Shown: piece by piece, positions 1 to 32,352 of the stretch | How positions within the stretch are numbered: the stretch's first letter is position 1 | Layout: the number at the start of each line of letters is the position of its first letter | Source of the DNA: a virus | Virus genome (UHGV): UHGV-0176217 | Length of the DNA stretch: 32,352 nt | Reading direction: 5' to 3' (one strand) | Made by a program: the position numbers and the translations under genes | The notes under the pieces: generated by a model | Database searches by the model: none | What the model saw: the letters and a program-made list of their open reading frames with translations, nothing else | Told to the model about the DNA's origin: nothing

Positions 1-49
1 TGCAATGCGGGTTTGCGCGGCACGCAAGACCACTGAAAGCCATAATAAA

Positions 50-1063
50 CTACCCTACTGTGGACACTGTGTGGACACTCTGAGAGCCAACACCACCACG
101 TAGAGGATTAAGCGTTATCGCGTCCTGTAGGTACTCAGGGGCGAAGTGCGCATATGTCATTGTCTGCTCAATTCTTGAATGCCCAAGTATTCTCTGAAGC
201 GTGATAATGTTGCCTCCGTTTATCATAAAGTGCGTGGCGAAGCTGTGCCGCAATGCGTGCGTAGCCTGACCCGGTGGTAGGTCGGGTTTCAGCTCCTTCA
301 TTAGCCGTCTGAACGCGGGATAGTTAGCATCAGTGAACAGATAGCCACGCTTACCCGTTGTGATCATTGTTGCCAGTTCCTCGGATATAGGAACGGTTCG
401 CGGCTTGTTGGTTTTTGTCTTAACGAAAGTGACGCGATTTTGAATGATATTTTCCGCTTTCAGTTTTGCTGCCTCACTCCATCTCGCGCCGGTGCTAAGG
501 CAAAGAATCGCAATTTTTTTATTATCACCGTCCACTTTTGACAGCAGAAGCGCGATCTCCTCTTGCGTCAGGTAGCCGGTTTCTGGCTTATCCTCTTTGA
601 GTCTTTTAAGACCTCGGAAAGGATGCTCCCCGAAAAATAGCTCCGCATCTATCAACGCGGTAAACATCCCGCTAAGACACGTTAAATCACGATTTATACT
701 CGATGGCTTGATGCCTTGAGAACGCCGCACAGTGCTGTATTGGCTTATCAATGACTTAGTAATCTGAAAGGCACAAGGGTCACTGGTTATCTTTGTGAAC
801 AACTCTATCTTGCCCAGGTAATCTCGGCCGTGAGTTTCATGCTTGCCTTTCAGCTCCCACCAGATTTTTGTTAGCTCTGACAGATGCCGCTTATCTGTCG
901 GTTTCGCCAACCATTCTTTGTTGTGATGGTTGTACTGGGTATGCTTCTCGAAAGCGATAGCTTCGCTTTTCTTGTCAAATTTCCTGCGGATGCGCTTTCC
1001 GTTGCGCCCTGCAGGTCTAATGTCCACTTCATAACGACCATCATCGAGCTTTTTAACAGACAT
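50..1063 (-). CDS. int: Tyrosine integrase (P2 Int-like)
   Basis: 337 aa from ATG at 1063 (the ORF-track start at 1096 is TTG); GGGAGG RBS upstream; C-terminal R..HxxR..Y-type region (ALRHSFATHF, LGHS, MTYAHF); position next to C repressor. Confidence 0.9.
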   Translation of the reverse strand: MSVKKLDDGRYEVDIRPAGRNGKRIRRKFDKKSEAIAFEKHTQYNHHNKEWLAKPTDKRHLSELTKIWWELKGKHETHGRDYLGKIELFTKITSDPCAFQITKSLISQYSTVRRSQGIKPSSINRDLTCLSGMFTALIDAELFFGEHPFRGLKRLKEDKPETGYLTQEEIALLLSKVDGDNKKIAILCLSTGARWSEAAKLKAENIIQNRVTFVKTKTNKPRTVPISEELATMITTGKRGYLFTDANYPAFRRLMKELKPDLPPGQATHALRHSFATHFMINGGNIITLQRILGHSRIEQTMTYAHFAPEYLQDAITLNPLRGGVGSQSVHTVSTVG

Positions 1064-1159
1064 AAAGCCTCCCGATGATGTTACTGCGTACTTCAATTTC
1101 CTGATTTAAATAACAAAAACTCACCGTGCATTTACTGCACAGATAAGCACCGTAAATGG

Positions 1160-1456
1160 TTAGCCAGTTTTCTGGTCTGAGTGGGGTGACGTTGTTGTCT
1201 GCTGCCCAAAGTGCGCGAGAGCCGGTGCAATCTGCCCAGCTTCTGGTGATATCGTCTCAGTCATGAACCACATGGTATATTTTTTGAACTGTGGATGATT
1301 CAAAATCTTCATCACTGCTTGTATGCCCATATCTTTTACTCCCTTCTCATAACTAGAAAGAGAGCTATACGGAACTCCAGTTAAGTCACTGAATTCTTTT
1401 CTATTCATACGTTCCGACTCACGCATGATGGCCAGCTTCTCGTTGACGGGTATCAT
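1160..1456 (-). CDS. C: Immunity repressor C (P2 C-like HTH)
   Basis: 98 aa from internal ATG (MIPVNEK...); C-terminus ...QIAPALAHFGQ..TTSPHS.QKTG matches P2 C as I recall it; divergent from cox. Confidence 0.8.
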   Translation of the reverse strand: MIPVNEKLAIMRESERMNRKEFSDLTGVPYSSLSSYEKGVKDMGIQAVMKILNHPQFKKYTMWFMTETISPEAGQIAPALAHFGQQTTTSPHSDQKTG

Positions 1457-1539
1457 CGTAATTAACACTCCACTATTGATAGAAAAATGATAACGGAGTA
1501 ATCTTTGCTTCGTTACCGCAGATTTATGGCTCCAATATG

Positions 1540-1569
1540 GCAATTAAAAGCCATTAGGAGCAATTAAAA
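1540..1569. promoter_or_regulatory. Direct repeat GCAATTAAAA x2 (20 bp apart) in the C/cox switch region; candidate operator or cox-box
   Basis: Exact 10-mer at 1540-1549 and 1560-1569, just upstream of the cox start. Confidence 0.35.
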
Positions 1570-1591
1570 CACTAACGAGGAATAGTCACAA

Positions 1592-1867
1592 ATGAATAGG
1601 GTCATTGAGAGCGCGAGCGACGCGGTTCCGTATCAGGAGTTTGCGCGTCTTATTGGTAAAACCCCTGCTGCTGTCAAAGGGATGATTGAGAAAGGCAAAC
1701 TACCGATAGTTGAGATGACTGATCCGCAGTCTACAAGTGGGAGAGCAGGGGAATACTGGGTATATCTGCCAGCATGGAACAAAGGCATGAAGATGGCCTA
1801 TGACAGTCGCCCTAAAGAAATTCGTGATGGTTGGTTGATGTGGTTGGGATTAGGTGAACCAGCATAA
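1592..1867 (+). CDS. cox: Cox (excisionase / early repressor of Pc)
   Basis: 91 aa; ...PYQEFARLIGK...GKLP...MTDPQS.SGRAGEYWVYLPAWN...RPKEIRDGWLMWLGLGEP closely matches P2 Cox from memory; GAGGA RBS. Confidence 0.9.
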   Translation: MNRVIESASDAVPYQEFARLIGKTPAAVKGMIEKGKLPIVEMTDPQSTSGRAGEYWVYLPAWNKGMKMAYDSRPKEIRDGWLMWLGLGEPA

Positions 1868-1877
1868 GGAGCCAGAA

Positions 1878-2048
1878 ATGAAAGAGCCACGTTGTATAGC
1901 TCAGTTACTGCGTAACGAAAGTCCACGCCCGATGAAGTTCAACATCACTCATGGTAAAGGGCGTAAAGGCATCATCATCCGCACTCGCAAGCCTGGATTT
2001 ATTGCTATGGCTAAACGCTTTATGAAATCCCGAGGGATATCGTTATGA
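1878..2048 (+). CDS. Small basic hypothetical protein (P2 orf78 position)
   Basis: ATG with AAGGAG RBS 6 nt upstream; stop overlaps the B start. Confidence 0.5.
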   Translation: MKEPRCIAQLLRNESPRPMKFNITHGKGRKGIIIRTRKPGFIAMAKRFMKSRGISL

Positions 2049-2545
2049 CGGTTATGACTCTTGCATTAGTTCAAAAACAACCTGCAGCTCTACGCGTCGT
2101 TATAGGAAAGCATCTTGCGGAACCTCGCTGGCACGATACCTGTGATTTTTATAATCAGATGATGGAGCGTGACCGCTTGACTGTCTGTTTTCATGCTCGG
2201 TTAAAACAGCGTCACGCAGTAATGCGCTTTGAAGAAATGAATGATGTCGACCGCGAACGTCTGGCTTGTGCTATCGATGAGCTGCGCGCTGCTTTTTCAA
2301 AACGTCGTCAGGTTGGCGCAAGTGAATCTGCATATATTAGTTTTCTAACTGTGGGTCAGCGCCGCTCTTTATTTCTACACGCGGGATTGAGTGAGGTCGA
2401 GTTCAATCAGCCTTACTGGCGCATTGACGAAGATGCTTGTTATTGGCGAGAGAAACTATTCCGCGCTTTGCGTGAGCTTTTTGGGTTATTTGAACACGCG
2501 CCAACGATATTAACCTCGGTAAAGCCTGAGCAGTATTTACATTAA
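2045..2545 (+). CDS. B: Replication protein B (helicase-loader-like)
   Basis: 166 aa; MTVMTL...KQPAA...PRW.DTCD.YNQMMER.RLTVCFHA.LKQRHA...FNQPYWRIDE...PTILTSVKPEQYLH matches P2 B as recalled. Confidence 0.9.
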   Translation: MTVMTLALVQKQPAALRVVIGKHLAEPRWHDTCDFYNQMMERDRLTVCFHARLKQRHAVMRFEEMNDVDRERLACAIDELRAAFSKRRQVGASESAYISFLTVGQRRSLFLHAGLSEVEFNQPYWRIDEDACYWREKLFRALRELFGLFEHAPTILTSVKPEQYLH

Positions 2546-2611
2546 TTAATCTGGATTCGTTCTATTACACGCCTTACTGCGTGGGGATTCCTTTTGTCTG
2601 GAGATAGGCAA

Positions 2612-2830
2612 ATGCATAAACAAAATAAAGTGCCGACGTGTGTGCTCTCGGTACATCTGGCGCAAGCGTTGCGCGATGCGCAGCTCGATACCGCGACCCG
2701 TTTATCCTCTCATTTTGATCGCCTAATTGCGCACATCAGTAAGTCAGAACTCAACCGCACCGAGATCATCGAGCTATTGGGGCAAGAGTCCGAAAAATTG
2801 CACAACTCAATTTTTCATTGTGCTTGCTAA
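2612..2830 (+). CDS. Hypothetical small protein (P2 orf80-83 region)
   Basis: ATG at 2612 with GGAGA RBS; the ORF-track start at 2594 is TTG. Confidence 0.5.
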   Translation: MHKQNKVPTCVLSVHLAQALRDAQLDTATRLSSHFDRLIAHISKSELNRTEIIELLGQESEKLHNSIFHCAC

Positions 2831-2852
2831 TCAATTTTAGAAGGAGACAAAA

Positions 2853-3128
2853 ATGAGTATCCGTATCGAGATAAATCATCAGTATGTAGTTACAAGCGAT
2901 CGCTACCAGTTCATTTTGCAGGAAAAGAAAGTGGCGACTGCTGGAAAAAATGAAGGTAGCGAATGGCTTGATACTGTCGGGTATTACCCGACGATTCAAA
3001 AACTGATTTCTGGTCTGGTGCTACATGACCTTTTAAATGGCGGTGCTGATAGTTTTGCGGCGTTGGGTGAGCAGGTCGAGCAGTTGGGACTGCAATGTCA
3101 GACCGCGTTTTGTGCTGATGGCCGTTGA
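2853..3128 (+). CDS. Hypothetical protein (P2 orf81/82 region)
   Basis: Strong AAGGAGA RBS; stop overlaps the A start. Confidence 0.6.
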   Translation: MSIRIEINHQYVVTSDRYQFILQEKKVATAGKNEGSEWLDTVGYYPTIQKLISGLVLHDLLNGGADSFAALGEQVEQLGLQCQTAFCADGR

Positions 3129-5409
3129 GACTCGGGGGCGTATTGCCCCCTCGCTAGCCCTGCCAATATCTAAGCGCACCGGCGATACTTTCGTTGGTGC
3201 TTATCCCTGGAATGCTCCCCGCGCTGCCATTGGCCGTGACAGACCCCTTACACGTGCCGAATTCCGTCAGGTGCAAGGTGTTTTATACCGGATTGACCGC
3301 CTGCCTTTCTTTCTTAAGACGTTGTTTACTTCCCGTTATAACTTCATTCGCCGCACAAAGAGCCCGCTCGGGGCGCTCTATTTCCTGAAAAACACCTTTG
3401 AGCGGAAGCTGTTGCCGCGTCTTGAGCGCGTTAACGAGCTGTGCGGGATGAATGAATCTGCGTCGATTGGTTTCTTGTCTGAGCATGACGAATATGCGCG
3501 CTTGCCTGATATGAATGACAAAGAGCTGAAAAAATTTGCGGCCAGAATTGCCGCGCAGCTCTGGCGTAAATACGAGGAACTCAGCGACGAATGGGCTGAG
3601 GCATTCGGCGGTAAAGAGACCCTTTTCACCGATGAGGCGCAGGTGCACATATATGGTCAGGTGGCTGGTGTTGCACGCGCGTTCAACTTAACCCCGCTCT
3701 ACTGGAAAAAATACCGTAAGGGTCAGATGACGATCCGCATGGCGTTTTCCGCTATTTCCCGTCTGATAAAAGATGATTGGTGGGTTAACCAGCTCAAGGC
3801 GCAGCGTATGCGCTGGCGTGAGGCGCTGCTTATCGCTGCCGGTGAAGTCAACAAAGACCGTTCACCTTACGCCAGCAAAATGGCGATCCGCGAGGTTCAC
3901 TCGCGCCGGCTGGCTAATCTCGAATACCTGAAATCCTGTGAGCTGGAAAACAAAGTTACCGGCGAACGTATCGACCTCATCAGTAAAGTCATGGGGAGTA
4001 TTTCAAACCCTGAAATACGCCGTATGGAGCTGATGAATACCATTGCCGGAATTGAACGCTATGCGGCCAGCGTTGGTGATGTGGGAATGTTTATCACGCT
4101 GACCACGCCGTCGAAGTATCACCCGACCCGACAGGTCGGCAAAGGTGACAGCAAAACGGTGCAGCTCAATCACGGCTGGAACGAAACCGCATTCACCCCT
4201 AAAAACGGCCAGCGCTATCTGTGCCGAATCTGGAGCCTGATGCGTACCGCTTTCAAAGATAACGATTTGGAAGTGTATGGGATGCGCGTTGTCGAGCCGC
4301 ACCACGACGGCACGCCACACTGGCATATGATGCTTTTTTGCAAACTCGGTCAGCGTAAAGCTATCAACGAAATTATGCGTCGTTATGCCCTCAAAGAGGA
4401 CGGACACGAAAAGGGCGCGGCAAAACAGCGCTTTGAGTCGCGTCACCTTAATCAGGGGGGCGCGGCGGGTTATATCGCCAAATACATTGCCAAAAATATC
4501 GACGGCTACGCGCTTGACGGTCAGCTCGATCACGATACCGGCAAACCTCTGAAAGATACGGCCGCAGCCGTAACCGCATGGGCGTCTACATGGCGTATCC
4601 CTCAGTTTAAACCGATTGGCCTCCCGACAATGGGCGCTTACCGCGAACTGCGTAAGCTGCCGCGCGGGGTGAGTATCGCCAGCGAGTTTGACGACCGTGT
4701 CGAGGCCGTCCGGGCTGCTGCAGATGAGGGGGAATTTGACCTGTACATCAGCGCGCAGGGTGGGGCAAACATGCCGCGTGATGCTCAGGTGGTCAGGGTC
4801 GCCCGTAAGGTGACGGATGAGGTAAACGAATACGAGGAGGATATCGAGAAAGTGGTCGGTATTTATGCCCCTCATCTTGGGGCGAGCCGCGTACATGTAA
4901 CCCGTACAGCGGAATGGCGCATAGTTCCAAAGGTTTTGGCCGTTGAGCCTTTGACCTTAAAAAGCGGCGCTGCCGCGCCTCGGAGTCCTGTCAATAACTG
5001 TGGAAAGCTCACCGACGGTGATACTCCAGTTATGACACCCACACCGTCTGAGCAAGCCGCAGCGGTGTTAAATCTGATTGAGCGCGGAGTTATCGGATGG
5101 AATGAGCCAGACGTCATGAAGGCGCTTAACGGTGCGTTAAGAGCTGGCATCCCTCGCAAAAATCGCCAGCAAAGAAGCAATGCGCTACTCAAAACGAGTG
5201 AGCAAGCTCCATCAGCCAGGATGACAAAACCAGAAAGGGATCGCGTGGCGAAAATTCGTTTCGATTTGGCTCAGGAGGGCATTACCCCGGAACGGTGGGA
5301 GCTCGAAGCGCTGGTGCGTGGGGCAACGGTGATTTATGGCGATAAAAAATTCAAATACGCGGCTGCTGATGAGTGGCCGGGATTCTCAATTCAAGAGGAG
5401 TGGAAATAA
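3118..5409 (+). CDS. A: Replication initiation endonuclease A (rolling-circle Rep, HUH superfamily)
   Basis: 763 aa from ATG at 3118 (MAVETRG...); HUH-like motif TPHWHMMLF; paired active-site tyrosines in GYIAKYIAKN; N-terminus matches P2 A as recalled. Confidence 0.9.
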   Translation: MAVETRGRIAPSLALPISKRTGDTFVGAYPWNAPRAAIGRDRPLTRAEFRQVQGVLYRIDRLPFFLKTLFTSRYNFIRRTKSPLGALYFLKNTFERKLLPRLERVNELCGMNESASIGFLSEHDEYARLPDMNDKELKKFAARIAAQLWRKYEELSDEWAEAFGGKETLFTDEAQVHIYGQVAGVARAFNLTPLYWKKYRKGQMTIRMAFSAISRLIKDDWWVNQLKAQRMRWREALLIAAGEVNKDRSPYASKMAIREVHSRRLANLEYLKSCELENKVTGERIDLISKVMGSISNPEIRRMELMNTIAGIERYAASVGDVGMFITLTTPSKYHPTRQVGKGDSKTVQLNHGWNETAFTPKNGQRYLCRIWSLMRTAFKDNDLEVYGMRVVEPHHDGTPHWHMMLFCKLGQRKAINEIMRRYALKEDGHEKGAAKQRFESRHLNQGGAAGYIAKYIAKNIDGYALDGQLDHDTGKPLKDTAAAVTAWASTWRIPQFKPIGLPTMGAYRELRKLPRGVSIASEFDDRVEAVRAAADEGEFDLYISAQGGANMPRDAQVVRVARKVTDEVNEYEEDIEKVVGIYAPHLGASRVHVTRTAEWRIVPKVLAVEPLTLKSGAAAPRSPVNNCGKLTDGDTPVMTPTPSEQAAAVLNLIERGVIGWNEPDVMKALNGALRAGIPRKNRQQRSNALLKTSEQAPSARMTKPERDRVAKIRFDLAQEGITPERWELEALVRGATVIYGDKKFKYAAADEWPGFSIQEEWK

Positions 5410-5873
5410 TGAGCAAAATCCATGAGTTAAAAATTGCACCTGAGCATTTTAACGCTGTGATATCTCAGGAAAAACGTGCTGAATTTCGTCTCAATAACCG
5501 CGATTATTCTAGCGGTGATATTCTCGGGTTGCATGAATGGGAACCGGTAAACGGATATACCGGGAAACGTGTATCAGTGAGGGTGACATACGTTACTGAT
5601 TTATCTGAATGGGCGGAAAATTATGTGATGCTGAGTTTTCAGTTAATGATGCCAGATGTCAAGTGCGGTATGTCCCTAATGAACTGGAAAGAGTTAAGCG
5701 AGAAGGGGCTTGTTTTCAGAATTAATCACGAAATTCTACACCCGTTAGGGCTGGCTATTGGATTTGAAACACTTAACGGCGTTTCGGGGGGGGCTTATGT
5801 CGCTTGTGATGGTGTCTGGCAATATTCCGACAAGCTGGTCGCAGATGCTAAAAAAAATGGGTGGTTAAAATGA
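5409..5873 (+). CDS. DUF3850 / ASCH-PUA-like domain protein with ~65 aa C-terminal extension
   Basis: N-terminus HELKI.PEHF.AV.S..K.AEFR.N.RD...GD.L.L.EWEP is the DUF3850 signature; start overlaps the A stop; occupies the tin/old position. Confidence 0.7.
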   Translation: MSKIHELKIAPEHFNAVISQEKRAEFRLNNRDYSSGDILGLHEWEPVNGYTGKRVSVRVTYVTDLSEWAENYVMLSFQLMMPDVKCGMSLMNWKELSEKGLVFRINHEILHPLGLAIGFETLNGVSGGAYVACDGVWQYSDKLVADAKKNGWLK

Positions 5874-6094
5874 GTCATATGCGAATGATGCCAGTGCCGC
5901 CCGTACATTCAACGCAAAACATTAAGCTGATGGCCGTCGTGCATCGCCTGCAACAAATTATGATTAACGAGAATCTGACCCCTGACGAACTGGTCGGGTG
6001 TGCCGGTGTCGTCCGGGATAATCACCGCAAATACAGCGATATCAGCAATCCGAAAATTGAGGCGTTTCGGCCATCAAATATGGCGAAGCCATAG
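5870..6094 (+). CDS. Small hypothetical protein, translationally coupled (ATGA overlap)
   Basis: ATG at 5870 overlaps the TGA of the upstream gene; no recognisable motif. Confidence 0.35.
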   Translation: MSHMRMMPVPPVHSTQNIKLMAVVHRLQQIMINENLTPDELVGCAGVVRDNHRKYSDISNPKIEAFRPSNMAKP

Positions 6095-6376
6095 CAAACG
6101 CCGCCGGTGCTGAAACTTGTTTTCAGTGCCAGCGGGGTTGACCAACGAGCCCCGCGAGGCGTTAGCCTGTCCCGTAGAGATCACCCCCAACCGGAACGAT
6201 TAAAGCAGGTTTTATTATGCCATTTTCCCACAATTTCCCGGTTTTTTAGCCGTGCATGCAACAGGTGCATTGTTTTGCATGCGTTGGGGATGCCCGTTCT
6301 GGCCGTGCGCCGCCAGAGCTAGCGCGGATCCAGAGTGGTCATGCAACTGCATTAAAACCGACCCATAAAGCGGGCA

Positions 6377-6395
6377 GGCGAGGCGGGGATAGCAT
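6377..6395. other. P2/P4-type cos site (19-nt cohesive-end sequence)
   Basis: GGCGAGGCGGGGATAGCAT followed by TGCGCGCTGA; near-identical to the P2/P4 cohesive end GGCGAGGCGGGGAAAGCAC TGCGCGCTGA as I recall it. Confidence 0.55.
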
Positions 6396-6484
6396 TGCGC
6401 GCTGAGGGGTTTTAAATTTCATTTTTTTTAGTATTATCAAAAAGAATAATTCAGAATTATCTCAAAAAAGGCAAGGGGCACAAT

Positions 6485-7816
6485 ATGGTGATTAATGAAG
6501 TTAGACGGATAGGTAGTGGCGGTTTTGGTAATGTTGATTTAGTGCAAGATGTCCTTAGCGGAAAGCAATTCGCTAGGAAAACATTTTCTATAAATCAAGC
6601 TCAACCGCTGCCTCCTGATTTGGCAGAGAATGTAAAAAAAAGATTTATAAGAGAGGCAAACGTACAGTATAGACTTACGCATAAAAATATTGTACCTGTC
6701 CTTTTTAAAGATCTAAATAGTAACCCTCCATCTTTCCTTATGCCAGTAGCAGCATCTAGCCTTGATAAAGATATTGCGCAAAGTAGAAACTTGAATGGAT
6801 TATTTTTAAGAGCAATAATGGATATTTTGTCTGGACTCGAAGAATTGCACACGTTGCAAATTTATCATCGTGATCTCAAACCACAAAATGTGCTTAGATT
6901 TGATTCAAGTGAAGGTCCATATTACGCTATTAGCGACTTTGGCCTGATGTCAGTAAAAGATACTCAAATTTCAGCACTAACCCATACAGGTATGAAAATG
7001 GGTTCTGATTACTACACCGCACCTGAAATTGTTTCAGATCTTAGAAAAGCTAGTATTGCTTCAGATATTTATTCTTTGGGGTGTATACTGCATGACTTTG
7101 TAGGCACGGATGAAAGAATTCCTTGTGGTGAAATTAATAATGATTCGAGCGCATATGCGCATATTTTACGGGTTTGTACTCGTAGAGATCCTTCAAGAAG
7201 ATTTCCAAGTGTTGCAGCATTAAGGGATGCAATTCTTAGTATTGATCCTTCTACAGTAATACATCTCTCTGCTGAGGTTGGAACATATACTACAGCATTA
7301 GATAGTGACGCCGGAATTAATGTTGAAACATGGAGGGAAATAATCAATTTCGTAGAGGATAATATTGGACAAGAAAACTCCAAGGTGATATTTCAGCGTC
7401 TAACTTTAAACAGGATTAATGAGATAATCGCTCATGATACCACGCTAGCTTGTCGTCTTGGTGAAGCATATGGTCGTTGGGTTGCGGATGGAGTATTTTC
7501 ATTCGAACAGTGTGATGGGATTTGCACTCGTCTCGAACAATTTTTACAACTTCACGATTTGAACTGTAAAGCCGAAATTATTATAGCTATGCTTCTTATG
7601 GGAACGTCGCATAATCGTTGGTATGTCGAGAGACGCTTCATGAGCGTGGCAGGGCACGACATGACTCCAGAACTGGCTAAAAGGCTTGCTTTGGAAATGA
7701 GCATACTTGAGGGTAGAATGTGTGCAGCGGTGAGTCATCTCCAAAGATCAATTGGTGCCACACCTGATATGCTTCATCCTGAACTTTTCGCAATGATACA
7801 AAGAGTATGCCATTGA
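6485..7816 (+). CDS. Eukaryotic-like (Hanks-type) Ser/Thr protein kinase with ~170 aa C-terminal domain of unknown function
   Basis: Gly loop GSGGFGNV; FARK lysine; conserved Glu (REANVQY); catalytic loop YHRDLKPQNVL; DFG (ISDFGLM); APE (YTAPEIV); DIYSLGCIL; AT-rich gene; RBS AAGGGG. Confidence 0.85.
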   Translation: MVINEVRRIGSGGFGNVDLVQDVLSGKQFARKTFSINQAQPLPPDLAENVKKRFIREANVQYRLTHKNIVPVLFKDLNSNPPSFLMPVAASSLDKDIAQSRNLNGLFLRAIMDILSGLEELHTLQIYHRDLKPQNVLRFDSSEGPYYAISDFGLMSVKDTQISALTHTGMKMGSDYYTAPEIVSDLRKASIASDIYSLGCILHDFVGTDERIPCGEINNDSSAYAHILRVCTRRDPSRRFPSVAALRDAILSIDPSTVIHLSAEVGTYTTALDSDAGINVETWREIINFVEDNIGQENSKVIFQRLTLNRINEIIAHDTTLACRLGEAYGRWVADGVFSFEQCDGICTRLEQFLQLHDLNCKAEIIIAMLLMGTSHNRWYVERRFMSVAGHDMTPELAKRLALEMSILEGRMCAAVSHLQRSIGATPDMLHPELFAMIQRVCH

Positions 7817-8517
7817 TTAATAAATTTGCTTACACATCTCCGGGACCTAGAAGCCACAACCAAGACTCTATCTTGGTTGAGATTTTACCCAGCGCTGATT
7901 TGTTATGTGGCGTTGCGGATGGTGTCGGCGGGAATTTGGGGGGAGAAACAGCCTCTCAATTAGCACTGGACATTATTGCTGCGGCCATGCGTTCGGATAG
8001 TAGCATCTCTCTTCTCGAAGCCATAACCCGAGCTGATGAAGCGATCAAAGATGCTGCTCAGAAAGATGGAAAATTGGCTGGAATGGCAAGTACTGTGACT
8101 GTAACAAAGCTTATCGGGAATAAATTGATAGGAGCCAATTGTGGAGATTCTCGGACTTATCTATTAAGAGGAAGTGGCGTCAAACAACTTTCCTATGATC
8201 ACAGTGAAGTAGCTCGTCTACTACGTGAAGGTAAGCTGACGAAAGAGACTGCAGTTGATTACCCTCGTAAGAACATTCTTGATAGTGCCCTTGGTGCACA
8301 CAAGCCTCTACAAGTCCATGAATTTGAATGTAATTTACAGATAGGTGATAGAATAGCTTTGCTATCTGACGGGGTTTCGTCAGTTGTGAGCAAAAAAGAT
8401 TTCCGAGATCTTTCAGTGAAATATAATTCGTTAAATGAGTATGGTGCTAGTGTAATAGAGCTTGTTGAGAGTAGAGAGACTAGGGATAATTATTCATTGA
8501 TTATTTTTGAAATTTAG
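7807..8517 (+). CDS. PP2C-family (PPM) Ser/Thr phosphatase
   Basis: Motifs SHNQDS, ADGVGG, CGDSRTYL, LLSDGVSS; start overlaps the kinase stop by 10 nt. Confidence 0.85.
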   Translation: MPLINKFAYTSPGPRSHNQDSILVEILPSADLLCGVADGVGGNLGGETASQLALDIIAAAMRSDSSISLLEAITRADEAIKDAAQKDGKLAGMASTVTVTKLIGNKLIGANCGDSRTYLLRGSGVKQLSYDHSEVARLLREGKLTKETAVDYPRKNILDSALGAHKPLQVHEFECNLQIGDRIALLSDGVSSVVSKKDFRDLSVKYNSLNEYGASVIELVESRETRDNYSLIIFEI

Positions 8518-8529
8518 TTTTGTAATATA

Positions 8530-8558
8530 GGTGCGTTATTTAAAATGACGCACCTTTT
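8530..8558 (+). terminator. Intrinsic terminator after the kinase-phosphatase operon
   Basis: Stem GGTGCGT / ACGCACC with 11-nt loop, then TTTT. Confidence 0.5.
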
Positions 8559-8569
8559 CTCATTTTGTT

Positions 8570-9577
8570 TTAAATAGAATATTTTTCAAATTGTATTACA
8601 TCTTCTTGAAGCCAGTCGTTAATCTCTTTGAAACGCTCCTGCAATGGCGTCAGCTCGTTACGCACAAACACCCGCGCCACCTTCTCAACGTCACCCATTG
8701 AGCCGATGTTTTCCGGCTTGCCGCCCATCAGCTGAAACGGCACGCGGTGCGCATCGAGCAGGTCAGCGGCACTGACCTTTTTGATGTTGAAAAAATCATC
8801 CTTCGTGGCGACTTCACTCAACGGCACAATCTTGATCCCGTCTGGCTTTCCGTTGGGCGCGTAGAAAAACAGGTTCTTAAAATTCCCCAGCCCTTTTGAG
8901 TCGCGCATCGCGTTACGGAGCGATTCAACGTCGGTGCTACTCTGTGCCGCGTCGGTGACATACATGATATACCCCGCGTGCGCCCCGTTCTGGTAATACT
9001 TACGACGAAATAACGTGGCGGATTCATTCAGCCAGGCTGAATTGAGTGCGCTCAGGTATTCCGGCATCCCGTAAAGTTCCTGATTGATATCGGGCTCAAG
9101 CAGATGACACACCGAGCCGGGCGCGAACGGGTGCGGCTGGGTGTAGCTCGATACGTACCAGTAAACGCCATCCTCGACACCCCGGCGGGTGTATTTGGCC
9201 GGGGAGGTTTCCAGTTTTAATAGCTGGCCGGTGACGCTCATGCGCTTCTCAAGATAGCCGTTGGCAAAGACCAGATAATCGAGCACAAGACGGCTGAAAT
9301 CCTGACGCGACAGCAACGGGTGCGGAATGTAGGTGCTCGCCAGAATGTTACGCTTCACGTAAATCGGCGAGCTGTGGTGAACGGCGGCGCGCAGGCTTTT
9401 TGCCAGTCCCGAGAAATTGACCGGCGGCTCGTACCATTTCCCGTTATTGATGCACTCGACATAGTCGAGGATGTCGCGGCGATCCAGAACGGGGGACGGC
9501 TCACCAAAGGTAAACGCCTCCATTTTTTGCGGTGCGCTGGCGGTCATTGTGGCGGGTTTCTTCTGTCGTTTTTTCAT
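8570..9577 (-). CDS. Q: Portal protein (P2 gpQ-like)
   Basis: 335 aa from ATG at 9577, directly after the P stop; first in P-Q leftward operon order. Confidence 0.85.
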   Translation of the reverse strand: MKKRQKKPATMTASAPQKMEAFTFGEPSPVLDRRDILDYVECINNGKWYEPPVNFSGLAKSLRAAVHHSSPIYVKRNILASTYIPHPLLSRQDFSRLVLDYLVFANGYLEKRMSVTGQLLKLETSPAKYTRRGVEDGVYWYVSSYTQPHPFAPGSVCHLLEPDINQELYGMPEYLSALNSAWLNESATLFRRKYYQNGAHAGYIMYVTDAAQSSTDVESLRNAMRDSKGLGNFKNLFFYAPNGKPDGIKIVPLSEVATKDDFFNIKKVSAADLLDAHRVPFQLMGGKPENIGSMGDVEKVARVFVRNELTPLQERFKEINDWLQEDVIQFEKYSI

Positions 9578-9578
9578 C

Positions 9579-11348
9579 TTAGTTAATATCCAGAATTGAG
9601 GTTGATTGCATGCCGCTACCGGCGGAAAGTGGCTCATTTAACAGGGCGTGCATGGTCGCCCACGCAATATCCGCGTGGCTGGCCTCTTCGCTGCGGCTGG
9701 CCTCATAGGTGGCACTGCGCCCGCTGCTGGTCATGGTTTTACGAATCGCCATAAACGACTGCGTGATGTCGGTTGCACCGGCGTCATATTCCAGACACCC
9801 ACGTCGGATGGTGTCTTTCGCTTTCAGCACCATCGCGGTTTTCATTTCCGGCGTGTAGCGAATGGCGCGGGCTGCCGGAAAGAAGGAGCGCACGAGCTGG
9901 TAAACCCCCTGGCCGATGCCGGTTGCATCGATGCCGATATACTCGACGCAATATTTCTCTGTCAGCTCGCGGATAGCCTCGGCCTGCGTTGCAAAATCCA
10001 TCCCTTTCCACTGGTGACGCTCAAGGATGCGGAACTTGCCACCGGCAACCAGCGGCGGAGCCAGTACCGCACAGCCAGCACTGTCGCCGGTGTGTGACGG
10101 GTCATAGCCAATCCAGACCGGGCGCCAGTTAAACGGACGGTCAGAGAACGGTGCAAAGTCTTCCCATTCTTCCATCGCATCGACCATGCAGCGCTGCAGC
10201 TCCTCGAACGGAAATACAGACGCTTTATCGTCGACGAACTCGCACATGAAGAGGTTGCGAAAGTCGTCGGCGCTGTTTTCCTGTTTCAGCTGATCCAGAT
10301 TAAACAGCGTACATCCTCCGGCGAGGGCGTCCTCGATGGTGACAATCTGCCGCCACTGTCCGTCCGGGCATAACACCCCACCGGCGAGCGCCTTGTGACT
10401 GATATCGATGTCGACGCGCTCACTCGCGCTGATGCGTCCCCGGTTAAACAGCTCACCTGACCAGAACGGATACGCACCGTGTGCCAGCGTTGAGGGTGTT
10501 GAAAAGTAGGTGGTGCGCAGGTGGGACTGTGACGCCATCCCCGACGCCACTTTGCGCAGCCTCTGAAAGTTGGGGATCCAGAAGATTTCATCGACATACA
10601 GGTCGCCGTTGTGGCTCTGCGCGGTGTTGGAGTTTGTCCCGAGGAAAATCAGCTCTGCGCCGTTATTGCCGATGACAATCGGGTCGCCTGACAGGTCGAC
10701 GTCGACCATGCGTGCAAAGGCGATGATGTACTTTCGGAACACGTAAGCCTGCGTCTTACTGGCGGATAAAAATATCTGGTTTTGCCCGGTTTTGAGGGCG
10801 CGCAGCAATGACTCGCGGGCAAAGTAAAATGTCGCGCCAATCTGGCGTGATTTGAGGATGTGGCGAATACGGTGCGCGATACCGGCCTTGTGCCAGTTGA
10901 GCTGATACTCAAAGGACTGGTCGAGGAAAATCTCTTCCAGCTTTTCGATGGCCTCATCGCTGAAAAAATTCCGTTTCGGCTTACGGCGATCGCCCTTATT
11001 ACGGCTGGCAATACTGGGGTTTAAATCCACCTCGTTTCCGGTCTGGCCGTAGCGGTTGATGCGCGCGAATCGCTCCATCTGGCGCGACAAAAAATCAGCG
11101 ACCTTGAAGTCATGCGGTGTCAGGTCAGGCTTTGCATACAGCTGAATCAGGCGCGCCTCGAGCGTCGTTTCCACGCGGTTAAGCGGGGCGGTTTCCTCCC
11201 ACCCGTCGCGCTGTTTCCAGCTCTGCACGGTCGGGCGCTTGACCTGCAGCGTGTCGGCGATTTGTGGCACGGAAAATCCCTGCCAGAACAACAGACGCGC
11301 CTGTCGTCGCGGGTCATGTAAAAGGGAGAGGTCAGTCGAAATGGTCAT
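9579..11348 (-). CDS. P: Terminase large subunit (P2 gpP-like)
   Basis: ATG at 11348 (MTISTDLSLL...) with GAGG RBS; the ORF-track start at 11378 is TTG; N-terminus matches P2 P as recalled. Confidence 0.9.
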   Translation of the reverse strand: MTISTDLSLLHDPRRQARLLFWQGFSVPQIADTLQVKRPTVQSWKQRDGWEETAPLNRVETTLEARLIQLYAKPDLTPHDFKVADFLSRQMERFARINRYGQTGNEVDLNPSIASRNKGDRRKPKRNFFSDEAIEKLEEIFLDQSFEYQLNWHKAGIAHRIRHILKSRQIGATFYFARESLLRALKTGQNQIFLSASKTQAYVFRKYIIAFARMVDVDLSGDPIVIGNNGAELIFLGTNSNTAQSHNGDLYVDEIFWIPNFQRLRKVASGMASQSHLRTTYFSTPSTLAHGAYPFWSGELFNRGRISASERVDIDISHKALAGGVLCPDGQWRQIVTIEDALAGGCTLFNLDQLKQENSADDFRNLFMCEFVDDKASVFPFEELQRCMVDAMEEWEDFAPFSDRPFNWRPVWIGYDPSHTGDSAGCAVLAPPLVAGGKFRILERHQWKGMDFATQAEAIRELTEKYCVEYIGIDATGIGQGVYQLVRSFFPAARAIRYTPEMKTAMVLKAKDTIRRGCLEYDAGATDITQSFMAIRKTMTSSGRSATYEASRSEEASHADIAWATMHALLNEPLSAGSGMQSTSILDIN

Positions 11349-11410
11349 GGTTGCCTCGTGTCGGTGAATACGGGACAAGGCTAAGGAAATAGCCGGGCAT
11401 TATCGCTAAC

Positions 11411-11433
11411 CCCCTGTTGTGTCAGGGGTTGCA
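11411..11433. promoter_or_regulatory. Candidate Ogr-dependent late promoter element in the divergent P/O region
   Basis: Dyad CCCCTG-ttgtgt-CAGGGG containing GTTGTGTCAG, ~100 bp upstream of O; the same 10-mer recurs upstream of FI. Confidence 0.35.
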
Positions 11434-11514
11434 CTTCCGCAAGCGGTGGCTGATGCGGGGCGGAGTCGGGAAACTACCCCCGAACCGAAAACCTAACATC
11501 AGGACACCTGAACA

Positions 11515-12369
11515 ATGGCAAAGAAAGTTTCTAAATGGTTTCGCATCGGCGTCGAAGGTGACACCTGCGATGGCCGTGTCATCAGCGGTGATGACATTCA
11601 GGAAATGGCGGATTCCTTCGACCCGCGCGTCTACGGTTGCCGCATTAACCTCGAACATATCAAAAGCCTCTGGCCTGACAGTCCGTTTAAGCGTTATGGC
11701 GACGTGACCGAAGTCAAAGCGGAAATCATCAGCGATGACTCTGCGCTGAACGGTAAAAAGGCGCTGTTTGCCAGAATCGCCCCGCTTGATGAGCTGGTCA
11801 GCATGGTGCGCGCCGGTCAGAAGGTTTACACTTCGATGGAAATTCGCCCGAATTTCTCCAACAGCGGCAAATGCTACCTGATTGGCCTCGCCGTCACGGA
11901 TGACCCGGCAAGCCTCGGCACCGAATACCTGGAATTCTGCAGCCGCGCCAGCCAGAACCCGCTCGCCGGTAAAAAAGACCAGCCGGGCGATCACTTCTCG
12001 GTGGCTTCCCTTGCTGAGCTGGAATTCGAGGACGTCCCCGATACCATGCTCAACAGCCTGACCGACAAGGTCAAAGCCATTTTCAACCGTAAACAGGCCA
12101 GTGACGATGCGCGCTTTGCCGATGTGCATGAAGCGGTGACGGCGGTCTCTGAGCAGGTGCAAACCAACCTGACCGCCACTGAAACGCGCGTCACCGAACT
12201 CGAAACCGCGTTTGCGCAGTTTAAGCAGGATGTGACCCGCCAGACCGAAGAAAACGCGCAGGCGTTTACCTCGCTGAAACGTTCCCTCGATAACACCGAA
12301 AGCCATCGCCAGCCGCGCCGCGAGAAATCGAAAGGCGGAACGGGCGACGAGCTGCTGACCAACTGCTGA
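11515..12369 (+). CDS. O: Capsid scaffolding protein (P2 gpO-like)
   Basis: 284 aa, same length as P2 O; position between P and N. Confidence 0.85.
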   Translation: MAKKVSKWFRIGVEGDTCDGRVISGDDIQEMADSFDPRVYGCRINLEHIKSLWPDSPFKRYGDVTEVKAEIISDDSALNGKKALFARIAPLDELVSMVRAGQKVYTSMEIRPNFSNSGKCYLIGLAVTDDPASLGTEYLEFCSRASQNPLAGKKDQPGDHFSVASLAELEFEDVPDTMLNSLTDKVKAIFNRKQASDDARFADVHEAVTAVSEQVQTNLTATETRVTELETAFAQFKQDVTRQTEENAQAFTSLKRSLDNTESHRQPRREKSKGGTGDELLTNC

Positions 12370-12429
12370 TAACCCGCCGGGTGCGTGTCACCCGGCCTGA
12401 TGCCCTTTTTTAGAAAAACAGGAATAACA

Positions 12430-13497
12430 ATGCGTAAAGATACCCGCTTTAAATTTAATGCTTACCTGTCCCGCGTGGCGGAGCTGAACGGCGTCGACAC
12501 CGACGATGTGGCAAAGAAATTCACCGTTGAGCCGTCCGTGACGCAAACCCTGATGACCACCCTGCAGGCGTCATCCGCGTTTCTGACCAAAGTGAACATC
12601 GTGCCGGTCGACGAGCTGAAAGGCGAAAAAGTCGGGGTGGGCGTCAACGGTACGATTGCCAGCACCACCGATACCGCCGCTGATGATGAGCGTAAGACCG
12701 CAGACTTCACCGCGCTCGAATCCAACAAATACGAATGTGCGCAAATCAACTTCGATTTCCACATCCGTTACAAACAGCTCGACCTGTGGTCGCGATTCCA
12801 GGACTTTCAGACCCGTATCCGTGACGCGATTATCAAGCGACAGTCGCTCGATTTCATCATGGCCGGTTTCAACGGTATCACCCGGGCGGAGACTTCAAAC
12901 CGTAAAAACAATCCGATGCTGCAGGATGTGGCGGTGGGCTGGCTGCAGAAGTACCGCAATGAAGCTGCCGCGCGCGTGATGTCAAAAATCACCGACGAAG
13001 ACGGCAAGATTATTTCCGATGTGATCCGCGTGGGTAAAAACGGTGACTATGAAAACCTCGATGCGCTGGTCATGGATGCGACCACCAACCTGATTGATGA
13101 GATTTATCAGGATGACCCGGAGCTCGTCGTTATCACTGGCCGTAAGCTGATGGCGGATAAATATTTCCCGCTTGTCAACAAGGCACAGGAAAACAGCGAA
13201 ACGCTGGCCGCTGACATCATCATCAGCCAGAAGCGGATCGGCAACCTCCCCGCCGTGCGTGTGCCGTACTTCCCGGCGAATGCCCTGATGGTGACGCGTC
13301 TCGATAACCTGTCGATTTACTTCATGGATGACGCACACCGCCGCGCCATCATTGAAGAGCCGAAAAAAGACCGTATCGAAAACTACGAGTCAATGAATAT
13401 TGACTATGTGATCGAGGCTTACGCGGCCGGTTGCCTGATTGAGAACATCAATTTAGGTGACTTCACCGCACCTGCCGCCCCGGAAAGCGGAGAGTAA
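12430..13497 (+). CDS. N: Major capsid protein (P2 gpN-like)
   Basis: 355 aa from MRKDTRFKFNAYLSRVAELNG...; closely matches P2 N from memory; AGGA RBS. Confidence 0.9.
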   Translation: MRKDTRFKFNAYLSRVAELNGVDTDDVAKKFTVEPSVTQTLMTTLQASSAFLTKVNIVPVDELKGEKVGVGVNGTIASTTDTAADDERKTADFTALESNKYECAQINFDFHIRYKQLDLWSRFQDFQTRIRDAIIKRQSLDFIMAGFNGITRAETSNRKNNPMLQDVAVGWLQKYRNEAAARVMSKITDEDGKIISDVIRVGKNGDYENLDALVMDATTNLIDEIYQDDPELVVITGRKLMADKYFPLVNKAQENSETLAADIIISQKRIGNLPAVRVPYFPANALMVTRLDNLSIYFMDDAHRRAIIEEPKKDRIENYESMNIDYVIEAYAAGCLIENINLGDFTAPAAPESGE

Positions 13498-13500
13498 GCC

Positions 13501-14253
13501 ATGACGAGTCCCGCAGCGCGTCACATGATGCGGGTCTCGGCCTCTGAAACTGCGCGGCGGGCTGCTGCTCCGCTGCGCAATGCAACTGCCTATGAGCAGA
13601 TGCTCGTCAAGCTGGCCGCAGACTGTCGCACGTTAAAACAAATCCGTTCCAATGAGCGCAAGGCAGACAAAAAGCGTGAGCTGCTACCGTTTTATCTGCC
13701 GTGGGTGGGTGGCGTTCTCAGCTCCGGCAAAGGGGCGCAGGATGACATTGTCATGACCGTCATGCTCTGGCGTCTTGATGCTGATGACATTGCCGGTGCG
13801 CTGGAAATCGCCCGCTACGCGATGACGTATGGCCTGACCATGCCGACCGGCGGCCACCGCCGCACAACGCACTATCTGCTGGCCGAAGAGGTCGCCCTGT
13901 CAGCGCAGCGCCTGCTTGATGCAAAACAGCCTGTCGGGCTGTCGCTCCTGCTCGACACCATCGCACTGACCGAACGCGCAGATATGCCCGATATCGTGCG
14001 CGCGAAGCTGCACAAAATCACCGGCTACGTGCTGCGTGATGCTGGCAACCTGACTGACGCGCTGGCGCACCTGCAGCGAGCGATCCAGTTAGAGCGGGCT
14101 ATCGGTGTGAAAAAGGATATTGAGCAGCTTGAACGCGCGCTGAAACCCAAACCAGAACCCGCACCCAAACAGAATAAACCGCGCCCGCGCCGTGCCGCTA
14201 AACCGGCGGCACGGCGCGGGCGTCCCCCGAAAGCGGCAAAAGCCGCAGGTTAA
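13501..14253 (+). CDS. M: Terminase small subunit (P2 gpM-like)
   Basis: 250 aa; basic C-terminal tail; position after N. Confidence 0.8.
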   Translation: MTSPAARHMMRVSASETARRAAAPLRNATAYEQMLVKLAADCRTLKQIRSNERKADKKRELLPFYLPWVGGVLSSGKGAQDDIVMTVMLWRLDADDIAGALEIARYAMTYGLTMPTGGHRRTTHYLLAEEVALSAQRLLDAKQPVGLSLLLDTIALTERADMPDIVRAKLHKITGYVLRDAGNLTDALAHLQRAIQLERAIGVKKDIEQLERALKPKPEPAPKQNKPRPRRAAKPAARRGRPPKAAKAAG

Positions 14254-14350
14254 CCGAGCACTCCCCGAGCCGGGCGGCACGCCGGTCAATGTCGGTGATT
14301 CACCGCAACTGCGACCGGCGTCCACCGCCCACCCATTACCCGAGGTTGTC

Positions 14351-14857
14351 ATGACGACAGTGATTATTGAGCCAAAAAAAGAGCCGCAGGACGTGCCGGG
14401 CGTGGTGATACCGCCACCGGGCGTGAGCGAGCCGGTAATTAAAAACACCTTCTTTTTTCCTGATGTTGATCCGAAGCGCGTGCGTGAGCTGATGCGTCTG
14501 GAGCAGACCGTTTCCCCGCTGCGCCTGAATGATGCGATTAAAGCCGGTATGGCCGAAACCAATGCAGAGCTTGCCCTGTGGCGGGTTGACCAGATGGCCG
14601 CAGGTTATCAGACGCTGGCAGATGTGCCTGCCGATGATATCGACGGTGAAAGCGTGCGCTGTTTCCACTATTTCCGCGCCGTCTGCGCCATGACCAGTGC
14701 AACGCTGTTTGAACGCTATCGCGGCATCGATGCGACGGCAAAAGGCGACCGCAAGGCGGAAAGCACCGAGGCGGTTATCGATGAACTGTGGCGGGATATG
14801 CGCTGGTCTGTGGCGCGTATTCAGGACAAGCCGCGCTGTATTGTCGGGCAAATCTGA
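14351..14857 (+). CDS. L: Head completion / stabilisation protein (P2 gpL-like)
   Basis: 168 aa from ATG at 14351 with GAGG RBS; stop overlaps the X start. Confidence 0.8.
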   Translation: MTTVIIEPKKEPQDVPGVVIPPPGVSEPVIKNTFFFPDVDPKRVRELMRLEQTVSPLRLNDAIKAGMAETNAELALWRVDQMAAGYQTLADVPADDIDGESVRCFHYFRAVCAMTSATLFERYRGIDATAKGDRKAESTEAVIDELWRDMRWSVARIQDKPRCIVGQI

Positions 14858-15060
14858 TGAAGGTTTACGCGATGCAGGGTGACACCCTCGATGCGATTTG
14901 TGCCCGGTATTACGGGCGCACTGAGGGCGTCGTTGAAACGGTGCTGCAGGCGAATCCGGGGCTGTCAGCGCTGGGCGTGATTCTGCCGCACGGCACGGCC
15001 ATTGAACTGCCCGAAACCGACAGCGCCCCGAAAACCGAAACGGTGAATCTATGGGACTGA
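14857..15060 (+). CDS. X: Tail protein X (P2 gpX-like)
   Basis: 67 aa; MK.YA.QGDTLDAIC.RYYGRTEGVVETVL.ANPGL...LPHGTA.ELP...AP..ETVNLW matches P2 X as recalled. Confidence 0.85.
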   Translation: MKVYAMQGDTLDAICARYYGRTEGVVETVLQANPGLSALGVILPHGTAIELPETDSAPKTETVNLWD

Positions 15061-15272
15061 GTGTGGAAAAAATCACGACGTTTATCGCTTACTGGCTGGC
15101 CGTGGGGCTGGCGTATTTCGGGGCGATGTCCCCTGAAAAGCTGGCGCTGTATGTGGGGAGTGCCTGCGCCATTTTTACCGCACTGACGAACTACTGGTTT
15201 AAGCGCAAAACCTTTCGCTATCTGAAATCACTCGGACTCGATAAGGGGGCGATACGTGAGCTCAATCATTAA
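15051..15272 (+). CDS. Holin (small two-TM membrane protein)
   Basis: 73 aa; two hydrophobic segments then basic C-terminus; immediately upstream of the endolysin. Confidence 0.6.
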   Translation: MGLSVEKITTFIAYWLAVGLAYFGAMSPEKLALYVGSACAIFTALTNYWFKRKTFRYLKSLGLDKGAIRELNH

Positions 15273-15765
15273 ACGCTGCAGTGTGGCCGCCGTGCTGGCG
15301 CTGGCGGCACTGGTGCCTGACTTTCGTCTGCTTAACACCTCGCCCGAGGGGCTGGCGCTGATTGCTGACCTCGAAGGGTGTCGCCTGACGCCTTACCAGT
15401 GCAGCGCGGGAGTGTGGACGTCGGGCATTGGTCACACTGCCGGTGTCGTCCCGAAAGGGGATATTACCGAACAGCGCGCGGCGGAAAACCTCGTTGCGGA
15501 TGTGCTCAACGTTGAGCAACGGCTCGCGGTCTGTGTGCCGGTGGATATGCCACCGCGCGTCTATGACACGCTGGTCAGTTTTGCCTTTAACGTGGGAACC
15601 GGCGCGGCCTGCCGTTCGACGCTGGTCTCGTATATCAAACGCCATCAGTGGTGGCAGGCGTGCGACCAGCTCACCCGCTGGGTGTATGTGAAGGGTGTCC
15701 GAAACCGGGGGCTGGAAAACCGACGCGATCGGGAGTGGGCTTACTGCGTGAAGGGGATGCAATGA
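15256..15765 (+). CDS. K: SAR-type endolysin (GH24 lysozyme-like)
   Basis: GTG start preceded by AAGGGGG RBS; N-terminal Ala/Leu-rich signal-anchor-release segment; LEG...PY..SAGVWT.GIGHT and F.FNVG.G....STL catalytic-domain motifs. Confidence 0.85.
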   Translation: MSSIIKRCSVAAVLALAALVPDFRLLNTSPEGLALIADLEGCRLTPYQCSAGVWTSGIGHTAGVVPKGDITEQRAAENLVADVLNVEQRLAVCVPVDMPPRVYDTLVSFAFNVGTGAACRSTLVSYIKRHQWWQACDQLTRWVYVKGVRNRGLENRRDREWAYCVKGMQ

Positions 15766-16187
15766 AAGTGCTGATTATTCTGCTGGCCGGGCTGCTCGCC
15801 GTGGTGCTGTGGCTGCGTCATGACAACGCAAATTTATCCCGATCATTCGAAAAAGCGAACAGGGTCGCCAGCGAGCAAAAGACGACGATTGGCATGCTGA
15901 AAAATCAGTTTGCCGTATCGCAGCGAATCGCCAGGACGAATGAAGCTGCGCAGGTCAGGCTCAGTGACGAGCTGAACGCCGCCGGTGAGCTGGCGGCAAG
16001 GCGCGAACAAACCATAACGAGGCTGATGAATGAAAACGAGGATTTGCGCCGCTGGTATAGCGCTGATTTGCCTGATGCTGTGCGCCGGTTGCACACCCGC
16101 ACCGGCTGCGTCTCCGCCGGTCATTGTTTACAACGCCTGCCCGAAGGTGAGCCTCTGCCCGATGCCGGGAAGCGAGCCCACGACTAA
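15762..16187 (+). CDS. lysB: i-spanin (Rz-like, P2 LysB-like)
   Basis: N-terminal TM (MKVLIILLAGLLAVVLWL) then coiled-coil-like region; start overlaps the K stop. Confidence 0.75.
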   Translation: MKVLIILLAGLLAVVLWLRHDNANLSRSFEKANRVASEQKTTIGMLKNQFAVSQRIARTNEAAQVRLSDELNAAGELAARREQTITRLMNENEDLRRWYSADLPDAVRRLHTRTGCVSAGHCLQRLPEGEPLPDAGKRAHD

Positions 16188-16320
16188 CGGCGACCTGAGT
16201 GCCGATATTCGCAGGCTTGAGCACGCGCTCACCGCCTGCGCGATAAAGGTCGAAACCATCAAAGACTGCCAGGATAAAATCGATGCAGAAAATGAAAAGC
16301 CTGCGCCAGGCACTCACTGA
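16030..16320 (+). CDS. lysC: o-spanin (Rz1-like lipoprotein, P2 LysC-like) embedded out of frame in lysB
   Basis: Signal peptide with lipobox-like LCAGC; Pro-rich mature part; nested in the +1 frame of lysB. Confidence 0.65.
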   Translation: MKTRICAAGIALICLMLCAGCTPAPAASPPVIVYNACPKVSLCPMPGSEPTTNGDLSADIRRLEHALTACAIKVETIKDCQDKIDAENEKPAPGTH

Positions 16321-16750
16321 CGCCGTACCACAGCTAAAAAACAACCCCGAAATGATGCGTATCTTTGCCGATGAGGGAAATATCGATGCGCGTCTCGCGG
16401 CCTCGCTGTCGCACGAAAAGAACTACACCCTGAATGTGATCGTCTGCGATTTTGTTGGCGACCCTGACCTGATTTTTGTGCCGGTGGCGGCATGGCTGCG
16501 AGAGAACCAGCCGGATATCTGCACGCTGGATGAGGGGCGCAAAAAGGGCTATCGATTCCAGATGGATTTAAACGACGGGGATAATGTTGATATCAGTATC
16601 AGCCTGCAACTGACCGAGCGCACCCTCGTCAGGGACGAAAACGGCGCGCTGCACGTTAGCTACGCGCCTGAGCCTCCATTACCCGAGCCGATGACGCGAC
16701 CGACTGAGCTGTATATCAATGGTGAGCTGGTGAGCAAATGGGATGAATGA
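16283..16750 (+). CDS. R: Tail completion protein R (P2 gpR-like)
   Basis: 155 aa; ...LNVIV.DF.GD.DL..VPV.AWLRENQPDI.T.DEG.KKG...PTELYINGELVSKWDE matches P2 R as recalled. Confidence 0.8.
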   Translation: MQKMKSLRQALTDAVPQLKNNPEMMRIFADEGNIDARLAASLSHEKNYTLNVIVCDFVGDPDLIFVPVAAWLRENQPDICTLDEGRKKGYRFQMDLNDGDNVDISISLQLTERTLVRDENGALHVSYAPEPPLPEPMTRPTELYINGELVSKWDE

Positions 16751-17189
16751 ATTTAAACCTTTTGATGACAAACTGGCGGGACTGATTGCGGCAATATCAC
16801 CGGCGGGTCGGCGCAAGCTGGCCGCTGAAATAGCAAAGCAAATGCGCAGATCGCAACAGCAACGCATCAAACAGCAAAAAGCGCCTGATGGCACGCCGTA
16901 TCAGGCGCGAAAACGCCAGCCGCTCAGAGCGAAGAAAGGGCGTATTAAGCGGACGATGTTTCAGAAGTTGCGAACGAACCGCTACATGAAAGCCAGAGGC
17001 CGCGATGATGCAGCGGTGGTCGAGTTTACCGGCAAGGTGCAACGCATTGCTCAGATTCATCAGCTCGGACTTAAAGACCGGCCAAACCCACATGCTCAGG
17101 ACGTGCAATACCCAGAACGGCAGTTGCTTGGTGTTGACTTTAGAGACAATTTGTTGATTGAAAAATTGGTTATTGAACATCTAAATTGA
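16743..17189 (+). CDS. S: Tail completion protein S (P2 gpS-like)
   Basis: 148 aa; start overlaps the R stop. Confidence 0.8.
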   Translation: MNEFKPFDDKLAGLIAAISPAGRRKLAAEIAKQMRRSQQQRIKQQKAPDGTPYQARKRQPLRAKKGRIKRTMFQKLRTNRYMKARGRDDAAVVEFTGKVQRIAQIHQLGLKDRPNPHAQDVQYPERQLLGVDFRDNLLIEKLVIEHLN

Positions 17190-17238
17190 CTATTTACGGT
17201 TGCAAGTCTCATAAGACGAATCCTAGCTTACCGACCTT

Positions 17239-17267
17239 TTGACCTTAATCATAAAAAATGGTAAATA
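17239..17267 (+). promoter_or_regulatory. Sigma70-like promoter of the DUF262/HEPN moron
   Basis: TTGACC (17239-17244), 17-nt spacer, TAAATA (17262-17267), ~60 bp upstream of the ATG at 17325. Confidence 0.45.
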
Positions 17268-17324
17268 TTGTTGTTGTCTGCTACCTCGTTGATTTTTTAA
17301 GCTTTTACTTACAAGGATTGAAGC

Positions 17325-18374
17325 ATGTCTAACGATGATAAAACATTGAATTTATTCCCCATAGATTATCCATTTGAGACTTTATGTTCTAGGATGAAGT
17401 CCAATCCCATCAAACTAAAACTGAATCCAGACTTTCAAAGAAAGTACAAATGGGATCAGGACGGATGGCTGCGATCTTCAAAATTCATTGAATCTTGTTT
17501 AATGCGTATTCCTCTTCCATCTTGTTACTTTGCAGAAGATGATAGCGGCAATCATATTGTAATTGATGGTGTTCAGCGATTAACCACAATACAGAAATTT
17601 TTTGATGACGAGTTCGCTTTGGAGGGAATGACTACATTTAAAGAGCTTGAAGGGAAAAAGTTTTCTGAATTAGGATCTCTACGTTCAGAGTTAGAGTCGA
17701 CAACAATAAGATGCATTGTTCTAAGAAAAGAAAATCCCAAAAAATTAATAAGAGAGATATTTTCTAGACTCAATCAGGGGGCAGTTAAACTTTCTGACCA
17801 AGAAATAAGACATGCGTTATATCCGGGAGGGTTTGATGAATTATTAGAAGAGTTAGGTAATATTGATGCCATTAAAAATTTTGGTTTGGCGGAAACAACT
17901 ACAGTAAAAAGAGATAGTCGTGAGCCAGACGAACAAGTTTTGCGTTTTTTTGCATTTTATGAAGATAACTTTTTTGATTACTTTGATAGCTCCTTGAAAG
18001 AATTCTTGGATGATCATATGGAAAAATTTTCAGACTTAAAAGATGATGAACTGAATATTATGAGGGAGAGATTCAAAACATCATTATCTAAGTGTGAAAA
18101 AATATTTGGTGAAGATGTATTTACAAACCCTACAGTTAGGAGAAAACGTAAAGGGTTAGTTCATTATGACATTTTAATGCCTACAATTGGCAAGTTAAAT
18201 GATGATATTGTAAATGAAAAGTCCGAACAAATACGGAATGCTTGGTTTACTCTTTGTTCAAGTGCTGAGTTCAAAAAAACTTTATCAGGTGGGCTACAGA
18301 ATAAGAGTTCGGTGATGAAGCGTAGGGCTAGTTGGGTGGCACTTCTTAAGGAAGTTATTGATGGAAAATACTGA
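17325..18374 (+). CDS. DUF262 (ParB-like NTPase/nuclease domain) protein lacking a fused C-terminal HNH/DUF1524 domain
   Basis: DUF262 signature ...NPDFQRKYKW.......FIESCLMRIPLPS.YFAED..G.HIVIDGVQRLTTIQKFF; AAGGA RBS; strongly AT-rich. Confidence 0.8.
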   Translation: MSNDDKTLNLFPIDYPFETLCSRMKSNPIKLKLNPDFQRKYKWDQDGWLRSSKFIESCLMRIPLPSCYFAEDDSGNHIVIDGVQRLTTIQKFFDDEFALEGMTTFKELEGKKFSELGSLRSELESTTIRCIVLRKENPKKLIREIFSRLNQGAVKLSDQEIRHALYPGGFDELLEELGNIDAIKNFGLAETTTVKRDSREPDEQVLRFFAFYEDNFFDYFDSSLKEFLDDHMEKFSDLKDDELNIMRERFKTSLSKCEKIFGEDVFTNPTVRRKRKGLVHYDILMPTIGKLNDDIVNEKSEQIRNAWFTLCSSAEFKKTLSGGLQNKSSVMKRRASWVALLKEVIDGKY

Positions 18375-18939
18375 ATACTATGATGGATATCGTTCATTAT
18401 TTTTATCCTTAAAAGAAATTATTAAGGAGACGGAGCAACAGGCTATCCTTGAGGAAAATGAATTCTTCAATAAGAACATTAATTTTTTTGTTAAATCGTA
18501 TCTTATTACACTCTGCACTTATTTAGAGTCGTATTTGACTGAGGTTGCAACATGGCACTGCGATACCATCAATCGCAGGCTTAAAGCAGCCTGCTTGCCA
18601 CACAATTTTTTGCTTTGGCGAGTCAAAAAAGATGTTAAAGATAAGGAGTTGAAATATATAGATGCTGATTTAAAGGTTGATAAAAGTGAGGTGTCGGATA
18701 GCCTATCTGGTAATCCTTACAAGACGATTAAGGCATTTTCTTATTTGGGTGTTAATCTTTTGAATTCGGCGGAATTTAATGCGAATAAGGATGTTGTGAA
18801 TGCAGTGGTTGTAAAGAGAAATAACATTATTCATCATAACGACAATGCAAATGATATTAGTCTCACTGACGTAAGTGGTTATGTAGATCTGTTTGTATCC
18901 TATATGGCCGCGATAGATAATATGGTTTGTGGAAAATAA
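18361..18939 (+). CDS. Partner protein with C-terminal R-x4-H (HEPN-like) motif; putative RNase effector
   Basis: ATG at 18361 overlaps the upstream stop by 14 nt, AAGGA RBS; motif KRNNIIHH near the C-terminus; AT-rich. Confidence 0.6.
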   Translation: MENTEYYDGYRSLFLSLKEIIKETEQQAILEENEFFNKNINFFVKSYLITLCTYLESYLTEVATWHCDTINRRLKAACLPHNFLLWRVKKDVKDKELKYIDADLKVDKSEVSDSLSGNPYKTIKAFSYLGVNLLNSAEFNANKDVVNAVVVKRNNIIHHNDNANDISLTDVSGYVDLFVSYMAAIDNMVCGK

Positions 18940-18953
18940 TGTTTTAATATTCG

Positions 18954-18980
18954 TGGGGCTGTTTGATAATTTAGCCCCAT
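18954..18980 (+). terminator. Possible terminator after the moron
   Basis: Stem TGGGGCT / AGCCCCA with 13-nt loop; weak T tract. Confidence 0.3.
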
Positions 18981-19202
18981 ATCTGCTTTGGTAAGAGTTC
19001 GGAAAATAATTTTATATCATGATGAAATGTCTATGAGATTTATTTCATTTCTAAGTTTTGCTATTTGATAAATCCTTTATGTGGCTCTCATTAATCTAAT
19101 GGGATGAATTATACTGATATTTTAAAGCTGATAATTGTTGTTTCATCTCCCATAAAACTCCACTTGATTGCCACTAGCCTTTCCAGTCGGCATCCTTTCC
19201 AC

Positions 19203-19844
19203 ATGAATAATTTAAATTCTTTACAGGAAATCGCTCGGGCGATCCGCAACCTTATCCGCACCGGCATTGTGACCGACGTCGACCCCGTCGAGGGGCTTTG
19301 TCGTGTACAGACCGGCGGGATGCAAACCACCTGGCTTAACTGGCTGACCTGCCGCGCCGGCCGCTCGCGGGTGTGGTGGGCTCCTTCTGTTGGCGAGCAG
19401 GTGCTCATTCTTGCCATTGGTGGCGAGCTGGACACAGCCTTTGTGCTGCCCGGCATTTTCTCTGATGACCATCCTGCGCCGTCGGCCTCGTCCGATGCGT
19501 TTCACGTCACTTTTCCTGACGGGGTGGTTATCGAGTACGAACCCGAAAACGGGGCGCTCACCGTATCCGGTATTAAAACCGCCGACGTTACCGCGTCGGA
19601 GTCCATTACCGCCATCGTGCCGGTGGTGCTGGTGAAAGCCGAAACCCGCATTACCCTCGATACTCCCGAGGTGGTGTGTACCAACAAGCTCATCACCGGC
19701 ACGCTCGAAGTGAAAAAAGGCGGGACGATGTCGGGGAACATCGAGCACACCGAAGGGAAATTTACCTCAAACGGCGTGCAGGTCGATGCCCACGATCATG
19801 GTGGCGTGGAGCCGGGCGGAAACTGGACGAAGGGGGTCAAATGA
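19203..19844 (+). CDS. V: Baseplate spike / assembly protein V (P2 gpV-like)
   Basis: 213 aa from ATG at 19203; position before W; stop overlaps the W start. Confidence 0.85.
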   Translation: MNNLNSLQEIARAIRNLIRTGIVTDVDPVEGLCRVQTGGMQTTWLNWLTCRAGRSRVWWAPSVGEQVLILAIGGELDTAFVLPGIFSDDHPAPSASSDAFHVTFPDGVVIEYEPENGALTVSGIKTADVTASESITAIVPVVLVKAETRITLDTPEVVCTNKLITGTLEVKKGGTMSGNIEHTEGKFTSNGVQVDAHDHGGVEPGGNWTKGVK

Positions 19845-20191
19845 CGGTGCGTTATCTGGGAATGAACAGCCAGACCGGCCTCAGTATTTCTGAAGTTGAG
19901 CACATCAGGCAAAGCGTGCGCGACATTCTGGTCACGCCAGTGGGCTCGCGCGTCATGCGCCGCGAATATGGCTCGCTGTTGTCTGCACTGATTGACCAGC
20001 CGCAGACCCCGGCGCTGCGTCTGCAGATTATGGCCGCGTGCTACTCCGCGATCCAGAGGTGGGAACCGCGCGTCAGTTTGTCGACCATCACCGTTGAACG
20101 CGGAGAGGATGACGGCGCGATGTACGTCGATATGACCGGCACGCGTTCGGCATCAGGCCAGCCTTTTTCTATCACCCTTCCACTGAGTTAA
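19841..20191 (+). CDS. W: Baseplate wedge protein W (gp25-like)
   Basis: 116 aa; ATGA overlap with V. Confidence 0.85.
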   Translation: MTVRYLGMNSQTGLSISEVEHIRQSVRDILVTPVGSRVMRREYGSLLSALIDQPQTPALRLQIMAACYSAIQRWEPRVSLSTITVERGEDDGAMYVDMTGTRSASGQPFSITLPLS

Positions 20192-20196
20192 ACGTT

Positions 20197-21105
20197 ATGG
20201 CTATTGTTGACCTGAGCCAGCTCGCCGCACCTGATGTTGTGGAAGAGTTGGATTATGAAACCATCCTGACAGAGCGAAAGGTGACGCTCGTCTCACTCTA
20301 TCCCGAAGAGCAACAGGACGCGGTAGCGCGTACGCTGACGCTTGAATCTGAGCCGATTGTGAAGCTGTTGCAGGAAAATGCTTATCGGGAGGTTATCTGG
20401 CGTCAGCGGGTGAATGAGTCGGCATGGGCGGTGATGCTGGCTTACGCTGCCGGTCATGACCTTGATAACCTCGGCGCAAATTACAATGTTGAGCGTCTCG
20501 TTATTACGCCTGCTGATGAGACCACGCTGCCGCCAACGCCTGCCGTCATGGAATCGGACACCGATTACCGTCTGCGAATTCAACAGGCTTTTGAGGGAAT
20601 GAGCGTGGCCGGGTCGACCGGTGCGTATCAGTTTCATGGCCGCAGTGCTGACGGGCGGGTCGCCGATATTTCTGTTATCAGCCCGCAGCCTGCCTGCGTG
20701 ACCGTGTCGGTACTGTCCCGGGAGAATAACGGCGCGGCATCCGGGGAACTGCTCGCCGTGGTGCGTAATGCTCTCAACGATGAGGATGTGAGGCCGGTTG
20801 CTGACCGCGTGACCGTGCAGTCGGCGGTCATTGTCGACTACACCATCGATGCCGCGCTTTATCTTTATCCCGGCCCCGAAAGCGAGCCGGTGCTCAGTGC
20901 GGCAAAAGCGAAGCTGCAGGCTTATATCAACGCGCAGCACCGGCTCGGGCGCGATATCCGCAAGTCTGCCATCTATGCCGCGCTTCACGTCGAGGGGGTG
21001 CAGCGTGTCGAACTTGTCGCGCCGGTCGCTGACATCGTACTCAATGAGACACAGGCGTCATATTGCACTGCTTACAGCGTAAACATCGGGGGCAACGATG
21101 AGTGA
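20197..21105 (+). CDS. J: Baseplate protein J (P2 gpJ-like)
   Basis: 302 aa, same length as P2 J; stop overlaps the I start. Confidence 0.85.
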   Translation: MAIVDLSQLAAPDVVEELDYETILTERKVTLVSLYPEEQQDAVARTLTLESEPIVKLLQENAYREVIWRQRVNESAWAVMLAYAAGHDLDNLGANYNVERLVITPADETTLPPTPAVMESDTDYRLRIQQAFEGMSVAGSTGAYQFHGRSADGRVADISVISPQPACVTVSVLSRENNGAASGELLAVVRNALNDEDVRPVADRVTVQSAVIVDYTIDAALYLYPGPESEPVLSAAKAKLQAYINAQHRLGRDIRKSAIYAALHVEGVQRVELVAPVADIVLNETQASYCTAYSVNIGGNDE

Positions 21106-21628
21106 TACTCGTCTGCTGCCGGTGGGCTCGTCGCCGCTTGAGGTGGCGGCGGCGCGCGCCTGCGCGGATATCGAAAATACGCCCGTCCCGCTGCGTCGTC
21201 TATGGAACCCTGACAACTGCCCCGCAAATCTGCTGCCGTGGCTGGCCTGGGCGTTTTCGGTTGATCGCTGGGATGAGAGCTGGCCGGAAGAAACCAAACG
21301 CGAGGTTATCCGCAGCACGTGGTTTATCCATGCGCATAAAGGGACGATAGGTGCGGTGCGTCGTGTGGTCGAGCCGCTCGGGTATCTGATTAACGTGACG
21401 GAGTGGTGGGAGACGAACGACCCCCCGGGCACGTTTCGCCTTGATATCGGCGTGCTGGAGACCGGTATCACCGAGGAAATGTATTACGAAATGGAAAGGC
21501 TGATTGCCGATGCAAAGCCAGCCAGCCGCCATCTTATTGGCCTGAATATTATCCAGGACATACCGGGTTATCTCTTCACCGGAGCCCTGACCTGGGACGG
21601 CGACATCATCACGGTTTACCCCGGATAA
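21098..21628 (+). CDS. I: Baseplate protein I (P2 gpI-like)
   Basis: 176 aa, same length as P2 I. Confidence 0.85.
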
Positions 21629-21639
21629 GTGAGAACACA

Positions 21640-23325
21640 ATGACAGTGAAATATAAAACCGTTATCACCCGAGCCGGTGCGGAAAAACTGGCGGCGGCGA
21701 CGCTCCCGAACGGGAAGAAAGTCAATTTTGCTGTGATGGCCGTCGGGGACGGCGGCGGAAAACTGCCCGAACCGGACGCCAGCCAGACAAAACTCGTCAA
21801 TGAGGTCTGGCGTCATGTCCTGAACAAAATCAGCCAGGACAAAAAACATAAAAATTATGTCGTGGCGGAGCTGGTGATCCCCCCGGAGACCGGCGGTTTC
21901 TGGCTGCGTGAAATGGGGCTTTACGATGACACCGGCACGCTGATTGCGGTCGGCAATATGGCCGAAAGCTACAAACCCGAGCTGGCGGAAGGATCAGGTC
22001 GTGCGCAGACGCTGCGTATGGTGATCATGGTGAGTGATATCGACACGGTCGAGTTGTCCATCGATACCACGCTGGTGATGGCGACGCAGGATTATGTCGA
22101 CGACAAACTCGCAGAGCATGAGCAGTCCCGCCGCCATCCTGACGCCACGCTGAAAGAAAAAGGGTTCACGCAGTTAAGCAGTGCGACCGACAGCACGTCT
22201 GAGGCGCTCGCCGCGACACCGAAAGCGGTTAAGGCGGCGTATGACCTTGCGAAAGGTAAATACTCGGCTCAGGACGCGACCACGGCGCAGAAAGGGATTG
22301 TTCAGCTCAGTAGCGCCATCGACAGCGTGTCTGAGACGCTCGCCGCAACGCCAAAAGCGGTGAAAGCGGCGAATGATAATGCTGATGGCCGCGTTCCTTC
22401 CTCGCGCAAAATTAACGGACACTCCCTGAATGCTGACACCAGTGTCACCTCGCAGGATATTTTCGACGACCAGGCTATTGGGCTGATAACGGAGGATTTA
22501 GACACCCTTAAAACGCCGGGTATTTACTTTCAGCCAGCGAATTCTAATACCTCAGCCGCCAGACATTACCCTGAAAATAACGCCGGGACGCTGGTCATTT
22601 ATAAAAATGCCGGAGTGACTCAGGTATACCGGGTTTATAACAGCTCCCGGAGCTACTCGCGCAGCCAGTATTCAACAGGCGCATGGACACCGTGGACGCC
22701 TGATGATGTTTTTCCGGTAGGCGCTCCCGTTGCGTGGCCGTCTGACAGTGTTCCTGCTGGCTATGCCGTCATGCAGGGACAAACTTTTGATAAAGCCGCG
22801 TATCCGCTGCTTGCTGTGGTGTACCCATCGGGTGTTATTCCTGATATGCGGGGCTGGACAATCAAAGGTAAACCCGCAAGTGGGCGCGCTATTTTGTCTC
22901 AGGAGCAGGACGGCATTAAATCGCACGCCCACGGTGCCAGCGCATCGAGCACCGATTTAGGGACGAAAACCACCAGTGCTTTTGACCACGGAACGAAAAC
23001 CACCACGACCTTTGACTACGGGACAAAAACCACTAATGCAACCGGCAACCATGCGCACACTTTTACCGTACACCGGGGAGATCAGGCCGGGGGACAGGCC
23101 GCCGACGGTAACGAAATAGCGACGGGAACGAAAACAACATCAACTGCAGGTAATCACGCGCATACCGTGGCGATTGGTGCCCACAATCATAATGTCGGGA
23201 TTGGCGCACACTCGCACTCCGTTGCTATTGGCGCACACGGTCACACCATTACGATCGCCGCGTCGGGTAATGCAGAAAACACCATCAAAAACATCGCCTT
23301 TAACTATATCGTGAGACTCGCATAA
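21640..23325 (+). CDS. H: Tail fibre protein H (mosaic)
   Basis: 561 aa; conserved N-terminus; two copies of the tail-fibre repeat [20 protein letters not shown]; C-terminal Gly/Thr/His-rich tip (GTKTT x3, GNHAHT x2, IGAHxH x3). Confidence 0.85.
22171..22371 (+). repeat. Two copies of the in-frame phage tail-fibre repeat inside H
   Basis: cagttaagcagtgcgaccgacagcacgtctgaggcgctcgccgcgacaccgaaagcggttaaggcggcg at about 22171-22240 versus cagctcagtagcgccatcgacagcgtgtctgagacgctcgccgcaacgccaaaagcggtgaaagcggcg at about 22303-22371. Confidence 0.6.
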
Positions 23326-23903
23326 TGACGTTTAAAATGACCGGAGAAAGCCGGACTATCACTGTGTATAACTTTCGTGCAGACACCTGTGAATTTATTG
23401 GAAAAGGTGACGCCCTGATACCGGCATTTACCGGATTGCCCGCCTGCTGCACCAGTGAAAAGCCCCCGGAAACCCGAGACGGATTTATTCCGGTTTATGA
23501 CACTGAAAATGGTTGCTGGGCTATCACTGAAGACCACCGGGGGGAGGTTGTCTATGACACCGAAACAGGTCATGAGAGGGAGATAACCGAGCCGGGTCAG
23601 TATCCGGCAGGAACAACACCGGTTGTGCCGGAAAACCCGTGGCAGAAATGGGATGGTAAAACATGGGTTGATGATGCTGATGCTGCACGTAATGCATTGA
23701 CAGAGGCTGCGAAAAACAACAAAAACAGGCTTCTTAAACAGGCCAATACTGCGGTTGCGACATTACAGGACTCCGTTGATCTGGAGATGGCAACCGACGA
23801 TGAAAAAACGCACCTCATTGCATGGAAAAAATACCGTGTTTTACTGAGCCGCATCCAGCCGGAGGATGCTCCGGATATTGAATGGCCGCCGCTGCCAGTC
23901 TGA
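23325..23903 (+). CDS. G: Tail fibre assembly chaperone (P2 gpG-like)
   Basis: 192 aa; immediately after H with overlapping stop/start; conserved C-terminus ...W.KYR..L.R......PDIEWP..P. Confidence 0.8.
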   Translation: MTFKMTGESRTITVYNFRADTCEFIGKGDALIPAFTGLPACCTSEKPPETRDGFIPVYDTENGCWAITEDHRGEVVYDTETGHEREITEPGQYPAGTTPVVPENPWQKWDGKTWVDDADAARNALTEAAKNNKNRLLKQANTAVATLQDSVDLEMATDDEKTHLIAWKKYRVLLSRIQPEDAPDIEWPPLPV

Positions 23904-23913
23904 TCCGACATCT

Positions 23914-23940
23914 GGCGGGCAGTTGCCCGCCTTTTCCTTT
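23914..23940 (+). terminator. Intrinsic terminator after G
   Basis: Stem GGCGGGC / GCCCGCC with 4-nt loop, then TTTTCCTTT. Confidence 0.55.
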
Positions 23941-23946
23941 CCCGTC

Positions 23947-23975
23947 GTTGTGTCAGACCTTAGCCAACCCTGACA
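23947..23975. promoter_or_regulatory. Candidate Ogr-dependent late promoter element upstream of FI
   Basis: GTTGTGTCAG (23947-23956) and dyad TGTCAG ... CTGACA (23951-23975), ~90 bp upstream of the FI ATG; same 10-mer as upstream of O. Confidence 0.3.
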
Positions 23976-24038
23976 AATAGCCCGCACCCGCCACACAACA
24001 GAAAATATCACTCACCCCTTAACCACGGAGTTAAACGG

Positions 24039-25232
24039 ATGAGTGACTATCATCACGGCGTGCAGGTCATCGAGATTAACGATGGCGTGCGCACCATTTC
24101 CACCGTTTCGACGGCCATCATCGGCATGGTCTGCACGGCCAGCGATGCTGACGAAAAAACATTTCCCCTCAATGAGCCGGTGCTCATTACGAACGTGCAG
24201 AGCGCTATCGGTAAGGCCGGTAAACAGGGCACGCTGTCGGCGTCCCTGCAGGCTATCGCTGACCAGTGCAAGCCGGTCATCGTGGCCGTGCGTGTGGCCG
24301 AAGGTATTGAAGATCCGGAGAACCCCGAGGAGGCGCACAAACAGACCATTTCTAATATCATCGGCACCACCGACGAAAACGGCAAATATACCGGGCTGAA
24401 AGCCCTGCTGACGGCGAAAACCGTCACCGGCGTTAAGCCACGGATTCTCGGCGTGCCGGGGCTGGATTCACAGGAGGTGGCGACCGCACTCGCGTCCACC
24501 TGTCAGAGCCTGCGCGCCTTTGGCTATGTCAGCGCATGGGGCTGTAAAACCATTTCCGAGGCCATCGACTACCGCGAGAATTTCAGCCAGCGTGAGCTGA
24601 TGGTCATCTTCCCTGATTTTCTGGCATGGGACACCACGGCGAACGCGACCGCGACAGCCTGGGCGACGGCGCGCGCGCTCGGCCTGCGTGCCAAAATCGA
24701 CCAGACGGTCGGCTGGCATAAAACCCTGTCTAACGTTGGCGTTAACGGTGTGACCGGCGTCAGTGCCTCAGTATCGTGGGATTTGCAGGAACCGGCGACC
24801 GACGCCAACCTGCTGAATCAGGCCGGTGTCACCACGCTTATCCGCAATGATGGTTTCAAGTTTTGGGGAAACCGTACCTGCTCGGATGATCCGCTTTTCC
24901 TGTTTGAGAACTACACCCGCACCGCGCAGGTACTGGCCGACACGATGGCGGAGGCGCACGCGTGGGCGATGGATAAACCCATTACCCCGACCCTCATTCG
25001 CGACATCGTTTCCGGTATCAATGCCAAATTCCGCGAGCTGAAAACCAGTGGTTATATCGTTGACGGCTTCTGCTGGTACGACCCGGAGTCGAACGACACC
25101 GCGACCCTGAAAGTGGGGAAACTGTATATCGATTACGACTATACCCCCGTCCCGCCGCTGGAAAACCTGACCCTGCGCCAGCGCATCACCGATACCTATC
25201 TGGCGAACCTGTCGGACTCGGTCAACAGCTAA
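24039..25232 (+). CDS. FI: Tail sheath protein (P2 gpFI-like)
   Basis: 397 aa; position and size. Confidence 0.9.
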   Translation: MSDYHHGVQVIEINDGVRTISTVSTAIIGMVCTASDADEKTFPLNEPVLITNVQSAIGKAGKQGTLSASLQAIADQCKPVIVAVRVAEGIEDPENPEEAHKQTISNIIGTTDENGKYTGLKALLTAKTVTGVKPRILGVPGLDSQEVATALASTCQSLRAFGYVSAWGCKTISEAIDYRENFSQRELMVIFPDFLAWDTTANATATAWATARALGLRAKIDQTVGWHKTLSNVGVNGVTGVSASVSWDLQEPATDANLLNQAGVTTLIRNDGFKFWGNRTCSDDPLFLFENYTRTAQVLADTMAEAHAWAMDKPITPTLIRDIVSGINAKFRELKTSGYIVDGFCWYDPESNDTATLKVGKLYIDYDYTPVPPLENLTLRQRITDTYLANLSDSVNS

Positions 25233-25244
25233 GGAGCTCTGAGC

Positions 25245-25763
25245 ATGGCGTTACCCCGCAAACTGAAATACCTGAATATGTTCAACGATGGCCTCAGCTA
25301 TATGGGCGTTGTTGAATCCGTCACCCTGCCAAAACTGACCCGCAAGCTGGAGAAATATCGCGGCGGCGGGATGCCGGGGGCGGTGTCGGTTGACCTTGGC
25401 CTCGATGACGATGCGCTGTCGCTTGAGTGGACGCTCGGCGGTCTGCCTGACATTGAATTGTGGGCGCAGTACGCCTCACCGGGTGCTGACAGCGTGCCGC
25501 TGCGTTTTACCGGCTCTTATCAGCGTGACGACACCGGCGCGATTTCTGCCGTCGAGGTGGTGATGCGTGGCCGTCATAAAGAATACGACGGCGGTGAAAA
25601 CAAGCAGGGCGAAAGCGGTACAACCAAAATGGCGACCGAGTGCGCCTATTACCAGCTCACGATCGACGGCAAAGAAGTCATCGAGATTGACGTGATCAAC
25701 ATGGTGCTGAAAGTCGACGGTGTCGACCGTATGGCAGAGCACCGCAAGGCGATTGGCCTGTAA
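25245..25763 (+). CDS. FII: Tail tube protein (P2 gpFII-like)
   Basis: 172 aa, same length as P2 FII. Confidence 0.9.
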   Translation: MALPRKLKYLNMFNDGLSYMGVVESVTLPKLTRKLEKYRGGGMPGAVSVDLGLDDDALSLEWTLGGLPDIELWAQYASPGADSVPLRFTGSYQRDDTGAISAVEVVMRGRHKEYDGGENKQGESGTTKMATECAYYQLTIDGKEVIEIDVINMVLKVDGVDRMAEHRKAIGL

Positions 25764-25817
25764 TCCTTCAACCGGTCAGTGAGGCTGGCCGGTCATTTAC
25801 CCTGATGAGAAATTCGC

Positions 25818-26132
25818 ATGAAAAATATCAATGAGACTGCTGTTGCTGACACTGAGAACGTCAATCCGAATGTCGTTATTTTTGACACCCCGCTGATGCG
25901 CGGTGAGCAGAAAGTTGAGCAGGTCACCTTAACCAAACCGAATGCGGGAACCCTGCGCGGGGTGTCGCTGGCGTCGCTGGCAAATTCCGACGTTGATGCG
26001 CTGATTAAGGTGCTGCCGCGCATGACATATCCGGCACTGACCGAGCACGAGCTCGCGCGTCTGGATGCGTCAGACCTGATTTCACTAGCCGGTAAGGTGG
26101 TCGGTTTTTTGTCACCAGCTTCGGGTCGCTGA
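25818..26132 (+). CDS. E: Tail assembly chaperone E (zero-frame product)
   Basis: 104-aa ORF ending just after the slippery heptamer; position between FII and T. Confidence 0.8.
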   Translation: MKNINETAVADTENVNPNVVIFDTPLMRGEQKVEQVTLTKPNAGTLRGVSLASLANSDVDALIKVLPRMTYPALTEHELARLDASDLISLAGKVVGFLSPASGR

Positions 26133-26287
26133 CCTTCCCGGAAAAACTGTCGGTCGATGACCTGATGGCGGATATTGCGGTGATCTTCCACTGGCCGCCA
26201 TCAGAGCTAAATTCCCTGAGTGTGACCGAGCTCCTGACATGGCGCGATAAGGCGCTGCAACGAAGCGGAAGCCATCATGAGCAATAA
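25818..26287 (+). CDS. E': E+E' fusion made by programmed -1 ribosomal frameshift
   Basis: The -1 frame entered at T-TTT-TTG (26105-26111) stays open to a TAA at 26285-26287, overlapping the T start. Confidence 0.65.
26105..26111 (+). promoter_or_regulatory. -1 programmed frameshift slippery site TTTTTTG
   Basis: Heptamer GGT TTT TTG positioned so a -1 slip continues into an open 58-codon extension. Confidence 0.65.
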
Positions 26288-28718
26288 CGTCAGAATCGAG
26301 GTGCTGCTGAACGCAGTTGACCGGGCAAGCCGCCCGCTTAAAGCGATTCAGAACGCCAGCAAATCCCTGTCTGGTGATATCCGCAATTCACAAAAAAGCC
26401 TGCGCGAACTTAATGCGCAGGCGTCCCGTATTGACGGATTCCGCAAAGCCAGCGCCCAGCTTGCCGTGACCGGTCATTCGCTTGAGAAAGCGAAACAGGA
26501 AGCGCAAGCCCTTGCCACACAATTTAAAAACACCGAGCGCCCGACGCGTGCGCAGGCGCAGGTGCTTGAATCGGCAAAGCGTGCCGCCAACGGGCTGCAG
26601 ACGAAATACAACAGCCTCACTGAGTCTGTTAAGCGCCAGCAACGTGAACTCGGTGCAGTCGGTATTAATACCCGTAATCTGGCAAATGATGAGCGGGGGC
26701 TTAAATCGCGCATCAGTGAGACTACCGCGCAGCTTAATCGGCAGCGTGAGGCACTGGCGAAAGTCAGCGCACAACAGGCGAAGTTAAGCCGGGTGAAAGC
26801 GCGGTATCAGGCCGGTAAATCACTGGCCGGAAACGCGGCGGCGGCTGGCGCAGCCGGTGTTGGTATTGCGACGGCGGGAACCCTCGCCGGGGTTAAGCTG
26901 CTGACGCCTGGTTATGAATTTGCACAGAAAAACTCAGAGCTGCAGGCCGTGCTCGGTGTCGACAAACAGTCGCCTGAAATGCAGGCGCTGCGTAAACAGG
27001 CGCGCCAGCTCGGTGATAATACCGCTGCCTCTGCCGATGATGCGGCGGGTGCGCAGATTATCATTGCCAAAAGCGGCGGCGATGCGGCGGCCATTCAGGC
27101 GGCGACGCCGGTCACACTGAATATGGCGCTGTCGAACAAGCGCACGATGGAAGAAAACGCTGCGCTGCTGACAGGCATGAAATCTGCTTTTCAGCTCTCT
27201 AACGATAAAGTCGCGCATATTGGTGATGTTCTCTCGATGACGATGAACAAAACCGCCGCCGACTTTGATGGAATGAGTGATGCGCTGACCTATGCCGCGC
27301 CAGTGGCGAAAAATGCCGGGGTAAGTATCGAAGAAACCACCGCAATGGTGGGGGCGCTGCACGATTCCAAAATCACCGGCTCGATGGCGGGTACAGGGAG
27401 CCGTGCCGTTCTGAGTCGCCTGCAGGCGCCAACCGGTAAAGCGTACGACGCCATCAAAGAGCTCGGTATTAAAACGTCAGATAGCAAAGGCAATACGCGC
27501 CCGATATTTTCCATCCTGAAAGAAATGCAGCGCAGTTTTGAGAAAAACAATCTCGGAACGGGGCAGAAATCCGAATACATGAAAACCATTTTCGGTGAAG
27601 AGGCCAGCTCGGCGGCCGCCGTGCTGATGGCCGCCGCAACAAGCGGCAAGCTCGACCAGCTCACCGCCGCGTTTAAAGCCTCAGACGGTAAGACTGAGGA
27701 ACTGGTTAAGGTTATGCAGGATAACCTCGGCGGCGACTTTAAAGAGTTTCAGTCAGCCTATGAGGCGGTCGGCACTGACCTGTTTGATCAGCAGGAGGGC
27801 TCACTGCGAAAGCTGACGCAGACGGCCACGCAATATGTGCTCAGGCTCGACGGCTGGATCCAGAAAAATAAAGGGCTGGCGACCACCCTCGGCGTGGTGG
27901 TTGGTGGTGCGCTGGCGCTGATCGGTGTAATGGGCGGGATTGGCCTTGTCGCATGGCCGGTGGTGATGGGGATTAATGCCATCATTGCGGCGGCTGGCGT
28001 GCTCGGTGTGGTTTTCAGTACGGTTGGCGGCGCGATTGTCACGGCCATTGGCGCAATCAGCCTGCCGGTGCTGGCGGTAGCCGGTGCAGTGGTGGCCGGT
28101 GCATTGCTGATCCGCAAATACTGGGAGCCGCTCGGTGCATTCTTCTCGGGCGTGGTGGAGGGACTGAAAGCCGCCTTTGCACCGGTGGGGGACATGTTTA
28201 CCCCGCTCGCGCCGGTGTTTGACGCCATCGCTGAAAAGCTGGGTGTCGTCTGCCAGTGGTTTAAAGACCTGCTTGCGCCGGTGAAAACCACGCAGGACAC
28301 GCTCTCCAGTTGCAAAAATGTCGGCGTTACTTTTGGTCAGGCGCTGGCTGATGCGCTGATGATGCCGCTCAAGATGTTTAACAGCCTGAGCGGCAAGGTC
28401 GGCTGGCTACTGGAAAAACTCGGCGTTATCAAAAAAGAATCCAGCGACCTCGACCAGACCGCAGCGAAAGCGAATAAAGCGTCCCTGAATGGCGGGTATA
28501 TCCTTGCGACCGCTGGATATGGCGGGTATCAGGCGTATCAGCCGGTCACTGCACCTGCAGGCCGGTCTTATATCGACCAGAGCAAAAGCGAATACAACAT
28601 CAATCTGCAGGGCGGGGTCGCGCCGGGCAGTGACCTTGACCGCCAGCTCCGTGACGCCGTCGACAAACTTGACCGCGAGAAACGTGCGCGCCAGCGATCC
28701 AGTATGAGACTCGACTGA
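26277..28718 (+). CDS. T: Tail tape measure protein (P2 gpT-like)
   Basis: 813 aa; Ala/Gly-rich hydrophobic central segments; position. Confidence 0.9.
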   Translation: MSNNVRIEVLLNAVDRASRPLKAIQNASKSLSGDIRNSQKSLRELNAQASRIDGFRKASAQLAVTGHSLEKAKQEAQALATQFKNTERPTRAQAQVLESAKRAANGLQTKYNSLTESVKRQQRELGAVGINTRNLANDERGLKSRISETTAQLNRQREALAKVSAQQAKLSRVKARYQAGKSLAGNAAAAGAAGVGIATAGTLAGVKLLTPGYEFAQKNSELQAVLGVDKQSPEMQALRKQARQLGDNTAASADDAAGAQIIIAKSGGDAAAIQAATPVTLNMALSNKRTMEENAALLTGMKSAFQLSNDKVAHIGDVLSMTMNKTAADFDGMSDALTYAAPVAKNAGVSIEETTAMVGALHDSKITGSMAGTGSRAVLSRLQAPTGKAYDAIKELGIKTSDSKGNTRPIFSILKEMQRSFEKNNLGTGQKSEYMKTIFGEEASSAAAVLMAAATSGKLDQLTAAFKASDGKTEELVKVMQDNLGGDFKEFQSAYEAVGTDLFDQQEGSLRKLTQTATQYVLRLDGWIQKNKGLATTLGVVVGGALALIGVMGGIGLVAWPVVMGINAIIAAAGVLGVVFSTVGGAIVTAIGAISLPVLAVAGAVVAGALLIRKYWEPLGAFFSGVVEGLKAAFAPVGDMFTPLAPVFDAIAEKLGVVCQWFKDLLAPVKTTQDTLSSCKNVGVTFGQALADALMMPLKMFNSLSGKVGWLLEKLGVIKKESSDLDQTAAKANKASLNGGYILATAGYGGYQAYQPVTAPAGRSYIDQSKSEYNINLQGGVAPGSDLDRQLRDAVDKLDREKRARQRSSMRLD

Positions 28719-28731
28719 GGGAGGGGTAAAA

Positions 28732-29196
28732 ATGTTAATGGTGCTGGGCTTTTTTGTGTTTGAACGGCGCACCCTGCCGCATCAGTCAATGCAGTATTCG
28801 AAGGACTACCGGTGGGTGTCAAATGACCGTATTGGAAAACCACCTGCTTATCAGTATCTCGGGGAGGGGGAGACCTCGCGCACCCTGTCAGGCACGCTTT
28901 ACCCTGAAATCACTGGCGGGCGTCTGTCACTGATGGCCATCGAGCTGATGGCCGACGAGGGGCGCGCATGGCCGCTGATTGACGGAACCGGTATGATCCA
29001 CGGGATGTATGTCATCGATAAAGTGACTCACAACCACACCGAGTTATTCAGCGACGGTGCGGCTAAAAAAATCGAGTTTAGCCTGTCGCTTAAGCGGGTG
29101 GATGAATCCCTCGCGGCCATCTACGGCGACCTGAAAACGCAGGCTGACAATCTGGTCACGTCTGCCGGTAACTGGCTCGGGGGGATGGCGGGATGA
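28732..29196 (+). CDS. U: Tail protein U (P2 gpU-like)
   Basis: 154 aa; stop overlaps the D start. Confidence 0.85.
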   Translation: MLMVLGFFVFERRTLPHQSMQYSKDYRWVSNDRIGKPPAYQYLGEGETSRTLSGTLYPEITGGRLSLMAIELMADEGRAWPLIDGTGMIHGMYVIDKVTHNHTELFSDGAAKKIEFSLSLKRVDESLAAIYGDLKTQADNLVTSAGNWLGGMAG

Positions 29197-30356
29197 TAAC
29201 GGGAATGAACATTCAGACCGGGGCGCGCATTGCCCCTGATTTTATGCTCACGCTCGATGGCGCAGATATCTCACAGAATTTCAGCAACCGGCTTATCGGG
29301 CTGACCATGACCGACAATCGCGGATTCGAGGCTGATCAGCTTGATATCGAGCTTGATGATTCTGACGGGCTGGTTGAGCTGCCGCCACGCGGGGCATCGC
29401 TGACGCTGTGGCTGGGCTGGCAGGGCTCGGCGCTGATAAACAAAGGGAGTTTCACGGTTGACGAAATCGAGCACCGGGGCGCGCCTGACAGGCTGACCCT
29501 CCGGGGGCGCAGCGCGGATTTTCGCGGGACGCTGAACTCCAGGCGCGAACAGTCATGGCACGACACCACGCTCGGGGTGATTGTTGAGGCTATCGCGCAG
29601 CGTAACAAACTGACGGCCAGCGTGGCTGATACCCTGAAATCTGTTGCTGTGCCGCATATCGACCAGTCTCAGGAATCCGACGCCGCGTTTTTGTCCCGAC
29701 TGGCGGATCGTAACGGGGCAGCGGTTTCGGTCAAAGCCGGGAAATTGTTATTCCTGAAAGCCGGTAGCGCGATGACGGCCAGTGGCAAGGCCATCCCGCA
29801 AATGACCGTCGAACGCGGTGACGGCGACCGCCATCAGTTCGCCATTGCAGACCGTGAGGCTTACACCGGCGTAACGGCGAAATGGCTGCACACCAGAGAC
29901 CCGAAACTGCAAAAGCAAAAGGTGAAGCTCAAACGCAAACCCAAAGAGCAGCACCTGCGTGCGCTGCAGCACCCGAAGGCCGTCAAAACATCGGCAAAGG
30001 CTAAAAAGAAAAAGGAGCAGGAAGCGCGGGAAGGTGAGTATATGGCTGGTGAGTCCGACAATGTTCTGGAACTCACGACCATCTACGCGACAAAGGCGCA
30101 GGCCATGCGCGCAGCTCAGGCAAAGTGGGACAGGATACAACGTGGGGTGGCGGAGTTTTCGATTACGCTCGCCACTGGCCGCGCTGATTTATTTCCTGAA
30201 ACGCCGGTCGCAGTGAAAGGCTTTAAGCGCGTTATAGACGAACAGGCGTGGATAATCAGCCGTGTGGTGCACAGCTTTAATGGGAGCGGCTTCACGACGG
30301 GCTTAGAGCTTGAGGTTAAGGTTTCTGATGTGGAGTATGAAAGCGAGGAAACTTAA
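29193..30356 (+). CDS. D: Tail protein D (P2 gpD-like)
   Basis: 387 aa, same length as P2 D; last late gene before ogr. Confidence 0.85.
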   Translation: MITGMNIQTGARIAPDFMLTLDGADISQNFSNRLIGLTMTDNRGFEADQLDIELDDSDGLVELPPRGASLTLWLGWQGSALINKGSFTVDEIEHRGAPDRLTLRGRSADFRGTLNSRREQSWHDTTLGVIVEAIAQRNKLTASVADTLKSVAVPHIDQSQESDAAFLSRLADRNGAAVSVKAGKLLFLKAGSAMTASGKAIPQMTVERGDGDRHQFAIADREAYTGVTAKWLHTRDPKLQKQKVKLKRKPKEQHLRALQHPKAVKTSAKAKKKKEQEAREGEYMAGESDNVLELTTIYATKAQAMRAAQAKWDRIQRGVAEFSITLATGRADLFPETPVAVKGFKRVIDEQAWIISRVVHSFNGSGFTTGLELEVKVSDVEYESEET

Positions 30357-30437
30357 CGATGTGTTTTAATTATGTGTTTGTTTTATAAGTGAAAAATGAG
30401 TAAAATTAACACATTGAATACGCCGGAGACCCTCATC

Positions 30438-30659
30438 ATGTTTCATTGTCCGAAATGCCATCATGCCGCCCACGCCCGCACGAGTCGCTATTTTACTGAT
30501 ACCACAAAAGAGCGGTATCACCAGTGCACAAACATCAACTGCAGTTGCACGTTTGTGACCACTGAAACAGTCGAGCGTTTCATCGTATCATCGGGCGAGG
30601 TAGTACCCGCGCCGCCGCATCCAACAACGTCAGGTCAGCAGCAAATTCAATGGATGTGA
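30438..30659 (+). CDS. ogr: Ogr zinc-finger late transcription activator
   Basis: 73 aa from MFHCPKCHHAAHARTSRY.TDTTKERYHQC.N.NCS.TF...E.V.R.IV; Cys4 pattern; GGAGA RBS; an upstream ATG at 30396 lacks an RBS. Confidence 0.85.
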   Translation: MFHCPKCHHAAHARTSRYFTDTTKERYHQCTNINCSCTFVTTETVERFIVSSGEVVPAPPHPTTSGQQQIQWM

Positions 30660-30761
30660 GAAGAAGTTGGTAGGTGGAATCTGGGTACGATATTTGTTAA
30701 TACTAGCTTGTTGTAACAAAAATTAATTCTGACCTAACAGTACATTACGGAAAACGTATCC

Positions 30762-30971
30762 ATGACTTTTGATGAATATATGCAAAAAACCAGAGAAATA
30801 AATGAGCAACTTCAAGAGATTTCTATGCTAACGGCAAATCAAGCACTAACAAATTGCGCAAACTCATCCAATCCCGGCTTTGTTGATCTGATGCGTCGTC
30901 ATGCAGAATTGACAATGCGCTCGTTTAAGCTTACTGAAGAGATGATGAAACAGTTATCTATTGATAACTAA
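30762..30971 (+). CDS. Small AT-rich hypothetical ORF downstream of ogr
   Basis: 69-aa ORF in an AT-rich segment; weak RBS; no recognisable motif. Confidence 0.3.
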   Translation: MTFDEYMQKTREINEQLQEISMLTANQALTNCANSSNPGFVDLMRRHAELTMRSFKLTEEMMKQLSIDN

Positions 30972-31077
30972 TAATCAAACACTAGGCCAAAAAGGTGTAA
31001 GAGCACTAGACACAATGATTGATACTCTTATTCTTTAAAGCAAATCAAAATTTTCTACCATTTTTTTTATAAATAAA

Positions 31078-31100
31078 GCCCCGCATTTGCGGGGCTTTTT
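31078..31100. terminator. Strong intrinsic terminator (possibly bidirectional)
   Basis: Stem GCCCCGC / GCGGGGC with loop ATTT, then TTTTT; A-rich tract on the 5' side. Confidence 0.65.
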
Positions 31101-31104
31101 GTAT

Positions 31105-32352
31105 GTGCGCCGGGCATGGCGCGTAGCGCCGTGACTGGCGCTGTTCTTCAACTGTGGTGGCTGAAGAACGACTAAGAGGTGAAAGTCCTCCACACACCCG
31201 GTGAGGGGAAGTGTTAGCGGAAGGCAAGGGTGTTCATCGCGAGGTGAAATCTGAAGGAAGCCGGATGCAAAATGCTGGCCTGACGAACAGGAAGCGGTTA
31301 AGGCGGCGCAGCGGGGTAAGGTGGCATACATCACCAAAGCCCGATACTCACACGGAACGCTGTAACGTAGAGCCGACAGGCATAAGCAGGAAAGTCGCGC
31401 GAATTACCCCGGGAGAACTGCCGTCCTGCCAGTGTGCTACCGGCGTCGTAAGGTGCCGGGATGGGGCGGCAGAAGTCAGCCGACGCCGTAGTAGTGCTGC
31501 AAAACCGGCAGCATGAAGGGCCGAACATGATTAACCGTGATTAGGACATCCGAACCCGATGATGATTAATGAAGCACAAGCGCAGGCAACTGCGGCCAGC
31601 GGCAGAGGAGACGGACGGTATCCGTCAGGGCTGCATGATGGCGCTGAAATCAGCACGGCGGCGGGTGGGCAAACGAAAGCGGAAGTGCCGCTGACGATGG
31701 AAGCGGTGATAACGAGAGAAAACCTGATGCTGGCTTATCAGCGCGTGGTGGAAAACAAAGGCGCGGCGGGGGTGGATAACCTCAGCGTGGCGGAGTTGAA
31801 ACCGTGGCTGAAGAAGAACTGGCGCAGTGTCAGGCAGGCATTGATTGACGGAAACTACCAGCCGCGGGCAATACGCCGGATGGATATCCCGAAGCCGGAT
31901 GGCGGCGTGAGAACCTTAGGCATCCCGACGGTGGTGGACAGGCTTATCCAGCAGGCGATTGCGCAGCAGTTAAGTGCCATCGTGGACAAAAGCTTCTCAG
32001 ACTCCAGCTACGGCTTCCGGCCGGGGCGCAACGCATGGCAGGCGGTGCAACAGGCACAGCGTTACATACGGGGCGGCAAACGGTGGGTGGTGGATATGGA
32101 TCTGGAGAAGTTCTTTGACCGGGTGGATCACAGGCTCCTGATGACGCGTCTGGCCAGAACGATAAAGGACAGGCGGGCATGCCGCAGGGCGGCCCGCTGT
32201 CGCCGTTACTGTCGAACATCCTGCTGGATGAACTGGATAAAGAACTGGAGCGTCGTTGACACAGCTTCTGCCGCTACGCAGACGACTGCAACATCAACGT
32301 AAGCAGCCGGAAAGCGGGCGACCATCTGCTGAAGAACATCAGGGCGTTCGTG
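31105..32352 (+). mobile_element. Group II intron, 5' part (ribozyme domains then intron-encoded protein), truncated by the window edge
   Basis: Starts GTGCG a few nt after the terminator T-run; ~450 nt of GC-rich structured non-coding sequence, then the RT ORF. Confidence 0.6.
31559..32352 (+). pseudogene. Group II intron reverse transcriptase/maturase, disrupted and partial
   Basis: RT motifs ...ENLMLAYQRVVENKGAAGVDN..., PKPDGGVRTLGIPTVVDRLIQQA, YGFRPGRNAWQA, then a frame change near 32170-32180 (next frame reads MPQGGPLSPLLSNILLDELDKELERR), an in-frame TGA at 32257-32259, then HSFCRYADDCNINV... Confidence 0.65.

Follow-up and report, generated by a model that had tools for sequence, protein, structure and literature searches.

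In phage P2, the replication gene A is followed on the same strand by orf91 (P2p41, NP_046796, "DUF3850 domain-containing protein"), which overlaps the gene A stop codon, and tin and old come immediately after it. The latter two are non-essential genes of the gpA–gpQ interval with demonstrated anti-phage activity. They are encoded on the opposite strand, where they have a promoter and mapped transcript starts of their own, and the lysogen expresses them. A literature search on "orf91" found only "unknown" or an unsupported "essential" remark, and another found no functional study of DUF3850. Within the ASCH superfamily, the active-site triad is K/E/R in the TRIP4/EOLA1 clade and K/T/R in YqfB (bioRxiv 10.64898/2026.08.01.741249), and a structure from Enterococcus faecalis described as an "activating signal cointegrator" (PDB 3IUW) is available as a structural-genomics entry. 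DUF3850 is also part of phage ParB-CTPase-DUF3850 fusions, which are encoded with parA and enriched in phages and prophages, and for which anti-defence or RNA-related roles have been speculated upon by the authors describing them.

Here, we analyzed the region downstream of gene A in a viral sequence of 32,352 nucleotides (UHGV-0176217, the whole of which is referred to as the window), to which a prophage of Escherichia coli KV7 is 99.9% identical. With slightly better than even confidence, we propose that the two genes following A form an intact P2 orf91 module, i.e., a non-core two-gene accessory block, with a lytic-phase function rather than superinfection exclusion as our best guess. The first of these genes is already catalogued in the orf91/DUF3850 family, and so annotated in RefSeq for the KV7 prophage; the result is thus an annotation correction and not a discovery.

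Organization and coding status of the locus

Gene A (3118..5409, + strand) encodes a replication endonuclease of the P2 gpA type, based on the RefSeq annotation of the KV7 prophage and on homology to the A genes of P2 and 186. It is followed by ORF1 (5409..5873, + strand, 154 aa), which combines a DUF3850/ASCH domain with a DUF7415 domain, and by ORF2 (5870..6094, + strand, 74 aa), predicted to form a helical hairpin. ORF1 is translationally coupled to gene A through a TAATG junction, in which the final A of the gene A TAA doubles as the first base of the ORF1 ATG, with a GGAG upstream of this ATG. At the ORF1/ORF2 junction (ATGA), the ORF2 ATG at 5870 overlaps the ORF1 TGA, and a GGTGG ends 5 nt before it. 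An initial reading made from the sequence alone (hereafter the sequence-only reading) had noted this coupled 74-aa ORF, which we recovered as a member of phrog_11386 (PHROGs, E 5e-30), although RefSeq/PGAP uses a different start (ATG at 5879, giving 71 aa).

Overlapping A/ORF1 and ORF1/ORF2 junctions, either TAATG or ATGA, are also kept in a clade with only ~54% protein identity; for gene A, the junction is ATGA in P2, 9W, and VB-YPM-4, and TAATG here. At dS of about 0.5–1.1, the dN/dS ratios were 0.15–0.19 for ORF1 and 0.11–0.17 for ORF2, with a broader ORF2 range of 0.07–0.2, and both genes are under purifying selection. Taken together, the low dN/dS and the recurrence of the junctions in a divergent clade indicate that ORF1 and ORF2 are real genes and not chance ORFs, in line with PHROG matches for both. 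The GC content of ORF1 is ~45%, vs. 53–61% for gene A.

Both ORFs are encoded on the same strand as A, that of the early (replication) operon, and a promoter scan yielded 9 promoter-like sites where 8.1 were expected from shuffled sequence, so that the signal did not exceed the random level. In a P2/186-like prophage, the block would form the 3′ end of the rightward early operon, and the strand and the translational chaining to A favour a lytic-phase role over prophage-expressed exclusion. From this gene arrangement, we infer that ORF1 and ORF2 are synthesised together with gpA during lytic growth, and not from the repressed prophage.

An ASCH domain with a complete pocket motif

The suggestion of a DUF3850/ASCH domain in the N-terminal part of ORF1 was borne out by the Pfam search: DUF3850 (PF12961) matched residues 4–77 across profile positions 1–77 of 77, at 69.5 bits (gathering threshold 22.9; E 2.8e-19), and the ASCH profile PF04266 scored 22.0 bits against a threshold of 21.2 (E 2.8e-4). 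The full length of ORF1 matched phrog_1812 in PHROGs (E 6.6e-49), while NCBIfam returned nothing for ORF1 or ORF2. The AlphaFold2 (AF2) model of ORF1 (pLDDT 88.4) shows two domains separated by a floppy linker at residues 83–86, the first of which (5418..5639, + strand) has the PUA-like β-barrel fold of the ASCH superfamily. Its pocket motif K-x-x-E-x-R is intact as K22-R-A-E25-F-R27, and each of K22, E25, and R27 is ≥90% conserved across 148 relatives.

A Glu at the third active-site position places ORF1 with the TRIP4/EOLA1-like clade. The YqfB clade of ac4C amidohydrolases could be ruled out, as Glu25 stands where a Thr or Ser is required (K21/T24/R26 in that clade), and identity to YqfB is 14%. 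Unlike ORF1, neither the TRIP4/EOLA1-like proteins nor YqfB nor the 3IUW protein include a DUF7415 domain. Similarly, ORF1 shares DUF3850 with the ParB-CTPase-DUF3850 fusions but has no ParB-CTPase domain and no adjoining parA, its fusion partner being DUF7415 instead.

Because the pocket typical of the TRIP4/EOLA1-like clade is complete, binding of a nucleobase appears most likely for this domain; the ligand could be a (modified) nucleobase, either free or flipped out, of RNA, ssDNA, or a nucleotide, and the domain may possibly also hydrolyse a substituent on the bound base. One could go further and view ORF1 as a nucleoside or nucleotide enzyme in its own right, an N4-acylcytidine-type amidohydrolase comparable to YqfB or EOLA1, acting in nucleotide salvage or modified-base removal during infection. 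The ASCH fold and the intact, nearly invariant triad are consistent with such an activity, and deacetylation of free ac4C has been reported for EOLA1, whose triad is likewise K/E/R (bioRxiv 10.64898/2026.08.01.741249). That preprint also notes another study in which deacetylase activity was absent from murine EOLA1, so that an intact triad is no proof of catalysis, and overall we consider this enzymatic role improbable.

DUF7415 is a mobile phage module

The C-terminal extension of ~65 aa highlighted in the sequence-only reading is indeed present, and corresponds to the Pfam domain DUF7415 (PF24187, 38.1 bits vs. a cut-off of 27). This domain spans residues ~88–154 (5670..5870, + strand), with a helix-helix-strand-strand-helix secondary structure in the model, and its conserved core RINxEILHPLGLA...DGxWxY is kept in alignments. 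We considered whether the HEILH stretch could denote a zincin metallopeptidase, and dropped this reading because the HExxH motif is not conserved: family variants include NYEVLL, NNEILH, NKEILH, NAEILH, and NHKILH, with both the first His and the Glu varying. A literature search found no paper mentioning DUF7415, and the only matches in a structure search against a viral library were phage proteins that likewise contain DUF7415, Wphi Gp92 among them.

DUF7415 is a mobile phage module, found as stand-alone proteins of 57–90 aa and behind other N-terminal domains. Replication initiator genes are often its neighbours: DUF7415 genes follow gpA in Escherichia and Klebsiella, overlap the gpA start in Pectobacterium and Erwinia, and in one case (protein P0179) come directly after a Toprim/DUF5906 primase-helicase gene. 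A role as an accessory of the rolling-circle initiator gpA, e.g., recruiting a host replication factor or binding the displaced strand, would account for this presence on either side of gpA in four genera and after an unrelated primase-helicase gene elsewhere, as well as for the strict coupling of ORF1 to the A stop in two divergent clades. P2 orf91 has also been termed "an essential protein", a statement made without data in the methods section of a preprint (bioRxiv 10.1101/2025.08.28.672839). However, 186 and ~80% of the closest gpA relatives lack the block, and P2 replicates with a truncated orf91 and with neither DUF7415 nor ORF2. Moreover, DUF3850 and DUF7415 turn up in late operons and in phages that replicate by unrelated systems. 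Examples are a site among the tail genes of Kayfunavirus, the gpL–gpX interval of a Pseudomonas P2-like prophage, and the vicinity of nrdD in T4-like phages, and such late or unrelated positions suggest that adjacency to A may just mark a permissive insertion point. We thus view a dedicated replication accessory as unlikely.

ORF2 and its exchangeable partners

Homologues of ORF2 formed 116 clusters, from enterobacteria only, with an invariant core LMAxVHRLQQIMxNENLTPxELVGCA. In the AF2 model, helices 16–33 and 38–59 form a hairpin with a core pLDDT >90 between disordered tails. Searches with ORF2 were otherwise uninformative: the best PDB sequence match had an E-value of 0.37, no viral model matched the hairpin fold below E 2, and a literature search found neither an experiment nor a paper giving a function to phrog_11386.

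ORF2 and DUF7415 are linked beyond the present locus. In P0179, an ORF2-like N-terminus is fused to DUF7415 (27.6 bits with an ORF2 profile, pairwise E 5e-7, phrog_11386 E 7e-5), and a Pectobacterium prophage encodes both genes with A between them. The slot between A and ORF2 can alternatively be occupied by a protein combining a different helical N-terminal domain with DUF7415, or by a small, very acidic protein. ORF2 was nevertheless rejected as an obligate partner of ORF1: it is found without ORF1 in 9 of 80 surveyed loci (see below), and also in PSP3 and P2-EC67, while DUF7415 lacks ORF2 in most other contexts. Since each occurs alone, the pairing is not obligate.

Overall, at least five unrelated genes precede ORF2 in different phages, a pattern that resembles the partner swapping of toxin-antitoxin systems. 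An addiction pair, with ORF2 as the constant downstream gene and exchangeable partners upstream, would also fit two small genes overlapping by ATGA, and toxin-antitoxin-type genes (SocA_Panacea, Gp49/HigB-like) occupy equivalent positions elsewhere. Against this, searches of Pfam, NCBIfam, PADLOC, and PHROGs linked neither ORF to known toxins or antitoxins, both ORFs are chained to A and seem not to be autoregulated from a promoter of their own, and P2 retains the ASCH half alone, which together make an addiction pair extremely improbable.

Under the lytic-phase reading that we favour, DUF7415 would be an autonomous adaptor module, repeatedly located beside the replication initiator gene in P2-like phages and here probably acting with ORF2, and the best guess for the role of the block would be either counter-defence or the handling of host or replication factors. 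Two of the 148 relatives have DUF3850 joined to Lar restriction-alleviation domains, which, along with the very acidic slot occupant, hints towards counter-defence. The domains seen with DUF7415 or ORF2, i.e., ASCH, a helical EIxDFFAGxGxPG domain, and a ClpX-type zinc finger (the latter in a single-chain fusion), raise a more speculative and on balance unlikely scenario. DUF7415 and the ORF2 hairpin could represent an unrecognised two-part phage module with interchangeable "head" domains, sited by replication-initiator genes (gpA, Toprim primase), that might serve lytic-phase counter-defence or replication control, the ASCH head reading or editing a modified nucleobase or nucleotide signal.

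Relationship to P2 orf91 and to tin and old

P2 Orf91 is 53% identical to ORF1 residues 1–75, i.e., the ASCH domain (E 1e-26), and this identity, together with the shared position after A, identifies ORF1 as the orthologue of P2 orf91. The two differ downstream of this domain, as P2 Orf91 (109 aa) continues from the ASCH barrel into unrelated sequence without DUF7415, and P2 lacks both ORF2 and the hairpin element described below. P2 orf91 is thus the truncated copy, with the DUF7415 half, ORF2, and the 72-nt hairpin element displaced by tin and old. By comparison, 9W and the Yersinia phage VB-YPM-4 have the same architecture as the window, including a ~150-aa DUF3850-DUF7415 protein of phrog_1812 (annotated "Orf91 protein" in 9W), an overlapping 68-aa ORF2 homologue of phrog_11386, and the hairpin element. 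In the Wphi record, the ORF1 counterpart is broken into two genes, orf91 (93 aa) and gp92, the latter a DUF7415 fragment. The DNA of these three phages is colinear with the window from A to position 6165, although their proteins are only ~54–56% identical to those encoded here.

The distribution of the block was evaluated across the 80 gpA-nearest IMG/VR loci, which are neither dereplicated nor independent. In this non-dereplicated set, DUF3850 was found after A in 14/80 loci and ORF2 in 20/80, and phage 186, like most close relatives, does not have the block. The ORF1/ORF2 pair is accessory and not core, as the sequence-only reading had anticipated. Its accompanying claim that the pair replaces tin and old did not hold, given that P2 itself has orf91 at this position, upstream of tin and old, and that 9W, VB-YPM-4, and Wphi combine the block with their own cargo genes, located between the hairpin element and cos. 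This coexistence indicates that the block is a unit separate from the hotspot cargo.

These comparisons also bear on whether ORF1 and ORF2 could be prophage anti-phage (superinfection-exclusion) genes standing in for tin and old. The two pairs do share the gpA–gpQ interval and are likewise non-essential, but they show no sequence similarity, and ORF1 and ORF2 are chained to A on the early strand with no convincing promoter of their own, as opposed to the opposite-strand, separately transcribed tin and old. Only one locus of the 80, the P2-type L084, was matched in tblastn searches with P2 Tin and Old, and nothing Tin- or Old-like was detected in the ORF list, Pfam, or PADLOC results for the window. 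PADLOC gave no significant match for ORF1 (best E 0.054) and no match for ORF2, and in neither did Pfam identify an effector domain such as a nuclease or an ATPase. An exclusion function of this type is accordingly disfavoured, and we regard it as very improbable.

A conserved element bounds the cargo slot

Directly after the ORF2 stop, an alignment of 26 loci revealed a conserved ~72-nt element (6094..6165, + strand) with a 15-bp hairpin in which 6101–6115 pairs with 6121–6135. This hairpin is supported by 94% paired cells in the alignment and five pairs with compensatory changes, and none of 500 shuffles matched the observed support; the minimum free energy of the element was −38.8 kcal/mol (z −4.2). 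A three-way-junction minimum-free-energy fold was considered for the same element. Its central hairpin, in the 15-bp extended form, was the sole part with support, the outer stem and second hairpin showing no covariation and many broken pairs. Rfam returned no match in 5300–6600. The same hairpin element is present in 186, after orf97. Past GAGGCGTTAG, inter-phage homology stops sharply, and this is where the variable cargo slot has its left edge.

From 6095 to 6376, the window is 88% identical to the right end of 186, and the alignment places a counterpart of the 186 t95b terminator at 6183..6212 (+ strand), with a stem weakened by one mismatch and a T-rich tail after it. The A-ORF1-ORF2 transcript probably ends at this site; as the site was not called by a consensus terminator scan, we infer this role from the alignment with 186. 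The cohesive-end sequence GGCGAGGCGGGGATAGCAT (6377..6395, + strand), which aligns with P2 cosR and the 186 right end, forms the right limit of the cargo slot. This classical slot, from the element to cos, is empty in the KV7 prophage, as it is in 186, and the foreign cargo of this prophage, a Ser/Thr kinase and a PP2C, lies beyond cos.

Implications for P2-like phages

In terms of annotation, the reference P2 orf91 is a truncated relic, and the ancestral unit consists of DUF3850-DUF7415, ORF2, and the hairpin element. The gpA–gpQ "hotspot" can be described as an ordered series, with a small variable A–ORF2 slot on the early strand, a sharp conserved boundary element, a cargo slot, a terminator, and cos, along with a second cargo site beyond cos in this prophage. 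For work on P2-like phages and defence hotspots, a potentially useful observation is that DUF7415 is mobile, recurs by replication initiators, and in one instance shares a protein with an ORF2-like domain. Should the block prove to serve counter-defence or replication control, three widespread phage families would gain a function.

A two-gene module after the replication endonuclease gene

The window is a P2/186-like (Peduoviridae) prophage, 99.9–100% identical in DNA to a prophage of E. coli KV7, a strain from pig faeces in Denmark in which the integration site adjoins yegR. Two small genes follow the replication endonuclease gene A, which ends at 5409: ORF1 (5409–5873, 154 aa), whose ATG at 5409 begins on the last base of the A stop codon TAA, and ORF2 (5870–6094, 74 aa), whose ATG at 5870 lies within an ATGA overlap with ORF1. 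RefSeq lists ORF1 as ‘DUF3850 domain-containing protein’ and ORF2 as a hypothetical protein whose start is placed 9 nt downstream of 5870; the start at 5870 is favored, since a Shine-Dalgarno-like GGTGG ends 5 nt before it and the starts of homologues overlap. Such junction overlaps (TAATG or ATGA) at A/ORF1 and ORF1/ORF2 are kept in two clades only ~54% identical. The GC content of ORF1 is ~45%, compared to 53–61% for gene A.

The sequence-only reading had proposed a DUF3850/ASCH-like protein with an extra ~65 aa at its C-terminus and a small ORF coupled by ATGA, and this description held. ORF1 residues 4–77 match DUF3850 (Pfam, E = 2.8e-19; the ASCH match is weaker), while the C-terminal part matches a second Pfam domain, DUF7415 (38.1 bits, cut-off 27), and this architecture is exactly that of phrog_1812 (PHROGs, 150 positions, E = 6.6e-49). 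ORF2 is a member of phrog_11386 (PHROGs, E = 5e-30). Against moderately diverged orthologues, dN/dS was 0.15–0.19 for ORF1, alike in both domains, and 0.11–0.17 for ORF2.

The AlphaFold2 model of ORF1 (mean pLDDT 88.4) shows two compact domains joined by a low-confidence linker at residues 83–86. K22, E25, R27, D30, and R31 are among the residues that hardly vary in 148 relatives. A K-x-x-E-x-R pocket triad characterizes the TRIP4/EOLA1-like ASCH clade, and Thr/Ser replaces the Glu in the YqfB clade (bioRxiv 10.64898/2026.08.01.741249). A YqfB-like salvage enzyme would share the ASCH fold, but ORF1 carries Glu at this position, and this reading is considered less likely. The DUF7415 domain is modeled in the order helix-helix-strand-strand-helix, with structural matches in a viral structure library only to other ‘DUF7415’ phage proteins; its HEILH was considered as an HExxH motif and rejected, as HExxH is not conserved. 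ORF2 is modeled as a helical hairpin (helices 16–33 and 38–59, pLDDT above 90) with disordered tails, for which neither structural relatives among viral models nor sequence relatives in the PDB were found. The ORF2 core, LMAxVHRLQQIMxNENLTPxELVGCA, stays nearly unchanged across 116 clusters, which are enterobacterial.

Relationship to P2 orf91 and structure of the hotspot

The same reading had these genes replacing tin and old of P2, which is incorrect: P2 has an orthologue of ORF1 in the same position, together with tin and old. In the P2 reference genome, Orf91 (P2p41, ‘DUF3850 domain-containing protein’) overlaps the stop of A upstream of tin and old, both of which are encoded on the other strand and have mapped transcript starts of their own. 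This shared position, along with 53% identity between Orf91 and ORF1 residues 1–75 (E = 1e-26), identifies ORF1 as the orthologue of orf91. P2 Orf91, however, has 109 residues, with unrelated sequence after the barrel, where DNA homology to the window ends. Phages 9W (‘Orf91 protein’), Yersinia VB-YPM-4, and Wphi are instead colinear with the window from A to ~6165, after which each carries its own cargo. Comparison of these four phages points to a general order of A, orf91 (DUF3850-DUF7415), ORF2, a boundary element, [cargo], terminator, and cos, relative to which P2 is a derived state, in which tin/old took the place of the DUF7415 half, of ORF2, and of the element. The cargo slot between the element and cos (6377–6395) is empty in the window, where 6095–6376 is 88% identical to the right end of phage 186, a stretch that spans the element, the region of the t95b terminator, and cos.

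The Wphi record splits the gene, with ‘gp92’ as its DUF7415 fragment. Here (NC_005056, 3310–3975), orf91 (93 aa) and gp92 are apparently parts of a single DUF3850-DUF7415 gene, separated by a frameshift or sequencing error, and the unannotated ORF2 homologue downstream is likewise matched in two pieces.

The boundary element is a ~72-nt stretch (6094–6165) directly 3′ of ORF2, which every P2-like phage with ORF2 retains and which 186 has downstream of orf97. Past GAGGCGTTAG, homology between phages stops abruptly and variable cargo starts. The 15-bp hairpin of the element (6101–6115/6121–6135) displays compensatory changes at 5 pairs, matched in 0 of 500 shuffles, and slid controls were poor. 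The element contains no T-tract and no Rfam family, and could be an mRNA 3′-stabilizer, a processing site, or a hotspot recombination boundary. Further downstream, the counterpart of the 186 t95b terminator (6183–6212) has one stem mismatch (AACCGG...CAGGTT, compared to AACCGGC...GCCGGTT in relatives) and was not called in a terminator scan; transcription may run on towards cos more often in this prophage.

Distribution of the module and its domains

As the sequence-only reading had anticipated, the ORF1/ORF2 block is accessory rather than core. In a survey of 80 IMG/VR loci, the nearest by gpA and without dereplication, 14 have DUF3850 after A, 13 of them with DUF7415 (the exception is the P2-type locus), and 20 have ORF2; the two are found together in 11, ORF2 without DUF3850 in 9, and DUF3850-DUF7415 without ORF2 in 2, while other loci have many unrelated genes between A and the portal gene Q. 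The coupling of two small genes would fit a toxin-antitoxin pair, but neither protein matches a toxin or antitoxin family (Pfam, NCBIfam, PADLOC), and this alternative is also rated less likely. Phage 186 has tum/orf97 in place of the block; an ORF2 homologue is found after tumA/tumB in PSP3 and, unannotated, after ORF73 and ORF226 in P2-EC67. DNA of window 5300–6500 (the 3′ end of A, ORF1, ORF2, the element, and cos) is present in 257 of 5,426 complete E. coli genomes, 51 of which cover at least 80%.

The stretch from the A stop to ORF2, on the early strand, also forms a small slot of variable content (window 5409–5870 compared with L035, L061, L065, L080, PSP3, and P2-EC67). Its occupants include DUF3850-DUF7415, a helical domain with DUF7415, a 101-aa phrog_27273 protein, a very acidic 58-aa protein with a match to the C-terminal portion of phrog_519, tumA/tumB, and ORF73 (DUF2158) with ORF226.

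DUF3850 is promiscuous in phages, lying between tail genes in Kayfunavirus and among small early genes in a T1-like phage, and is fused to DUF7415 (15/148 relatives), DUF551 (9/148), or Lar restriction-alleviation domains (2/148), and in some proteins to ParB-CTPase domains (PNAS/bioRxiv 10.1101/2025.10.10.680097). DUF7415 is most often a stand-alone protein of 57–90 aa; in P2-like prophages it follows gpA (Klebsiella), overlaps the gpA start (Pectobacterium and Erwinia), or lies between gpL and gpX (a Pseudomonas prophage). A metagenomic protein of 188 aa (P0179; L096 2597–3163) combines an ORF2-like N-terminus (family profile 27.6 bits, pairwise E = 5e-7, phrog_11386 E = 7e-5), a weak match to a ClpX-type C4 zinc finger, and DUF7415; 19 nt separate its gene from an upstream Toprim/DUF5906 primase-helicase gene, and a Gp49/HigB-like gene follows. 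The slot after A can also hold ORF2 preceded by a DUF7415 protein that has another, helical domain at its N-terminus. These arrangements suggest that DUF7415 and ORF2 may act together and that DUF7415 tends to adjoin replication initiator genes, although neither association is obligate.

In four E. coli proteins (P0149, P0218, P0295, P0297), a Cox/Apl-like or gpB-like N-terminus runs straight into DUF7415; these look like internal-deletion products of decaying P2-like prophages rather than genuine domain fusions. Several P2-like phages carry a DNA methyltransferase gene beside DUF7415 or orf91: in Klebsiella it encodes a DPPY-motif protein (L098 4438–5136), in Erwinia a Dam-like MethyltransfD12 (L100 3038–3910), and in Wphi the cytosine methylase mth (L005 4221–5159). 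This may fit a modified-base theme for ASCH, or be a coincidence of hotspot cargo.

A kinase/phosphatase island beyond cos

The real foreign cargo of the prophage is an island (6485–8517) between cos and the stop of Q (8570), on the far side of cos from the tin/old slot. It encodes a Ser/Thr kinase (6485–7816, 443 aa: a kinase domain and a ~220-aa C-terminal region) and, with a 10-nt gene overlap, a PP2C phosphatase (7807–8517), followed by a terminator-like hairpin (8529–8555). Its GC content is 36–46%, compared to 55–60% for core genes, and among the 5,426 complete E. coli genomes it occurs only in KV7 itself. The kinase domain matches mad6, PD-T4-6, and Stk2 models (PADLOC) and the phosphatase resembles Stp1/IreP, making this a candidate kinase/phosphatase defense cassette that may be worthier of follow-up than the ORF1/ORF2 pair.

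Expression and proposed role

ORF1 and ORF2 lie on the early strand with overlapping junctions, and promoter-like sites are no more common than in shuffles, which suggests that they are co-expressed with gpA during lytic growth, in contrast to tin/old. Prophage-expressed defense is thus less likely. We propose that the locus represents an intact orf91 accessory module of the early operon, in which the ASCH pocket of ORF1 probably binds a (modified) nucleobase, RNA, or ssDNA, the DUF7415 domain would serve as an adaptor, and ORF2 would be its frequent partner. Most likely, the module would act in the lytic phase, in counter-defense or the handling of host or replication factors. The main rival is a gpA-accessory role, with which the junction to A and the initiator-adjacent DUF7415 genes are consistent, but most gpA-closest loci have no DUF3850 gene after A. 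P2 orf91 is termed ‘essential’, without data there, in a methods section (bioRxiv 10.1101/2025.08.28.672839), and is given as ‘unknown’ in an older published comparison; a literature search returned no publication giving a function to DUF3850, DUF7415, or phrog_11386.

The families, the architecture, and the ORF1 gene itself are already catalogued. What is new, if modest, is that P2 orf91 is a truncated form, that DUF7415 and ORF2 can be fused, and that the gpA–gpQ hotspot has an internal structure, with a 15-bp hairpin, supported by covariation, on its left edge.

Follow-up and report, generated by a model that had tools for sequence, protein, structure and literature searches.

Where does the packaging site of a prophage stand relative to its cargo, and on which side of that site have the cargo genes settled? 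The question is raised by a stretch of viral DNA of 32,352 nucleotides (UHGV-0176217, hereinafter called the window), in which a gene for a Ser/Thr protein kinase and a gene for a PP2C-family phosphatase lie next to the portal gene Q. An earlier note on the same DNA, made from the letters alone, had placed the 19-nt cohesive end at 6377–6395, upstream of this pair, and had proposed that the cargo lies between cos and Q rather than in the classical tin/old slot, and that one prophage carries accessory genes on both sides of cos.

The prophage and its cos site

First of all, bases 5300–8700 of the window match the E. coli KV7 chromosome (NZ_LT795502.1) at 99.9% identity, and there RefSeq shows a P2-family prophage between yegR and yegQ. 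The early genes of the KV7 prophage follow one another in the order integrase, repressor-like HTH protein, cox, DUF2732, DUF5405, A and DUF3850 protein; after the DUF3850 protein come a small hypothetical protein, the Ser/Thr kinase, the PP2C phosphatase, the portal protein and the terminase, and after the terminase the full head, lysis and tail set through D and the ogr-like regulator. From int to D/ogr, the core genes are annotated in RefSeq without pseudogene flags. A search for an att repeat inside the window found none, since both copies stand just outside its ends: a 23-bp direct repeat, AAAAAAATAAGCCCGTGTAAGGG, occurs between yegR and yegQ, 57 bp before the window start and again about 730 bp past the window end (L172 1950–1972 and 35092–35114), and the spacing of its copies, 33,142 bp, is close to the 33.6 kb of P2. 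We take this repeat to resemble the P2 att core. Judged from its sequence, the window is a complete-looking P2-family prophage of E. coli KV7, resembling P2 in its early region and 186 in its cos flank and portal gene.

Two further elements were observed away from the cos region. The right arm of the prophage contains a pseudogene of a group II intron reverse transcriptase/maturase at 31559–32302; it stands between attR and the ogr-like gene and runs past the window end. In addition, a second cargo is located at 17325–18939, between the gpS-like gene and the baseplate gene V, and consists of a DUF262 protein (PADLOC NsnA, E 7e-80; PD-T4-2_A, E 1e-42) and an overlapping HEPN-domain protein; its position is presumably the orf30 slot of P2.

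The features that frame the locus are as follows.

3037–5409, plus strand: replication endonuclease gpA, the A-side border of the hotspot (Pfam Phage_GPA, E 9e-109; RefSeq)
5373–5873 (RefSeq start 5409), plus strand: DUF3850/ASCH and DUF7415 protein (DUF3850, E 3e-19; PHROG 1812, E 9e-49)
5861–6094 (RefSeq 5879–6094), plus strand: small conserved phage ORF (PHROG 11386, E 6e-30)
6233–6376, no strand: left flank of cos, that is, the right end of the mature DNA, with repeated TGCAT motifs; presumed terminase recognition side
6341–6402, no strand: near-invariant cos core of about 62 bp (identity of at least 0.9 at most positions in 137 distinct relatives)
6377–6395, plus strand: 19-nt cohesive-end sequence GGCGAGGCGGGGATAGCAT, unique in the window
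8570–9637 (RefSeq 8570–9577), minus strand: portal protein Q/W, the Q-side border of the hotspot (Pfam Phage_portal; RefSeq)
9579–11378, minus strand: terminase large subunit P (Pfam Terminase_6N, Terminase_6C and Terminase_5)

The sequence quoted in the earlier note, GGCGAGGCGGGGATAGCAT-TGCGCGCTGA, is located at 6377–6405. When the 19-mer of P2 was used as the query with up to three mismatches, 6377–6395 was the single cos-like site in the 32-kb window, and 100 dinucleotide-preserving shuffles of the window gave 0 matches (chance expectation 0). The earlier note had matched the cohesive end with the one shared by P2 and P4, and of this the type of site stood, while the identity did not: the 19-mer of P2 and P4 (GGCGAGGCGGGGAAAGCAC) and that of phage 186 (GGCGTGGCGGGGAAAGCAT) each agree with the window at only 17 of the 19 positions. 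The mismatches are confined to positions 5, 13 and 19, which are the polymorphic positions of the family and at which the window has A, T and T, and the window 19-mer fits the degenerate consensus GGCG(A/T)GGCGGGGA(A/T)AGCA(C/T) at 19/19. Among 144 related loci, the commonest 19-mers are GGCGAGGCGGGGATAGCAC (51 loci), GGCGTGGCGGGGAAAGCAT (41) and GGCGTGGCGGGGATAGCAT (26), and the exact variant of the window is rare (2 of the 144).

The position of the site is fixed above all by its left flank. In the phage 186 record, the annotated cos cut site comprises bases 1–19, and the last 145 bases of the same record are 92% identical to 6232–6376 of the window (E 6e-53), so that the record terminates exactly opposite window position 6376. 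This 186-like flank is the decisive evidence for the predicted cos site at 6377–6395, and together with the sole occurrence in the window and the absence of chance matches it upholds the position claimed for cos; cleavage at 6377–6395, which at a site of this type would be a staggered cut by the gpM/gpP terminase leaving 19-nt 5′ overhangs, is what this conservation would imply.

Conservation around the site was profiled with 137 distinct related sequences anchored at cos, as the fraction identical to the window at each position. It falls from at least 0.99 at 6402 to about 0.25 at 6403, and the cos core of the window agrees with the family consensus at every near-invariant position. A cos core of 55 bp was described by Ziermann and Calendar in 1990, as cited in PMC5694545, and the block of about 62 bp at 6341–6402 corresponds to it. 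Moreover, the circularised cos junctions of the window, 186, P2 and P4 were aligned four ways, and conservation was found almost wholly to the left of the 19-mer. A distal block common to all four, AGCCGTGCATGC...GGTGCAT...TTTGCATGCGT, lies about 100–130 bp upstream of the 19-mer, and a proximal block, TGCATTAAAACCG(A/C)CCC...AAAG(C/T)GGGC, stands directly before it, so that the GTGCAT...TTTGCATGCGT and TGCATTAAAACCG blocks of the left flank are also common to P2 and P4; to the right of the 19-mer, the conserved part is (T/C)GCGCGC only. The alignment with P2, 186 and P4 that had been suggested as a check favours the core and the left flank, whereas the match of the 19-mer is weaker than the earlier note had it. 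Repeated TGCAT/ATGCA motifs at 6252–6283 and 6340–6352 are kept in 186, P2 and P4; such motifs to the left of cos are candidate binding sites of the terminase small subunit.

The relation of the window to the cos sites of P2, 186 and P4, which have 19-nt 5′ cohesive ends, can be stated as follows. They share the 17/19 19-mer, TGCATTAAAACCG...AAAGCGGGC on the left, TGCGCGC on the right and a location flanked by the gpA side and the portal gene; the window differs by A/T/T at the polymorphic positions and by what comes after cos, because P2 and 186 have a spacer of about 170 bp there, whereas in the window cargo begins 10 bases after the 19-mer. The right side of P4 is instructive in this respect. 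Its sequence to the right of the core is unrelated to those of the window, P2 and 186, and P4 DNA is nevertheless packaged by the P2 terminase (PMC9122126), a natural case indicating that on the right packaging requires no sequence past the core.

The rarity of the 19-mer variant and the intron pseudogene in the right arm would both suit another account of the locus, in which the prophage is defective or its cos a relic, and the cassette is a chromosomal-island pair stranded in a dead prophage, where its position has no consequence. Against this account, the core genes from int to D/ogr are annotated intact, the cos core meets the family consensus at every near-invariant position, the att repeats are intact, and 33.1 kb fits the head of P2. 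A dead prophage is accordingly judged improbable.

Cargo on the two sides of cos

On the A side, the smaller cargo described in the earlier note, a DUF3850 gene and a small ORF, is indeed present, but it is neither new nor peculiar to this prophage. Orf91 of P2 comes directly after A and is likewise annotated as DUF3850 in RefSeq, so that the DUF3850 gene of the window is the homologue of a P2 gene and no novelty. The arrangement is also a recurrent one: the small ORF at 5861–6094 was found by tblastn in 23 of 160 related loci, and the segment 5300–6402 occurs at about 94% identity in about 250 complete E. coli genomes with other content to the right of cos. The classical tin/old position holds no comparable cassette, the small ORF standing alone between the DUF3850 gene and the cos flank, and about 140 bp of non-coding DNA separate its end (6094) from that flank. 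A 71-codon ORF at 6107–6322 was also considered as a gene. It lacks a RefSeq annotation and a family match and shares sequence with the conserved non-coding cos flank, whose conservation at the DNA level explains its tblastn "homologues"; the ORF is probably spurious.

On the other side, the distance from cos to the stop codon of the portal gene is 2174 bp in the window; P2 and 186 have 167 bp and 176 bp there, with a terminator in both gaps. The GC content of the gap is 0.35–0.45, compared with about 0.55 on both sides, so the claim of roughly 2.2 kb of AT-rich cargo between cos and the portal gene was accurate. The content of the gap is as follows.

6406–8555, plus strand: mobile cargo module (upstream region, kinase, PP2C and terminator), delimited by Klebsiella identity, homology breaks and low GC
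6411–6441, plus strand: possible promoter TTTAAA, spacer of 15–16 nt, TATTAT, read by eye
6485–7816, plus strand: Hanks-type Ser/Thr protein kinase, 443 aa, 1332 bp (Pfam Pkinase, E 1e-28, residues 5–222)
7807–8517, plus strand: PP2C-family Ser/Thr phosphatase, 236 aa, 711 bp (Pfam PP2C_2, E 5e-11)
8529–8555, plus strand: hairpin terminator in the interval from the PP2C stop to the Q stop, with a 12-pair stem followed by a T-run

The limits of the module were drawn from two sides. A chromosomal island of Klebsiella is 80% identical at the DNA level to the window over 6406–8515, and this identity takes in 79 bp upstream of the kinase start codon; in blastn comparison with the 160 related loci, the left homology block ends at 6402 in 98 loci (range 6401–6431). 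From the breaks in the relatives and the span of the Klebsiella copy, the unit that moves extends over about 6406–8555; it begins 4 bases past the cos core and 10 bases past the 19-mer. On the right, DNA homology to the relatives resumes at 8610–8612 in about 118 loci, 13 codons inside the 3′ end of Q, and in a few loci the block starts at 8576–8580; since homology resumes only inside Q, swaps of cargo seem to take the 3′ end of Q along. The 3′ end of the portal gene (8570–8609, the last ~13 codons) is AT-rich, unlike that of most relatives. As for signals, the Klebsiella copy has TTTAAA-17-TAGAAT at the place equivalent to the possible promoter and a similar hairpin after the pair. A consensus promoter scan found none in 6403–6484, between cos and the kinase start, and because it did not report 6411–6441, we only infer a promoter for the module.

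These observations bear directly on the remaining account of the position, namely that the cassette occupies the classical A-side tin/old slot, that the apparent cos is a chance or duplicate match, and that the true cos stands beside Q. The 32 kb contain a single cos-like site, its conserved left flank stands to the left of the cassette, and the 52 bases from the PP2C stop to the Q stop contain a hairpin only. The alignment, the uniqueness of the site, this 52-base interval and the conservation profile together refute such a placement, to which practically no probability is assigned. The pair lies to the right of cos, whereas tin/old of P2 are located between orf91 and cosR, and the cargo was thus rightly placed between cos and Q.

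How often this slot is filled was surveyed in loci that encode relatives of the portal protein, 80 from species-representative genomes and 80 from IMG/VR, in which cos was located by pattern and the distance to the portal stop measured; the IMG/VR top 80 are close relatives and redundant.

Species-representative genomes: 73 with a recognisable cos; gap of at most 250 bp in 43; gap above 500 bp in 28 (38%), up to 3736 bp
IMG/VR top 80 (close, redundant relatives): 71 with a recognisable cos; gap of at most 250 bp in 55; gap above 500 bp in 10 (14%)

The 38 occupied slots contain 79 ORFs of at least 70 aa, which fall into 60 sequence clusters with a GC content of 0.33–0.51, and none of these clusters shares the kinase or the PP2C. 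As in the window, 59 of the 79 ORFs run from cos towards Q (counted from the listing). Their products match Lamassu LmuA/LmuB, AbiL, PARIS AriA, Avs5, PDC-M03, PDC-M11, GmrSD, SIR2, ABC-3C, HicB and others, and by these matches the cargo in the slot appears diverse and mostly of defence type. Since 499–5039 bp (median about 2.2 kb) separate the end of A from cos in the surveyed loci, the gpA side is never empty, and all 38 occupied loci have accessory genes on both sides of cos. In complete E. coli genomes, a concatenated query of cos and Q found the two within about 830 bp of each other in 1408 of the 3097 matching records, from which no clean percentage follows, because the other records mix Q-side cargo, diverged flanks and P4 cos sites; of four E. 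coli exceptions inspected, three hold 1.3–2.3 kb in the Q-side slot. The window does have accessory genes to the left and to the right of cos, as the earlier note had it, but the layout is not exceptional, for Q-side and two-sided cargo are common in this phage family and have been described before.

Two loci illustrate the variety of the contents. In E. coli EC12, one of the three filled exceptions just mentioned, the retron Ec48 (reverse transcriptase and membrane effector) stands between a P2-type cos and the portal gene (L179 2654–4935), and a second reverse transcriptase is present on the gpA side of the same cos. The IMG/VR contig L102 has the most similar A side (DUF3850 protein 91%, small ORF 97%) and carries at 11164–13904 a wholly different two-gene Q-side cargo of 2.8 kb, that is, a swap with the flanks unchanged.

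The kinase and the phosphatase

The two genes of the module are closely joined, the PP2C gene overlapping the kinase stop codon by 10 bases. In the kinase, the glycine loop, K32, HRDLKPxN, DFG and APE are invariant in 34 homologues. Its C-terminal domain (about residues 263–441) is conserved and all-helical, with a mean pLDDT of 88 in the AlphaFold model, and no relative of it was found among solved structures by sequence; this domain could be a sensor of phage. Along its whole length, the PP2C can be aligned with bacterial PP2Cs of solved structure, such as Stp1 and PstP (E 1e-21 to 3e-23). In PADLOC 2.0, the kinase matches mad6, PD-T4-6, Stk2 and MkoA over residues ~6–250 only (E 1e-22 to 7e-32), and the PP2C, the DUF3850 protein and the small ORFs gave no match. 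The single-gene kinase defences PD-T4-6 and Stk2 were rejected as identities for the pair, because the matches are limited to the generic kinase domain and those systems have no PP2C partner.

At E ≤ 1e-10, 682 homologues of the kinase were found; almost all of the best 120, which come from Proteobacteria and Bacteroidota and share about 50% identity, span the full length (~440 aa). A PP2C follows the kinase in all three contexts examined: in Klebsiella the pair adjoins genes for Hachiman-like HamA and a helicase, RES and ArdC, in Pseudomonas it adjoins P2-type tail genes, and in Vibrio cholerae it is located in an island with a family-B polymerase. By tblastn, the kinase and the PP2C are absent from the 160 related prophage loci, so that descent within this phage lineage does not account for the cassette; moreover, the pair occurs in 1 of 5426 complete E. 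coli genomes. Among the papers that could be searched, none dealt with the two-gene kinase–PP2C form or reported a defence phenotype for it.

The closest characterised system is KKP (PfpC-PfkA-PfkB), a PP2C–kinase–kinase system of prophages with genes of 900–1300 bp each, which is a demonstrated toxin–antitoxin defence against lytic phages, acting when a phage protein inhibits the phosphatase (PMC11341870). [quoted passage not shown] However, KKP has three genes with the PP2C first, whereas the pair in the window has the kinase first and then the PP2C, with one 443-aa kinase that possesses its own helical C-terminal domain; given this number and order of genes, the pair is not a member of KKP. 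By analogy, the pair is a candidate toxin–antitoxin-like defence module, and a KKP-like way of working seems the most economical hypothesis for it.

The same comparison can be turned the other way: the pair may instead regulate the lysogeny of its own prophage or the physiology of the host, or be a plain addiction module, with no anti-phage role. KKP doubles as lysogeny control and defence, regulating the induction of the Pf prophage through phosphorylation of MvaU (PMC11341870), and Hanks kinase/PP2C couples such as StkP-PhpP and PknB-PstP are general signalling pairs; the pair, besides, is without a PADLOC model. What tells against a purely regulatory role is the company that the pair keeps: the other occupants of the slot are largely recognised defence systems, the Klebsiella homologue stands amid Hachiman-like, RES and ArdC genes, and the cassette moves between unrelated contexts and so is not bound to the regulatory circuit of one phage. 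A role outside defence is a real but somewhat doubtful possibility, and action in defence is what these neighbourhoods suggest.

On this basis, the following explanation is proposed. The sequences required by the terminase would be the core at 6341–6402 and what lies to its left on the gpA side, and the ~170 bp between the core and the portal stop would be dispensable. A self-contained module of 2.1 kb, transcribed from cos towards Q, would have taken the place of this spacer, and after excision and cos cleavage it would constitute the leftmost genes of a virion DNA of about 33.1 kb. The slot is one half of the known gpA–gpQ hotspot, with its cargo exchanged often, and the module would most likely be a phosphorylation-based toxin–antitoxin or abortive-infection defence, in which the phosphatase restrains the kinase until an infecting phage upsets the balance. 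Taken as a whole, that is, a P2-family prophage with an intact cos core and a self-contained module that replaced the spacer in the hotspot and likely serves defence, this explanation is held to be highly probable.

Precedents and meaning of the arrangement

The hotspot itself is well described. Rousset et al. (2022) took the cos-proximal stretch from gpA to gpQ as the hotspot of P2 and reported 1,650 arrangements for 18,150 loci, and Moura de Sousa et al. (2026) defined the gpA–gpQ hotspot identically. The window has the same borders (A at 3037–5409, Q at 8570–9637), the same place next to cos and the same variable content; the difference is that both papers treat gpA–gpQ as one locus, whereas the present analysis places the cargo on the Q side of a fixed cos core. 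The set WP_029392163 + 162 + 161 + 160 even stands as one arrangement in Table S5 of Rousset et al. (2022), and in the KV7 annotation the accessions 163, 161 and 160 (DUF3850 protein, kinase and PP2C) are present, with WP_371415104 as the small ORF. The layout is thus already known, this protein arrangement having been catalogued there.

Q-side cargo also has precedents in other phages. [quoted passage not shown] In phiCTX, cosL (1–21) is followed by a promoter, ctx (362–1222) and two terminators, with Q on the opposite strand. The ctx of phiCTX and ORF1–4 of the Ralstonia phage phiRSY1 have the same architecture as the window, with the cargo on the strand opposite to Q, but the hosts and the cargo are unlike those of the window, phiCTX carrying a pore-forming toxin and phiRSY1 a set of miscellaneous ORFs. 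In the satellite P4, the hotspot genes gop, beta and cII lie on the same side as the cargo of the window, after the first 247 bp from cos; the likeness is cargo to the right of the shared core at the packaged left end, and the difference is that P4 has no portal gene. As for tin/old of P2, these are accessory anti-phage genes beside cos, as the cargo in the window may be, but they stand on the other side of it and are transcribed away from cos towards A.

What is new would be of two separate kinds: the pair may constitute a distinct two-gene phosphorylation-based toxin–antitoxin or abortive-infection system, and the gpA–gpQ hotspot may consist of two slots split by the cos core; both are put forward tentatively, with confidence somewhat short of even. 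With the slot common and catalogued, the finding of cargo beside cos is correct but ordinary, and it adds little by itself. It does fix the position of cos in this prophage, where a 2.1-kb module abuts the minimal packaging signal, and this agrees with the idea that packaging requires nothing more than the core and the gpA-side flank; the spacer from cos to the portal gene would be a free docking site for cargo. For annotation, the gpA–gpQ hotspot would be divisible at the cos core into two slots, of which the Q-side slot appears to be filled in roughly a third of lineages, with a bias to transcription away from cos. The kinase–PP2C system may be widespread and lie outside current defence databases, and the pair, being mobile, found among defence genes in other genera and KKP-like in its logic, would be a reasonable candidate for defence screening.

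Follow-up and report, generated by a model that had tools for sequence, protein, structure and literature searches.

A Ser/Thr kinase–PP2C phosphatase pair in the cargo slot of a P2-like prophage: a candidate conflict module

Introduction

What does a Ser/Thr kinase encoded together with a PP2C phosphatase do in the cargo slot of a P2-like prophage, and does the pair belong to any of the kinase-based systems already described? The question is raised by a locus in the window (the whole stretch of DNA analysed here, 32,352 nucleotides), which originates from a P2-like prophage of E. coli KV7. Very few examples of phosphorylation-based bacterial immunity have been characterised (Stk2, PD-T4-6 and KKP), and the pair would extend them by a minimal system of two genes that encodes a putative sensor domain of its own. 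A first-pass annotation, made from the sequence alone, had presented the locus as a candidate defence module. The genomic context, namely a defence hotspot, defence islands and the mobility of the unit, strongly supports that proposal, but such a module would not be without precedent, since KKP has already been validated.

Location of the cassette

In the RefSeq annotation of strain KV7 the two genes are flanked by A, the gene for the replication endonuclease, and Q, the portal gene. As variable genes between A and Q they belong to the cargo of P2 defence hotspot #1, the slot that houses tin, old and several validated systems (Vassallo 2022, PMC9519451; PMC9122126). No gene is annotated as old or tin in the record of this prophage. 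The GC content is 0.37-0.45 over positions 6501-8500 versus 0.54-0.61 in most of the structural-gene backbone, and the cassette is about 15-20 points lower in GC than its surroundings. Thus, the AT-rich island and its position in the A–Q cargo region were borne out as the first-pass annotation had described them.

Features of the locus (positions in the window):
6377..6395, plus strand: cos site of the P2-like prophage, sequence GGCGAGGCGGGGATAGCAT; left boundary of the cassette slot
6405..6484, plus strand: AT-rich cassette leader, with a Shine-Dalgarno-like AAGGGG about 7 nt 5' of the kinase ATG
6485-7816, plus strand: Ser/Thr kinase ORF, 443 aa, stop codon TGA at 7814-7816
6485..7249, plus strand: kinase domain, aa 1-255, RD-type Hanks kinase
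7238..7816 (stop codon included), plus strand: kinase C-terminal domain, aa 252-443, predicted all-helical ARM/HEAT-like solenoid
7807..8517, plus strand: PP2C (PPM) Ser/Thr phosphatase, 236 aa, catalytic domain only
8529..8555, no strand: hairpin and T-run, a probable bidirectional terminator closing the cassette; 12-bp stem (5 GC pairs), then TTTCTCATTT

The cos site was identified by comparison with the P2 cos sequence, from which positions 6377-6395 differ by 2 mismatches; 100 shuffles gave 0 matches. Homology to other P2-like prophages continues through cos and stops at about position 6404, being lost from about 6405 in comparison with cassette-free prophages. The cassette fills the gap between cos and Q, on the right-hand side of cos; a synteny comparison of this gap had been proposed. 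However, in the two other P2-like prophages compared (L109 and L110) this gap is only about 140 nt long and the cargo is found to the left of cos. A consensus scan of the leader (6405-6484) found no sigma-70-like site, and the cassette may be transcribed by read-through from the early operon across cos. At the opposite end the terminator-like hairpin (8529-8555) sits between the convergent PP2C and portal genes, the portal ORF being encoded on the minus strand with its end at 8570.

A PD-T4-2/Nsn-like system is encoded in another AT-rich island of this prophage; it has GmrSD_N and HEPN domains and matches NsnA (6.6e-80) and PD-T4-2_A (9.5e-43). A further GC dip, at 30500-31000, holds only an Ogr-like gene and a 69-aa ORF.

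The kinase and its C-terminal domain

The Pfam Pkinase model (PF00069) matched aa 5-222 of the kinase (1e-28; 100.9 bits against a cut-off of 31.7), and in Foldseek the kinase domain was assigned to the canonical kinases DAPK, Nek7 and PknB with a probability of 1.00. In an alignment of 24 kinase family members from several phyla, the G-loop residues G10, G12, G13 and G15, K32 (of FARK), E57, H128-R129-D130, K132 and N135 were invariant, and so were D151-F152-G153, A179-P180-E181, D194 and R239. With the fold and all the defining residues present, the protein is a Hanks-type (eukaryotic-like) Ser/Thr kinase whose catalytic residues are intact. The activation loop (aa 154-178) contains many conserved Ser/Thr residues, S163, T166 and S174 being invariant in the same alignment, and it is disordered in the AF2 model. 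Neither PASTA repeats (by Pfam) nor a transmembrane region was found in the kinase.

The C-terminal part of the protein had been described as a domain of ~170 aa with no recognisable motif. It comprises ~190 aa instead (aa 252-443), and while no Pfam or PDB sequence relative was found for it (Pfam at E<=10 on aa 252-443), it is confidently predicted to be an ARM/HEAT-like helical solenoid. The solenoid contains the invariant motif G-T-S-H-N-R-W-Y-V-E-R and was seen only behind kinases of this family. The AF2 model of the full-length kinase has a pTM of 0.54, with the orientation between its two domains uncertain. The solenoid is presumed to be a protein-binding sensor or specificity domain. 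Identities to the window copy, given as whole kinase/C-terminal domain/PP2C, were 89/87/76, 72/57/57, 54/37/48 and 50/37/39%, so that divergence is faster in the solenoid and in the PP2C than in the kinase domain, as would be expected of recognition surfaces.

The phosphatase and its coupling to the kinase

The product of the second gene matched the Pfam models PP2C_2 (PF13672; 4.6e-11, 43.1 bits against a cut-off of 24), PP2C (PF00481; 3.1e-09, 37.3 bits against 20.3) and SpoIIE (7.3e-07, also over the cut-off). R15/N18/D20, D38-G-x-G41-G42, G113-D-S-R116, D188-G189 and D227-N228 were invariant in an alignment of 9 PP2C partners. The fold and the metal-binding Asp motifs (RxxN[QE]D, DGxGG, GDSR, SDG and DN) identify the protein as a member of the PP2C/PPM family, and it too is intact. 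The PP2C ATG at 7807 gives a 10-nt overlap with the end of the kinase gene at 7816; with the TTG at 7813 as start codon instead, close to where homologues begin, the overlap would be 4 nt. Thus, in the claims of an intact Hanks-type kinase, an intact PP2C and translational coupling through a 10-nt overlap, the first-pass annotation agrees with our results. Given their length, their strong domain matches and their hundreds of full-length homologues, the two ORFs cannot be products of chance.

The association of the two genes extends far beyond this prophage. The PP2C gene directly follows the kinase gene in 65/67 metagenome loci, in 7/7 genome loci and in every ICE and plasmid context examined, and one natural in-frame kinase–PP2C fusion was found (P0125). 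The one family member without a PP2C is L137, and in its kinase HLD replaces HRD and the activation loop is rewritten. Two other apparent exceptions were set aside: the absence of PP2C at L097 is a gene-calling artefact, the gene being found intact by tblastn, and L010, which might pass for a split architecture, is only distantly related and is broken up by an IS transposase.

Relation to other kinase systems

The closest validated system is KKP, the PfpC-PfkB-PfkA kinase-kinase-phosphatase module of Pf6, P2, P4 and Mu-like prophages, which has been validated both as a type VII toxin-antitoxin and as an abortive infection system, with the PP2C serving as the antidote to the kinase toxins (Guo et al. 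2024, PMC11341870). T4 Gp59 triggers KKP by inhibiting the phosphatase PfpC, and toxicity requires both kinases (PMC11341870). KKP and the present pair are both prophage cargo, bring together a PP2C and Hanks-type Ser/Thr kinase activity and are found in P2-like prophages between GPA and the portal gene; by analogy, the toxin-antidote logic of KKP would fit the kinase–PP2C pair. However, the genes of KKP are three and adjacent, running PP2C, kinase(FHA), kinase(CSD) (PMC11341870), whereas here there are two, kinase then PP2C, between cos and portal. Neither the C-terminal cold-shock domain of PfkA (PF00313; Pfam thresholds E<=0.1 for the full-length protein and E<=10 for aa 252-443) nor a second kinase or a match to the FHA domain of PfkB (PF00498) was detected. 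In place of CSD or FHA the kinase has the family-specific solenoid, KKP being set apart here by description and domains.

Two single-gene Ser/Thr kinase defence systems were also compared, Stk2 of Staphylococcus (Depardieu et al. 2016) and PD-T4-6 (Vassallo et al. 2022, PMC9519451). The PADLOC models named PD-T4-6, 26 in number, matched the kinase with E-values down to 6.7e-32 and a best score of 109 bits, each of the matches listed being limited to aa ~6-250. Two of these models have exactly 443 positions, like the kinase itself, but align with it at profile positions 14-204 and 33-268 only. The Stk2 model (500 positions; 1.1e-22) aligned aa 47-246 with profile positions 160-347 only. Matches to mad6 or PknB were at least as strong as those to PD-T4-6 and Stk2, and equal scores on the PADLOC kinase models are reached by short phage kinases that are unrelated. 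Assignment to PD-T4-6, mad6, MkoA or Stk2 was therefore rejected, since the matches (~80-113 bits) cover the kinase domain only. PD-T4-6 and Stk2 each consist of one gene, lack a cognate phosphatase and have unrelated C-terminal regions; in contrast to the stand-alone PD-T4-6, the present kinase keeps its PP2C partner and has no full-length match among these models, and no homology to Stk2 extends beyond the catalytic domain. The PP2C had no match of any kind among the PADLOC 2.0 models, so that the PADLOC check proposed by the first-pass annotation yielded domain-level matches for the kinase and none for the phosphatase.

PP2C and a Hanks kinase in a defence-associated operon are also reminiscent of the TerY-P triad, which consists of the vWA protein TerY, a PP2C and a Ser/Thr kinase and was reportedly described by Anantharaman 2012 and tested by Gao 2020. 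However, the cassette has no third gene and thus no adjacent TerY/vWA gene. In the short lambdoid pairs (Cronobacter phage phiES15 gp21/gp22; Escherichia phage Flotzy CDS0008/0009) the kinase gene likewise comes first and overlaps the PP2C gene by 4 nt, and an unusual N-lobe insert (ARK..S.N....KRF.RE) is common to their kinases and ours. Identity to the window pair is 33% for the kinase domain and 24% for PP2C, but the lambdoid kinases are bare domains of 255-259 aa without the solenoid, and these pairs occupy temperate-phage moron positions beside the Q antiterminator and lysis genes rather than the P2 hotspot. The Stk of prophage 933W is likewise a prophage-encoded eukaryotic-like kinase, which, as Friedman et al. 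2011 are cited in PMC9122126, is activated by the heterologous phage HK97 and brings about abortive infection. In that description, on which we base the comparison, it is a single gene of a lambdoid prophage and no PP2C partner is reported.

Literature searches gave no named two-gene kinase+PP2C defence system beyond KKP, and the protein accessions of the pair had no match in the main texts searched. Nevertheless, the exact kinase and PP2C proteins are already present, by domain only, in the P2 hotspot table of Rousset 2022 (PMC9122126 supplement), where the hotspot content is the same four proteins as in the KV7 annotation. The first-pass annotation was thus right that the pair carries no system name, but its proteins had been tabulated before.

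Distribution and neighbourhoods

The family comprises ~357 clusters. Its members occur in Pseudomonadota, Bacteroidota and Campylobacterota, and in gut Bacteroidota they are very frequent on conjugative elements. Full-length identity is ~50% across Pseudomonadota and Bacteroidota and the distribution is patchy, which indicates horizontal spread. The cassette is present in 1/5426 complete E. coli genomes, and of the 233 genomes that have the cos flank in common 1 carries it. Since full-length members were found in 3 of 2.9 million IMG/VR contigs and in none of 50,697 phage records, with no member in any lytic phage genome, the family travels mainly on ICEs or islands and is atypical as phage cargo. 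A motif scan of genome contigs with generic kinase motifs returned mostly unrelated kinases, the true members being only L002-L009.

The kinase–PP2C pair is a conserved mobile unit. In a Klebsiella island it lies beside Hachiman HamA/HamB and HEPN-RES, with an ArdC-like gene nearby; SMEK_N+DUF2326 and nSTAND3 with an AAA_12/PLDc helicase are its neighbours in other Enterobacterales islands. Integrases and ICE tra genes are also among the neighbours, and the pair is found at prophage ends as well. On CTnDOT-like ICEs of Bacteroidota the pair is co-oriented with, and directly follows, ORF6N, RadC and the anti-restriction gene ArdA, and its protein cluster is indexed in 326 blocks. Non-mobilisable Acinetobacter plasmids of 8.6-16 kb also carry the pair; BrnT/BrnA is adjacent on those of 8.6-10 kb, and the plasmid type is Rep_3. 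At L002 and L007 the neighbours of the pair look ordinary.

Proposed function and alternative explanations

In our judgement, the pair is somewhat more probably than otherwise a prophage-borne conflict or defence module that acts against competing phages by toxic phosphorylation. This reading draws on the position in hotspot #1, the second defence-like island, the conservation of the pair as a mobile unit, its defence neighbours and horizontal spread, the KKP precedent, the intact catalytic residues and the pattern of divergence; from these we infer that the kinase is toxic, that PP2C is its antidote and that the pair has a defence phenotype, as well as the trigger and the substrates. As prophage cargo, the pair would form a self-contained kinase-phosphatase ('KP') conflict module in which the RD-type Hanks kinase would be the effector or toxin and the ARM/HEAT-like solenoid a protein-recognition domain. 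The co-translated PP2C would hold the system off by dephosphorylating the kinase activation loop and cellular substrates. A heterologous phage protein could shift this balance either by binding the solenoid and activating the kinase, or by blocking PP2C, as T4 Gp59 does to PfpC in KKP. Essential host proteins, and possibly phage proteins, would then be phosphorylated on Ser/Thr without restraint, leading to growth arrest and aborted infection and so protecting the lysogen population and the resident P2-like prophage. Weighing against this reading are the lack of a consensus promoter in the leader, the merely domain-level PADLOC matches of the kinase and the absence of a PADLOC model for the PP2C, the rarity of the family among phage sequences, the ordinary-looking neighbours at L002 and L007 and the position after ArdA and RadC on Bacteroidota ICEs.

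A more specific version of this reading, which we put forward tentatively and consider rather doubtful, is that the solenoid is a receptor that binds a phage protein directly and that the single kinase works as a self-resetting switch, with PP2C setting the threshold and the recovery, so that the arrest would be reversible and not suicidal. If true, the pair would differ mechanistically from KKP, whose phosphatase is the sensor, and would represent a distinct and widespread defence family extending from P2-like prophages to CTnDOT-like ICEs of gut Bacteroidota.

Among the explanations that dispense with toxic defence, the one that survives best, though it is unlikely, is a regulatory module that serves the life cycle of the element or rewires the host, for example by phosphorylating nucleoid proteins so as to control lysogeny, induction or transfer, the exclusion of other phages not being its main task. 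KKP itself, beside its defence function, governs Pf prophage induction through MvaU phosphorylation (PMC11341870), the lambdoid short pairs adjoin the Q antiterminator and lysis genes, and ICEs, prophages and plasmids all carry the pair. Yet a P2-like phage, a CTnDOT-like ICE, a Rep_3-type plasmid and chromosomal islands have no common regulatory circuitry, the pair occupies variable cargo slots and not regulatory regions, and nearly all P2-like prophages sharing the cos flank do without the cassette.

We give little credence to pure addiction, in which the pair would be a post-segregational killing toxin-antitoxin that stabilises its element without sensing phages. The opposed enzyme activities and the translational coupling do resemble type VII toxin-antitoxin logic, and carriage on ICEs and, beside BrnT/BrnA, on small non-mobilisable plasmids would suit it, but chromosomally integrated prophages would gain little from addiction and the conserved 190-aa solenoid would be superfluous. 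Moreover, post-segregational killing depends on a labile antitoxin, and PP2C, which looks stable, gives no hint of being one; many toxin-antitoxin systems of these hotspots have proved to be defence systems (PMC9519451).

Lower still we place the proposal that the pair is an establishment or anti-defence factor, whose kinase disables host immune or stress proteins on entry while PP2C limits collateral damage. Phage kinases that modify host proteins exist, T7 Gp0.7 being an example. The location directly after ORF6N, RadC and ArdA on abundant Bacteroidota ICEs agrees with such a role, as does the ArdC-like gene near the Klebsiella pair; against it, the P2-like cassette occupies the slot of defence genes expressed from the prophage, the Enterobacterales islands place the pair beside defence systems and not anti-defence genes, and lytic phage genomes have no family member. 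Finally, an ordinary housekeeping Stk1/Stp1-like (PknB-PASTA/IreP) signalling pair located in the prophage by chance is effectively refuted by the distribution, which is always in islands or mobile elements, rare in E. coli and low in GC, and although the best NCBIfam matches are PknB_PASTA_kin (88.4 bits) and Stp1_PP2C_phos (166.5 bits), both fall far under the equivalog cut-offs of 450 and 230 and the kinase lacks PASTA and transmembrane regions.

Since the family is rare in E. coli but spread over three phyla and common on Bacteroidota elements, a defined phenotype for the pair would bear on phage therapy, on mobile-element dynamics in the microbiome and on kinase-phosphatase balance as an infection sensor.

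Locus anatomy and insertion site

The window consists of a P2-like prophage whose host replicon is NZ_LT795502.1 of Escherichia coli KV7 (pig faeces, Denmark); the integration point adjoins yegR/yegS. The two complete open reading frames proposed by the first-pass annotation were recovered exactly as described, both on the plus strand, and their 10-nt overlap was located between the kinase stop codon (TGA 7814-7816) and the PP2C start codon (ATG 7807). An alternative PP2C start, TTG 7813, would shorten the overlap to 4 nt, and homologues start near the TTG position. The features considered here are as follows.

6377-6395, match to P2 cos with 2 mismatches, none being expected by chance
6485-7816, plus strand, kinase ORF, 443 aa
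7807-8517, plus strand, PP2C ORF, 236 aa
8529-8555, stem-loop followed by a T-run, between the PP2C gene and the convergent portal gene (end 8570)
17325-18939, plus strand, second AT-rich island (GC 0.32-0.39)

Given the position of the cos match, the cassette occupies the cos-to-Q interval; it lies to the right of cos, and in virion DNA it would therefore be placed at the far left of the genome. The AT-richness claimed for the pair was borne out, as GC content is 0.37-0.45 over 6501-8500 versus 0.54-0.61 for most of the structural-gene backbone. The synteny of this interval was compared with two other P2-like prophages (L109 and L110), in which it measures only ~140 nt and the variable genes lie to the left of cos; the homology of the window to both stops at ~6404. 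The portal gene, too, is AT-rich in its final ~70 nt, which differ from those of these two prophages; insertion of the cassette may thus have exchanged the 3' end of Q as well.

The slot between A and Q, previously described as a cargo region, corresponds to the replication endonuclease-portal interval designated P2 defence hotspot #1 by Vassallo et al., which holds tin, old and four validated systems of that study (PMC9519451), and which was also described by Rousset et al. (PMC9122126). The RefSeq accessions of the window proteins are included in the table of Rousset et al. for two draft E. coli assemblies, at the domain level only (PMC9122126). There, the hotspot content comprises the kinase pair and the two small plus-strand genes found in the window at 5373-6094, between replication gene A and cos (PMC9122126). 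The latter encode a 166-aa DUF3850/ASCH + DUF7415 protein and a 77-aa ORF without a family match; neither has a PADLOC match, and they occur in no other context of the pair. Our literature search found neither a name nor a test for the kinase-PP2C pair, in agreement with the earlier remark that it was not recognised as a named defence system.

The second AT-rich island is situated between an S-like virion-morphogenesis gene and a V-like baseplate gene, a site that is neither of the published P2 hotspots (A-Q interval and Z/fun position). It encodes a 349-aa GmrSD_N/DUF262 protein (PADLOC NsnA 6.6e-80, PD-T4-2_A 9.5e-43) and, in an overlapping frame, a 193-aa HEPN_RiboL-PSP protein (Pfam 9e-18) for which PADLOC gave no match. 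Judged from its proteins, the island looks like a two-gene defence system of the PD-T4-2/Nsn type, which implies that the AT-rich inserts of this prophage are defence-type cargo.

An intact kinase with a family-specific C-terminal domain, and an intact phosphatase

Both enzymes proved to be intact, as had been stated from their motifs. The kinase matches Pfam Pkinase at 1e-28 over aa 5-222, and all catalytic positions are invariant across 24 aligned full-length relatives (Enterobacterales, Pseudomonas, Vibrio, Rhizobiales, Bacteroidota and other taxa): the glycine loop, K32 of FARK, E57, H128-R129-D130, K132, N135, D151-F-G, A179-P-E, D194 and R239. The enzyme is of the RD type, and S163, T166 and S174 of the activation loop, a segment disordered in the AlphaFold2 prediction, are likewise invariant. 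The fold of the kinase domain matches canonical kinases, e.g., DAPK, Nek7 and PknB. The partner protein scores above the Pfam cut-offs for PP2C_2, PP2C and SpoIIE and keeps all metal-binding motifs, which are invariant across nine partners of family kinases; its score against the NCBIfam Stp1 model is 166.5 bits against a cut-off of 230 bits. Thus, the protein is a PP2C and not an Stp1 equivalog.

The C-terminal region of the kinase had been regarded as a motif-less domain of ~170 aa. It has indeed no match in Pfam even at E<=10 and no sequence relative in the PDB, but it comprises 190 aa (aa 252-443) and has a strongly conserved core (W332, C343-D344, G373-T-S-H376-N-R-W-Y-V-E382-R, R400, H418, S422-I423 and H431). 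The AlphaFold2 model calculated with the family alignment is very confident (pLDDT 94.1, pTM 0.89) and contains eleven helices, suggesting an ARM/HEAT-like solenoid; the model of the full-length protein is confident for each domain by itself but not for how the two are oriented to each other (pTM 0.54). The profile of the domain gave only 357 matches at E<=0.001 among 1.84 billion representative proteins. All full-length proteins among the 150 best listed matches are ~425-510 aa long and carry the domain at ~250-445, behind the family kinase, and the domain is therefore specific to this family.

The pair behaves as one mobile unit

A word-indexed search with the kinase yielded 786 relatives, the best 120 of which are ~435-472 aa long (one fragment aside) with at least 47% identity over at least 96% of the query. 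PP2C directly follows the kinase in all seven family loci of the genome collection with room downstream, in every context look-up, on three small plasmids of Acinetobacter, of which two were inspected, and in 65 of the 67 loci from metagenomes that extend 750 nt or more past the kinase; its start is visible in 7/7 shorter ones. One locus that seemed to lack PP2C (L097) was rejected as a gene-calling artefact. In P0125, an N-terminally truncated metagenome protein of 510 aa, a complete PP2C continues the reading frame from the end of the C-domain; this is either a natural fusion or a sequencing or gene-calling artefact.

One exception, L182, is a decayed copy adjoining IS-like ORFs. The other (L137:1254-2579) has no PP2C within the 976 nt available downstream, the only such case among intact family kinases; its HRD motif reads HLD, and its activation loop is entirely different. 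This kinase may be rewired to work without the phosphatase or may be decaying; as a single case, it would fit with PP2C acting on the activation loop.

Compared with the window copy, the solenoid domain and PP2C lose identity faster than the whole kinase does.

Identity (%) of four relatives to the window copy: whole kinase, C-domain, PP2C
89, 87, 76
72, 57, 57
54, 37, 48
50, 37, 39

Genomic contexts and distribution

The nucleotide sequence of the cassette was detected in one of 5426 complete E. coli genomes, versus 233 for the adjacent cos flank. A 97% copy lies in an integrase-bounded island beside DUF2971 and a SMEK_N + DUF2326 set, an 89% copy in Klebsiella pneumoniae adjoins Hachiman (HamA + helicase), an ArdC-like gene and a HEPN-RES protein, and a 72% copy is flanked by nSTAND3, an IS element and an AAA_12/PLDc helicase. 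In Vibrio cholerae the pair, with crcB and the thi operon next to it, marks the margin of an island that encodes a protein-primed-type DNA polymerase B; in Pseudomonas donghuensis it follows closely on the tail and lysis genes of what is either a P2-like prophage or a tailocin. In Bacteroidota the pair resides on CTnDOT-like conjugative transposons, between ORF6N-RadC-ArdA and traQ. The index of the assembly collection lists the kinase protein cluster of this ICE in 326 blocks, which makes the ICE the commonest context and a very common one in gut metagenomes. In L083-L088 (~6183-12039) we observed a conserved co-oriented block of integrase, ORF6N, RadC, ArdA, kinase and PP2C, directly followed by traQ.

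Cyclobacteriaceae copies adjoin TraG. Upstream of the pair, two of them share a conserved block of five genes in opposite orientation (L005:2695-7899 and L006:2682-7874) encoding an HTH_3 regulator, a PD-(D/E)XK/Cas4-like nuclease, a 149-aa ORF and ~765-aa and 380-aa proteins, both without Pfam matches; it may be another uncharacterised defence set. One alphaproteobacterial copy abuts an integrase, and a few other members have unremarkable or effector-like neighbours. In a Pseudomonadales MAG (L008:5326-7738 and 11258-14140) the flanks of the pair hold two AvrB_AvrC-like effector genes as well as the gene of a 961-aa ankyrin-repeat protein; this island is of the eukaryote-interaction type and not a defence island. 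Full-length family members were absent from 50,697 phage genome records and present in only 3 of 2.9 million IMG/VR contigs.

Relation to known systems

The closest validated system is KKP, which consists of the PP2C PfpC followed by the Ser/Thr kinases PfkB (FHA) and PfkA (cold-shock domain) (Guo et al. 2024, PMC11341870). More than 1200 KKP clusters are recorded, and ~90% of them belong to prophages, with P2 and P4 among these; the two kinases are toxic in combination and have the phosphatase as antidote, a type VII toxin-antitoxin, and the system is triggered by T4 Gp59, which binds and inhibits the phosphatase (PMC11341870). The window pair has in common with KKP the two kinds of enzyme and the niche as prophage cargo; a common logic is plausible. 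It has one kinase instead of two, the kinase precedes PP2C, and neither a CSD nor an FHA domain was detected by Pfam, which places it outside the structural definition of KKP.

PADLOC 2.0 gave no match at all for PP2C. For the kinase it reported mad6 (4.2e-33), PD-T4-6 (up to 6.7e-32), MkoA and Stk2, with alignments confined to the kinase domain; membership in these systems was rejected, since unrelated short phage kinases give the same matches. The lambdoid temperate phages Flotzy (L107:3968-5472) and phiES15 (L108:3977-5496) carry, near the Q antiterminator and lysis genes, a bare kinase domain of 255-259 aa followed by PP2C with a 4-nt overlap. Both phage pairs are remotely related to that of the window: their kinases have the same N-lobe insert and are 33% identical to the window kinase, and the PP2C proteins are 24% identical. 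The Flotzy PP2C is annotated only as hypothetical. The comparison points to a wider clade of modules with the kinase ahead of PP2C, carried by temperate elements, and the window family would be its solenoid-acquiring branch.

Possible functions of the pair

The idea that the pair serves in defence, put forward in the first-pass annotation, is still the best reading, with the pair as a conflict module or putative defence module; the KKP precedent and the earlier cataloguing had been missed. By analogy with KKP and from the genomic contexts, we somewhat favour a toxin-antitoxin-like abortive-infection module. The kinase would be the effector, kept off by PP2C through dephosphorylation of the activation loop and of substrates; a phage protein would tip the balance, via the solenoid domain or by inhibiting PP2C, and broad phosphorylation would lead to cell arrest. 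The weak points of this reading are that a cassette promoter was sought and none was identified, and that bona fide phage genomes seldom contain a family member.

A role as a regulator of the life cycle or host physiology is considerably less probable; KKP has such a second role, as it also controls Pf lysogeny via MvaU (PMC11341870). Pure addiction, to which the plasmid and ICE contexts point, is rather unlikely and is weakened by the elaborate conserved domain with its putative binding function. The presence of ArdA and RadC beside the pair on Bacteroidota ICEs hints at a factor for establishment or anti-defence, to which we give slightly less credence still. That the pair serves housekeeping signalling is highly improbable, being contradicted by the distribution and the sub-threshold equivalog scores.

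The general logic of such a module is no longer surprising to the specialist. At the same time, the abortive-infection candidate described here, a single-kinase, kinase-first KP module with a family-specific, predicted ARM/HEAT-like domain, is well defined, widely distributed and readily testable.

Follow-up and report, generated by a model that had tools for sequence, protein, structure and literature searches.

The C-terminal tail of a 443-residue Ser/Thr kinase encoded in a P2-like prophage is, according to structure models, a real and independently folding domain that is particular to this kinase family, and it may well be the defining domain of a mobile cassette in which the kinase is paired with a PP2C phosphatase. 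By analogy with characterized kinase systems, this cassette would be a TA-type conflict module, most probably an anti-phage one, in which the tail acts as a protein-binding platform; we hold this reading with moderate confidence. The DNA analysed as a whole (the window, 32,352 nt) is a P2-like prophage with 99.9% identity to E. coli KV7 over the stretch tested, and the features considered here are collected in Table 1.

Table 1. Features of the window around the kinase/PP2C cassette, with nucleotide positions counted from the first letter of the window.
Feature	Position	Strand	Remarks
Replication gene A (gpA)	3037–5409		
DUF3850 gene	5373–5873		
P2-type cos core, GGCGAGGCGGGGATAGCAT	6377–6395	+	Upstream border of cargo slot
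Mobile two-gene cassette	6406–8515	+	AT-rich leader, kinase gene and PP2C gene
Kinase ORF, 443 aa	6485–7816	+	WP_029392161.1; annotated Ser/Thr kinase in E. coli KV7
Hanks-type Ser/Thr kinase catalytic domain	6485–7249	+	Residues 1–255
Interdomain linker	7250–7270	+	Residues 256–262
Tail, N-terminal half	7271–7474	+	Residues 263–330; variable; ~5 helices
Tail, C-terminal half	7475–7813	+	Residues 331–443; conserved; ~6 helices
C343-D344 motif	7511–7516	+	At helix start
Signature G373-T-S-H-N-R-W-Y-V-E-R-R-F385	7601–7639	+	
PP2C phosphatase ORF, 236 aa	7807–8517	+	WP_029392160.1; Pfam PP2C_2, 4.6e-11
Terminator-like hairpin	8529–8555	+	12-bp stem and T-run; ends cassette ahead of portal gene
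Portal gene (gpQ)	8570–9637	minus	

The catalytic domain was assigned with the Pfam Pkinase profile (PF00069), which matched above its gathering score with the match confined to residues 5–222, and by inspection of the kinase motifs, which were all intact, the subdomain XI Arg included (G10xGxxG15, K32, E57, H128-R-D130, N135, D151-F-G153, A179-P-E181 and R239). In an alignment of 40 sequences these motifs were invariant, as were S163 and T166 of the activation segment, and because of this invariance of the catalytic motifs the 443-aa protein is predicted to be an active Hanks-type kinase. The kinase fold was nearest to PpkA and PknB. A full-length homologue search found 833 proteins, of which the best 120 were ~435–472 aa long and 47–100% identical, nearly all of them spanning 96–100% of the query.

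Domain boundaries were read from a full-length AlphaFold2 model, in which the last helix of the kinase fold comprised residues 243–251, the fold ended at ~251–255, and 11 tail helices followed over residues 263–441, the first of them at 263–273. The linker was modelled with lower confidence (pLDDT down to 73–81 in the blocks covering residues 251–270), and pLDDT was >90 in the C-terminal half of the tail. When the tail was modelled alone with 40 homologues, 11 helices were obtained with a pLDDT of 95.6 and a pTM of 0.91. The full-length model had a pTM of 0.59 despite both domains being confident, so the orientation of kinase and tail relative to each other is considered not to be fixed. The predicted tail is an ARM/HEAT-like alpha-alpha solenoid, a kind of fold typical of protein-binding modules.

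Database searches were performed with the tail taken as residues 271–443 or 258–443 and gave no match in Pfam (E ≤0.1), PADLOC, NCBIfam or PHROGs; a profile of the tail searched against PDB sequences reached chance level only (best E 0.39 and 0.83), and Foldseek against viral structures (BFVD) returned nothing at E ≤0.001. The tail as sole query of a word-index search retrieved no protein, its own included; this reflects a limitation of the index, since the family was recovered by the full-length and the exhaustive profile searches. ARM-like internal repeats marked by W283, W332 and W379 at a spacing of ~48 residues were considered and rejected, the Trp positions differing within their helices. 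Comparison of the four helical units of the tail with each other by hhalign was not significant and reached no more than 38% probability (12 columns), no Pfam ARM or HEAT profile matched the tail, and no internal sequence repeat was detectable in it. Eukaryotic ARM/HEAT solenoids (She4p, Efr3, beta-catenin, importins) were 5–13% identical to the tail, and Vps15/PIK3R4 has a kinase-plus-HEAT architecture; since the resemblance is at the level of the fold only, homology of the tail to ARM/HEAT proteins is not claimed.

The distribution of the domain was determined by an exhaustive search of the tail profile against 1.84 billion cluster representatives (E ≤0.001), which gave only 365 matches. All full-length matches were ~425–450 aa long with the domain at ~255–445, and shorter ones resembled gene fragments; every full-length match had the kinase-plus-tail layout, and the tail is therefore considered to belong to this kinase family only. 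When 185,579 species genomes were scanned with the pattern [ML]GTxHNRWY, 39 loci were obtained, all encoding this kinase family and with the tail fused to the kinase in 39/39. Their hosts were Alpha-, Beta- and Gammaproteobacteria, Campylobacterota, Bacteroidota, Gemmatimonadota, Verrucomicrobiota, Synergistota and one archaeal MAG.

Conserved tail positions in the 40-sequence alignment were W283, W332, F338-x-F340-x-x-C343-D344-G, L370-x-x-G373-T-S-H-N-R-W-Y-V-E-R-x-F385, A398-x-R400-x-x-x-E404, C413, H418-L-x-x-S422-I423, H431-P432 and C442. Residues were then counted in 238 sequences spanning the domain: D344 and R378 were present in all (238/238 each), and C343 (236), H376 (234), N377 (233), V381 (231), R400 (228) and H431 (219) in nearly all. 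Mean column identity was 0.69 for kinase residues 1–222, 0.36–0.46 for the N-terminal (0.45 over residues 263–330) and 0.59 for the C-terminal half of the tail; mean protein distances were 0.91 for the kinase domain (residues 1–255), 2.76 and 1.17 for the two tail halves, and 1.46 for the PP2C. An earlier note on this DNA had described the tail as a helical, Cys/His-poor extension of the kinase with no motif, and had proposed structure prediction and a Foldseek search, which yielded the confident fold and the empty BFVD result given above. The 443-aa ORF and its helical domain are real, and the predicted helicity was borne out by the model; the boundaries have to be moved, as the kinase fold does not extend to ~270 but gives way to the linker after ~251–255, and the tail domain starts at ~263 (nt ~7271) rather than at 270 (nt 7300). 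The description as Cys/His-poor is contradicted by 6 Cys and 7 His in residues 271–443 (7.5% of 173 residues), with C343, H376 and H431 nearly invariant, and the absence of a motif is true of database models but not of the family, which has sharp motifs of its own at F338xF340xxC343-D344 and G373-TSHNRWYVER-xF385.

The PP2C ORF starts 10 nt before the end of the kinase ORF, and because of this overlap the two genes are considered to be translationally coupled. Its metal-binding motifs were read as D20, D38-G, G-D113-S-R, D188-G and D227-N, so that all metal-binding Asp motifs are present and the phosphatase is predicted to be intact. It matched the NCBIfam model Stp1_PP2C at 6.5e-49, under the model cut-off, and no PADLOC model. 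Of the 39 genome loci, 38 had a PP2C ORF of ~235 aa as the direct neighbour of the kinase, and in 37 the two ORFs shared a strand; start and stop overlapped by 4–10 nt in many loci, and the sole locus without PP2C was a 1.5-kb contig ending inside the kinase gene. All-against-all clustering of the flanking ORFs from the 39 loci gave no third conserved gene. Translationally coupled to the kinase, the PP2C is an obligate partner that had been overlooked in the earlier note.

Among the alternatives to a binding platform of a conflict module, the one that survives best, which we regard as possible but somewhat unlikely, places the function of the tail inside the cassette: its C-terminal half would hold the cognate PP2C or clamp the activation segment, and the kinase would be off until this complex is disturbed. 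The strict co-occurrence of tail and PP2C and the coupling of their genes are consistent with it, and the invariant H376, N377, R378 and R400 would suit a phospho-peptide site. The distances of the tail C-terminal half and the PP2C correlate (r 0.76, or partial r 0.48 with the kinase domain controlled for), but such a mirror-tree correlation is largely shared ancestry and is weak evidence; the low pTM of the full-length model also speaks against a fixed intramolecular clamp. One database protein, P0124, has tail and PP2C in one polypeptide. Its value as Rosetta-stone evidence was downgraded, and the fusion is not relied on because the kinase gene on its contig is fragmented and the protein may be the product of a frameshift or a pseudogene.

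The insertion site was defined by comparison with related prophages. Homology to other P2-like prophages stops at ~6402, right after the cos core, which has 2 mismatches to the P2 cos sequence and was matched 0 times in 100 shuffles. The cassette, with a GC content of 0.42–0.44 vs ~0.56 in the phage backbone, adjoins cos between gpA and the portal gene; the slot (6403–8560) holds one kinase and then the PP2C, with no second kinase. A consensus sigma-70 promoter was looked for in the 80-bp leader upstream of the kinase gene and none was found. The P2 flanks are kept in 257 other E. coli genomes and the cargo in only one, and a megablast comparison with 5426 complete E. coli genomes placed the cassette in a single one. 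The kinase family was found in none of 50,697 GenBank phage genomes; of 2.9 million IMG/VR contigs it was present in 3, including one of the same prophage type as the window. On a Raoultella planticola chromosome (L002, 5164–7260) a continuous, 80%-identical DNA match to 6406–8515 was found with flanks devoid of homology, and as the match is limited to the leader and both genes, the kinase/PP2C pair is considered to move as a unit. The gpA-cos-gpQ region of P2-like prophages is a documented anti-phage hotspot (PMC9122126; Rousset et al. 2022), and the cassette is cargo of this slot.

Neighbourhoods in other genomes were varied. In Klebsiella and Raoultella the pair adjoins Hachiman HamA/HamB, and on another contig it adjoins an LmuB_C (Lamassu) gene; in Bacteroidota metagenomes it is flanked by ArdA/RadC on one side and tra genes on the other within a CTnDOT-like conjugative element, one Bacteroidota variant being present in hundreds of metagenome contigs. 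In V. cholerae it shares an island with a WCX regulator and a gene for a protein-primed PolB, and three Acinetobacter plasmids (8–16 kb) carry it, with a BrnT/BrnA pair beside it on the one inspected. Integrases, with 4 members, were the commonest family among the 134 genes nearest to the pair in the genome loci, and a handful of these genes encoded known defence proteins; in most of the 39 loci the nearest neighbours were ordinary or unannotated, unrelated genes. A role outside defence, which we consider unlikely, would be that the pair is an addiction or maintenance module or a regulator of the life cycle of its mobile element, the tail targeting a host nucleoid or replication protein. The presence of the pair on small non-mobilisable plasmids beside another TA pair, beside the ArdA anti-restriction gene in the conjugative element, and in prophages would fit such a role, and the KKP system, discussed below, has a comparable dual role. 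Against it stand the chromosomal islands beside Hachiman or Lamassu, in whose examined flanks no mobile backbone was evident, and the strong enrichment of the P2 slot for validated defence systems (PMC9122126, PMC13586616); moreover, defence and a maintenance or regulatory role are not mutually exclusive.

The invariant polar cluster C343, D344, H376, N377, R378 and R400 may just as well form a catalytic or small-ligand site as a surface for protein binding. That the tail is an enzyme or a small-ligand receptor, acting for instance as a thiol/redox switch or through a metal site or nucleotide pocket, so that a ligand would gate the kinase, appears improbable to us; in favour of it are the polar and potentially catalytic nature of the invariant C343, D344, H376, N377 and R378, the enrichment of the tail in Cys and His, and the joint behaviour of C413 and C442, which occur together in 141, are missing together in 96 and disagree in 1 of the 238 sequences (concordant in 237/238). 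A more specific version, to which we likewise give little credence, is that a pocket in the tail (Cys-Asp/His-Asn-Arg/Arg) together with C413-C442 binds a phospho-segment, a metal or a small molecule; the tail would then be a regulatory module of a new kind instead of a passive scaffold, and the cassette a self-contained kinase switch gated by a ligand or by redox state and a new anti-phage or mobile-element conflict family that ranges from Proteobacteria to Bacteroidota.

Selection was assessed by dN/dS against the Raoultella/Klebsiella orthologues and was 0.043–0.044 for the kinase domain, ~0.11 (0.109) for residues 256–330 and 0.044–0.047 for the tail C-terminal half (331–443); for the PP2C it was 0.12 (vs Raoultella only). 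The tail is thus not a chance ORF, since it is coding and under purifying selection (dN/dS 0.04–0.11). Constraint on its C-terminal half equals that on the kinase core, residues 263–330 are the most variable part of the cassette, and no signal of diversifying selection was seen in the kinase, either tail half or the PP2C. The polar motifs of the tail stay the same across Proteobacteria, Bacteroidota and Synergistota. Direct phage sensing, which the earlier note had suggested and in which the tail would bind a phage protein during infection and thereby switch the kinase on, is quite unlikely: although alpha-solenoids are common as protein-recognition modules, the gene is located in a defence hotspot (PMC9122126) and the N-terminal half of the tail is by far the most variable part of the cassette, as for a specificity surface, there is no diversifying selection (dN/dS for the C-terminal half 0.045 vs 0.043 for the core), the motifs do not change across phyla, the hosts of family members (from Bacteroidota and Vibrio to Synergistota) meet very different phages, and in KKP the trigger, a phage replication protein, binds and inhibits the phosphatase and does not act on the kinase tails (PMC11341870).

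The reading of the cassette as a conflict module with a protein-binding tail would work as follows. The kinase would phosphorylate host (or phage) proteins once the phosphatase fails to keep the kinase and its targets dephosphorylated, and the solenoid tail would gate or direct the kinase. Its C-terminal half would bind a conserved partner, which may be the cognate PP2C, the kinase activation segment with the invariant S163/T166, or a conserved host substrate; this partner is expected to be equally conserved because the C-terminal half is invariant across phyla, and a variable phage protein is unlikely to bind there, given the constraint on this half and its cross-phylum motifs. The fast-evolving N-terminal half may tune specificity. 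By analogy with KKP, a phage would more probably trigger the system via the phosphatase or the kinase/phosphatase balance than through direct recognition by the conserved tail surface. That the tail regulates or targets the kinase in a conflict system is plausible, and it is a reasonable assumption because solenoids are typical of protein binding and the gene is located in an anti-phage hotspot. Against the reading as a whole stand the small number of known defence genes among the nearest neighbours, the near-absence of the family from sequenced phages, the possibility of a catalytic or ligand site in the polar cluster, and the low confidence in the orientation of the two domains.

As no Pfam, NCBIfam or PHROGs model matches the tail, it merits a family entry. 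The tail lends itself to testing, with five or six invariant polar residues and a clear division into a variable and a conserved half, so point mutants and truncations could quickly show how a Hanks kinase is kept inactive and then set free in a toxin/antitoxin-like setting. If the cassette proved to be without a phenotype, the finding would merely be that of an unannotated accessory domain.

The cassette was compared with the known systems that combine such kinases and phosphatases or use kinases in defence, and it belongs to none of them (KKP, PD-T4-6/Stk2, TerY-P and the housekeeping Stk1/Stp1 pair). With the housekeeping pairs Stk1/PknB-Stp1/PstP it shares the nearest relatives, the kinase being nearest to PpkA/PknB and the PP2C to the Stp1/IreP model; it differs in having no PASTA or transmembrane part and in being sporadic and on mobile elements, and both NCBIfam scores (88 vs 450 and 166 vs 230) were far under the equivalog cut-offs. 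Kinase-based bacterial immunity comprises very few characterized systems (Stk2 of Depardieu et al. 2016, PD-T4-6 and KKP). PD-T4-6 and, reportedly, Stk2 are anti-phage kinases that phosphorylate host proteins. The kinase domain of the cassette matched the PADLOC models of PD-T4-6 (best 6.7e-32) and Stk2 (1.1e-22), but these matches were limited to residues ~6–251 and the tail alone gave 0 matches; PD-T4-6 and Stk2 are, moreover, single genes without an obligate PP2C, whereas the cassette has one. [quoted passage not shown] 2022, PMC9519451). The TerY-P triad (Anantharaman et al. 2012, summarized in PMC10542128) consists of TerY with a vWA domain, a PP2C and a kinase with a C-terminal zinc ribbon. 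The pairing of kinase and PP2C in conflict-system neighbourhoods is common to both, but the cassette has no vWA/TerY gene, and where the TerY-P kinase ends in a zinc ribbon, that of the cassette carries a helical solenoid.

The kinase tails of KKP are a CSD (PF00313, PfkA) and an FHA domain (PF00498, PfkB), both of which are beta folds; the tail of the cassette is all-helical and was matched by neither. KKP, the one characterized defence module that joins kinases and a phosphatase, consists of the phosphatase PfpC, the kinase-FHA protein PfkB and the kinase-CSD protein PfkA and is found on Pf, P2, P4 and Mu-like prophages (Guo et al. 2024, PMC11341870). Its kinases are toxic via broad phosphorylation of essential host proteins, this toxicity requires their C-terminal domains, the PP2C is the antitoxin, and the system also controls Pf lysogeny (PMC11341870). 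Common to KKP and the cassette are the occurrence of a Hanks-type kinase with a PP2C on prophages, including the P2 gpA-portal slot, and the non-catalytic C-terminal domains of the kinases; the gene order differs, KKP having three genes (phosphatase-kinase-kinase) and the cassette two (kinase-phosphatase) with one kinase. In the literature searched no paper naming or testing this kinase/PP2C pair was found, and searches for kinase/PP2C defence yielded only KKP and TerY-P. The cassette, carried by prophages, conjugative elements, plasmids and defence islands in many phyla, would extend the few characterized kinase-based systems by a compact two-gene architecture of kinase and PP2C that has an unclassified domain of its own.

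A second AT-rich cargo island (GC 0.34–0.37) was found in the prophage, between tail gene gpR and spike gene gpV (table). It encodes a 349-aa GmrSD_N/DUF262 protein, matched by the PADLOC models NsnA (6.6e-80) and PD-T4-2_A (9.5e-43), and a 193-aa HEPN_RiboL-PSP protein whose gene overlaps that of the former; the island is probably a second defence system, carried alongside the kinase cassette in one prophage. For the RT-domain ORF near the window's right edge, weaker PADLOC matches were to homing-endonuclease and DRT models, and the encoded RT could be of the group II intron, retron or DRT type.

Coordinates of the features discussed, in the window unless another sequence is named
Feature	Sequence	Coordinates	Remarks
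Gene after replication gene A	window	5373-5873	DUF3850 (ASCH-like, 3.4e-19) and DUF7415 combined
cos core	window	6377-6395	
Kinase cassette	window	6406-8515	
Kinase insert, residues 33-56	window	~6581-6652	
Kinase C413	window	7721-7723	
Kinase C442	window	7808-7810	
gpR	window	16283-16750	tail gene; one flank of second island
Second island	window	17325-18939	
gpV	window	19104-19844	spike gene; other flank of second island
RT-domain ORF	window	31559-32302	right end; RVT_1 2.1e-19; PADLOC generic RT 1.5e-48
Cassette gene	L043-L046	8001-9332	Bacteroidota metagenome contigs
PP2C homologue	L011	6487-7206	Flammeovirgaceae MAG

The assembly collection lists one cassette variant, P0108, in 326 blocks, and in all four contigs inspected (L043–L046) it lay within a CTnDOT-like conjugative element, where ORF6N, RadC and the anti-restriction gene ArdA are followed directly by the cassette and then by the tra operon. 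This place is compatible with a cargo defence function, and also with a function in establishment or addiction. Kinase and PP2C genes were co-directional in all PP2C-carrying loci (n = 38) except L011, in which the PP2C homologue is on the strand opposite the kinase gene and abuts the kinase stop; this arrangement may reflect an inversion or a misassembly.

Within the kinase domain, residues 33–56 form a nearly invariant, family-specific insert (T33-F34-x-x-N37-Q38 ... N49) that follows the beta3 lysine and precedes helix alphaC. C413 and C442 were concordant in 237 of 238 homologues, both being present in 141 and neither in 96. This co-occurrence could mark two coupled residues, in contact with each other or paired through redox chemistry or a metal, or it could simply follow from a split into two clades.

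The DUF3850/DUF7415 gene that follows replication gene A is kept in many P2-like prophages, whereas the adjoining cargo is not. The cos core is located upstream of the kinase cassette, and the cargo therefore lies between cos and the portal gene; relative to cos, it is on the side of portal gene Q. If this Q-side reading holds, the cassette would lie at the extreme left end of the linear packaged genome; the tin and old genes of P2 itself are on the gene A side of cos.

Follow-up and report, generated by a model that had tools for sequence, protein, structure and literature searches.

A prophage-borne gene pair for a DUF262 and a HEPN protein as a candidate anti-phage module of the PD-T4-2 kind

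Described systems that join DUF262 and HEPN proteins

The closest described system is PD-T4-2, which Vassallo et al. (2022) found in E. coli ECOR65 and listed as 'DUF262, HEPN' (PMC9519451; accessions RCO39066.1 and QOYX01000002:338334-339873 in its supplement). Its second protein falls into the family RiboL-PSP-HEPN (PF18735; 97.8% probability in the authors' HHpred analysis), and the system blocks T4 in its native strain as well as from a clone that includes its native promoter (PMC9519451). In the literature that we searched, we found no publication on its mechanism. The association itself is older: Anantharaman et al. (2013) tabulate 'Ribo L-PSP-HEPN ... operon with ParB' (PMC3710099), a computational description without a phenotype.

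Here we analysed a cassette of two genes, A and B, which a sequence-only reading had proposed to be an undescribed two-component defence module. Given PD-T4-2, validated as DUF262 plus HEPN (PMC9519451), and the ParB-operon link tabulated in 2013 (PMC3710099), 'undescribed' does not hold. A role in two-component defence is nevertheless the best reading of the locus.

A cargo cassette between the tail genes S and V

The window, that is the whole 32,352-nt stretch that was analysed (UHGV-0176217), is an integrated P2-like E. coli prophage, and the cassette is inserted between the P2 genes S and V, at the junction of two tail operons. This S-V (orf30) slot is one of three moron regions known in P2-like phages (PMC6823313). 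P2 itself carries orf30 alone at this site, in agreement with the small moron that the sequence-only reading had placed there. The surroundings of the cassette are:

16743-17189: gene S, Phage_tail_S by Pfam match
17132-19129, no strand assigned: variable cargo segment of the S-V junction, including the last ~58 nt of S
19135-19202, plus strand: conserved block directly 5' of V
19203-19844: gene V, the phage tail gene 3' of the cassette

Three related P2-like prophages of E. coli with other cargo are homologous up to 17131 and again from 19130-19135. Their cargo at the S-V junction is unrelated, AT-rich and partly encoded on the opposite strand, with proteins of 328 aa (SFE8), 543 aa (OkiPb01676) and 309 aa (EC11), and the GC content of the cargo is 0.33-0.37 in all four prophage variants. 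Within the window, GC is 0.31-0.38 over 17150-19250 versus 0.52-0.63 in the flanks; the S-V gap as a 2-kb block has 0.343 (34%) versus 0.536 for the remaining window, which confirms the earlier claim of a strongly AT-rich insertion. Directly 5' of V, the block 19135-19202 is kept in the four prophage variants whatever the cargo. At the equivalent position, P2 has an Ogr activator site and the start of the V operon; judged by position only, the block is probably the late V-operon promoter region and part of the phage backbone rather than of the cassette.

In a first comparison, the cassette was 99.7% identical versus 94.2% for its flanks. A sliding comparison revealed a mosaic whose breakpoint is close to the 3' end of gene S, with 99-100% identity throughout the tail block 16977-28200 and ~93% in the left block. 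Since the entire tail block is as conserved as the cassette, we no longer regard the latter as an isolated island of recent transfer. The window also encodes a PD-T4-6-like Ser/Thr kinase in P2 hotspot 1, which is consistent with a defence-laden prophage.

The cassette comprises the following features:

17239-17267, plus strand: promoter-like element (-35 box TTGACC at 17239-17244, 17-nt spacer, TG at 17259-17260, -10-like TAAATA at 17262-17267)
17313-17317, plus strand: Shine-Dalgarno-like AAGGA, 7 nt 5' of the ATG of gene A
17325-18374, plus strand: gene A, 349 aa, DUF262 protein (ParB/Srx-like, NTPase-type) with a helical C-terminal domain, NsnA-like, without a nuclease domain
18361-18939 (ATG start), plus strand: gene B, 192 aa, RiboL-PSP-type HEPN protein, predicted RNase
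18953-18980, plus strand: hairpin 3' of B, 9-bp stem and 10-nt loop

The sequence-only reading had called TTGACC-N17-TAAATA a promoter. Since its position 6 is not T, the string was not listed by a simple sigma-70 consensus scan, and promoter-like sites in the region were not above shuffles (6 found versus 8.6 +/- 3.2 expected). However, the element is kept in three genomic contexts, including a diverged viral contig and a Yersinia prophage. In blastn, similarity with the Yersinia copy sets in at 17237, 2 nt 5' of the -35 box, and the block CTTTTACTTACAAGGATTGA around the Shine-Dalgarno-like site of A is invariant in three contexts. The hairpin, which had been noted as well, fared similarly: lacking a T-run, it was not called by a terminator scan, and its fold is weak by energy (MFE -18.1 kcal/mol for an 81-nt stretch, z -1.6). 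Yet a hairpin is also found 3' of B in the homologous loci L046, L048 and L009 (the Yersinia copy), and the stem, GGGGCT/AGCCCC here and GGAGCC/GGCTCC in L009, shows two compensatory pair changes; in L012 and L014, no hairpin is evident 3' of B. As the consensus scans gave no support, we retained both elements because of the comparative evidence alone. The element 17239-17267 may thus serve as the cassette's own promoter, and the hairpin is probably a weak terminator or a stabiliser at the cassette end. The spacers contained no Rfam family, no tandem array and no small ORF with support, nor is there another ORF of at least 40 aa on the coding strand inside the cassette. Deviant composition, absence from related phages and its own promoter-like element and hairpin support the classification of the cassette as a moron.

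The cassette has the same orientation as the late genes, and the terminator scan detected no terminator between S and A. Both would suit a function in the life cycle of the prophage itself, such as shut-off of host RNA or late timing, with expression by read-through from the late O operon and none in the lysogen. We regard such a function as very improbable: related prophages swap the cassette for unrelated genes, some of them on the opposite strand; P2 orf30 at the same site is annotated as nonessential; the promoter-like element travels with the cassette; and the A-B pair is also found outside prophages, in chromosomes of distant phyla.

The two proteins and their relatives

Protein A matched GmrSD_N/DUF262 (PF03235) over residues 21-166 with E=4.1e-23 (83 bits, cut-off 33.2). 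No other Pfam family matched A at E<=1, and residue 349 is its last; as had been claimed, A thus has a DUF262 domain but no fused DUF1524/HNH domain. The DUF262 motifs QRxxxW, DGxQR and FxxxN (as defined in PMC12065111) are present as QRKYKW (38-43), DGVQR (81-85) and FSRLN (146-150), which are invariant or nearly so in the A family. Using the PADLOC models, we found A to match NsnA nearly full length (6.6e-80, 267 bits, model 51-383 of 385), with a higher score than for PD-T4-2_A (PDLC04027; E=9.5e-43, 144.6 bits, protein 23-334, model 45-354 of 363). In the structure model of A, the DUF262 domain is of low confidence (pLDDT below 50 across most of residues 1-136). Its structural matches are weak, with long alignments solely to BrxU (7p9k_A) and a DndI-system DUF262 protein, and the C-terminal domain gave no convincing fold match. 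A sequence search of PDB chains returned no match for the A family or the B family.

The ParB-superfamily fold of DUF262 is the sole support for the idea that A serves in partition or segregation, as a ParB-type protein whose centromere lies nearby, a possibility that the sequence-only reading had raised against its own proposal. We consider it effectively refuted: apart from short matches in two copies, 16900-19400 contains neither iterated repeats nor arrays, a ParA gene is absent, the Pfam search found no ParB HTH domain in A, and the element is an integrated prophage.

For gene B, two starts are available, TTG at 18358 and ATG at 18361. The ATG is the RefSeq annotation and gives the previously reported 14-nt overlap with the end of A (18361-18374); AAGGAAG lies upstream at 18348-18354. 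In hmmscan, B matched RiboL-PSP-HEPN (PF18735) over model positions 3-190 of 191 (9.1e-18, 65.3 bits, cut-off 28.4). The C-terminal Rx4H motif of HEPN type that had been recognised in the letters (RNNIIH, R153-NNII-H158) is invariant in 36 sequences. A HEPN fold had been named as a test of the proposal, and the predicted structure of B is indeed an all-alpha HEPN fold, closest to HEPN toxins of toxin-antitoxin systems (5yep_B and 7ae2_A). By profile, motif and predicted fold, B is a HEPN protein with a predicted RNase role. PADLOC, by which the pair was to be checked, recognised A (as NsnA and PD-T4-2_A) but not B: B matched no model at E<=1, and none of the 36 members of its family (B and 35 relatives) matched PD-T4-2_B at E<=10. 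A tblastn search with B against GenBank phages gave no match.

The cassette resembles PD-T4-2 in its two adjacent, co-oriented genes, DUF262 first and a small RiboL-PSP-like HEPN protein second, and in its size (1615 bp versus 1540 bp for PD-T4-2). Both occur in E. coli, neither has a DUF1524 nuclease, an ATPase or a methylase, and A matches the PD-T4-2_A model over nearly its full length. Since PD-T4-2_B found no match in the B family and NsnA is the better model for A (267 versus 145 bits), homology to PD-T4-2 is one of architecture and of Pfam family. The cassette is a diverged member of the PD-T4-2 kind, compared by description and profiles rather than by the PD-T4-2 sequences. It likewise resembles the operons tabulated in 2013, with B as a full-length PF18735 member beside a ParB-superfamily (DUF262) gene, but lacks the L-PSP endoRNase fusions that the family in PMC3710099 includes.

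Other DUF262 and HEPN pairs are carried by Peduovirus P24B2 (gp44/gp43), Klebsiella phage ST16-OXA48phi5.4 (gp38/gp39), IncX1 plasmids and the K. aerogenes plasmid pC9_001. They share the gene order, and their A proteins are 25-36% identical to A. Their B proteins match PF18735 and/or PF18737 and have a C-terminal Rx4-5H, but differ in size (180-261 aa) and cannot be aligned with B by BLASTP (best E 0.005, covering 60 residues). In general, the HEPN proteins that accompany DUF262 proteins diverge past what BLASTP recognises. The slots differ too, these pairs being located in the old/tin region, in the tail-fibre region or beside a plasmid rep gene. We rejected them as PD-T4-2 itself on account of wrong sizes and PD-T4-2_A scores that are no higher.

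Compared with Menshen (NsnA-NsnB-NsnC; Millman 2022; Li et al. 2025, PMC12065111), A is NsnA-like throughout, with the three DUF262 motifs and the helical C-terminal domain. In contrast, neither NsnB, an ABC-type ATPase (AAA_15 plus DUF3696), nor NsnC (inactive PIN plus toxin) lies beside A, here or in the homologous neighbourhoods examined; the putative effector is the HEPN protein, whose gene directly follows A and is itself followed by the phage gene V. A sibling prophage carries NsnB-like/PDC-M55-like genes ~10 kb from the pair, in hotspot 1; the window lacks them. An in-trans, Menshen-like system of A and an NsnB-like ATPase was rejected as a requirement, given that hotspot 1 of the window has a kinase and a phosphatase and that the A-B pair stands alone in the examined neighbourhoods of other taxa.

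The alignments of the A model to BrxU and the DndI-system protein would fit an activity like that of type IV restriction, in which A, as a ParB-fold protein, would bind modified phage DNA and cut or nick it, with B as an accessory or back-up RNase. The DUF262 domain is common to GmrSD, BrxU and SspE (PMC10952713), ParB-fold domains have been counted among the endoDNase domains of R-M systems (PMC3710099), and PD-T4-2 was selected on T4, a phage with modified DNA. However, the characterised GmrSD, BrxU and SspE cut via a DUF1524 His-Me domain, which is missing from A. A is also shorter (349 aa versus ~580-790 aa for BrxU (7p9k_A) and the PADLOC SspE models), and its partner is an RNase-type protein in trans. 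Moreover, the Rx4H of B is invariant, B is under purifying selection and it is never absent, hence B is not dispensable. On balance, we consider a type IV-like activity unlikely.

Linkage, conservation and proposed function

To survey linkage, one genome per species was scanned with a B profile, which gave 26 loci, 25 of them informative. In all 25, a homologue of A lies directly upstream of B on the same strand. The loci span at least seven phyla and include Gamma-, Beta- and Deltaproteobacteria, Cyanobacteria, Bacteroidota, Firmicutes, Planctomycetes and Verrucomicrobia; no conserved third gene was seen beside the pair in the neighbourhoods examined. The A-B subfamily comprises ~150 clusters at 50% identity and is sharply delimited. 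Among complete E. coli genomes, 30 of 5426 carry the cassette in near-identical copies, and a distant blastn search of the same genomes found nothing beyond these 30. In E. coli prophages and viral contigs the cassette resides at S-V, while in a Yersinia 186-like prophage it adjoins the integrase; elsewhere, the pair is located in islands with toxin-antitoxin genes or with a reverse transcriptase and an ATPase.

Both genes evolve under purifying selection (dN/dS 0.05-0.09). Among homologous loci, A is the more conserved partner (48-69% identity versus 36-53% for B), whereas usually the sensor evolves fast and the effector is conserved; this counts against the reading that we favour below.

The strict pairing of A and B and their tight translational coupling would also be expected of a toxin-antitoxin or addiction module, in which A restrains the HEPN toxin B and the main role is stabilisation of the prophage or island rather than phage exclusion. 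The structural matches of B point the same way, one homologous locus sits among ParE/ParD-like and other antitoxin genes, and in strain 5CRE51 an IS5 lies between the promoter and the 5' end of A with B intact, which fits a costly cassette. Against this, the MNT-type antitoxin that usually accompanies HEPN toxins is absent and the partner is a DUF262 protein; A, with its 349 aa and invariant motifs of the nucleotide pocket, looks like an enzyme and not like an antitoxin; and PD-T4-2, which matches in architecture, was shown to defend (PMC9519451). We therefore judge a module that serves mainly for addiction to be a little less probable still than the type IV-like activity. Toxin-antitoxin behaviour and abortive defence are mutually compatible.

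We favour, with a probability of roughly 0.6, the reading of the cassette as an anti-phage module of the PD-T4-2 type, which is carried by the prophage and is self-contained in its two genes. Since the late operons on either side are silent in the lysogen, the cassette would be transcribed there from a promoter of its own, and translation of B would be coupled to that of A. Protein A would combine a ParB/Srx-like nucleotide-binding domain, with the DGxQR pocket, and a helical domain that resembles the type proposed as DNA binder in NsnA, SspE and GmrSD. It could act as a sensor or switch for a feature of incoming phage DNA or its replication, and binding or hydrolysis of a nucleotide would change its conformation, whereupon A would activate or release B. 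With its intact Rx4H, B would then cut RNA and halt phage production, probably at the expense of the infected cell. We infer defence by the pair, the assignment of A as sensor, the RNase activity and its target, abortive rather than direct immunity, and use of the promoter.

Tentatively, the pair might form a mechanistically distinct abortive system that senses DNA and degrades RNA, a possibility to which we give clearly less weight. The conserved A would then be a nucleotide-gated switch on DNA, like ParB-type clamps, that licenses a fast-evolving HEPN RNase. If so, it would be the effector and not the sensor that diversifies, for example to evade phage-encoded RNase inhibitors, and the S-V (orf30) junction would be a third P2-like defence hotspot that current defence-finder models overlook.

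As a member of the PD-T4-2 kind, the A-B pair is not a new kind of system but a subfamily that diverged within a known one. Neither the pair nor the S-V cargo nor the gap in annotation changes current concepts of phage defence. That gap concerns a widespread pair (30 of 5426 E. coli genomes, at least seven phyla), of which PADLOC models recognise the DUF262 half and not the HEPN half; since B has no PADLOC match, current tools would miss the pair as a system. To the DUF262 plus HEPN class, whose only validated example is PD-T4-2, with its mechanism unpublished, the pair adds a well-delimited and strongly conserved subfamily, and the invariant residues of A and B provide material for mutagenesis. 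The S-V slot carries defence-type cargo in this prophage and three unrelated, uncharacterised proteins in its relatives, and is thus a place to look for further defence genes.

Genes A and B in the S-V gap

The window is a P2-like prophage, 99.9% identical over 32,177 bases to the E. coli KV7 prophage, which lies between yegR and yegQ. GC content was 34.3% in the gap between genes S and V, versus 53.6% elsewhere in the window. The region comprises the following features:

16743-17189, tail-completion gene S (Pfam Phage_tail_S, 1e-35), left neighbour of the cassette
17239-17267, promoter-like TTGACC-N17-TAAATA, with TG two bases 5' of the -10-like hexamer
17325-18374, + strand, gene A, ORF of 349 aa
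18361-18939, + strand, gene B, 192 aa from the RefSeq ATG
19203-19844, baseplate gene V (RefSeq annotation), right neighbour of the cassette

The reading frames of A and B share 14 nt, and AAGGA-type ribosome-binding sites precede both genes. Against Pfam, GmrSD_N/DUF262 was the sole family found for A at E<=1 (4.1e-23), so A has no DUF1524/HNH domain. The DUF262 motifs QRKYKW, DGVQR and FSRLN were invariant or nearly so in its relatives. B matched HEPN_RiboL-PSP over its whole length (9.1e-18). Its block KRNNIIHHND, which holds R153-x4-H158, did not vary among 36 relatives, the most distant of them 44% identical, and its AlphaFold model is confident (pLDDT 91.4). A HEPN fold is thus predicted, and its absence would have spoken against the sequence-only reading. 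In both genes dN/dS was 0.05-0.09. We also searched the cassette and its spacers and found no iterated repeats, tandem arrays, Rfam element, ParA or plausible small ORF. The reading of A as a partition ParB was rejected, as neither centromere-like iterated repeats or arrays nor ParA were present.

A moving unit and its insertion slot

The cassette had been credited with its own promoter and a downstream hairpin. Consensus methods did not support this: the promoter scan did not list TTGACC-N17-TAAATA, promoter-like sites in the AT-rich stretch were not above shuffles, no terminator was called in the cassette region and the folding energy of the hairpin at 18953-18980 was unremarkable by itself (z -1.6). 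However, comparative conservation and covariation support both elements. The same cassette, with A at 88% and B at 79% identity, is found in a Yersinia enterocolitica 186-like prophage, where it adjoins the integrase and not S-V. Nucleotide homology to this copy starts at window position 17237, two bases 5' of the -35 box. The copy retains the -35, a spacer of equal length, the TG-n-TAAAT segment and the leader together with its ribosome-binding site, and the sequence further upstream is unrelated. In three further loci (L046, L048 and the Yersinia copy, L009) B is also followed by a hairpin; the Yersinia stem is GGAGCC/GGCTCC, two compensatory changes away from GGGGCT/AGCCCC in the window. 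Since promoter-like element and hairpin are conserved across contexts, the moving unit extends from the one to the other, at about 17237-18980, which is a footprint and not a transcript map.

Three related E. coli P2-like prophages (nucleotide identity to the window 85-92% in R and S, 84-92% in V) carry different S-V cargo, AT-rich in each:

L004, 4715-5701, + strand, 328 aa
L005, 4527-6158, - strand, 543 aa
L006, 4479-5408, - strand, 309 aa

None of the three proteins had a significant match in Pfam or PADLOC, and these unrelated genes are candidates for moron or defence functions. Homology of the window to the three prophages ends at 17131 within the 3' end of S and restarts at 19130-19135, ~70 nt 5' of V; a block just upstream of V is kept whatever the cargo. 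The order at the P2 junction is S, O-operon terminator, nonessential orf30, Ogr activator site and V. The S-V slot is the gap separating two late operons. P2-like phages have three recognised moron regions, of which this is one (PMC6823313). As these operons stay silent during lysogeny, cargo active in the lysogen would need its own promoter.

By the KV7 annotation, the right end of the window (~31727-32352), beyond the prophage's ogr-like regulator gene, runs into an ltrA pseudogene, the disrupted reverse transcriptase/maturase of a group II intron; a short indel distinguishes the window from KV7 there. A second cargo region, P2 'hotspot 1', is flanked by the replication endonuclease and portal genes and contains two genes annotated by RefSeq in the 99.9% identical KV7 prophage:

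6485-7816, + strand, Ser/Thr protein kinase
7807-8517, + strand, PP2C phosphatase, overlapping the kinase gene

In PADLOC the kinase matched PD-T4-6 (6.7e-32) and mad6 (4.2e-33) and the phosphatase had no match; the two may be a kinase-phosphatase variant of PD-T4-6 defence.

Distribution and linkage of the pair

The cassette occurs in 30 of 5,426 complete E. coli genomes, each time at no less than 99% identity and annotated as 'DUF262 domain-containing protein' and 'HEPN domain-containing protein'. In the one other carrier that we compared, the WCHEC005784 prophage, identity to the window is 99-100% across the tail block (16977-28200) and about 93% across the capsid-lysis-R-S block; ~16977, in the 3' part of S, is a mosaic recombination breakpoint between the two. 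An isolated cassette island was rejected because the 99-100% identity runs through the whole tail block. This sibling prophage has the same attachment site and the same cassette, and its hotspot 1 (L042, 5609-8280) encodes an NsnB-like ATPase (DUF3696; PADLOC NsnB 5.2e-55, PDC-M55A 6.5e-46) and a second, weakly PDC-M55B-like protein. These Menshen-type parts have no adjacent NsnA, and ~10 kb separates them from gene A, which is NsnA-like; such NsnB-like/PDC-M55-like genes are absent from the window. In one of the 30 E. coli carriers (5CRE51, L050) the IS5-family element ISKpn26 sits at the extreme 5' end of A (equivalent to window ~17330-17360), between the promoter-like element and A; B is intact there and the DUF262 protein is re-annotated by RefSeq as slightly shorter. 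The cassette also stays at S-V in two diverged viral metagenome contigs, with identities of 94% for A, 90% for B, 76% for S and 87% for V.

A B-profile search of a one-genome-per-species collection returned 26 loci, one of them uninformative because a contig end cuts it. An A homologue lay directly upstream on the same strand in all 25 informative loci, interrupted in one (a Competibacter MAG, L033). The hosts were Gamma-, Beta- and Deltaproteobacteria, Cyanobacteria, Bacteroidota, Firmicutes, Planctomycetes and Verrucomicrobia; surroundings varied, and no third gene was shared in the neighbourhoods examined. A and B are an obligate pair. B's subfamily has few members and a sharp boundary, with 151 cluster representatives reaching E<=0.001 among 1.84 billion. 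Across linked loci A was conserved at 48-69% versus 36-53% for B, the reverse of what would be expected if the sensor simply evolved fast and the effector were conserved. On a metagenome contig related to Janthinobacterium (L015, 1653-3943), RVT_1 reverse transcriptase and AAA-type ATPase genes just upstream of a homologous DUF262 and HEPN pair suggest a small defence island.

Kinship with known systems and proposed mechanism

Reviews list PD-T4-2, Menshen and Dazbog as DUF262 systems without DUF1524 (PMC10952713, PMC12065111). A functional selection recovered PD-T4-2 (1,540 bp, 'DUF262, HEPN') from E. coli ECOR65; HHpred assigned its first protein to PF03235 and its second to PF18735 RiboL-PSP-HEPN at 97.8%. 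Cloned with its native promoter it protected against T4, and its deletion from ECOR65 restored T4 plaquing (PMC9519451). A search of the literature gave no mechanism for PD-T4-2. In PADLOC, A matched NsnA (6.6e-80) and PD-T4-2_A (9.5e-43), both nearly full length; B had no match, and 0 of 36 B relatives matched PD-T4-2_B even at E<=10. The same pattern, with the HEPN half unmatched, was obtained for four other DUF262 and HEPN pairs, all of them deeply diverged (PF18735/PF18737):

L002, Peduovirus P24B2 gp44/gp43
L003, Klebsiella phage ST16-OXA48phi5.4 (Reipivirus) gp38/gp39
L007, IncX1 plasmids of E. coli and Salmonella, pair directly 3' of the replication initiator gene
L008, K. aerogenes plasmid pC9_001

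The phage-borne pairs occupy other cargo slots of P2-like phages. Across all these pairs the A proteins share 24-36% identity; BLASTP fails to align the B proteins, yet each belongs to PF18735 or PF18737 and retains a C-terminal Rx4-5H. Judged from these comparisons, divergence is evidently very rapid in the HEPN partner, and the narrow PD-T4-2_B model therefore tells little about kinship. The cassette is not Menshen, since its A is NsnA-like but NsnB and NsnC are not adjacent, and it is not GmrSD-type, since it shares DUF262 but lacks DUF1524. We place it, diverged as it is, in the DUF262 and RiboL-PSP-type-HEPN class exemplified by PD-T4-2. The AT-rich moron pair noticed between S and V is confirmed. 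Its interpretation as an undescribed two-component defence module was right in kind but not new, as PD-T4-2 and the 'Ribo L-PSP-HEPN ... operon with ParB' tabulated by Anantharaman et al. in 2013 (PMC3710099) precede it.

In SspE and GmrSD/BrxU, DUF262 recognises DNA features and couples this to a nucleotide-dependent switching-on of the attached nuclease (PMC12065111, PMC10952713), and HEPN Rx4-6H proteins are typically RNases (PMC3710099). A and B are translationally coupled and never separated. Based on these analogies and this linkage, we propose that A would act as sensor or switch and B as the predicted effector RNase, with abortive infection as the probable outcome. In practice, the A-B cassette is of value for defence-system annotation and offers a tractable subfamily for mechanistic work.

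Follow-up and report, generated by a model that had tools for sequence, protein, structure and literature searches.

The stretch of DNA analysed here, the UHGV virus genome UHGV-0176217 with a length of 32,352 nucleotides (in the following, the window), is a P2-like prophage, as indicated by domain matches to an integrase (50–1096), gpA, the portal protein, gpD and Ogr (30396–30659). A kinase/phosphatase pair is found in a cargo position of this prophage. At the right end of the window, past the terminator behind a 69-residue ORF that lies downstream of ogr, an intron is found in sense orientation; its features are listed in Table 1.

Table 1. Terminator, intron and intron-encoded reading frame at the right end of the window (positions refer to the whole window)
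Feature	Position	Strand	Basis or remark
Intrinsic terminator	31075–31100	+	Ends the final transcription unit of the prophage (D, ogr and the 69-aa ORF)
IBS1, GTAT, last 4 nt of the 5′ exon	31101–31104	+	Complementary to AUAC of the EBS1 loop
E.c.I6-type group IIC intron (very probable assignment), 5′ 1,248 nt	31105–32352	+	Cut by the end of the window
Ribozyme domains I–III and 5′ part of domain IV, non-coding	31105–31558	+	Rfam matches; 454 nt
AGGAA, ε′-region bulge motif of IIC introns	31255–31259	+	Sequence; unpaired in RF02001 alignment; PMC1702495
EBS1, AUAC	31326–31329	+	Terminal loop of hairpin 31320–31335 (RF02001 alignment); covariation with 5′ exon
Intron-encoded protein, pseudogene, first frame, residues 1–205	31559–32173	+	Spans the finger and palm motifs of the RT as far as ...LARTIKDR
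73-nt deletion junction	32174–32175	+	Alignment to five other copies
Nonsense codon TGA, GGA (Gly) in intact copies	32257–32259	+	Frame continuing GMPQGGPLSP...ELERR*
YADD catalytic motif codons	32275–32286	+	Recognisable downstream of the stop, third-frame translation

The terminator scan reveals a single strong terminator-like site on the plus strand of the region. It consists of a perfect hairpin of 10 bp (31075–31098), seven of them G-C, with arms at 31075–31084 and 31089–31098 (AAAGCCCCGC-ATTT-GCGGGGCTTT, ATTT forming the loop), and of a T-run at 31096–31100; the hairpin folds with −20.4 kcal/mol (z = −4.3 versus shuffles). GTGCG, the 5′ end of group II introns, begins at 31105, 4 nt past the T-run. 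The limits of the element are defined to the base, without target duplication, by an intron-less site in E. coli WCHEC005784, because this site corresponds to the 5′ exon of the window followed by the 3′ exon of E. coli KV7, which carries the intron at the same position (...GGGGCTTTTTGTAT|CGATGTGG...; in other extents, TTTTTGTAT joined directly to CGATGTGG, or AAAAGCCCCGCAAATGCGGGGCTTTTTGTAT|CGATGTGGTCAATGTG). The query was a composite of these two exons and gave one-piece matches across the junction in a set of intron-less genomes; the terminator hairpin is also present at the empty site of WCHEC005784. Filled and empty site thus differ by a precise insertion of 1,919 nt. Such a base-exact insertion without target duplication is the pattern expected of reverse splicing. 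The same limits emerge from an alignment of six independent sites (window/KV7/A15, UPEC132 plasmid, WP2-S18-ESBL-08, M19 and CFT073), in which the common sequence opens exactly at GTGCG 31105 and closes at ...CCTCCTACTCGAT; the 3′ end ...CUCGAU, together with the start of the element, fits the GUGYG 5′ end and AY 3′ end of group II introns.

The 454 nucleotides that separate GTGCG from the ATG of an RT/maturase ORF (31559) contain full-length matches to two group II domain I–IV models of Rfam, RF02001 (31233–31402, 135.9 bits, E 3e-28) and RF01998 (31437–31521, 70.5 bits, E 6e-11). Both scores are far above chance. The 5′ 450 nt of the intron were alignable by nhmmer in 76 of 80 relatives, and that portion of the ribozyme which falls within the window has nearly the same score as intact copies and appears intact. 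The window stops at 32352 inside the intron ORF, and domains IVb, V and VI of its copy lie beyond; judging from its orthologues in KV7 and A15, they are probably present. A search for domains V and VI had been proposed as a check on the intron, and model RF00029, covering both, indeed matches the same-site KV7 copy with 48.5 bits and is also found in three other copies. Intact copies of the intron measure 1,919 nt, and the window copy would be about 1,846 nt long, provided that its 3′ part, past the end of the window, resembles the KV7 copy. The covariance-model matches and the filled/empty pair together support, at the level of sequence, the assignment of the element as a group II intron. The preliminary description, made from the letters of the window, had proposed such an intron from a terminator followed within a few nucleotides by GUGCG, some 450 nt of structured non-coding sequence and an RT/maturase ORF, and each of these parts is recovered here.

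The element belongs to an already catalogued intron family. E.c.I6 is listed as class C at positions 4320108–4321914 of CFT073 (Leclercq & Cordaux 2012, PMC3522654, after the Zimmerly intron database), and its catalogued ends coincide with GTGCG and ...CTCGAT (NC_004431). The window copy shares with it the GTGCGCC start, the ...CCTCCTACTCGAT end and an identity of 95–97.5% over the alignable parts (97.5% over 832 nt, 94.9% over 986 nt). In both cases the intron lies a few nucleotides past a terminator hairpin, the 5′ exon ends in ...TAT and the ORF is disrupted. The CFT073 copy differs by its location behind grpO in the selC island, as opposed to the end of a P2-like prophage, by its EBS1 loop, which reads ACUA instead of AUAC, and by a separate set of lesions, with 19 nt missing at intron positions 8–26 and 80 nt missing from the ORF, whereas the window copy carries a different pair. 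Closer still are intact plasmid-borne and chromosomal copies of 1,919 nt, for example those of UPEC132 and M19, to which the window copy is approximately 99% identical. A megablast search found the family in 1,234 of 5,426 complete E. coli genomes.

The hallmarks of class C (IIC) introns are a CGC in place of the AGC triad, a shortened distal stem in domain V (with 2 bp fewer than its IIA/IIB counterpart), an AGGAA motif in an ε′-region bulge of approximately 11 nt and an IBS1–EBS1 pairing limited to 3–4 bp (PMC1702495). The class is further marked by the lack of EBS2/IBS2, a stem-loop taking the place of IBS2, and by recognition of the 3′ exon through IBS3–EBS3. The AGGAA of the window sits in an unpaired stretch between helices (UCUGAAGGAAG, 31250–31260, from the RF02001 alignment). 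Domain V, which was read in orthologous and family copies only, has in KV7 the sequence ACCGCCGUA-UGCG-GAGC-CGCA-UG-UACGGUGGU, with a total of 32 nt, and is composed of a 9-bp basal helix with CGC (C3-G4-C5, including a G·U wobble) at the triad, a 2-nt bulge and a distal stem of 4 bp. By the usual IIA/IIB reference lengths, canonical domain V has 34 nt, that is, more than the 32 nt of KV7. Domain VI of KV7 contains a bulged A located 7 nt from the 3′ end, and domains V and VI together fold with −43.8 kcal/mol (z −6.2).

The EBS1 tetranucleotide AUAC forms 4 bp with IBS1 (GUAU in the RNA). Among 21 relatives that come from many phyla, with protein identities of 48–73%, compensatory changes preserve three to four in-register pairs in 19, as tallied by eye on the alignment; examples of EBS1/IBS1 combinations are AAAG/CUUU, CACA/UGUG, GCAG/CUGC and AUCG/CGAU. 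Of the two exceptions, L044 has two in-register pairs and L036 has four pairs after a register shift of 1 nt. For EBS3, no candidate column covaries convincingly with the first 3′ exon base among the relatives.

It is the stem-loop of the terminator that serves the intron as its DNA/RNA target. At 25 of 26 independent insertion sites, a hairpin with 7 or more base pairs ends 0–12 nt upstream; these sites are the ones of the 21 relatives that could be aligned as far as position 1 of the intron, plus five in E. coli. The 45 nt upstream have a mean MFE of −21.6 kcal/mol versus −9.4 kcal/mol in controls (1,295 windows from the same loci; Mann-Whitney p = 9e-17). A clean upstream hairpin is absent at one E. 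coli site, that of the UPEC132 plasmid. The 5′ ends of the full set of 80 relatives, located by a simple GTGYG search, are unreliable for a subgroup in which the first ~67 nt are unaligned, and the statistics were therefore restricted to the 26 sites just named. At the five E. coli sites, the 5′ exon always ends in TAT, and the 3′ exon opens with C in four cases and with T in one. Positions −5 to −12 of the exon fall at all of them into the T-run and the descending arm of the hairpin (its 3′ arm), with T-richness as the only common trait.

An intron of another class (IIB-type, such as D, E or F) that lies behind a terminator by coincidence has next to no probability. Proteins devoid of an endonuclease domain, as encoded here (see below), are also known from classes D, E and F (PMC4424553), and the Rfam D1–D4 models carry no class labels. 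Against this reading stand the CGC triad with the short domain V, the AGGAA motif, the EBS1–IBS1 pairing of only 3–4 bp, the upstream hairpins at 25 of 26 sites, the cataloguing of E.c.I6 as class C and the protein, whose three strongest matches among solved structures include the GsI-IIC RT and exceed LtrA and 6me0 two- to fourfold in bit score. Identity to E.c.I6, the ribozyme features, the terminator hairpins and the protein thus support class C, which had previously been proposed from the position behind the terminator. The region very probably represents the 5′ two-thirds of a IIC intron of the E.c.I6 family, inserted directly behind the last terminator of a P2-like prophage and now left with a decayed RT ORF.

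The first 205 residues of the ORF match the N-terminal half of Pfam RVT_1 (positions 1–93), and the first 206 are identical to those of an intact copy of 462 amino acids (L003). The intact protein contains only RVT_1 and GIIM, without an endonuclease domain, and passes the NCBIfam equivalog for group II RT/maturases, TIGR04416, with 413 bits for a cut-off of 300. Among proteins of solved structure, it matches the GsI-IIC RT of Geobacillus stearothermophilus (PDB 6ar1) over residues 47–456 with 475 bits, followed by 7uim (365 bits) and 5hhj (294 bits), and is far more distant from LtrA (151 bits) and 6me0 (121 bits); 7uim, 5hhj and 5hhl are likewise IIC proteins. The GsI-IIC RT and 7uim have the same layout as the E. 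coli protein, consisting of RT and thumb/maturase and lacking an endonuclease domain. The annotated N-terminal extension of 46 residues in the E. coli protein finds no counterpart in these two; therefore the true start may be Met47 (31697).

As P2-like prophages are known to carry defence cargo, and that of the window contains the kinase/phosphatase pair mentioned above, an RT at this place might also be a stand-alone or domesticated enzyme (a group-II-like RT, a retron or a defence RT). Retron and Drt models do appear as weak secondary NCBIfam matches, at scores far below their cut-offs, whereas TIGR04416 passes its own. In addition, ribozyme domains I–VI flank the ORF, the intron accounts exactly for the difference between filled and empty site, and the ORF is a pseudogene. 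A domesticated or defence RT is exceedingly improbable, being refuted by the ribozyme domains and by the empty site and disfavoured also by the NCBIfam scores.

The reading frame of the window copy is broken by two lesions. The preliminary description had placed a frameshift near 32170–32180, with loss of the segment preceding PQGGPLSP, and an in-frame TGA at 32257, and had asked for an alignment that could prove its frame analysis wrong; alignment to the intact 462-residue copies confirms both lesions and the frame analysis. The first is a deletion of 73 nt at 32174|32175, the placement of which is ambiguous by 3 nt due to a GGG common to both sides. It takes out approximately 24 codons (VLRLIRRYLKAEIVRDGQREKRQE) preceding GMPQGGPLSP, shifts the frame by +1 and is flanked by 8-nt direct repeats, CAGGCGGG and CAGG(A/C)GGG. 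The second converts the GGA of intact copies into the stop codon. Behind it, the flank of the YADD motif has changed from NIY to NIN. The TGA is also found in the same-site copies of KV7 and A15, both devoid of the 73-nt deletion. Since the nonsense mutation is common to these copies and the deletion is not, the nonsense mutation is the older of the two.

A 40-nt query spanning the deletion junction found no match among the 5,426 complete genomes of E. coli and the plasmids of PLSDB, and a junction 31-mer had none in viral contigs and a single one in metagenome contigs. Given this uniqueness among complete genomes, an assembly error is a formal possibility: the deletion would then be an assembly or sequencing artefact in the same intron, and the real copy would carry the TGA only or be intact. 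The absence of the deletion from both same-site copies fits such an artefact, as does the end of the window inside a multicopy element, a frequent break point of assemblies. We nevertheless regard it as very unlikely. The deletion is bounded by direct repeats as expected of real replication slippage, and an identical junction is present in an independent metagenome contig, L088. Comparable internal deletions occur in other copies, of 87 nt in L004 and of 19 and 80 nt in CFT073, which makes internal deletion a typical route of decay in the family. Moreover, the TGA is confirmed by two independent complete assemblies, and the ORF is broken either way. The window copy is thus unable to make its protein and would at best be mobilisable in trans. 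Of the earlier statement that this copy is probably immobile, the broken ORF stands; with a visible ribozyme part scoring near that of intact copies, it is better described as no longer autonomously mobile.

The contig L088 contains a copy of the CFT073 sub-type that is truncated at its 3′ end and lies behind a different terminator. Its junction suggests either a recurrent slippage site or gene conversion. A more far-reaching proposal would combine this observation with the history of the prophage: the intron would be cargo of a P2-like temperate phage, inserted before the spread of the latter to at least three unrelated E. coli strains, and the RT gene would contain a recurrent deletion hot spot between the 8-nt repeats, giving rise to the identical deletion in two sublineages at different sites, possibly through template switching by the intron's own RT at retrohoming rather than by DNA replication slippage only. 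Taken as a whole, this proposal is unlikely. If its first part were true, P2-like phages would be vehicles spreading IIC introns; if template switching were true, such deletions would yield 'dead-on-arrival' copies.

The strains KV7 (pig, Denmark) and A15 (otter, Mexico) contain the same P2-like prophage, in which the intron occupies the identical position. Since both carry the TGA and not the deletion, the order of events was insertion, nonsense mutation, spread of the prophage and, in the lineage of the window, deletion. In KV7 the 3′ end of the intron is located ~65 nt from cyaR (RF00112, minus strand) and yegQ, that is, at the prophage–host junction, in agreement with the earlier suggestion that the intron marks this junction past ogr. 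By comparison with KV7, the intron of the window would lie a few tens of bases from the right attachment site of the prophage beside cyaR/yegQ. A search of deposited phage genomes with positions 29000–32352 yielded only matches to tail genes, D and ogr in P2/186/PSP3-like phages, none of them with the intron, and we found no specific description of a IIC intron in P2-like prophages in the literature.

Among characterised introns of the class, B.h.I1 of Bacillus halodurans (PMC1702495), which has been studied experimentally, is a distant Firmicute relative; its copies are intact and active in vitro, whereas the ORF of the window copy is broken. IIC-attC introns, such as S.ma.I2 (PMC4424553), belong to the same class and likewise recognise a DNA stem-loop and a short IBS1. 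They target the attC sites of integrons, whereas the targets of E.c.I6-type introns are Rho-independent terminators with T-runs, and no integron is found near the intron of the window.

IIC introns are known to insert after intrinsic terminators and to use primers derived from the replication fork (PMC4424553; PMC1702495). By analogy, the intron RNA–protein particle would have recognised the terminator stem-loop in single-stranded DNA, and the RNA would have paired with IBS1 through EBS1 and also with the initial nucleotide of the 3′ exon. Reverse splicing would then have taken place between T31104 and the following C, and DNA copying would have been primed from a strand of the replication fork, since the intron protein lacks an endonuclease domain; the outcome would be the insertion described above. 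The position behind the terminator probably keeps expression low, and copies may be expected to decay; neither splicing nor the protein would be under selection, because the intron interrupts no gene and is preceded by a terminator. The ORF first gained the GGA-to-TGA stop shared by the three prophage copies and then, in the lineage of the window, lost 73 nt, presumably by slippage between the 8-nt repeats.

Now a non-autonomous passenger of its prophage, the window copy is an ordinary member of a family common in E. coli, typical both in its location and in its state of decay. Beyond correct annotation, as a non-autonomous E.c.I6-type group IIC intron and neither a gene nor a defence RT, its significance is small. 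The base-exact filled/empty pair provides a textbook illustration of terminator targeting by IIC introns, and the stepwise decay of an unselected copy agrees with the extinction dynamics of introns in Enterobacteriales (PMC3522654). The intron adds approximately 1.85 kb of passenger DNA between the last terminator of the prophage and its right attachment site, and the order of stop and deletion provides a small phylogenetic marker for the prophage lineage.

Examination of a metagenome contig (OHAQ01000657.1, L088) reveals a second intron copy, in which the junction of the 73-nt deletion in the reverse transcriptase/maturase ORF is identical to that of the window. This copy belongs to the CFT073 sub-type (about 94.7% identical), lacks the TGA stop, carries an additional 24-nt deletion and is truncated at its 3' end; the hairpin preceding it also differs from that of the window. 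The occurrence of the same junction in both copies points either to gene conversion or to a deletion that has recurred between the 8-nt repeats.

The catalogued E.c.I6 reference copy of CFT073 is itself degenerate, with a 19-nt deletion close to the 5' end and an 80-nt deletion in the ORF, and its EBS1 loop, ACUA, has lost good complementarity to the 5' exon of this copy (GUUAU). Copies of the E.c.I6 family that are intact, 1,919 nt in length, are carried by plasmids (UPEC132) as well as by chromosomes (M19). With the start codon as annotated, the intron-encoded protein has a 46-residue N-terminal extension, which is without counterpart among solved group IIC proteins and which only a part of the relatives match; translation of the functional protein may start at Met47 (window position 31697).

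The target site without intron in WCHEC005784 (L087) consists of the terminator and the cyaR-proximal segment. Upstream of it lie a gene for a trypsin-like peptidase and IS150 instead of ogr, and thus P2-type remnants that differ from one another at the yegQ/cyaR locus have the segment from the terminator to attR in common.

Among the related loci, about 8 of 80 contain group IIC introns in a head-to-tail tandem arrangement. In one of these (L057), the second copy begins directly at the 3' end of the first, CCUACCCGAU being followed immediately by GUGCG, and the EBS1 of the second copy, AUCG, is complementary to the CGAU that ends the first. Therefore, the stem-loop targeted by the downstream intron seems to be domain VI of the intron before it. 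A large subgroup of the relatives, comprising four loci (L008, L014, L015, L063) and about 50 others, does not align with the E. coli type over the initial ~67 nt of the intron; its 5' segment is apparently shorter by about 40 nt, and its 5' ends are not reliably placeable.

Analysis of the P2-like prophage in the window further reveals overlapping genes for a Ser/Thr protein kinase and a PP2C-type phosphatase, flanked by the region of replication gene A on one side and the portal gene on the other. The kinase is matched by the PADLOC defence models PD-T4-6 and mads_6 (E about 1e-32), and the pair (6485–8517) is probably anti-phage defence cargo in a P2 variable region. Immediately behind gene A, a 166-residue ORF contains DUF3850/ASCH and DUF7415 domains.

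Positions of the introns, target site and coding features
Feature	Sequence	Position
Catalogued E.c.I6 reference copy	L086 (CFT073)	509–2315
Target site without intron	L087	1440–1730
Copy with identical 73-nt junction	L088	about 3000–4150, minus strand
Tandem introns	L057	2471
Tandem introns	L019	about 1844
Tandem introns	L080	about 2851
Tandem introns	L084	about 2929
Tandem introns	L026, L031, L082, L034	
N-terminal extension	window	31559–31696
166-aa ORF	window	5373–5873
Ser/Thr protein kinase, 443 aa	window	6485–7816
PP2C-type phosphatase, 236 aa	window	7807–8517
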